Assembly (NCBI RefSeq): GCF_018420025.1 | Contig: NZ_JAEDAM010000043.1 | Span: 1-8,645 of the forward strand | DNA length: 8,645 nt | Reading direction: 5' to 3' | DNA from: Candidatus Vampirococcus lugosii | GTDB taxonomy: Bacteria > Patescibacteriota > Gracilibacteria > Absconditabacterales > Absconditicoccaceae | Part shown: positions 1 to 8,645 of the stretch, piece after piece | Layout: each line of letters begins with the position of its first letter | Position numbering within the stretch: position 1 is the first letter of the stretch | Made by a program: the position numbers and the translations under genes | Notes under the pieces: generated by a model | What the model saw: only the letters and a program-made list of their open reading frames with translations | Database searches by the model: none | Told to the model about the DNA's origin: nothing

Positions 1-568
1 TACCTCCCTTCTTTGATTCAGTTATAATCTCAAAACTGAATTGAACATAATTCTTTGTAATGATATACGAGTTCAATCTCTTCCCAATATTATTATATTT
101 GTTGAAGTGTTTGTGATACTTTATTGGTAAGTCTATAATCATTTTATTACCAACACTGGCTATGTGTAACCAAGCATCGAATAATCTACTTTCTTCGGTT
201 TTATATCCACTATTCCTTGTTGGCACTAAGTCAGCAATGGTACAACTAACATACATTCTGTTACCTTTATGTACTGGTACAACCATTTTATTTGGCTTAT
301 CTTTCCATCTTTGTTTTGTTGCCAACACCATGTCAATTGCTTCTCTTGCAGCAACCTTTCGTAGTCGTGCAGATAACCATGTTTCTGGTAAATCCACCAA
401 CGGTTTTAATAATTGTGATTTTGAAGGGATGTTATTGAGGTCAGACCAAAAATGTTGAATGAAGAAATTAACTACCTTTCCATATTCGGTTAAGATAGTA
501 TTTAATTCCAACATCTTTTTCTTTGTTGTGAACTTCAAACTACATTTGGTTGACCTTATTAGTTTCAT
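1..568 (-). CDS. tnpB: TnpB/OrfB-like protein (IS607-associated, RNA-guided nuclease family); N-terminal 189 codons only, the rest lies beyond the left edge
   Basis: Not in the supplied track because there is no stop inside the window. Hand check: the minus-strand frame with codon tops at 568, 565 ... 4 has no TAA/TAG/TGA from 568 down to 2. The ATG at 568-566 overlaps the tnpA stop (TGA 567-565) as ATGA. Translation: MKLIRSTKCSLKFTTKKKMLELNTILTEYGKVVNFFIQHFWSDLNNIPSKSQLLKPLVDLPETWLSARLRKVAAREAIDMVLATKQRWKDKPNKMVVPVHKGNRMYVSCTIADLVPTRNSGYKTEESRLFDAWLHIASVGNKMIIDLPIKYHKHFNKYNNIGKRLNSYIITKNYVQFSFEIITESKKGG. This has the layout I recognise from TnpB N-terminal halves and stops just before where the RuvC-I GxDxG motif would be. 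It sits directly downstream of an IS607-type tnpA. Recognition is from memory of the family; no search was run. Confidence 0.8.
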   Translation of the reverse strand, partial: MKLIRSTKCSLKFTTKKKMLELNTILTEYGKVVNFFIQHFWSDLNNIPSKSQLLKPLVDLPETWLSARLRKVAAREAIDMVLATKQRWKDKPNKMVVPVHKGNRMYVSCTIADLVPTRNSGYKTEESRLFDAWLHIASVGNKMIIDLPIKYHKHFNKYNNIGKRLNSYIITKNYVQFSFEIITESKKGG

Positions 569-1182
569 TTCTTTTTTTGTTCTTTCAAATCTTTTTTACG
601 TTTAACGCTACGCTTACCATATAATTTACCACTAAAACTTGCCATGAGCATCATAATGTCATTAACAAATTCTTCTTCCTCTGAAATGTTTTTGTTTTCA
701 ATACATTCAATTTCTACATCATAACTATTAAAGAAGGTCTTAATCAAATTATATTGAAATCTGGTTAAACGGTCTTTGTTTTCAATTACAATTTTAATGA
801 TTTTTTTCTTAATAACCAAATCCACGAGTTTAGTGAATCCCACTCTCGTATCGGATAATCCAGAACCAACATCTTTTATTATATGTTCAACCTTATATTT
901 TTTCTTCGCACAATACTCCGATATTCTTTGAGATTGTCTATCCAAATCTCCTTTCTGTTTTTGTTCGTGAGAACTAACTCTGGCATAGGTTGCAACCGAA
1001 TGGTTAATATATTCGATTTTTTGTTCTCCCATGAATTTTAAAATATCATTTTCATTATATTTTCGATGACCACCAACAGTTCTAATTGATGAAAGTTTTC
1101 CTTCATTATCCCAAATACGAAGGGTTTTCTTGGTTACTCCAAGAAGTTCAGATACCTTTTGTATTGATAAGAGTTTACTCAT
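565..1182 (-). CDS. tnpA: IS607-family transposase TnpA (serine recombinase with N-terminal MerR-like HTH)
   Basis: N-terminal HTH (LLSIQKVSELLGVTKKTLRIWDNEGKL...GGHRKY) is followed by a serine-recombinase core (ATYARVSSHEQKQKGDLDRQ with the nucleophile Ser in YARVSS; IVIENKDRLTRF). HTH-then-catalytic order is characteristic of IS607 TnpA. The track start at 1194 is a TTG codon (plus-strand caa at 1192-1194). The ATG at 1182-1180 (MSKLLSIQ...) is the more likely start. Confidence 0.92.
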   Translation of the reverse strand: MSKLLSIQKVSELLGVTKKTLRIWDNEGKLSSIRTVGGHRKYNENDILKFMGEQKIEYINHSVATYARVSSHEQKQKGDLDRQSQRISEYCAKKKYKVEHIIKDVGSGLSDTRVGFTKLVDLVIKKKIIKIVIENKDRLTRFQYNLIKTFFNSYDVEIECIENKNISEEEEFVNDIMMLMASFSGKLYGKRSVKRKKDLKEQKKK

Positions 1183-1390
1183 TAGACTGTTCAAGAATTT
1201 TTAAAATAATTTCTTTACTGGAATCCAAAATCTTCTGAAATTCCCAAACTGAAATATCTTCATCAATATCAAGTTCAAAAGGTATTGGGTACACGTCACC
1301 ATTGTCGAGTTCGAATTCGTCTTTATCGACACGAACTACATTTAATGACTTCTTTTTAAGGTTCTCCATAATTTTATTAATCTTTTTCAT
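1175..1390 (-). CDS. Small acidic hypothetical protein (71 aa), translationally coupled to tnpA
   Basis: ATG at 1390-1388. Its stop TAA (1177-1175) overlaps the tnpA ATG (1182-1180) in the string ATGAGTAA. It has an acidic core (DKDEFELDNGDVYPIPFELDIDEDISVWE). I recognise no family. Confidence 0.5.
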   Translation of the reverse strand: MKKINKIMENLKKKSLNVVRVDKDEFELDNGDVYPIPFELDIDEDISVWEFQKILDSSKEIILKILEQSNE

Positions 1391-1430
1391 ATATAAATAC
1401 TTTAAATTTTCGTAAAAGTAATAAAATTTA

Positions 1431-1470
1431 GTTAAAATAAGTAGATTTTTGTATAATTTTGTTTAATTAT
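1431..1470. repeat. Four tandem 10-bp units, each starting with GT, in phase with the helical repeat (gttaaaataa/gtagattttt/gtataatttt/gtttaattat)
   Basis: Read directly: G occurs at 1431, 1441, 1451 and 1461 in a spacer that is otherwise almost free of G/C. The units are followed by palindromes GTTAAC (1473-1478) and GTTAATTAAC (1480-1489). Function is not established. Confidence 0.4.
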
Positions 1471-1473
1471 TTG

Positions 1474-1887
1474 TTAACTGTTAATTAACCCATTATCAAG
1501 TTTCATGTATTGATAAATTGGTTTATAATCGACAAAACAAAATTCTTTTTTATCAGGCATAATATATAAATCTATATTATATTTAAGAACAAAATCATTC
1601 CACCACTTATATTTTAAGCATGCATTTGTATCACATAAAATTAAAATAACTCTTTTAAAATCACCATTTATAATTCTATTTGAAATCATTTCTAATGAAT
1701 GAACTCCTATTATAGTAATTTCGTCATCAGTTATTTTTTCTGTTTTTTTACCACAATAAATACCCATATTTGTATTTTTACCAAAAAAATTATTAAATTT
1801 TACATTAGAAACATATAAGTCACAATCTAATGCTTCTGATAAATAAGGTGCTGCAAAAAATGCACTGTGTTCTGTAAGTATTATCAT
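1474..1887 (-). CDS. Hypothetical protein (137 aa), last gene of the glycosyltransferase operon
   Basis: ATG-initiated ORF lying 3 nt downstream of the preceding gene, on the same strand, which implies co-transcription. I recognise no motif with confidence. Confidence 0.6.
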   Translation of the reverse strand: MIILTEHSAFFAAPYLSEALDCDLYVSNVKFNNFFGKNTNMGIYCGKKTEKITDDEITIIGVHSLEMISNRIINGDFKRVILILCDTNACLKYKWWNDFVLKYNIDLYIMPDKKEFCFVDYKPIYQYMKLDNGLINS

Positions 1888-1890
1888 GTT

Positions 1891-2568
1891 TTATTTAATT
1901 TTAAATCTTGATTTTTTTCTTTTTAACAATGAAAAATATTTAGGACTATCATAAATTGGATTTTTTGTAATTAAATATTTTAATTCTGGATTTAAAAAAA
2001 TAGCAAAATTAGCTGATAATTGGTCTCTATGGGAATAGTTTTTTATCTCAAACCACCAATCATCAAAGAATTTTTTAACTCTTTCATTATTTTTAAACAA
2101 AATAACACCACCTTCAATCAATCCATTATTATATTCATAACCAAATTCTTTATGTCTTTCTTTTATTTTTTCAATGATTTCTTTTTTATCATATTTATTT
2201 TCAACAATAACATTAAATTGGTCTTTAATGCTTTTTTGTCTATGTTTCATAAATACAATATCTTTATTATCCAATCTTTTCAAATATTCGTTAATATCTT
2301 TAATTATCTTTATTCTACCATCAATGTAAAGATATACACCATATTTATTTAAATGTTTTAGTACTTGTGTTTTATACTCTTTTGATAATTTAATGTGGTC
2401 AATTTCATTTTTTGAATTATTATCGATATATATTATTTTCCAAAACTTTGATTTTATATTTCTATTATCTGTAAAACAAATATAATCCCAACCATTTGAT
2501 TTTATGTTATTATCATTTAAATCACAATAATTATTCGTAATCACGGTATATACACACTTTTTATTCAT
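1891..2568 (-). CDS. DUF616/TOD1-like putative glycosyltransferase
   Basis: N-terminal CVYTVITNNYCDLND...WDYICFTD and C-terminal SHRDQLSANFA match the pattern I recall for the DUF616 family (vYTaIfGnYD ... cFtD ... RDQLSf.y). Its ATG overlaps the upstream stop as ATGA (2568-2565). Confidence 0.65.
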   Translation of the reverse strand: MNKKCVYTVITNNYCDLNDNNIKSNGWDYICFTDNRNIKSKFWKIIYIDNNSKNEIDHIKLSKEYKTQVLKHLNKYGVYLYIDGRIKIIKDINEYLKRLDNKDIVFMKHRQKSIKDQFNVIVENKYDKKEIIEKIKERHKEFGYEYNNGLIEGGVILFKNNERVKKFFDDWWFEIKNYSHRDQLSANFAIFLNPELKYLITKNPIYDSPKYFSLLKRKKSRFKIK

Positions 2569-3611
2569 AATATTTCAACAAAACCATTAACTTCTCTTGA
2601 GATGGATTTGACTTCTTTTTTCAATGATTTTTTTAATAAATGATATTTTTTTCTCATCACTGATTTCATTGATGTATTATTGTTAATTGTTAATGCATTT
2701 GAATGTTTTCTTCTTAGGAAAAGAGATTTATTTAAGTTAAAAATTTTTATATTGTTATTTGCAAATCTCAACAATAATTCACCATCTGCAGCACAAATCC
2801 AAGGCATATAACCACCAAATTCATCAATTATTTTTTTCTTATAAAATATTACGCCACCAGAATATACTTTTTTATTGGTATATACTTCTTTATTTGAAAA
2901 ATTAATGTATTTAAATTTTATTACATCGTTATTTTCAATAACCAACATTATTTCATTAACCATATTATATAACATAATATCATCACTATCAAATCGAATA
3001 ATATTTTCAAATTTTACTAAATTTAATAATGTATTTGAAGTAACATATGTCCCTTTATTACTTTCCATTAAATAAATCTGTAAATTACGATACTTATAAC
3101 GAATTTTCATTAACTTATTTAAAGTTTTTTCACACCCATCAACTCCAACCAATATTTCATAATTATTAAAACCATCGAAGTATGTTTGTTTTTCAATACT
3201 ATCCAAACATTCTTCAATATAATTTTGTGTTTGATATGCCGTAACTATTATTGAAATTGGTTGTCTATCTTCAATTGTAATTAAATTAGAAACAACATCA
3301 TTATTTATTAATTTCGATTTGTTTGATTTAACCAATTCGACATTTACGGGCTGTATTTGCCCCAAACGTCTTTTCATTTTATCATCCATGACTTCATTAC
3401 TATTTGATTTTGGTTTATATATTATTTGTTGTTCATTTATAACCTTATCTTTAGTAACGTCTTTATTAACTGGTGTACTTTTTAGTTCATTATCAATCTT
3501 GGTCTTATATGGAGATTTTGATTTAACAATCTTATTTAAAGAAGTTTTTTTTTGTGTGTATTCAACCTTCTTTTTTATTATTTTTTTTATATTTGATTGT
3601 CTTCGTTTCAT
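2565..3611 (-). CDS. GT2-family glycosyltransferase with a lysine-rich N-terminal extension of about 118 aa
   Basis: Classical GT2 (GT-A) signature from residue ~119: ISIIVTAYQTQNYIEECLDSIEKQTY...YEILVGVDGCEKT...NKGTYVTSNTLL...IRFDSDDIM (DxD = DSDD). The N-terminus, MKRRQSNIKKIIKKKVEYTQKKTSLNKIVKSKSPYKTK..., is basic and low-complexity. Confidence 0.9.
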   Translation of the reverse strand: MKRRQSNIKKIIKKKVEYTQKKTSLNKIVKSKSPYKTKIDNELKSTPVNKDVTKDKVINEQQIIYKPKSNSNEVMDDKMKRRLGQIQPVNVELVKSNKSKLINNDVVSNLITIEDRQPISIIVTAYQTQNYIEECLDSIEKQTYFDGFNNYEILVGVDGCEKTLNKLMKIRYKYRNLQIYLMESNKGTYVTSNTLLNLVKFENIIRFDSDDIMLYNMVNEIMLVIENNDVIKFKYINFSNKEVYTNKKVYSGGVIFYKKKIIDEFGGYMPWICAADGELLLRFANNNIKIFNLNKSLFLRRKHSNALTINNNTSMKSVMRKKYHLLKKSLKKEVKSISREVNGFVEIL

Positions 3612-3638
3612 AAATTAATATATAATATATTATTTTCT

Positions 3639-4451
3639 TCAAAATCCATAATATTTAGATAAAACTATTTCAGGTTTAATATTAATTATATTATATTTAT
3701 GTCCATCAGCAGAAATAGCAATATTTTCATTTTCATAATTCAAATAAGCATCACGAACTTTATTAAAATGTTGTATGTTATTACCATACCTTAATTTTGA
3801 TGCAGCATTATATATTTTTTTAAAAATATCTTTTCTAACATAACTTAGATGATGCATCTTAATAAAAGACTTATCTAAAATATTAATTAAATTATTTTGT
3901 TTTATTCCTACTTTTCTTGTTGGGTCTACCTTGACACCACAAGGAAAATTCATTACTAAGTCATATTTTACAGGAAAAAAACCGCTTACGTATAAATCAC
4001 CATCCATATATTTAGATGAATTAATTAAATATTTTGTATCTTTATAATAAGCAACTAAAGGAAGATATGTTACTATTTCTGGATTGGTTTTATGTAATTC
4101 AATTAATTTATTAAATTCTTCAGTAACATAAAATTCATCACAATCCAATGTCATATAATGTGTACATCCCTTTGCCTGTGCCAATCTTTTTCCCTGATTT
4201 CTTTTATTAATTTGATTTTGGTGAATTGATGTTGATTTATCTAATCTAAAAAATACTAAATCATTAACTAATCCTCTATTTTTAAGGGATTTAACTATAT
4301 TAATTTCCTTTTCAGTTAACTTTTCATCATAATAACTTGTTGTTTGAAATATTATTGATATGTGATCAACTACATTTCTTATTTGATTAATCGAATCTTC
4401 CAGTAATTCAACACCATCAAAAACATTATAACTAACACCAAATTTATACAT
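3639..4451 (-). CDS. Putative GT-A fold glycosyltransferase
   Basis: The N-terminal strand plus helix (FGVSYNVFDGVELLEDSINQIRNVVDHISIIFQ) and a DxD-type motif (HYMTLDCDEFY) are typical of GT-A enzymes. It is embedded between two clear GT genes with gaps of 27 and 5 nt. Confidence 0.6.
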   Translation of the reverse strand: MYKFGVSYNVFDGVELLEDSINQIRNVVDHISIIFQTTSYYDEKLTEKEINIVKSLKNRGLVNDLVFFRLDKSTSIHQNQINKRNQGKRLAQAKGCTHYMTLDCDEFYVTEEFNKLIELHKTNPEIVTYLPLVAYYKDTKYLINSSKYMDGDLYVSGFFPVKYDLVMNFPCGVKVDPTRKVGIKQNNLINILDKSFIKMHHLSYVRKDIFKKIYNAASKLRYGNNIQHFNKVRDAYLNYENENIAISADGHKYNIINIKPEIVLSKYYGF

Positions 4452-4456
4452 AATTA

Positions 4457-5942
4457 CTACAAATTTATATTATTTTCATTTATAAATACTAATAATTTTT
4501 TATAATCCTCAACAAATCTCTCATTTCCACCACTTATTTTATTTCTTGATATAGATTCGTAGTGAATGGCAACTGCGTCACTAACAGTAATATTTTTTAA
4601 ACCCAATGATTTACATCTCAAATTTAATTCAACATCTTCTAAACATTCAATATAATCTTCATTGAAGCCATCAAAAGATTTAAATAATTTCTTTTTTATT
4701 AATAAAAATCCACCCGTATTACCGATTGAATTGTAATTAACATCAGTAGAATAATTATTTATTTTTTTTATGTCTTTATGTGAGATCATTAATCTATCAT
4801 CGTTCATTGATAATGTTATCCCATTATGCTGAATAGATGAATCACCATAATGTAATCTAATACCAATAGTACCGACAGTATCTTTATTTTCATTATAAAT
4901 CTGAACACATCTGCTTAATGCATCATTCAATAAAACAATGTCGTCATTGCAAAATAATAATAATTCAGTATCGTCTGATACATGATTTTTAACCACATCA
5001 TTATTAATTTTAGCAAAATTATAATAATTATATTTTATTAATTTAATTCTACTATTCAATAAACTCTTATATGTTTCGAAAACTTCTGGTTGACTTCCGG
5101 TATCTGCAATAATAATCTCATAATTATCATATTCAACTACATTATTCCATGAATTAATGTTATTGATTATGTATTTAAGATTATTTTTTGTTGGTATTAT
5201 TACAGTTACTTTTGGTTTTGATGTTAATTCAATATCAAAATCTTCAAAATCTGGTAATACCGAAATAGGTAATTCATCTTTATATTTTTCAGCCAATTGC
5301 TTACGACTTTCTTCCCACTGCTGATTGGTTTGACCAACACTTTTATGTAATATTCTAATATCTGTTGTAACGCCAATATTACAACCGTCCAAGTAGTTAG
5401 GTAAACAAAAACTGGTGTCGTAGTGATGAAATCCTTTAAAATCTTCGTCAAAATAGTGTTCTAAATTACTTGGATTAACTGCCATGAATAATCCATCGAT
5501 TAAAACAGTTGGTGTTATCTGACCCTTTCTTTCCACAGAGTATTGGCTAGTCCATTCCTGAATTCCATCTGTATGATCGACAATACCCACCATTTTAGTT
5601 CTGTCTGTCCACCACACACCGTTTTCCGGCATGTAAGTGCTACCCGCTACACCAATAATATCGTAATCGGTGAAATTGAATTTATGTAGTAAAATCTTGC
5701 CCCAATTTTTTGTTCTGAATATAATATCTGGATGTACAAATAATATAATAACATTATCCCCCTTATATTTATCAAGTGCTTTATTATAAATCTCAGTTAA
5801 TGAAAATTGATTATAGTTTTCATAACAAACAATATCATAGTTTTTAATACCGATGGTTTGTTTAATATGTTCAATAAATTTATTATTCTCAATATCACCT
5901 AAATGTGATGAAAATATTGTAATTATTTTATTTTTTTTTCAT
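4457..5942 (-). CDS. Two-domain glycosyltransferase: N-terminal Glyco_tranf_2_5-like GT-A domain plus C-terminal GT2 domain. As assembled, the ATG is out of frame by one base in an A9 tract
   Basis: C-terminal domain: KVTVIIPTKNNLKYI...YEIIIADTGSQPE...LLLFCNDDIVL (GT2). N-terminal domain: IDGLFMAVNPSNLEHYFDEDFKGFHHYDTSFCL...IRILHKSVG, matching the pattern I recall for Glyco_tranf_2_5. The track starts at ATG 5632, but I verified that the same frame is open up to 5938. That stretch encodes KKNKIITIFSSHLGD...GDNVIILFVHPDIIF...DIIGVAGSTY, the missing first half of the N-terminal GT-A domain. This frame contains no ATG/GTG/TTG. ATG 5942-5940 joins it if the A9 run (5931-5939) is read as A8, giving 494 aa. 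Confidence 0.8.
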
Positions 5943-6183
5943 AATTAATCCACTTATCATATTTTCTACTTAATCCAAATTTACTACCAGAATAGATAAA
6001 ATTCATAAATTTTATTGCATCCTTCTGTTTAGATATTGTTATTTGCGAATATCTACCTTGTTTAGTTATATATCTATAACATTTATAATCAATATCAATT
6101 AAATTAAAAAAAGACCAATCATAGTCGTAAGTTCCACTAAATCTAACCCTAATATAATTTCTACCATCACATGAGATTGACAT
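5923..6183 (-). CDS. LAGLIDADG homing endonuclease, C-terminal fragment
   Basis: In this frame the five codons just upstream of its ATG read DADGN, so the frame carries the rest of the motif (FFRGFF|DADGNMSISCDG...). The C-terminal GLSRKYDKW resembles the conserved L.RK tail of this family. Confidence 0.8.
   Translation of the reverse strand: MSISCDGRNYIRVRFSGTYDYDWSFFNLIDIDYKCYRYITKQGRYSQITISKQKDAIKFMNFIYSGSKFGLSRKYDKWINYEKKIK
5931..5939. repeat. T9 (sense-strand A9) homopolymer immediately after ATG 5942-5940
   Basis: Counted directly in tttttttttc at 5931-5940. The sense strand reads ATG AAA AAA AAA TAA as assembled. Confidence 0.95.
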
Positions 6184-6196
6184 ATTACCATCTGCA

Positions 6197-6916
6197 TCAA
6201 AAAAACCCTCTAAAAAAATATGAATGATAGATTTTATCTATATATTCTAATAAAATTTGAGGATTAATGTATGATTTTAGGTCGAATTTATATTTTATTA
6301 GTTCGTTAACTAATAAAATATTATGTGTTGATACACATAATTGATTATTTACTCTTTTGTTGTTAAAAAATTTTTTAATTGGTTTACTTATATTCCAATC
6401 ACCTGTTTTTCTAAAAACATCAATTAATTCAATCATATCACTTTCAATCATATTTACAACAATACGTGAAAGATTCACATTTATATTACCATCTCCCCAA
6501 ATTAGCCCCAATATATAAACTATTTCAGGTGTATTAAATTTTAAAAAGGTATTATAATTAACTTTATTTGAACGTAATTTAAATCCTCTCCTATTATTTT
6601 TTAATTTATGTTGAGTATCTGAATATTTAATATTTAATGAATTTGCTTTTTTAATAATATCAGATATTTCTCGATTTAATTCTTTTGCAACTAACTCTGA
6701 ACCATATGTTGAATAATTGGTTCTTAAAAAATCAATTTCATTAAGAGACCATTTATTACTTTGACCTAAAAATTTTCTATTAATCTTTAATTCCTTTACT
6801 TTAGAATAAATAGATTCTTTGGTTCTATCTAAATTAATAGAACAATACTCTCTACCATACAATGGATATTTTTCAATTAAGAAATTAATATCATCTTTAG
6901 TCCAAGTTTTTTTCAT
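6197..6916 (-). CDS. LAGLIDADG homing endonuclease, N-terminal fragment (two Myb/SANT-like HTH repeats plus the first LAGLIDADG motif)
   Basis: First motif YILGLIWGDGNI is at 6479-6517. There is a tandem repeat W-x-x-[DN]-[DE]-I-[ND]-F-L-x3-Y-x2-YG-x-E ... L-[DN]-R ... (residues ~5-46 and ~56-97). The fragment ends ...YHSYFFRGFF then TGA (6199-6197), half-way through the second motif. Confidence 0.85.
   Translation of the reverse strand: MKKTWTKDDINFLIEKYPLYGREYCSINLDRTKESIYSKVKELKINRKFLGQSNKWSLNEIDFLRTNYSTYGSELVAKELNREISDIIKKANSLNIKYSDTQHKLKNNRRGFKLRSNKVNYNTFLKFNTPEIVYILGLIWGDGNINVNLSRIVVNMIESDMIELIDVFRKTGDWNISKPIKKFFNNKRVNNQLCVSTHNILLVNELIKYKFDLKSYINPQILLEYIDKIYHSYFFRGFF
6199..6205. repeat. 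A7 (sense-strand T7) homopolymer at the homing-endonuclease frameshift point
   Basis: Counted directly: plus strand gcatc-aaaaaaa-ccctc. The sense strand reads AGA GGG TTT TTT TGA. Confidence 0.95.
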
Positions 6917-7787
6917 ATAATGCTTTTTTTATTGTTTCATATTCTTTGGCTTTTTCCAATTCACATCTGTCACCATAACCAATTTCAATCATTCTTTTAA
7001 AAAACGGTTCAAAATCTTTAGCATATTTAACTAATTCATCTAATATTGAACTATTATAATCTGGTGTTGAAGATGCAATGTTTTCAACTAATGATAACAT
7101 TGACGGTACAGATGAATTTATATATCTTAAAATTTCTCTCGCTCCTTTATTTATTATATATCGTGGTACATCATTTTTTTTAGCCCATTGAACAATTTGA
7201 TTCGGATAAACACCTACAAGTTTAAACATAATATCCCTATAATGTTTTATTATATTTCCTTGGTCTTTAGTAAAACCATAATTTTTCATGGCGATTGCTT
7301 TACTATTATTTCGTTGAACTTGGTGTTTTGTATTTTCCTGAACAGTATTTGGTGTTGTTGTTACTAAAAATGAATATCCGTATCGTAATAATTCTTCAAT
7401 TCTATCATTACACCAAATAGAAAAATCTGCAGATAACCATCTTGCAATTTCCAATGCTATGCCTTTGTGAACCCAAGTACCTTGTTGTTTATTTAAACCA
7501 CCTCTAACAACATTAACTGATTCTGGAAACATTTTCGCTAAGTTACTGAAATTCAACGACATCGGTATGTCGATGTCGTTGATACTCAATGACTTAGAAT
7601 TTCTTGTACAATATTTATATGTTATTTCTCTTCTGGTTGGGTCATCAAGAAAATGCCCGATGTTCTTACCAAACGGTTTAACCATATCAGTAACATTAAT
7701 CATTATGTTATTAATGTTATTTAAAAATGATACATCATATTTAACACCATTTTGAGAATATTTATATATTACAATATTATTTTTCAT
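6897..7787 (-). CDS. KilA-N domain protein with an uncharacterised C-terminal half
   Basis: YDVSFLNNINNIMINVTDMVKPFGKNIGHFL...VRGGLNKQQGTWVHKGIALEIARWLSADFSIWCNDRIEELL matches the KilA-N core (G-T-W-V-H ... A-x-W-L-S-x-x-F). The last 20 nt overlap the homing-endonuclease start. Confidence 0.85.
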   Translation of the reverse strand: MKNNIVIYKYSQNGVKYDVSFLNNINNIMINVTDMVKPFGKNIGHFLDDPTRREITYKYCTRNSKSLSINDIDIPMSLNFSNLAKMFPESVNVVRGGLNKQQGTWVHKGIALEIARWLSADFSIWCNDRIEELLRYGYSFLVTTTPNTVQENTKHQVQRNNSKAIAMKNYGFTKDQGNIIKHYRDIMFKLVGVYPNQIVQWAKKNDVPRYIINKGAREILRYINSSVPSMLSLVENIASSTPDYNSSILDELVKYAKDFEPFFKRMIEIGYGDRCELEKAKEYETIKKALYEKNLD

Positions 7788-7806
7788 ATAAAAAAATCTT
7801 ACAATT

Positions 7807-7820
7807 TTTGCAACTGCAAA
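7807..7820. promoter_or_regulatory. 14-bp palindrome TTTGCA-NN-TGCAAA in the 66-nt spacer upstream of the KilA-N gene
   Basis: Read directly (tttgcaactgcaaa). It is the only G/C-containing dyad in the largest spacer among the right-hand genes (7788-7853). Its function as operator, terminator or neither is not established. Confidence 0.3.
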
Positions 7821-7853
7821 CTTAACAAATTTAAACTAAATATACAAATTTAT

Positions 7854-8168
7854 TTACTGATTAATAATTGTTTCCATTATTGTCTCATAATCTTGTCTAA
7901 CTTTTGATAATGGAAATGGTATTCTAATTAAATCATTATCAACAATATCAAATTCACTAACATATTTAGAATTTGCTAATAAAATTAAAAAATCATAAAA
8001 TGGATTTCCATAATATTTTTGGCTTAATTTATCCAATCTACTAAATTCAGAATTCCATCTCTCATATTTATCAGTTGGATTAATGGGTAATTTAATAAAT
8101 GGCATCATGTTAGGTAAACCATTTTCTTGTCTTAATAAACTATATTTATCATAATCTTGTTTTGGCAT
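7854..8168 (-). CDS. LysM-like / phage tail protein X-like small protein
   Basis: SRLDKLSQKYYGNPFYDFLILLANSKYVSEFDIVDNDLIRIPFP resembles the LysM / Phage_tail_X pattern (D-x-[IL]-[AS]-x-x-YYG ... [IL]-x-x-AN ... L-x-IP). The assignment is by eye only. Confidence 0.5.
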   Translation of the reverse strand: MPKQDYDKYSLLRQENGLPNMMPFIKLPINPTDKYERWNSEFSRLDKLSQKYYGNPFYDFLILLANSKYVSEFDIVDNDLIRIPFPLSKVRQDYETIMETIINQ

Positions 8169-8214
8169 AATTGATATGTTGTGTTATAGTTCTGATGTAA
8201 AATTATTTATTTGT

Positions 8215-8624
8215 TTAATTATCATCATTATCATTATTATTATTAGATTCATTATCACCATCATTAACTCCATATTGTTTAGATTCAACAAACGATGGTG
8301 TTCTATATGTACCTTGATTAACATATGTTGAATTAGCATAATAATTAAAAGATAACGCATTTTGTAATGCATTAATTGGACCTCTTAATGATTGACCACC
8401 AATTATTTTTATTTGTAAACTAACATTAGCAATCATTGGTTGCATACCAAAACCTTCGGGATTCATATCCCAAGGTGAATCATCGTAATCAATAGTAAGA
8501 TTTTCAATAATTATTTTTGTATGAAAAAAATCACCAATTCTTAAAACACAAATTGGTTGACGACCAAAAACTGAATTTTTTGATCTAACAATACCATTTT
8601 CATCAACTTCTGGTTTTACATTCA
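8215..8624 (-). CDS. Partial (5'-truncated) protein, possibly a tail-tube/baseplate-type virion protein, with an Asn/Asp-rich tail
   Basis: The frame is open to the contig end. The 'start' in the track is a TTG created at the adapter junction, so the true N-terminus is missing. ...DYDDSPWDMNPEGFGMQPMIANVSLQIKIIGGQSL... recalls the C-terminal strands of tube-fold baseplate proteins, but my recollection is weak. Its neighbour is a LysM/tail-X-like gene. Confidence 0.35.
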
Positions 8625-8645
8625 AGATCGGAAGAGCAACACGTC
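8625..8645. other. Illumina TruSeq adapter remnant (non-biological sequence)
   Basis: AGATCGGAAGAGCAACACGTC versus adapter AGATCGGAAGAGCACACGTC...: 13-nt perfect prefix, then one extra A. It is 12/21 G+C in a far more AT-rich context, at the extreme contig end. Confidence 0.9.

Follow-up and report, generated by a model that had tools for sequence, protein, structure and literature searches.

Results

Gene organisation of the locus

The window, by which we mean the whole stretch of 8,645 nucleotides that was analysed, carries at its left edge three minus-strand genes, orfX, tnpA and tnpB, which are chained to one another via overlapping stop and start codons, and at its right edge genes shared with phages. 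The features referred to below are the following.

2..568, minus strand: tnpB codons 1-189 (WED/REC half); open frame, 93% identical to the full-length relative P0001
162..458, plus strand: 98-aa antisense shadow ORF, not a gene; wholly within the tnpB frame
565..568, minus strand: ATGA overlap of the tnpA stop and tnpB start (ATG 568..566, TGA 567..565), read from the sequence
565..1182, minus strand: tnpA, IS607-family serine recombinase, 205 aa; start ATG at 1182, read from the sequence
1175..1390, minus strand: orfX, acidic 71-aa conserved protein; intact, 80-97% identical in more than 15 related loci
1391..1491, minus strand: left end (LE) of the element; boundary ..GG/GTTAATTAAC at 1489-1491 (the slash marks the boundary here and below)
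1474..1887, minus strand: interrupted phage ORF, 137 aa; boundary 1491 lies inside the ORF, whose translation ends ..KLDN/GLINS-stop
7854..8643, minus strand: phage backbone genes encoding 104 aa (7854..8168) and a 5'-cut 142 aa (8215..8643); 59-72% identical, syntenic

The product of tnpA matches the IS607-family model NF033518 with an E-value of 1.6e-55 over model positions 2-187 of 187, and combines an N-terminal MerR-type HTH (PF00376, 3.5e-11, residues 10-46) with a Resolvase domain (PF00239, 1.7e-19, residues 68-207), the catalytic domain of which carries the RVSS nucleophile motif in the stretch YARVSSHEQ. Together with the ATGA junction, this match bears out the earlier note's view that the partner gene is a genuine IS607 tnpA, translationally coupled to tnpB.

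Upstream, there is an 8-nt overlap (ATGAGTAA) between the stop of orfX and the start of tnpA. orfX is specific to this IS lineage, and its core, FEL..GD.YP..F, is invariant. The family comprises 113 clusters, none of which has a Pfam domain; orfX itself gave no match in Pfam or PHROG, and the Atlas returned merely 'hypothetical, Uroviricota' at 0.87. The AF2 model (pLDDT 88.7) consists of a helix, three strands and a helix, for which Foldseek found no match at E<=0.001 and the VIA-wide comparison only generic helical matches with Z<=5.1. A motif-based idea that orfX is AbrB/MazE-like was not borne out. Scans of the window for tRNAs and Rfam families returned none of either, and promoter and terminator scans of the window performed no better than chance.

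Identity of the truncated tnpB

The minus-strand frame 2..568 runs for 189 codons without a stop and leaves the window at the contig end. Given the base composition, a run of 189 codons would remain open by chance with a probability of about 7e-8, and in 20,000 shuffles the frame was never preserved. When the 189-aa fragment was used to search for homologues among longer proteins, 729 relatives were recovered (best E 5.6e-113, 93% identity), and the TnpB zinc ribbon PF07282 (Cas12f1-like) was present in all 120 of the relatives listed of these 729, which are 343-381 aa long. The alignment of the fragment with P0001 (378 aa, with PF07282) covers residues 1-189 of the latter, is free of gaps and shows 93% identity. 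The RuvC-I Asp of the family is residue 196, and the contig ends 7 residues earlier. These results agree with what the earlier note had read from the letters: a minus-strand frame open from 568 to the window edge, an ATG overlapping the tnpA stop, a TnpB-like N-terminal half cut just before the RuvC-I motif, and a plus-strand 98-aa ORF which is only the antisense shadow of that frame, homology lying entirely on the minus strand.

The test that had been set beforehand for this identity, a significant profile match of the 189-aa fragment to TnpB/OrfB, formally failed, as Pfam returned no match even at E<=10; NCBIfam likewise returned no TnpB model, merely a 12-bit trace of Cas12f2. We attribute the Pfam result to the fact that the Pfam models do not cover the N-terminal half of TnpB. 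The identification of the fragment as TnpB therefore derives from its homology to full-length proteins, and not from domain models.

Since the window is the entire contig (G000:C7, hereafter C7), leftward extension is impossible. Searches of the bin's other contigs with PF07282, PF01385 and the protein sequence did not recover the missing C-terminal half of tnpB. Thus, tnpB is truncated by an assembly break at the contig end. The earlier note had also put this copy forward as a candidate compact programmable nuclease, a suggestion that cannot stand, because what the window holds is half a gene of known type and hence no usable nuclease candidate in itself.

Catalytic residues and fold of the full-length family

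Keeping in mind that the catalytic half lies beyond the window, we examined it in 35 aligned full-length relatives, whose identities range over 27-91%. No variation was seen at E262 or at the four zinc-ribbon cysteines C320, C323, C338 and C341 (CxxC..CxxC), and at least 90% of the 35 sequences retain D196 and D348. E262 lies within a canonical RuvC-II motif, VVExLKN, 58 residues ahead of C320, and none of the 35 has a Glu within the six residues before C320.

An AF2 model of P0001 (pLDDT 91) was matched over its full length by AsCas12f, ISFba1 TnpB, Fanzor2 and ISDra2 TnpB, with more than 400 columns aligned for Cas12f and both TnpBs. In Foldseek the E-values were 3.6e-15 for ISFba1 TnpB and 6.6e-14 for mimivirus Fanzor2 (9b0l). 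The full-length match of the model implies that the N-terminal half encoded by the window constitutes the WED/REC part of the TnpB fold. At the level of sequence, the family profile reached 102 bits with Cas12f, 70.5 with ISFba1 TnpB (8IAZ), 66.8 with ISDra2 TnpB and 48.7 with mimivirus Fanzor2 L79; Fanzor2 was the lowest of the TnpB-like structures, with these bit scores against PDB serving as a proxy for a tree. Matches of the profile to PDB always ran via the C-terminal half.

These data also bear on whether the tnpB copy could be a decayed or domesticated remnant, either a pseudogene or a nuclease-dead, TldR-like regulator. The window does not include its C-terminal half, an intact tnpA is lacking upstream of tnpB in about 30% of the loci examined, and truncated tnpB copies do exist (L040, L042-L046). 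Against this, none of the 189 codons in the window is disrupted and their product shares 93% identity with a full-length protein, the reading frame is open in all 31 of the full-length relatives examined, the triad is near-invariant in the alignment above, the neighbouring tnpA and orfX are intact, and the break falls exactly at the contig end. We accordingly regard decay as improbable, and read the gene as a tnpB cut by the assembly. Full-length members such as P0001 can be tested directly: they represent a well-populated, compact lineage (364-381 aa) with intact catalytic residues, sharp ends and a covariation-supported scaffold, the last two of which are described in the following sections.

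Element ends, insertion site and architecture

Related loci, 41 from IMG/VR and 5 from GTDB genomes, were compared with the window. Their nucleotide similarity to it is confined to positions 1 to about 1496. At the left boundary, GG/GTTAAT (GG/GTTAATYAAC in relatives), the homology of 15 sequences begins sharply at GGGTTAAT, their flanks being unrelated, and TTAAC motifs are clustered within the left end at 1431-1489. The right end, as seen in relatives, is ..TTAACGG/T (AACGG/T), 3-35 nt past the tnpB stop. Across the related loci there are 12 distinct left flanks and 24 distinct right flanks. Terminal inverted repeats are absent, and the left flanks are G-rich and end in RGG.

The left boundary falls inside the ORF 1474..1887, the final five codons and stop of which are contributed by the left end of the IS, and this marks the insertion site. 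An empty counterpart of the site was sought in two ways: IMG/VR contains no close relative of the neighbouring glycosyltransferase, and the syntenic regions of jumbo phages have no homologue of the interrupted ORF.

Complete relatives measure 1.6-5.0 kb. A complete element of the form seen in the window would be about 2.1 kb long, so that about 590 nt are missing here, comprising the RuvC/zinc-ribbon half of tnpB, the predicted omega-RNA scaffold and the right end. Direct overlap of tnpA and tnpB recurs only in L029/L047, where the overlap is 14 nt; in the other loci 311-2,850 nt of extra ORFs lie between the two genes. In L011, L019, L020 and L041 this insert includes a ResIII/DEAD-box helicase ORF of 720-878 aa (about 3150-6000), while small ORFs of 0.3-0.8 kb occupy the same position elsewhere (e.g. 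L006:5682-6001). Judged from these gene orders, the tnpA-tnpB junction appears to behave as a cargo slot. At the other extreme is a tnpA-less form of 1.6 kb (L031:5562-7148), in which about 440 nt separate the left-end motif from the tnpB downstream of it.

L017 carries, at 3341-5115, a 201-aa ORF with a serine-recombinase motif followed by a 390-aa ORF. L013 shares an identical right flank with L012 and L016 and differs from them in the left flank, the elements themselves being near-identical, a pattern suggestive of either recombination among IS copies or a rearrangement mediated by the IS.

A predicted omega-RNA scaffold

The earlier note had placed the guide RNA just outside the window, at the 3' end of tnpB. 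As the right end lies only 3-35 nt past the tnpB stop, any 3' scaffold must overlap coding sequence. In 17 relatives RNAalifold predicted a structure of 45 pairs in the stretch from about 210 to about 65 nt ahead of the right end. Pairing was maintained in 95.9% of cells, as compared with 38-48% when the partners were slid, 14 pairs had changed on both sides as compared with 2-6 in the slid controls, and none of 500 shuffles matched the observed values. Because the alignment consists of coding DNA from related sequences, the structure is to be taken as supportive and not as proof. The predicted scaffold thus lies over the 3' end of tnpB in relatives, beyond the window edge, in keeping with the location that had been proposed.

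Rfam, including RAGATH-18, gave nothing at gathering score in three loci and nothing at E<=10 in L006:6600-7300, and no RAGATH-18 RNA was found in non-coding DNA downstream of tnpB in these relatives. Separately, a HEARO RNA (the IscB-type omega RNA of Rfam) was detected with 117 bits at L033:5732-5963 (plus strand), and also in L034 and L035. A tnpB relative with a degraded tnpA follows 38 nt downstream of it, an odd pairing of an IscB-type RNA with a TnpB.

Genetic code and origin of the contig

C7 is binned with a metagenome-assembled CPR genome of 1.26 Mb in 102 contigs. The genetic code was assessed contig by contig as the coverage by ORFs of at least 150 aa, under code 11 and with TGA as sense. 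For the contigs of the bin the median coverage was 2% under code 11 and 85% with TGA as sense, whereas C7 was an outlier, with 79% and 80%, respectively. None of the 13 complete ORFs of C7 contains an internal TGA, and four of the 13 end in TGA. C7 therefore reads as standard code inside a TGA-recoded (code-25) CPR bin, almost all remaining contigs of which require TGA as sense. In a host reading TGA as Gly, translation of tnpA would continue for two more residues, up to the TAA at 559-561.

The remaining two contigs of the bin that are compatible with the standard code are C18 (L053) and C72 (L052). C18 encodes archaeal TFE-alpha (TFE), aTrm56 and a MutS; the three ORFs of C72 gave no Pfam match. 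Given that C18 is archaeal and in standard code, the bin is contaminated, also by a low-GC archaeon.

It follows that the bin includes foreign contigs and that C7 is not to be read as CPR DNA. Were the element instead a resident IS of the CPR chromosome (Vampirococcus-like, TGA=Gly), its presence in the bin and the GC content of C7 (25%, near the bin's about 21%) would be accounted for; however, the bin needs TGA as sense and C7 does not, the complete ORFs of C7 lack internal TGA and include four that end in it, the bin is shown to be contaminated by the archaeal standard-code contig, and the backbone genes of C7 match jumbo phages (see below). We consider residence in the CPR chromosome very improbable. 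C7 is better understood as a jumbo-phage fragment misplaced in a TGA-recoded CPR bin, and is unfit for describing that organism.

The carrier phage

The T4-type capsid protein Gp23 was found in 8 of the 20 related records, and in three of the four among them that are at least 90% complete; the Gp23-positive records include a 340-kb genome with terminal repeats. A Pfam scan of 101 flanking proteins returned T4 Gp23, PhoH, ThyX, phage lysozyme and GIY-YIG domains, and a tail sheath was identified in one related record, although searches for Terminase_6C and tail sheath were uninformative in most. No close relative exists among the cultured phages of INPHARED, where all matches were partial and below 60% identity.

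The window itself can be connected to these phages through its backbone. The genes at 8215..8643 and 7854..8168, the N-terminus of 4457..5632 and the gene at 2565..3611 are 50-72% identical to, and syntenic with, genes of three Gp23 records, G001 (299 kb), G002 (340 kb, with terminal repeats) and G007. Based on this synteny, C7 is a fragment of a T4-like jumbo phage. The claim that the contig is virus-derived and carries glycosyltransferase genes is thereby upheld. Further, each of two phage records contains two copies of the element, which, taken with the many insertion sites, indicates mobility.

Between the conserved backbone genes, positions 5633-7853 of the window hold a KilA-N protein (6897..7787), a 239-aa protein (6197..6916) with D5-N-like and endonuclease-like PHROG matches, and an 86-aa ORF. 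All three are missing from the corresponding interval of the related phages, where the 104-aa gene adjoins a glycosyltransferase. This part of the window may be a second mobile module.

The earlier note had framed the find in terms of Fanzor nucleases and giant viruses, and in its strongest version this would make the gene a Fanzor2-type nuclease, or a direct ancestor of Fanzor, on the contig of a giant eukaryotic virus (NCLDV). In favour of this, Fanzor2 is known from giant viruses and is linked to IS607 (PMC3627910), the contig has a high AT content and carries KilA-N and glycosyltransferase genes, and the P0001 model does match mimivirus Fanzor2 in Foldseek, as given above. Yet the conserved Glu of the family sits about 58 residues before the zinc finger and not 6, as in Fanzors (PMC13565253), and the profile scores Fanzor2 lowest of the TnpB-like structures. 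The carriers, moreover, have a T4-type Gp23 and, in one case, a phage tail sheath, and synteny links the window backbone to the Gp23 phages; neither residence in a eukaryote or eukaryotic virus nor the relocated Glu was found. The NCLDV capsid PF04451 was found in none of five large records, a weak negative in that the controls were silent too, and Pox_A32 left sub-threshold traces only. Cumulatively, the carriers being Gp23-bearing T4-like jumbo phages and the Glu canonical, we abandon this framing as extremely improbable.

Discussion

We conclude, with a probability of roughly 90%, that positions 1..1491 of the window are the left three quarters of an IS607-family IS on the minus strand, in the order LE-orfX-tnpA-tnpB(1-189), inserted in a fragment of a T4-like jumbo phage and interrupted by an assembly break in tnpB. 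IS607 tnpA-tnpB pairs are well known; in the literature searched, we found no description of orfX, the cargo slot, the CDS-embedded scaffold or the phage habitat. In T4-like jumbo phages IS607 elements are apparently active, given their multiple copies per genome and many insertion sites, and their RNA-guided homing from phage to phage is an idea that lends itself to testing.

How such an element might spread can be sketched by analogy with characterised families. TnpA would excise the element in the form of a double-stranded circle and insert it at GG sites. TnpB would be loaded with RNA from the 3' end of its own transcript, where this crosses the right end into the flank, and the complex would be expected to cut IS-free copies of the site beside a G-rich TAM, the flanks ending in RGG. 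Recombination with an IS-bearing genome could then restore or spread the element; that TnpB cutting together with recombination preserves and spreads IS has been described in PMC10690162 and in PMC13565253. In recombination-proficient, co-infecting T4-like phages, such a process would amount to RNA-guided homing resembling that of Seg and Mob.

Taking this one step further, we tentatively raise the possibility, to which we give less than even odds, that the lineage is a phage-specialised, three-gene RNA-guided homing transposon. TnpB and its CDS-embedded omega RNA would spread it among co-infecting T4-like jumbo phages in the manner of Seg and Mob, orfX might act as a novel accessory factor, for example in regulation, in directionality or in anti-defence, and the tnpA-tnpB junction might ferry the helicase and other genes.

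Comparison with known systems

The hallmarks of IS607 elements are the lack of inverted repeats, GG termini and G-rich TAMs such as AGGAG and GAGGG (PMC13565253; PMC11061315). The element described here resembles the family in having no terminal inverted repeats, in its GG ends and insertion (the right end being taken from relatives) and in its G-rich left flanks. As in IS607, IS1535 and ISFba1, a serine-recombinase TnpA with an N-terminal MerR-like HTH is followed by an overlapping tnpB (PMC13565253, PMC6188088). It departs from the family in possessing a third gene, the 71-aa orfX upstream of tnpA, in the 0.3-2.9 kb of extra ORFs that relatives carry in the tnpA-tnpB slot, and in being carried by jumbo phages.

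Among the characterised nucleases, ISFba1 TnpB (PDB 8IAZ; PMC11061315) shares with the present family the linkage to IS607, a length of about 380-390 aa, the fold and the D-E-D triad. The reRNA of ISFba1, however, is derived from RAGATH-18 and lies entirely downstream of the CDS (PMC11061315), whereas here the element ends 3-35 nt past the stop. In this respect the relatives, given their predicted scaffold, would resemble ISDra2 (IS200/IS605; PDB 8EXA, 8H1J), in which the omega RNA extends over the 3' end of tnpB as far as the right end. ISDra2 TnpB also has the same RuvC and zinc-ribbon core (66.8 bits), but its partner is a Y1 HUH enzyme rather than a serine recombinase, its TAM is of the TTGAT type rather than a G-rich flank, and its N-terminal half has no similarity to the present one at the sequence level.

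With Fanzor2 (mimivirus L79, PDB 9B0L) the family has in common that it is an IS607-associated TnpB homologue, that it is virus-borne and that the overall fold is alike; Fanzor2 is set apart by its relocated Glu and its occurrence in eukaryotic viruses (PMC13565253), as opposed to the canonical Glu and phage carriers observed here. A parallel in habitat is offered by the Seg and Mob genes of T-even phages, selfish nuclease genes that, like the present element, lie in or between conserved genes of T4-like phages (PMC13565253). Seg and Mob are expected to spread during co-infection via cleavage and recombinational repair (PMC13565253), and the element described here would differ from them in that an RNA guide would direct its target recognition, which would also be coupled to a transposase.

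Follow-up and report, generated by a model that had tools for sequence, protein, structure and literature searches.

In the chlorovirus PBCV-1, capsid glycosylation involves a multidomain glycosyltransferase (GT) of the A064R type together with a methyltransferase, and mimiviruses possess gene clusters for the glycosylation of their fibrils; in both groups of viruses, virion proteins are modified in the cytoplasm by soluble GT-A enzymes combined with methyltransferases and sugar-nucleotide enzymes. Among mycobacteriophages, virion glycans have been described on the capsid and the tail tube (Freeman et al. 2023, as summarised in PMC12619734). Pelagimyophages and cyanomyophages carry a host recognition cluster that lies between VrlC and gp14 and also holds tail fibres, and the GTs of the pelagimyophage cluster, which are mainly of family GT8, have been interpreted as modifiers of the host O-chain (Zaragoza-Solas et al. 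2020, PMC7029224). Furthermore, it has been reported that phage GT-A and GT-B enzymes akin to TarP, BshA and MshA glycosylate 5hmC, that the clusters encoding them adjoin structural and thymidylate-synthase-family genes, that TarP is the top PDB match for the DNA-glycosylating GT-A enzymes, and that TarP, which is prophage-encoded, is a GlcNAc-transferase that glycosylates wall teichoic acid (Pyle et al., bioRxiv 10.1101/2023.12.21.572611).

The window, that is the whole stretch of 8,645 nucleotides analysed here, is a fragment of an uncultured, AT-rich jumbo myophage that uses the standard genetic code and was binned with an Absconditabacteria genome in which TGA encodes glycine. Not one of the roughly 2,900 coding codons of the contig is an in-frame TGA, and four of its 12 complete genes use TGA as their stop, while the median in the bin is 40 TGA per 1000 codons, which marks the contig as foreign and standard-code. 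An earlier note on this DNA had considered it viral rather than chromosomal, a view borne out by flanks that consist of myovirus baseplate-module genes and by relatives that are viral contigs of 70-357 kb. Relatives of the first island gene, GT1, share 42-70% identity and reside on viral contigs of 22-210 kb, and the 104-aa gene of the flank is present in 59 viral loci, whose contigs reach 357 kb in length. CheckV completeness for related records of 73-210 kb ranges from 24 to 70%, implying that genomes of this lineage are about 300 kb in size. With isolated phages, the best sequence relationship found is that of the baseplate hub, at about 32% identity, and none of the CRISPR spacers of the bin targets the contig. 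The same sequence is present in the assemblies of three runs, indicating that the strain persists.

The conserved left flank of the island (7854-8643, minus strand, as are all features below) comprises the C-terminal 142 aa of a structural protein of about 1080 aa (8215-8643) and a 104-aa baseplate-module protein (7854-8168) with a weak match to phrog_7145 (baseplate wedge, 4e-4). In the related locus L091, GT1 is preceded by the genes for the baseplate hub and for proteins of 809, 1083 and 103 aa, in that order, and the hub protein has matches among the baseplate hub subunits annotated in isolated myophages. The visible C-terminus of the neighbouring structural protein is rich in Asn/Asp, not in Ser/Thr. 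Between the 104-aa gene and GT1, which in most related loci are spaced by 56-78 nt, the window contains an insertion (5923-7787) composed of a KilA-N gene (6897-7787; KilA-N 3.5e-15) and a LAGLIDADG homing endonuclease gene (5923-6916; LAGLIDADG_1 7e-4), which has a frameshift in a T7 run (6197-6203) and whose final codons overlap the A9 tract at the start of GT1. Endonuclease-like genes recur at this position in other related loci.

The island itself (1474-5942) consists of five back-to-back genes with consecutive gaps of 5, 27, -4 and 3 nt, as previously described. The claim of at least five GT-type domains is likewise upheld, since GT1 (two domains), a 270-aa protein, GT3 and a 225-aa protein together provide five GT-A-type domains. 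The island proteins are free of membrane-spanning stretches, as had been supposed (the highest Kyte-Doolittle 19-residue mean is 1.0), and Pfam and NCBIfam profiles agree with the earlier note in detecting no export or polymerisation gene in the window: Wzx, Wzy, ABC-transporter, phosphoglycosyl-transferase and nucleotide-sugar genes all gave no match there. For sugar-nucleotide genes, that statement is correct for the 8.6-kb contig but does not hold as a general claim, because the contig ends inside an insertion sequence (IS) and alleles of relatives do contain such genes; as the islands of relatives extend to about 9 kb and include sugar-nucleotide enzymes, their absence here is probably an effect of the contig end.

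Comparison with these relatives places the island in a different light from the unusual, self-contained five-domain set that had been proposed: positions 1474-5942 are a decayed allele of a hypervariable glycan-assembly locus that the whole lineage shares. A GT1 homologue is found directly behind the 104-aa gene in all 39 related loci whose downstream sequence extends for 3 kb or more, and among relatives the conserved right flank lies between 32 nt and about 9 kb away from GT1. Relatives that are 82-84% identical in the 270-aa gene already differ in their downstream genes, and the various alleles include methyltransferases, UDP-GlcNAc 2-epimerase, PfkB kinase, cupin, NAD-epimerase and rhamnosyltransferase-type genes. 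GT3-like, DUF616-like and GT-B(300) genes recur beside Phage_base_V genes in other phage islands.

GT1 (4457-5942) is a two-domain glycosyltransferase, with a Glyco_tranf_2_5 domain at residues 20-219 (PF13712, 95 bits, 5e-27) and a GT2 domain at residues 245-461 (PF00535, 51 bits, 1.7e-13); in about two thirds of the lineage the homologue possesses the first domain only. Its closest solved relative is the chondroitin polymerase K4CP (E = 1e-12), the match spanning the domain junction. In consequence, the lack of a polymerase, which had been deduced from the lack of Wzy, does not follow, as a protein resembling two-domain polymerases such as K4CP means that a missing Wzy does not exclude a polymer. 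The ATG of GT1 (5942-5940) is followed by nine adenines (5939-5931), and the frame that is open from 5938 to 4457 is +1 relative to this ATG, such that A8 would restore it; relatives begin MKNNIVVVFSSHL, which in the alignment matches (M)KKNKIITIFSSHL. Being one base out of frame at A9, full-length GT1 requires slippage or is lost, and GT1 may thus not be made in this copy. A gating of GT1 by the homopolymer is only a possibility. A9 tracts do permit appreciable transcriptional or ribosomal slippage, which could restore GT1.

At the other end of the island, orf137 (1474-1887), which had been taken for a 137-aa ORFan, is what is left of a truncated, compact GT-B (GT4-like) enzyme of about 300 aa, namely its N-terminal Rossmann half on the acceptor side. 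A phmmer search against 1.8 billion representatives returned 18 relatives at E <= 1e-3, mostly of 282-340 aa, which align only over their residues 1-136, and the model of a full-length relative (L092:6766-7683, pLDDT 91) matches BshA, MshA, TreT and PimA with TM up to 0.68. The C-terminal half is absent throughout the bin. The gene ends where an IS607-like unit (1-1390) starts, a junction that three independent run assemblies reproduce without change, and this adjacency suggests that the unit caused the truncation. It comprises a 71-aa ORF (1175-1390), a serine-recombinase TnpA with a MerR HTH (565-1194; Resolvase 1.7e-19, MerR 3.5e-11) and a 189-aa fragment cut by the contig end (2-568), which yielded no Pfam match and by its position is putatively the 5' part of tnpB. 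Lacking the donor-binding half, orf137 is probably a non-functional gene remnant, and it was consequently rejected as a fifth functional partner.

This copy of the island is therefore partly decayed, with the GT1 start out of frame and the GT-B gene halved at the IS607-like unit. A further step would be to regard the entire island in this strain as a non-functional remnant whose remaining ORFs are heading for loss. The A9 rather than the in-frame A8 is also present in the independent Logan assembly of SRR13241709, and together with the missing half of orf137 and the insertion, on both sides, of the IS607-like unit, the KilA-N gene and the frameshifted endonuclease this fits such a remnant; we nevertheless deem it improbable, given that the four ORFs downstream of GT1 are intact, tightly packed and retain their catalytic motifs, that the strain persists with the same sequence in three run assemblies, that slippage could rescue GT1, and that sequencing error might account for the frameshifts of GT1 and of the endonuclease, both of which are +1 and fall in homopolymers.

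With respect to the other transferases, the assignment as GTs of the two-domain, 270-aa, GT2 and DUF616-like proteins has withstood profile searches, AF2 modelling with Foldseek and, for the last of these, family-level matches to PF04765. The 270-aa protein (3639-4451) is confidently predicted to be a glycosyltransferase of the GT-A fold from a family that has no Pfam model (a Pfam domain was found in 0 of 51 homologues): its AF2 model (pLDDT 96) matches SpsA, SunS, TarS and TarP in the PDB (Foldseek probability 1.0, E ~1e-6) and, in BFVD, a 'Fringe-like' Myoviridae protein (TM 0.89) as well as phage GT17-type proteins, and its motif D103-x-D105-E106 is invariant in 39 relatives. GT3 (2565-3611, 348 aa) carries a GT2-family catalytic domain at about residues 119-330 (PF00535, 40 bits, 5.6e-10; PF13641, 6e-8), with PDB matches to the Leptospira GT 6p61 and heparosan synthase (B, 5e-7), preceded by a lysine-rich N-terminal extension of 118 aa. 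Such basic leaders are shorter in GT3 relatives, and in the related locus L120 a similar leader is joined to a different catalytic body. The 225-aa protein (1891-2568) is a divergent, putative glycosyltransferase of the DUF616/TOD1_MUCI70 type that matches phrog_26101 ('glycosyltransferase', 4.7e-20). PF04765 is found on most of the 120 listed among its 161 homologues and matches 24 of 28 aligned members (the protein itself and 27 homologues; best 9e-25), the window's own sequence falling short of the model; a search for a solved structural relative returned none.

Taken together, we tentatively favour a role in which these soluble enzymes build a strain-specific glycan on an acceptor encoded by the phage, the likeliest being a virion protein of the baseplate or tail. 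The Glyco_tranf_2_5 domain of GT1 would act as the core 'priming' glycosyltransferase, and the genes behind it would supply soluble transferases and sugar-tailoring enzymes that are swapped as cassettes, all presumably co-expressed late and active in the cytoplasm. Nucleotide sugars would be drawn from the host or, in relatives, be made by the phage, and the product would be an oligo- or polysaccharide specific to the strain. The solubility of the proteins and the lack of classical export and polymerisation machinery, from which assembly on a soluble acceptor had been argued earlier, are upheld, but solubility does not by itself favour such an acceptor, since TarP, a top match of the 270-aa protein, is described as glycosylating wall teichoic acid.

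The same enzymes might instead remodel the host envelope from the cytoplasmic side of the membrane, with lipid-linked host polymers such as teichoic acid, the O-chain or capsule precursors as their substrates. This would alter the surface of infected cells, leading for instance to superinfection exclusion or preventing progeny from re-adsorbing to lysed cells. It is a role to which the cellular TarS and prophage-encoded TarP among the best solved matches of the 270-aa protein, the resemblance of GT1 to a capsule polymerase, the EPS and teichuronic-acid enzymes that are the weak best NCBIfam matches of GT1 and GT3, and the published interpretation of GT-rich hypervariable structural-region islands in pelagimyophages (PMC7029224) all lend themselves. 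However, unlike accessory conversion genes, the GT1 homologue belongs to the core, standing directly behind the baseplate genes in 39/39 loci; neither the window nor the islands of L011, L091, L092 and L113 contain a GtrA/GtrB-type membrane partner, flippase or acyltransferase; and the phages of the lineage have the appearance of large lytic myophages, with no integrase in the stretches examined. We thus consider envelope remodelling somewhat unlikely.

The fold of the 270-aa protein does not discriminate between acceptors, as its top solved matches TarP and TarS are enzymes of wall teichoic acid, and TarP is also the top match of the DNA-glycosylating GT-A enzymes. Sugar hypermodification of DNA, by which mono- to trisaccharides on hydroxymethylated pyrimidines would counter restriction and other nucleic-acid defences, is in our judgement very unlikely. 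The PDB neighbours of the island enzymes (TarP, BshA, MshA) are indeed those reported by Pyle et al., diversifying selection would also suit an arms race with restriction systems, and in a 210-kb relative two small genes separate the homologue of the 270-aa GT from a thymidylate-synthase-family gene three genes upstream of it; yet that thymidylate-synthase homologue resembles genuine ThyA (Bacillus subtilis ThyA, 2e-39; thymidylate synthase in PHROGs), with only thymidylate synthases among its 60 listed matches. In addition, C5-methyltransferase, hydroxymethylase and ParB are missing both from the window and from the surroundings of the island in L091 and L092, the search for a Tet/JBP dioxygenase in five related records, which are fragments, was negative, as it was in the control genomes, and relatives have sugar O-methyltransferases and rhamnosyltransferase-type genes, which go more typically with glycans of proteins or polysaccharides.

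Among described systems, the DNA hypermodification clusters of Pyle et al. (2023/2024) resemble the island in having GT-A and GT-B enzymes with TarP, BshA and MshA as neighbours and several GTs in series, sometimes near structural genes, and differ from it in their defining partners (5mYOX with a C5-methyltransferase, or a hydroxymethylase), which were not found in the window or its relatives. K4CP of E. coli K4 (PDB 2Z86/2Z87) and Pasteurella heparosan synthase share with GT1 the combination of two transferase domains in one polypeptide devoid of a membrane segment, although identity is low, a KpsMT-type exporter is missing and polymerase activity of GT1 is putative. As in chloroviruses and mimiviruses, the lineage combines multidomain soluble GT-A enzymes with methyltransferases and virus-encoded sugar-nucleotide enzymes; those viruses infect eukaryotes, whereas the relatives of the window are tailed phages. 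The pelagimyophage cluster is, like the island, hypervariable, located in the structural region of large myophages and rich in GTs and sugar-nucleotide genes, while the island is anchored by a single conserved Glyco_tranf_2_5 gene behind a baseplate-module gene. Compared with mycobacteriophages of the Che8/Corndog type, as portrayed in the summary cited above, the island belongs to a jumbo myovirus lineage, has a much larger and more variable gene set and lies beside the baseplate rather than being associated with capsid and tail tube. In both, however, soluble phage GTs are encoded within or beside virion structural genes without export machinery, and assembly of the glycan on phage proteins presumably takes place in the cytoplasm.

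The glycosyltransferase (GT) island (1474-5942, minus strand) lies on C7, the 8,645-bp contig that makes up the whole window; C7 is a fragment of a jumbo myophage genome and one of 102 contigs in a 1.26-Mb bin. All credible genes of C7 are encoded on the minus strand. Read from the right-hand end, they begin with the C-terminal part (142 aa) of a large protein (8643-8215), followed by genes for a 104-aa protein (8168-7854) and a KilA-N protein (7787-6897) and by a LAGLIDADG homing endonuclease gene split over two frames (6916-6197 and 6237-5923). The five island genes come next, namely GT1, a transferase with two domains (frame 5938-4457), a 270-aa protein (4451-3639), GT3 (3611-2565), a 225-aa protein (2568-1891) and orf137 (1887-1474), whose coordinates reproduce the gaps of 5, 27, -4 and 3 nt given in the earlier note. 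These are followed, after a spacer of 83 nt, by a 71-aa ORF (1390-1175), a serine-recombinase TnpA (1194-565) and the 5' start of a putative tnpB (568-2), which is cut by the contig end. The right contig end (8625-8645) reads AGATCGGAAGAGCAACACGTC, which we take to be an Illumina TruSeq adapter read-through remnant with one extra A, and because the contig terminates in adapter the apparent TTG start of the last gene is an artefact. Promoter and terminator scans of the window performed no better than on shuffled sequence, and neither Rfam nor tRNA features were found.

The IS607-like unit, the KilA-N gene and a G+C content of about 25% initially suggested a giant eukaryotic virus. This possibility was rejected on two grounds: the flanking genes are those of a myovirus baseplate, and the related contigs are from tailed phages. 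The same two observations uphold the earlier reading of this DNA as viral rather than bacterial chromosome. For the 104-aa protein, 59 relatives were found in IMG/VR, the largest contig measuring 357 kb; GT1 has 23, six of which are 69-70% identical to it across residues 2-488, while related records of 73-210 kb are estimated by CheckV to be 24-70% complete. On a related 58-kb contig (L091) the gene order is PhoH, a T4_baseplate/baseplate-hub protein, proteins of 809, 1083 and 103 aa, GT1, the 270-aa GT, two GT2 genes, two unknowns, Methyltransf_21, a further unknown, UDP-GlcNAc 2-epimerase, PfkB kinase and a cupin, after which conserved genes resume. The hub protein is about 32% identical to proteins annotated as baseplate hub subunits in the myophages of Flavobacterium, Microcystis and others, and this level of identity in one baseplate protein is what the nearest isolates show; a GenBank search for near-identical phage genomes returned none, and tblastn with both structural ORFs gave no match.

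Comparison of 54 loci carrying the 104-aa gene, 39 of which include 3 kb or more of sequence downstream, demonstrated that a GT1 homologue comes next after this gene in all 39, mostly with a gap of 56-78 nt. About two thirds of the GT1 homologues carry the Glyco_tranf_2_5 domain only and the remainder both domains. Between GT1 and the conserved gene of the right flank lie as little as 32 nt, without extra genes, or as much as 9 kb. Where relatives show 82-86% identity over the aligned C-terminal portion of GT1 and over the 270-aa gene, identity falls to 54% in the next gene and homology then ends; this conserved stem with a swapped tail indicates that the window's island is one allele of such a locus. 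GT3-like, DUF616-like and compact GT-B genes of about 300 aa recur in other phage islands adjoining Phage_base_V genes, which also carry methyltransferases, rhamnosyltransferase-type genes and an NAD-epimerase. One such island (on L092) has, directly after a Phage_base_V gene, a 543-aa protein (L092:951-2582) in which two GT2 domains of GT3-like type stand in tandem, with 48-52% identity each to GT3 of the window; three methyltransferases and two Rhamno_transf genes accompany it. Several loci have endonuclease-like genes at the GT1 junction: homing-endonuclease-like genes adjoin the GT1 homologue in L038, L040, L043, L046, L053 and L060, and in the last of these (L060:11174-13011) the gene apparently lies between two GT1 pieces, which may represent an intron or a split gene.

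Across the phage lineage, a set of soluble transferases is fixed behind baseplate genes and varies in a cassette-like manner, and GT genes adjoin virion structural genes, as in virion glycosylation of the mycobacteriophage type; all 39 loci keep the arrangement of baseplate hub, 809-aa, 1083-aa and 104-aa genes and GT1. The island would be expressed late, together with the structural genes, and the first domain of GT1 would act as the primer, because it is the sole universal part of the locus. The core status of GT1, its fixed structural context and the mycobacteriophage precedent cited in PMC12619734, virion glycosylation being established for these phages, point to a virion protein as the acceptor, a reading that we hold with slightly less than even confidence.

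The position of C7 within its bin requires separate consideration. Its G+C content is 25.3% against 21.4% for the bin, and in frames bounded by TAA or TAG only the median of the bin contigs is 40 TGA per 1000 codons compared with 4 in C7, where the few TGA all fall within spurious antisense frames. Across some 2,900 codons, the 13 real ORFs of C7 are free of in-frame TGA, their off-frames having 71-79 each, and TGA is the stop codon of 4 of the 12 complete genes. Under code 25, the four genes that stop at TGA gain 2, 16, 3 and 4 codons, and nothing is rescued; the codon preceding the GT1 frame is TGA, with TAA two codons further upstream. C7 is therefore standard-code DNA, since TGA is absent in-frame, is used as a stop and, read as Gly, only lengthens those four genes, and the complete lack of TGA sense codons argues for evolution under the standard code. 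As 'code-11-compatible' phages have been predicted for Absconditabacteria (Liu et al., PMC10746230), the co-binning of C7 with this group is not meaningless. The zero TGA sense codons, the affiliation with phages of about 300 kb and the lack of any spacer match nevertheless argue against the bin as its host: none of the 63 bin CRISPR spacers, from three arrays, matched C7 or any of the related phage loci compared, the comparison giving just 17-20-nt AT-rich chance matches. The CRISPR-like arrays of the bin (C23:15804-16644, C30:14129-15629 and C79:535-2744) have two repeat types, of 35 nt (GTAGACTAAAAGCTCGAAAYTACGAGCATCGAAAC) and 36 nt (ATCTACAAAAGTAGAAATATTATACGAATTATAAAG). The only other low-TGA contigs in the bin are C18 (6,976 bp) and C72 (3,152 bp). 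Both were considered as the rest of the phage and rejected, C18 because its genes, judged by eye as MutS-like and recombinase-like sequence, are of cellular type, and C72 because it has neither family matches nor a match to the relatives' islands. C7, C18 and C72 are probably mis-binned standard-code DNA. Because C7 is a standard-code phage contig within a reference bin of TGA=Gly Absconditabacteria, its genes should be left out of any account of CPR metabolism.

The assignment of the island proteins to glycosyltransferases, made in the earlier note from the sequence, was confirmed for GT1 and GT3 by Pfam and for the 270-aa protein by comparison of AF2 structures. GT1 matches PF13712 at residues 20-219 (5e-27, 95.4 bits, cut-off 27) and PF00535 at residues 245-387 (1.7e-13, 51.3 bits, cut-off 23.3), and it retains the columns invariant in six homologues, namely H69 and D71 in the first domain and D279, N331, D333, E434, D435 and E437 in the second. 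Its start differs from that of the relatives: these begin with ATG AAA AAT AAT (MKNNIVVVFSSHL), whereas the window has ATG, an A9 tract (5931-5939) and then TAAAATAATT, which places the GT frame KKNKIITIFSSHL at +1 with respect to the ATG; with A8 the two would be in frame. A start at the next in-frame ATG, at 5632, would cost 102 N-terminal residues and with them the H69-x-D71 motif. Just upstream, a T7 run (6197-6203, minus strand GGG TTTTTTT GA) carries a +1 frameshift that divides the LAGLIDADG endonuclease; T6 would restore GFFDADGN (YFFRGFFDADGNMS) and with it an intact second motif. A9 and T7 thus represent two +1 homopolymer shifts within about 270 nt. The A9 tract was reproduced in the Logan assembly of SRR13241709. 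The corresponding contig of SRR15425352 (L115) begins within the A-run; that of SRR13241709 (L114) begins a single base past the T7 run, in the direction of the coding strand. Contig starts near both homopolymers may reflect graph branching. Transcriptional and ribosomal slippage on A9 could restore some GT1. That the allele is simply defunct in this strain, a reading that overlaps those of a virion, envelope or DNA acceptor, is considered distinctly improbable.

The 270-aa protein belongs to a family of 50 relatives without a Pfam model and scores 15.2 bits against PF00535, below the Pfam cut-off. Its AF2 model (pLDDT 96) has a Rossmann-like GT-A fold with an acidic DxD motif, D103-x-D105-E106 being invariant in 39 sequences, and it matches SpsA, TarS, TarP and SunS (probability 1.0, TM 0.38-0.52, E about 1e-6) as well as a phage 'Fringe-like' GT at TM 0.89. 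A host envelope polymer as the acceptor, for which these TarP/TarS-like folds and the interpretation given for pelagimyophages (PMC7029224) speak, is possible but unlikely beside the virion-protein reading supported by the core status of GT1 and its structural context. A pattern-based search of viral contigs for the 270-aa protein and orf137 gave no match. GT3 is a GT2 enzyme (PF00535 at 39.8 bits, cut-off 23.3) whose PDB matches are a Leptospira GT and heparosan synthase. Its catalytic domain is preceded by a 118-aa lysine-rich leader (3258-3611; compared with L120:1805-2107 and L121:1241-2146), the basic leaders of relatives being shorter. This leader is conserved in one close relative and joined to an unrelated C-terminal body in another, which suggests that it is a module for docking or targeting that can be transferred, and not AT-rich filler.

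The 225-aa protein matches phrog_26101 'glycosyltransferase' at 4.7e-20 and has 161 homologues, PF04765 being found in most of the 120 listed. Its own sequence did not match PF04765 even at E <= 10, and the label 'DUF616-like' previously given to it is nonetheless right by transitive homology, because 24 of 28 aligned family members (the protein and 27 homologues at 28-67% identity) match this model, the best at 9e-25; its catalytic role is putative. Profiles of the DUF616-like and compact GT-B families gave nothing against PDB sequences.

The reading of orf137 as a 137-aa ORFan had to be abandoned. A word-indexed protein search returned only orf137 itself, giving it this appearance, whereas an exhaustive HMMER search recovered 18 relatives, mostly of 282-340 aa, with which it aligns over their first 136 residues only, at up to 54% identity. 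A full-length relative of 306 aa (L092:6766-7683) was modelled with pLDDT 91 as two Rossmann domains and matches the GT4-type GT-B enzymes BshA, MshA, TreT and PimA at TM up to 0.68. The partial alignment and the two-domain fold of the relative together indicate that orf137 lacks the donor-binding half of a GT-B enzyme, and this C-terminal half is absent from C7 and from the entire bin; orf137 is thus a gene remnant. The truncation is real, as its junction is identical in assemblies of three runs, and 83 nt separate it from the unit comprising the 71-aa ORF, tnpA and tnpB, an adjacency from which we infer that the insertion sequence (IS) caused it. In this unit, of putative IS607 type, TnpA matches Resolvase at 1.7e-19 and MerR at 3.5e-11 in Pfam, and the 189-aa ORF after it, the putative tnpB cut by the contig end, matched no Pfam model.

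With regard to accessory machinery, the earlier observation that the island proteins have no membrane-spanning stretches agrees with a Kyte-Doolittle scan, in which the highest mean over any 19-residue stretch of the window ORFs was not above 1.13. Likewise, the stated absence of a Wzx/Wzy flippase or polymerase and of a phosphoglycosyl transferase holds, no Pfam or NCBIfam match to these, to a transporter or to a chain-length regulator being present in the window ORFs; no flippase or transporter, Wzy, chain-length regulator or phosphoglycosyl transferase was seen in the L091, L092 and L113 (210-kb relative) island alleles either, so the constituents of a Wzx/Wzy- or ABC-transporter-dependent polysaccharide locus were not found. 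The statement that sugar-nucleotide genes are lacking is correct for the window; the L091 allele has an epimerase, a kinase and a cupin, and the absence of such genes here is probably due to C7 ending inside the IS. Sugar hypermodification of DNA, for which systems have been described by Pyle et al., is a very unlikely function because the partner enzymes were not found: in the window no enzymes making hydroxymethyl-pyrimidines stand beside the GTs, neither a 5mYOX/TET enzyme with a C5-methyltransferase nor a dCMP/dUMP hydroxymethylase. PF12851 (Tet/JBP) was absent from five related records, although these are fragmentary and the control genomes likewise gave no match, and the ThyS homologues (PF00303) in four of the five look like true ThyA. 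One such ThyA-like thymidylate synthase (L113:7748-8575) lies between a Phage_base_V-like gene and a 270-aa GT homologue, an odd spot for a nucleotide-metabolism gene.

A broader proposal, rather doubtful as one joint claim, is that the locus is a lineage-wide 'glycan-typing' region. Throughout an uncultured lineage of jumbo myophages, a core priming transferase would hold a fixed place behind the baseplate genes, recombination-shuffled elongating and tailoring enzymes would give each strain its own baseplate or tail glycan, and this glycan would influence adsorption or shield against the defences of the host; in the present strain, slippage at the A9 tract, presumed to have been created at the homing endonuclease insertion, would turn the priming enzyme on and off. 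Should the product decorate the particle, virion glycosylation would reach beyond actinobacteriophages to a widespread environmental phage lineage of about 300 kb, and differences between strains in host range or in the evasion of defences could be explained by a compact, fast-evolving locus. The locus is also a natural toolbox of soluble glycosyltransferases, including two families without Pfam models, the 270-aa GT-A and the mini GT-B of about 300 aa.

In conclusion, GT-rich variable islands in phage structural regions are already in the literature (PMC7029224), and the novelty lies in this particular lineage with the Glyco_tranf_2_5 gene that anchors its locus, in the two transferase families lacking Pfam models and in the correction of an 'ORFan' to a truncated GT-B. 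GT1 itself joins two GT-A domains in one soluble polypeptide and in sequence resembles the two-domain GT-A polymerases, the six-homologue GT1 profile matching residues 242-434 of the chondroitin polymerase K4CP at E = 9.6e-13 across the domain junction.

Follow-up and report, generated by a model that had tools for sequence, protein, structure and literature searches.

A poly(A) frameshift conceals the start of a two-domain glycosyltransferase gene on a virus-like contig labelled Candidatus Vampirococcus lugosii

Gene content and origin of the contig

The stretch of DNA analyzed here (8,645 nucleotides; hereafter the window) carries a glycosyltransferase (GT) gene whose called ORF is identical to MBS8122126.1, a protein labelled 'Candidatus Vampirococcus lugosii' and located on an 8,645-bp contig. 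On the same strand, the GT gene is preceded by a homing endonuclease gene, a KilA-N gene, and a baseplate-like gene. The features of the locus, including the sites at which the window differs from other public sequence data, are as follows:

4457–5632, minus strand: called ORF of 391 aa (NCBI MBS8122126.1), encoding the rest of Glyco_tranf_2_5 and a complete Glycos_transf_2 domain
5633–5938, minus strand: coding sequence for GT residues 2–103, left uncalled by gene callers
5931–5939, minus strand: A9 homopolymer directly after the ATG, followed by TAAAATAATT; A8 in two other runs
5940–5942, minus strand: true GT start codon (ATG), one base out of frame in the deposited assembly; homologues start here
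5923–6916, minus strand: probable free-standing double-motif LAGLIDADG homing endonuclease, split by a +1 frameshift into ORFs of 239 and 86 aa
6199–6205, minus strand: T7 run in the second LAGLIDADG motif (GFF|DADG); T6 in contigs L071 and L072, where the frame is restored
6829, minus strand: substitution, G in the window (GAT, Asp30 of the endonuclease) and A in L071, L072, and L073 (AAT, Asn30)
6897–7787, minus strand: KilA-N domain gene, from profile matches and comparison with relatives
7854–8168, minus strand: gp53-like baseplate wedge gene (phrog_7145, E 4e-4, a weak match)
8625–8645, plus strand: remnant of the Illumina TruSeq adapter, AGATCGGAAGAGCAACACGTC; the canonical form, AGATCGGAAGAGCACACGTC, has one A fewer

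The V. lugosii genome was obtained from three sets of about 10 micromanipulated host-epibiont consortia (PMC8080830). After amplification of their DNA by MDA or MALBAC, 2x125 reads were generated on a HiSeq; SPAdes 3.6 was the assembler, and contigs were binned by their tetranucleotide composition (PMC8080830). In Vampirococcus, UGA codes for Gly. In the contig, TGA instead terminates three intact genes, with an ATGA overlap at two of these stops, and it never occurs in frame across the 12 minus-strand ORFs that tile the window; as such, the contig uses the standard code. The gene content comprises the weakly gp53-like baseplate wedge, KilA-N, the homing endonuclease, several GTs, and an IS607-type TnpA/TnpB pair, and relatives are located on IMG/VR viral contigs. 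Judged by its genes and code, the contig is that of a standard-code virus and not a piece of the Vampirococcus chromosome. The G+C content of the window is about 25%, and the viral contig was binned with Vampirococcus because of this low G+C.

The plus-strand end of the window is of technical origin. From position 8625, where the window has adapter, other runs carry viral sequence onward, and the canonical adapter is a string found in 1,437 papers. Scans of the window for tRNAs and Rfam families returned no match, nor did blastn of positions 4457–6916 against the INPHARED phage collection. Exact 24-mers beside the A tract were absent from the viral, metagenome, and genome collections searched, and a search with the neighboring 1077-aa protein, aimed at gauging the error rate of the Vampirococcus assembly on further viral sequence, gave no fragments of that assembly among the best 120 matches.

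The GT gene starts upstream of the called ORF

Read directly on the minus strand, the region runs ...TGG ATT AAT T, then the ATG at 5942, then AAAAAAAAA TAAAATAATTACA... The called ORF begins at ATG 5632 and stops at 4457, and translation shows that its frame is open upstream to 5938; beyond that point the same frame meets TGA at 5941–5939 and then TAA at 5947–5945. Since the ORF listing places the start at 5632, the open segment from 5938 down to that position holds no in-frame ATG, GTG, or TTG. As assembled, the upstream ATG and its A9 run read ATG AAA AAA AAA TAA, and repair to A8 yields MKKNKIITIFSS..., a protein of 494 aa. The extra A thus puts ATG 5942 out of frame, and gene callers pick the internal Met 5632. 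An initial annotation of this DNA had described the arrangement, and its coordinates, open frame, absence of start codons, translation, and A8 repair were all found to be correct by direct reading and translation. The same is true of its remark that the A9 tract also encodes the final codons of the upstream endonuclease ORF (5923–6183, ending ...NYEKKIK and stop).

The uncalled segment translates as KKNKIITIFSSHLGD...GSTY, and its coding content is far beyond chance. It represents the first half of a Glyco_tranf_2_5 GT-A domain, with the first beta strand (beta-1; IITIFSSH) and the FVHPD acidic motif included. These 102 residues alone match Pfam Glyco_tranf_2_5 (E 4e-6, profile positions 17–94), which bears out the earlier proposal that the N-terminal half of the first GT-A domain lies hidden here. 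The profile search with the repaired 494-aa protein points the same way—i.e. the Glyco_tranf_2_5 (PF13712) score rises from 55 bits for the called ORF, which covers profile positions 96–210 only, to 95.4 bits (cut-off 27) over positions 17–210 of 210, so that the match now reaches the end of the profile. The repaired protein also holds a complete Glycos_transf_2 domain (PF00535; 51.3 bits, cut-off 23.3).

A search of 5.8 billion proteins returned 1,687 relatives of the repaired GT. Among the best ~100 of these 1,687, lengths are 488–505 aa, with some of 704–725 aa that have a third domain, and most cover 97–100% of the repaired protein at 50–74% identity. More than 100 homologues begin at the Met equivalent to ATG 5942 (MKKTK.../MKNN...), with N-termini such as MKKTKIVVVYSSHL, MKNNIVVVFSSHL, and MKKTKNKIVVIFSSHL compared with MKKNKIITIFSSHL in the repaired protein. 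Contig L071, which comes from another run, gives MKKNKIITIFSSHL... from ATG 5942 as it stands, and the A8 form is found in two other runs; both lines of evidence agree with the earlier claim that this ATG is the true start.

Other ways of starting the protein were considered and rejected. Met 5632 is not supported as the start of a natural isoform, as the corresponding alignment column is M or L in relatives, and no native start at this Met was seen among the homologues examined. P0088, the sole homologue that seemed to start there, has its gene cut by the contig end, with the frame open to base 1. Reading the region with code 25 (UGA = Gly) does not rescue the gene either: the TGA at 5941–5939 is read through, and TTA and the TAA at 5947–5945 follow without a start codon.

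A known two-domain architecture

From its profile matches, the gene clearly reads as that of an ordinary two-domain family-2 glycosyltransferase of 494 aa, with an N-terminal Glyco_tranf_2_5 domain and a C-terminal Glycos_transf_2 GT-A domain. This architecture (GT2) is clearly one already known. In alignment A1, the motifs SSHL, H70-x-D72, and GVAG are invariant. The nearest solved structures by sequence are K4CP chondroitin synthase (2z86/2z87) and heparosan synthase B (8viw), which are bifunctional polymerases. The likeness to such two-domain GT2 enzymes lies in the tandem GT-A domains, each with an acidic xDD/HxD motif, although sequence similarity to the solved structures is weak, at E 1.5e-6 to 2e-5 across some 120–130 residues. 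Hundreds of full-length homologues are found on viral and metagenomic contigs. The GT may act on a protein of the virion or on a glycan of the host surface. It sits in a cluster of 3–4 GT-like genes that adjoins the baseplate-like gene, and it is the head of that cluster.

The tract length would determine which parts of the enzyme are made. In the native A8 form, the GT would initiate at ATG 5942, within the last endonuclease codons. In the A9 form, translation from ATG 5942 would stop after MKKK, and a product started at Met 5632, if made, would be missing beta-1 and the domain 1 HxD motif but retain domain 2.

The upstream endonuclease is also frameshifted

The endonuclease is one 328-aa ORF (P0122) in L071 and L072, where it ends ...NYEKK and stop. 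The TAA of this intact form overlaps the GT start as ATGAAAAAAAATAA, an overlap of 14 nt. The LAGLIDADG motifs ILGLIWGDG and FRGFFDADG are readable both in P0122 and in the endonuclease repaired from the window. The repaired protein scores 16.1 bits against Pfam LAGLIDADG_1, which is below the cut-off of 23.1, and matches the PHROG family phrog_4645 ('endonuclease') with E 2.4e-16 over residues 74–320, a stretch that spans the break.

Compared with relatives, the KilA-N and endonuclease genes form a cassette of about 1.9 kb (about 5943–7853) between the baseplate-like gene and the GT. In L002–L007, L025, and L026, only a 49-nt spacer separates the gp53-like gene from the GT. On this comparison, the cassette is evidently an insertion.

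The same virus in other public runs

Near-identical copies of the locus were found only by exact-protein look-ups in Logan assemblies. One of them, L070 (SRR13241709), matches the window with 100% identity along 4,061 bp, the A9 run included; it starts inside the T run at 6199–6205. The comparison set consists of L071–L079, from SRR15425352, -53, -54, and -55, which jointly cover plus-strand positions 1196–8625 (7,430 bp). A literature search for a paper on the SRR runs found none.

Across these 7,430 bp, the window differs from the contigs of SRR15425352-55 at three places only: the SNP at 6829, T7 to T6, and A9 to A8. There is no synonymous or intergenic change in the 7.4 kb compared. A8 is present in L071 (SRR15425355) and L072 (SRR15425352), A9 in the window and L070. 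Specifically, A8 puts the ATG in frame in L071, which then translates as MKKNKIITIFSSHLGD... for 208 codons to the contig end, and L074 carries the remaining 491 GT codons without interruption. Together, the in-frame A8 of L071 and L072 and the sequence of L074 indicate that an intact 494-aa gene exists in nature in the same strain.

The window thus has one extra base in each of two A/T homopolymers, separated by 266 bp, and both insertions break a conserved ORF. The 21 other A/T runs of at least 7 nt are identical between the datasets—i.e. 2 of 23 are affected, and these lie within 270 bp. For example, a second A9 run (3545–3553), near the 5' end of another GT2 gene, is invariant in all runs that cover it, and so are three 8-nt runs (3581–3588, 4762–4769, and 7174–7181). 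The three differences are clustered in a stretch of 890 bp out of the 7,430 bp compared (P about 0.04 under a uniform distribution; P about 0.1 for the two indels alone).

Assembly was also disturbed at these sites. L070 begins inside the T run, and L074, from another run, begins inside the A run, which indicates that both runs were troublesome for assembly. The L070 start and the junction between L072 and L074 were considered as evidence of polymorphism and set aside: they hint at heterogeneity among reads, and the overlaps misfit a simple A8/A9 bubble.

The A tract is neither conserved nor enriched

The initial annotation had proposed that the tract is a slipped-strand switch, and comparison of related genomes and of base composition does not uphold this design. 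Among 60 related loci, the closest relative (L001) has A7 behind its start codon (ATG AAA AAA ACA AAA), the eight loci of the next clade (those with the 49-nt spacer) have A5, and all the remaining ones (>40) have at most one A. Tract length is therefore not conserved, and every related locus has an ordinary in-frame ATG located 1–6 codons ahead of the first beta strand.

A first-order Markov model of the window predicts 3.2 +/- 1.7 A/T runs of at least 9 nt, and 2 are observed; the length of the tract is not beyond chance. The tract encodes an MKK(N/T)K N-terminus, and half of the contig genes begin in a similar manner (MKKTW, MKKINK, MKNN, MNKK).

Origin of the extra A

On balance, and with moderate confidence, we favor an amplification or sequencing artefact as the likeliest source of the extra A, well ahead of a genetic switch. 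The native gene would consist of ATG 5942 followed by A8 (MKKNK...), overlapping the endonuclease stop by the 14 nt given above, and the A run of the deposited contig would be one base too long, shifting the ATG out of frame. Both the extra A and the extra T most likely result from polymerase slippage in whole-genome amplification or library PCR from a very small template pool, and the slip would then have been fixed in the consensus, with no regulatory device involved. With a handful of cells as the starting material for amplification, a slip made early by the polymerase can come to dominate the consensus.

Several observations support the view that the extra bases most likely arose in vitro. 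A8 and T6 each restore full-length ORFs that match homologues. The adapter remnant on this contig has itself gained an A, which is undeniably an error and likewise of the +1 type. In addition, two frame-destroying +1 homopolymer indels are present, yet no synonymous or intergenic change is found with them, and contigs break exactly at both runs (the starts of L070 and L074). The pattern resembles the homopolymer artefacts and pseudogene calls of amplified single-cell and mini-metagenome assemblies, in which a +1 indel in an A/T run likewise splits a conserved gene. Also shared are the MDA/MALBAC origin of the DNA, another such indel close by, and the +1 error in the adapter remnant; the window differs from such artefacts in that the affected long runs are few and close together.

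Other findings count against a technical origin. A9 is also the consensus in Logan's independent assembly of SRR13241709, which indicates that it is carried by the majority of reads in that run and is not a SPAdes glitch. Homopolymer error was not general, given that the 21 other A/T runs are unchanged. Moreover, relaxed selection on a decaying endonuclease accounts for the clustering of differences within 890 bp no less well than random technical error does.

These findings make it possible, if rather doubtful, that the sampled lineage carries a decaying endonuclease allele (D30, T7 frameshift) together with a spontaneous A8-to-A9 slip. This slip would block normal initiation of the GT and create a null or hypomorphic allele, possibly a leaky one through slippage of RNA polymerase or ribosomes on A9. 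Such an allele is consistent with an A9 consensus in two independent assemblies (the NCBI contig and L070), with the invariance of the other long homopolymers, and with the location of all three differences in or at the endonuclease gene, as expected under relaxed selection. A/T runs of 7–9 or more are subject to non-programmed transcriptional slippage that partly rescues frameshifts (PMC6260861), and slippage of this kind could partly rescue the A9 frameshift as well. The poly(A) frameshifts of Buchnera, Blochmannia, and Citrobacter tssM, which are rescued by polymerase infidelity, are the known counterparts: if A9 is real, the tract could similarly let some transcripts be corrected in an AT-rich genome. 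Unlike in those cases, however, an intact A8 allele coexists in public data and A9 shows no sign of being fixed or conserved. The set of changes, comprising two frameshifts and one non-synonymous substitution but nothing synonymous or intergenic across 7.4 kb, is also an odd spectrum for natural divergence, and the template was amplified from few cells and yielded a contig that holds a proven +1 error.

We consider it improbable that the tract is an adaptive slipped-strand switch, in which A8 (ON, 494 aa) and A9 (OFF) interconvert at high frequency and diversify viral glycosylation. The two tract lengths do occur in otherwise near-identical genomes, and the tract lies directly after the start codon of a GT gene, which is the classical position. 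The repeat also sets the frame as in a contingency locus, with A9 after the ATG and A8 restoring the frame. Hypermutable homopolymers are known in phage genomes, the example being poly-G tracts of Campylobacter phages (Sorensen et al. 2021, as cited in PMC11868660). Similarly, simple sequence repeat (SSR) contingency loci involve poly-G or poly-C in the LOS, LPS, and capsule GT genes of Campylobacter, Haemophilus, Neisseria, and Helicobacter, where a homopolymer at the 5' end of the ORF determines the frame by its length.

The tract of the window differs from SSR loci in being poly-A, of chance-level length in a genome of 25% G+C, and unconserved in orthologues. Neither the enrichment nor the retention in orthologues that marks contingency loci is found, and the tract falls within an MKK N-terminus that is common to many contig genes. 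A similar T6/T7 difference is present in the homing endonuclease, a non-surface gene that has no reason to be phase variable, and the window's second A9 run, also close to the 5' end of a GT gene, is invariant. The length variation consists of A8 in 2 runs and A9 in 1 run, this single A9 observation coming from DNA that was amplified by WGA and shows another +1 indel, and amplification confounds the comparison, which is one of assembled contigs. A phase-variation design, as claimed in the initial annotation, is thus not supported, given the absence of conservation and over-representation, the second +1 frameshift 266 bp away, and the amplified source. We likewise regard it as a long shot that A8/A9 is a genuine, recurrent viral polymorphism acting as a stochastic ON/OFF (full-length/truncated) toggle of the first catalytic domain of a glycan-modifying enzyme. 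The tract, which the endonuclease stop region and the GT start share, would then be a poly-A contingency locus in an environmental virus.

Programmed recoding is highly improbable. Under this reading, A9 would be native, and production of the full-length GT would always depend on slippage during transcription or on +1 frameshifting by the ribosome at AAA AAA AAA TAA. An A9 run followed by a stop codon is a plausible slippery context, but two runs of this strain carry A8 with the frame intact, and each orthologue examined has a normal in-frame ATG start, so that the out-of-frame arrangement is conserved in neither orthologues nor strains. There is also no conserved frameshift-stimulating feature.

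Consequences for annotation

If A9 is natural and recurrent, the locus would add a modest further case of viral expression heterogeneity driven by a homopolymer. Hypermutability of phage poly-G and rescue by slippage on poly-A are both already known, so even this favorable reading joins known kinds of variation. In practice, the analysis chiefly serves to correct the annotation of the contig. Specifically, the enzyme is 494 aa long and was truncated both in MBS8122126.1 (391 aa) and in the alternative RefSeq call (279 aa), and the 'hypothetical' ORFs of 86 and 239 aa are two pieces of one 328-aa probable homing endonuclease.

Differences between datasets in the homing endonuclease

Immediately upstream of the glycosyltransferase (GT), the window carries a LAGLIDADG homing endonuclease in two pieces, and its neighbor and the control tract discussed here are as follows:

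5923-6183 and 6197-6916, minus strand: LAGLIDADG homing endonuclease, two ORFs split by a +1 frameshift
5943-7853: cassette of about 1.9 kb with a KilA-N gene (6897-7787) and the endonuclease, an insertion relative to related loci
3545-3553, minus strand: second A9 run, in frame, about 20 codons into the GT2 gene 2565-3611

The frameshift site is a T7 run at 6199-6205 (minus strand), which falls within the second GFFDADG motif of the endonuclease, whereas the other public runs holding the same virus have T6 and encode an intact protein of 328 aa (P0122). The sole substitution between the window and these runs is at position 6829, where the minus strand reads G in the window and A in three contigs of the near-identical virus (L071, L072, and L073), so that residue 30 of the endonuclease is Asp in the former and Asn in the latter. 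All three differences that separate the window from these runs fall inside a span of 890 bp. The A9 run at 3545-3553 is unchanged in all other runs covering that stretch, so that homopolymer instability can usefully be judged against it as an internal control.

Mobile genes and possibly variable junctions

The KilA-N and endonuclease cassette sits between a gp53-like baseplate gene and the GT. In relatives, this site holds only a 49-nt spacer (L002, from the next clade, 3949-3997), while the closest related locus (L001) has a different ORF there, whose end lies 2 nt upstream of the GT start. Mobile genes may thus have a hotspot at this junction.

A further mobile element is found at the start of the window:

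565-1194, minus strand: IS607-type serine-recombinase TnpA (MerR HTH and resolvase)
within 1-1194, minus strand: TnpB-like ORF after TnpA, N-terminus only, running off the window start

One contig from SRR15425354 (L075) parts from the window sequence at about +1484 (L075 1751-1770), and two further Logan contigs end at window positions 1335 (L076) and 1196 (L077), which suggests that the IS607-type element or its junction is variable in the population.

Genetic code, origin, and ends of the contig

TGA terminates three intact genes (565-1194, 2565-3611, and 3639-4451) and never occurs in frame anywhere in the window; the contig is read with the standard code. This code and the viral gene content make it probable that the contig is a virus and was wrongly binned with Vampirococcus lugosii, whose genome uses code 25.

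ORFs 1891-2568 and 1474-1887 share one frame and are separated solely by TAA AAC ATG (1885-1893); they may be two genes, or a single one interrupted by an in-frame stop. The former matches the first half of a PHROG glycosyltransferase profile (407 positions).

The contig end is artificial:

8625-8645: remnant of an Illumina TruSeq adapter left untrimmed, AGATCGGAAGAGCAACACGTC, 1 A longer than the canonical adapter sequence

Because of this remnant, ORF 8215-8625 is artificially cut, and it runs on in L073, L078, and L079. Its full form is a 1077-aa protein (L078 2721-5954, SRR15425352, upstream of the window) in which no Pfam domain was found. Homologues of this protein number >1,500, and many of them lie on contigs 300-370 kb long, an indication that some members of the virus family have very large genomes.

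Follow-up and report, generated by a model that had tools for sequence, protein, structure and literature searches.

A LAGLIDADG homing-endonuclease gene that appears broken in its deposited sequence is very probably an ordinary phage gene, intact in nature, in which a run of six T residues (T6) was recorded as seven (T7), most likely in vitro, with nothing programmed about the break. We regard the interruption as an artefact, or at most as a one-off slippage variant. The gene lies in a window (the whole stretch of DNA analyzed here) of 8,645 nt, which is the entire contig C7 of a 1.26-Mb, 21% G+C bin deposited as Candidatus Vampirococcus lugosii. An earlier note on this DNA had offered a homopolymer error, a decaying endonuclease and a programmed +1 ribosomal frameshift as explanations; the homopolymer error fits best, given an intact copy with 99.7% identity, a second run with an extra base 260 nt away and the use of amplified DNA.

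The split endonuclease gene and its predicted product

All genes in the window are on the minus strand, which at the break reads AGA GGG TTT TTT TGA TGC AGA TGG TAA TAT G. The upstream ORF (239 aa) ends ...YFFRGFF-TGA inside the T7 run, and the downstream ORF begins at an ATG (6183) 13 nt past it (Table 1). The split at T7, its coordinates, the motif spacing and the position of a purine-rich hexamer, all described in the earlier note, hold on this strand, with AGAGGG (6211..6206) placed 3 nt ahead of the second TTT. When TGAT is taken as one step (one T skipped), the two ORFs join into a protein of 330 aa (P0003) that carries the second motif as YFFRGFFDADGN at residues 233-244, and Asp142 and Asp242 then lie 100 residues apart in one chain, within the spacing of about 90-120 residues that marks monomeric double-motif enzymes. 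In frame, a T6 (GGG TTT TTT GAT) encodes the Gly-Phe-Phe-Asp of this motif. Downstream of the break 93 codons are free of stops, and every family-invariant residue is kept when compared with five intact homologs. Recoding was tried as a cure and rejected: reading TGA as Gly (table 25) or as Trp adds 3 codons, after which the frame meets TAA.

Table 1. Coordinates of the endonuclease gene, its break and associated features in the window
Feature	Position	Strand	Remarks
LAGLIDADG homing-endonuclease gene, free-standing	5923..6916	-	330 aa with one T of T7 skipped
Deposited form, two ORFs	6916..6197 and 6183..5923	-	
N-terminal helical repeat pair, ~50 aa each	6605..6913	-	phrog_323 and phrog_11013 match residues 2-104
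First LAGLIDADG motif, YILGLIWGDGNI	6482..6517	-	residues 134-145; catalytic Asp142
Second LAGLIDADG motif, YFFRGFF/DADGN	6184..6220	-	holds catalytic Asp242; the extra T falls inside it
T7 run	6199..6205	-	one T above the in-frame T6 (GGG TTT TTT GAT)
TGA ending frame 0 in the deposited sequence	6197..6199	-	
Predicted junction peptide of the full-length product, FFDADGNMSISCDGR			spans the break
A9 run	5931..5939	-	shared where the endonuclease gene ends and the glycosyltransferase gene begins
Illumina adapter remnant, AGATCGGAAGAGCAACACGTC	8625..8645	+	contig end

The PHROG family phrog_4645 (‘endonuclease’) matches the joined protein straight across the break (residues 74-321, E 3.9e-16). 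Its Pfam matches are below the cut-off (LAGLIDADG_1, E 0.021; LAGLIDADG_3, E 0.065), neither half has a Pfam match when searched separately, and a profile search of PDB sequences returned nothing useful. In staying under the Pfam cut-offs the window's sequence differs from the double-motif enzymes of PF14528 (LAGLIDADG_3), a family that is matched by the homolog P0008 (53% identity) and by 35/35 aligned relatives (E ≤ 0.001, best 2.5e-14). Five homologs with 51-55% identity and lengths of 324-331 aa are each encoded by a single ORF and read YFFRGFFDADGN straight across the position of the junction. The columns of ILGLIWGDG (containing Asp142) and FRGFFDADG (containing Asp242) are invariant across homologs, with G137, W140, D142 and G143 invariant in the former. 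End-to-end alignment with these intact homologs, together with a match at 327 of 328 positions to a near-identical protein (below), indicates that skipping one T opens a genuine frame and not a fortuitous one.

The structure was modeled for the natural, intact homolog P0008 in place of the joined protein. The AlphaFold2 model (pLDDT 91.2) retrieved the bI3 maturase, I-Tsp061I, I-AniI, I-OnuI, PI-SceI and PI-PfuI with Foldseek (probability 1.00, E ~1e-7), and the pseudo-symmetric pair of alpha-beta-beta-alpha-beta-beta-alpha domains is seen in this model of P0008, not in one of the window's protein. Ahead of the nuclease core are tandem repeats (WTxxEIxFLxxNYxxxG...SIYSKxxxL) that are kept in close homologs and correspond to helices 5-26/31-41 and 56-78/82-91 of the model; the PHROGs matching the repeats are annotated as a phage ‘D5-like transcriptional regulator’. 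These repeats are probably an accessory DNA-binding module.

Taken together, the family matches, the homolog alignment and the fold of P0008 identify the gene product as a monomeric LAGLIDADG enzyme of the double-motif type that has a helical repeat pair at its N-terminus and would act in site-specific DNA cleavage and homing. In common with I-AniI, bI3 maturase, I-Tsp061I and I-OnuI, it has a pair of LAGLIDADG helices whose acidic residues are 100 positions apart. Unlike the I-AniI/bI3 maturase group, it is encoded by a free-standing gene in a phage array, flanked by KilA-N and glycosyltransferase genes, rather than in an intron or intein, and it adds the N-terminal pair of ~50-aa helical repeats. 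Phage contigs, some of them very large (up to 545 kb), carry many relatives, and a scan of GTDB genomes gave distant archaeal and Saccharibacteria matches only.

Intact relatives and a second extra base

A near-identical intact copy (P0015) was located as a cluster mate of the 86-aa C-terminal ORF, by exact look-up and then through the cluster members. It is an uninterrupted protein of 328 aa present on 2 contigs in Logan assemblies of public runs, and it is identical to the one-T-skipped reading at 327/328 positions (99.7%) in an ungapped alignment; across the junction it reads ...YFFRGFFDADGNMSIS..., leaving RGFFDADGNMS unbroken. The 330-aa double-motif enzyme that the earlier note had obtained by dropping one T is thus borne out by this copy and by the intact homologs. 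The sole difference, D30N, means that P0015 and the window's gene come from different molecules. The broken forms (proteins of 243 and 86 aa) are on record from the NCBI deposit only, and the 239-aa form expected under the standard code is absent from the protein collection. A search of 40 related genomes for near-identical DNA gave none, just short low-complexity matches.

The C-termini also differ: P0015 ends ...NYEKK and the window's protein ...NYEKKIK, two residues longer. The sequence TAT GAA AAA AAA TAA, with a run of eight A residues (A8), would give the end of P0015 exactly; the window has nine (A9), in a run 260 nt downstream of the T7 run. Near-identical DNA elsewhere would accordingly contain T6 and A8, as read back from the P0015 protein. 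Since P0015 reads through RGFFDADGN and ends ...YEKK, the extra T and the extra A both appear to be private to the deposited contig.

The extra A bears on the neighboring gene as well, which encodes a two-domain glycosyltransferase (frame 5938..4460, 493 aa). An ATG at 5942 is followed by the A9 run and TAA, and the one extra A places this ATG out of the glycosyltransferase frame. That frame aligns with the glycosyltransferase of a syntenic relative (L088) from the first residues onward, and A8 would restore MKKNKIITIFSSHLGD, compared with MKKIIKNKIAVIFSSHLGD in L088. In the glycosyltransferase as called (391 aa), the Pfam domain begins only at profile position 96. No near-identical full-length glycosyltransferase was found among cluster representatives, the nearest being 74% identical. 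The extra A most likely has the same origin as the extra T. The L088 glycosyltransferase is itself a single-domain protein of 232 aa, while that of the window is a two-domain fusion, and directly after the L088 gene is a second LAGLIDADG paralog (6161-7054, 297 aa, ~35% identical).

Across the wider family, 159 of the 164 related loci read through the junction without a change of frame. L088 reads TTT AGG GGG TTT TTG GAT within one ORF of 324 aa (53% identity), and two further loci (L073 and L163) have GGG TTT TTT GAT, with T6 in frame. Comparison with orthologs, which the earlier note had proposed, therefore gives a clear answer: the T7 split is absent in P0015, in L088 and in those 159 loci. 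The only other frame change is in a soil metagenome locus (L155, 2080-2145), a few codons past the GDGC motif that represents motif 2 and thus away from the site at which the window's gene is broken; this locus may be an independently broken copy, or an error. Gly-Phe-Phe-Asp is often coded GGN TTT TTT GAT, making in-frame T6/T7 runs common in the family, and AGAGGG or AGGGGG precedes the motif in many intact genes. From this codon usage in intact genes, the hexamer proposed as a stimulator appears to be the conserved Arg-Gly codon pair of the family, and the T run at motif 2 a natural slippage-prone spot. A Shine-Dalgarno motif was found at 0/13 starts examined in the window and at 1/17 starts in L088. 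Both caveats that the earlier note had attached to its frameshift proposal are upheld by these counts, the one on the Arg-Gly codons because the hexamer is present in intact homologs and the one on Shine-Dalgarno usage by the window starts.

Source of the contig and of the sample

The bulk of the bin uses TGA as a sense codon (~45 per 1000 codons) and encodes a tRNA(UCA) with a glycine-type acceptor stem and U73, along with a single class-I release factor. Contigs C7, C18 and C72 are nearly devoid of in-frame TGA (1-5 per 1000 codons), and C7 stops on TGA, with ATGA start/stop overlaps at 568/565 and 2568/2565. C7 is collinear with L088, a 15.5-kb metagenome contig with 26% G+C and the standard code; the two have in common, in order, genes for a large protein, a 104-aa protein, a KilA-N protein, the LAGLIDADG enzyme and the glycosyltransferase. 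The TGA stops and this collinearity indicate that C7 is a fragment of a standard-code phage that compositional binning placed in a TGA=Gly Vampirococcus genome. By the same codon usage, C7, C18 and C72 all appear to be standard-code passengers in the bin that were annotated under table 25. C72 has tblastx matches to the same phage contigs as C7, and C18 carries four tRNA genes. Positions 1-52 of C72 match C28:54082-54133 (51/52), which lies inside C28 where one of the host ORFs has its 3' end; candidate explanations are the core of an attachment site, a chimera formed during amplification and an assembly path common to both contigs.

Binning used composition (ESOM) and genes were called with table 25 (PMC8080830, which we take as the paper describing the assembly), and this combination accounts for the deposited proteins of 243 and 86 aa. 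The starting material was consortia of about 10 cells; their DNA was amplified by MDA or MALBAC, and HiSeq 2x125 reads were assembled with SPAdes 3.6.0 (PMC8080830). Three amplified libraries from the Salada de Chiprana mat underlie the assembly (PRJNA678638), V7 and V8 made by MDA and V12 by MALBAC. Phages compatible with code 11 have been proposed for bacteria that use code 25 (PMC10746230); the present data give no link between the C7 phage and Vampirococcus.

The two breaks fall within 8.6 kb, and four long host genes (~4,000 codons) are unbroken, so this defect rate is peculiar to the passenger contig C7. These genes served for the comparison because, in a genome of 21% G+C, true gene boundaries mimic homopolymer-linked frameshifts in a genome-wide count. 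At its end C7 retains an Illumina adapter remnant that has one inserted A relative to the TruSeq sequence. It follows that the TTG ‘start’ of the last ORF is an artefact and that coverage is thin at this end of the contig.

Explanations for the extra bases

In the explanation that we favor, a large standard-code phage would carry an intact, free-standing LAGLIDADG gene, and the T6 coding the Phe-Phe of Gly-Phe-Phe-Asp would have been recorded as T7, splitting the ORF. The extra T would then have come from slippage of the polymerase, either in whole-genome amplification or in library PCR, or else from a SPAdes assembly error at thin coverage. That it arose in vitro rather than as a rare phage variant is the step that we infer, as the most likely one. 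The case resembles the homopolymer indel artefacts of low-input assemblies made with MDA or MALBAC in its single-base over-calls in A/T runs of 7-9, its untrimmed adapter end and its source in amplified material from ~10 cells. Counting against an artefact is that Illumina chemistry alone rarely miscalls T7.

We consider it unlikely that a real and very recent slipped-strand mutation from T6 to T7 inactivated this copy of the endonuclease, with A9 as a second real slippage in the same phage lineage and the break as the first step of the decay phase in the homing-endonuclease life cycle. Decay had been among the readings of the earlier note. In its favor, broken homologs do exist in nature (L155), and the one substitution relative to P0015 means that the window may represent a distinct variant. 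However, no further decay has followed past the break, where the 93 stop-free codons keep the conserved residues, and two inactivating +1 indels in 260 nt are hard to reconcile with one residue change in 328. Both breaks, moreover, are homopolymer over-calls in amplified, adapter-contaminated data. The two +1 over-calls within 260 nt, the 1/328 difference and the conserved C-terminal part together argue for an artefact over natural decay. Far less probable still is that T7 and A9 are both real in vivo and that a phage population toggles between T6 and T7 and between A8 and A9 by slippage; if it did, the endonuclease and the glycosyltransferase would be subject to phase variation, or small amounts of both would be made via +1 ribosomal or transcriptional slippage at U7.

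Two further readings are barely credible on present evidence. A prfB-type programmed +1 frameshift, in which tRNA-Phe would move from UUU to UUU at UUU UGA under stimulation by AGAGGG and yield a regulated full-length enzyme, draws on the local geometry (re-pairing with the +1 codon UUU is perfect, UGA occupies the A site and the hexamer, rich in purines, precedes the shift codon by 3 nt) and on a fully conserved downstream frame. The likeness to E. coli prfB (AGG GGG UAU CUU UGA C) is real in that a purine-rich hexamer stands 3 nt before the slippery codon, which is followed by UGA. In contrast to prfB, the site is not conserved in orthologs, being absent from the 99.7% identical copy P0015 (which lacks the extra base), from the syntenic L088 and from the other family members; autoregulatory logic and Shine-Dalgarno usage are both lacking in the element, and its hexamer (AGAGGG or AGGGGG) consists of conserved Arg-Gly codons found in intact genes. 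If the host is the bin's own organism, UGA would be a frequent Gly codon (~45/1000 codons) with a dedicated tRNA, alongside just one class-I release factor, and would cause no pause. A full-text literature search returned no title or abstract describing a programmed frameshift in a LAGLIDADG gene. This reading fails on conservation, the very point on which the earlier note had staked it. We give as little credence to the idea that T6/T7 and A8/A9 are real hypermutable tracts acting as contingency switches or rescued by transcriptional slippage, with variable expression of the endonuclease and glycosyltransferase. Each state has been recorded in near-identical DNA, and in AT-rich bacteria transcription is known to slip on A/T runs of ~9 or more. 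Against this, T7 is short for efficient slippage, both tracts would be OFF on one molecule from amplified DNA, the run consists of conserved motif codons that are in frame in every other family member, and the evidence comes from one deposit at most.

With a recording artefact as the favored explanation, the published annotation splits a functional-looking endonuclease into proteins of 243 and 86 aa, truncates a glycosyltransferase and applies the wrong code (table 25), the last because compositional binning had placed a standard-code phage fragment in a TGA=Gly genome. In amplified, single-cell-type assemblies, a break at a homopolymer should not be taken as a recoding signal unless it has read support or conservation. 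The gene itself is one more member of a large family of phage LAGLIDADG enzymes that are free-standing and carry a helical repeat module at the N-terminus.
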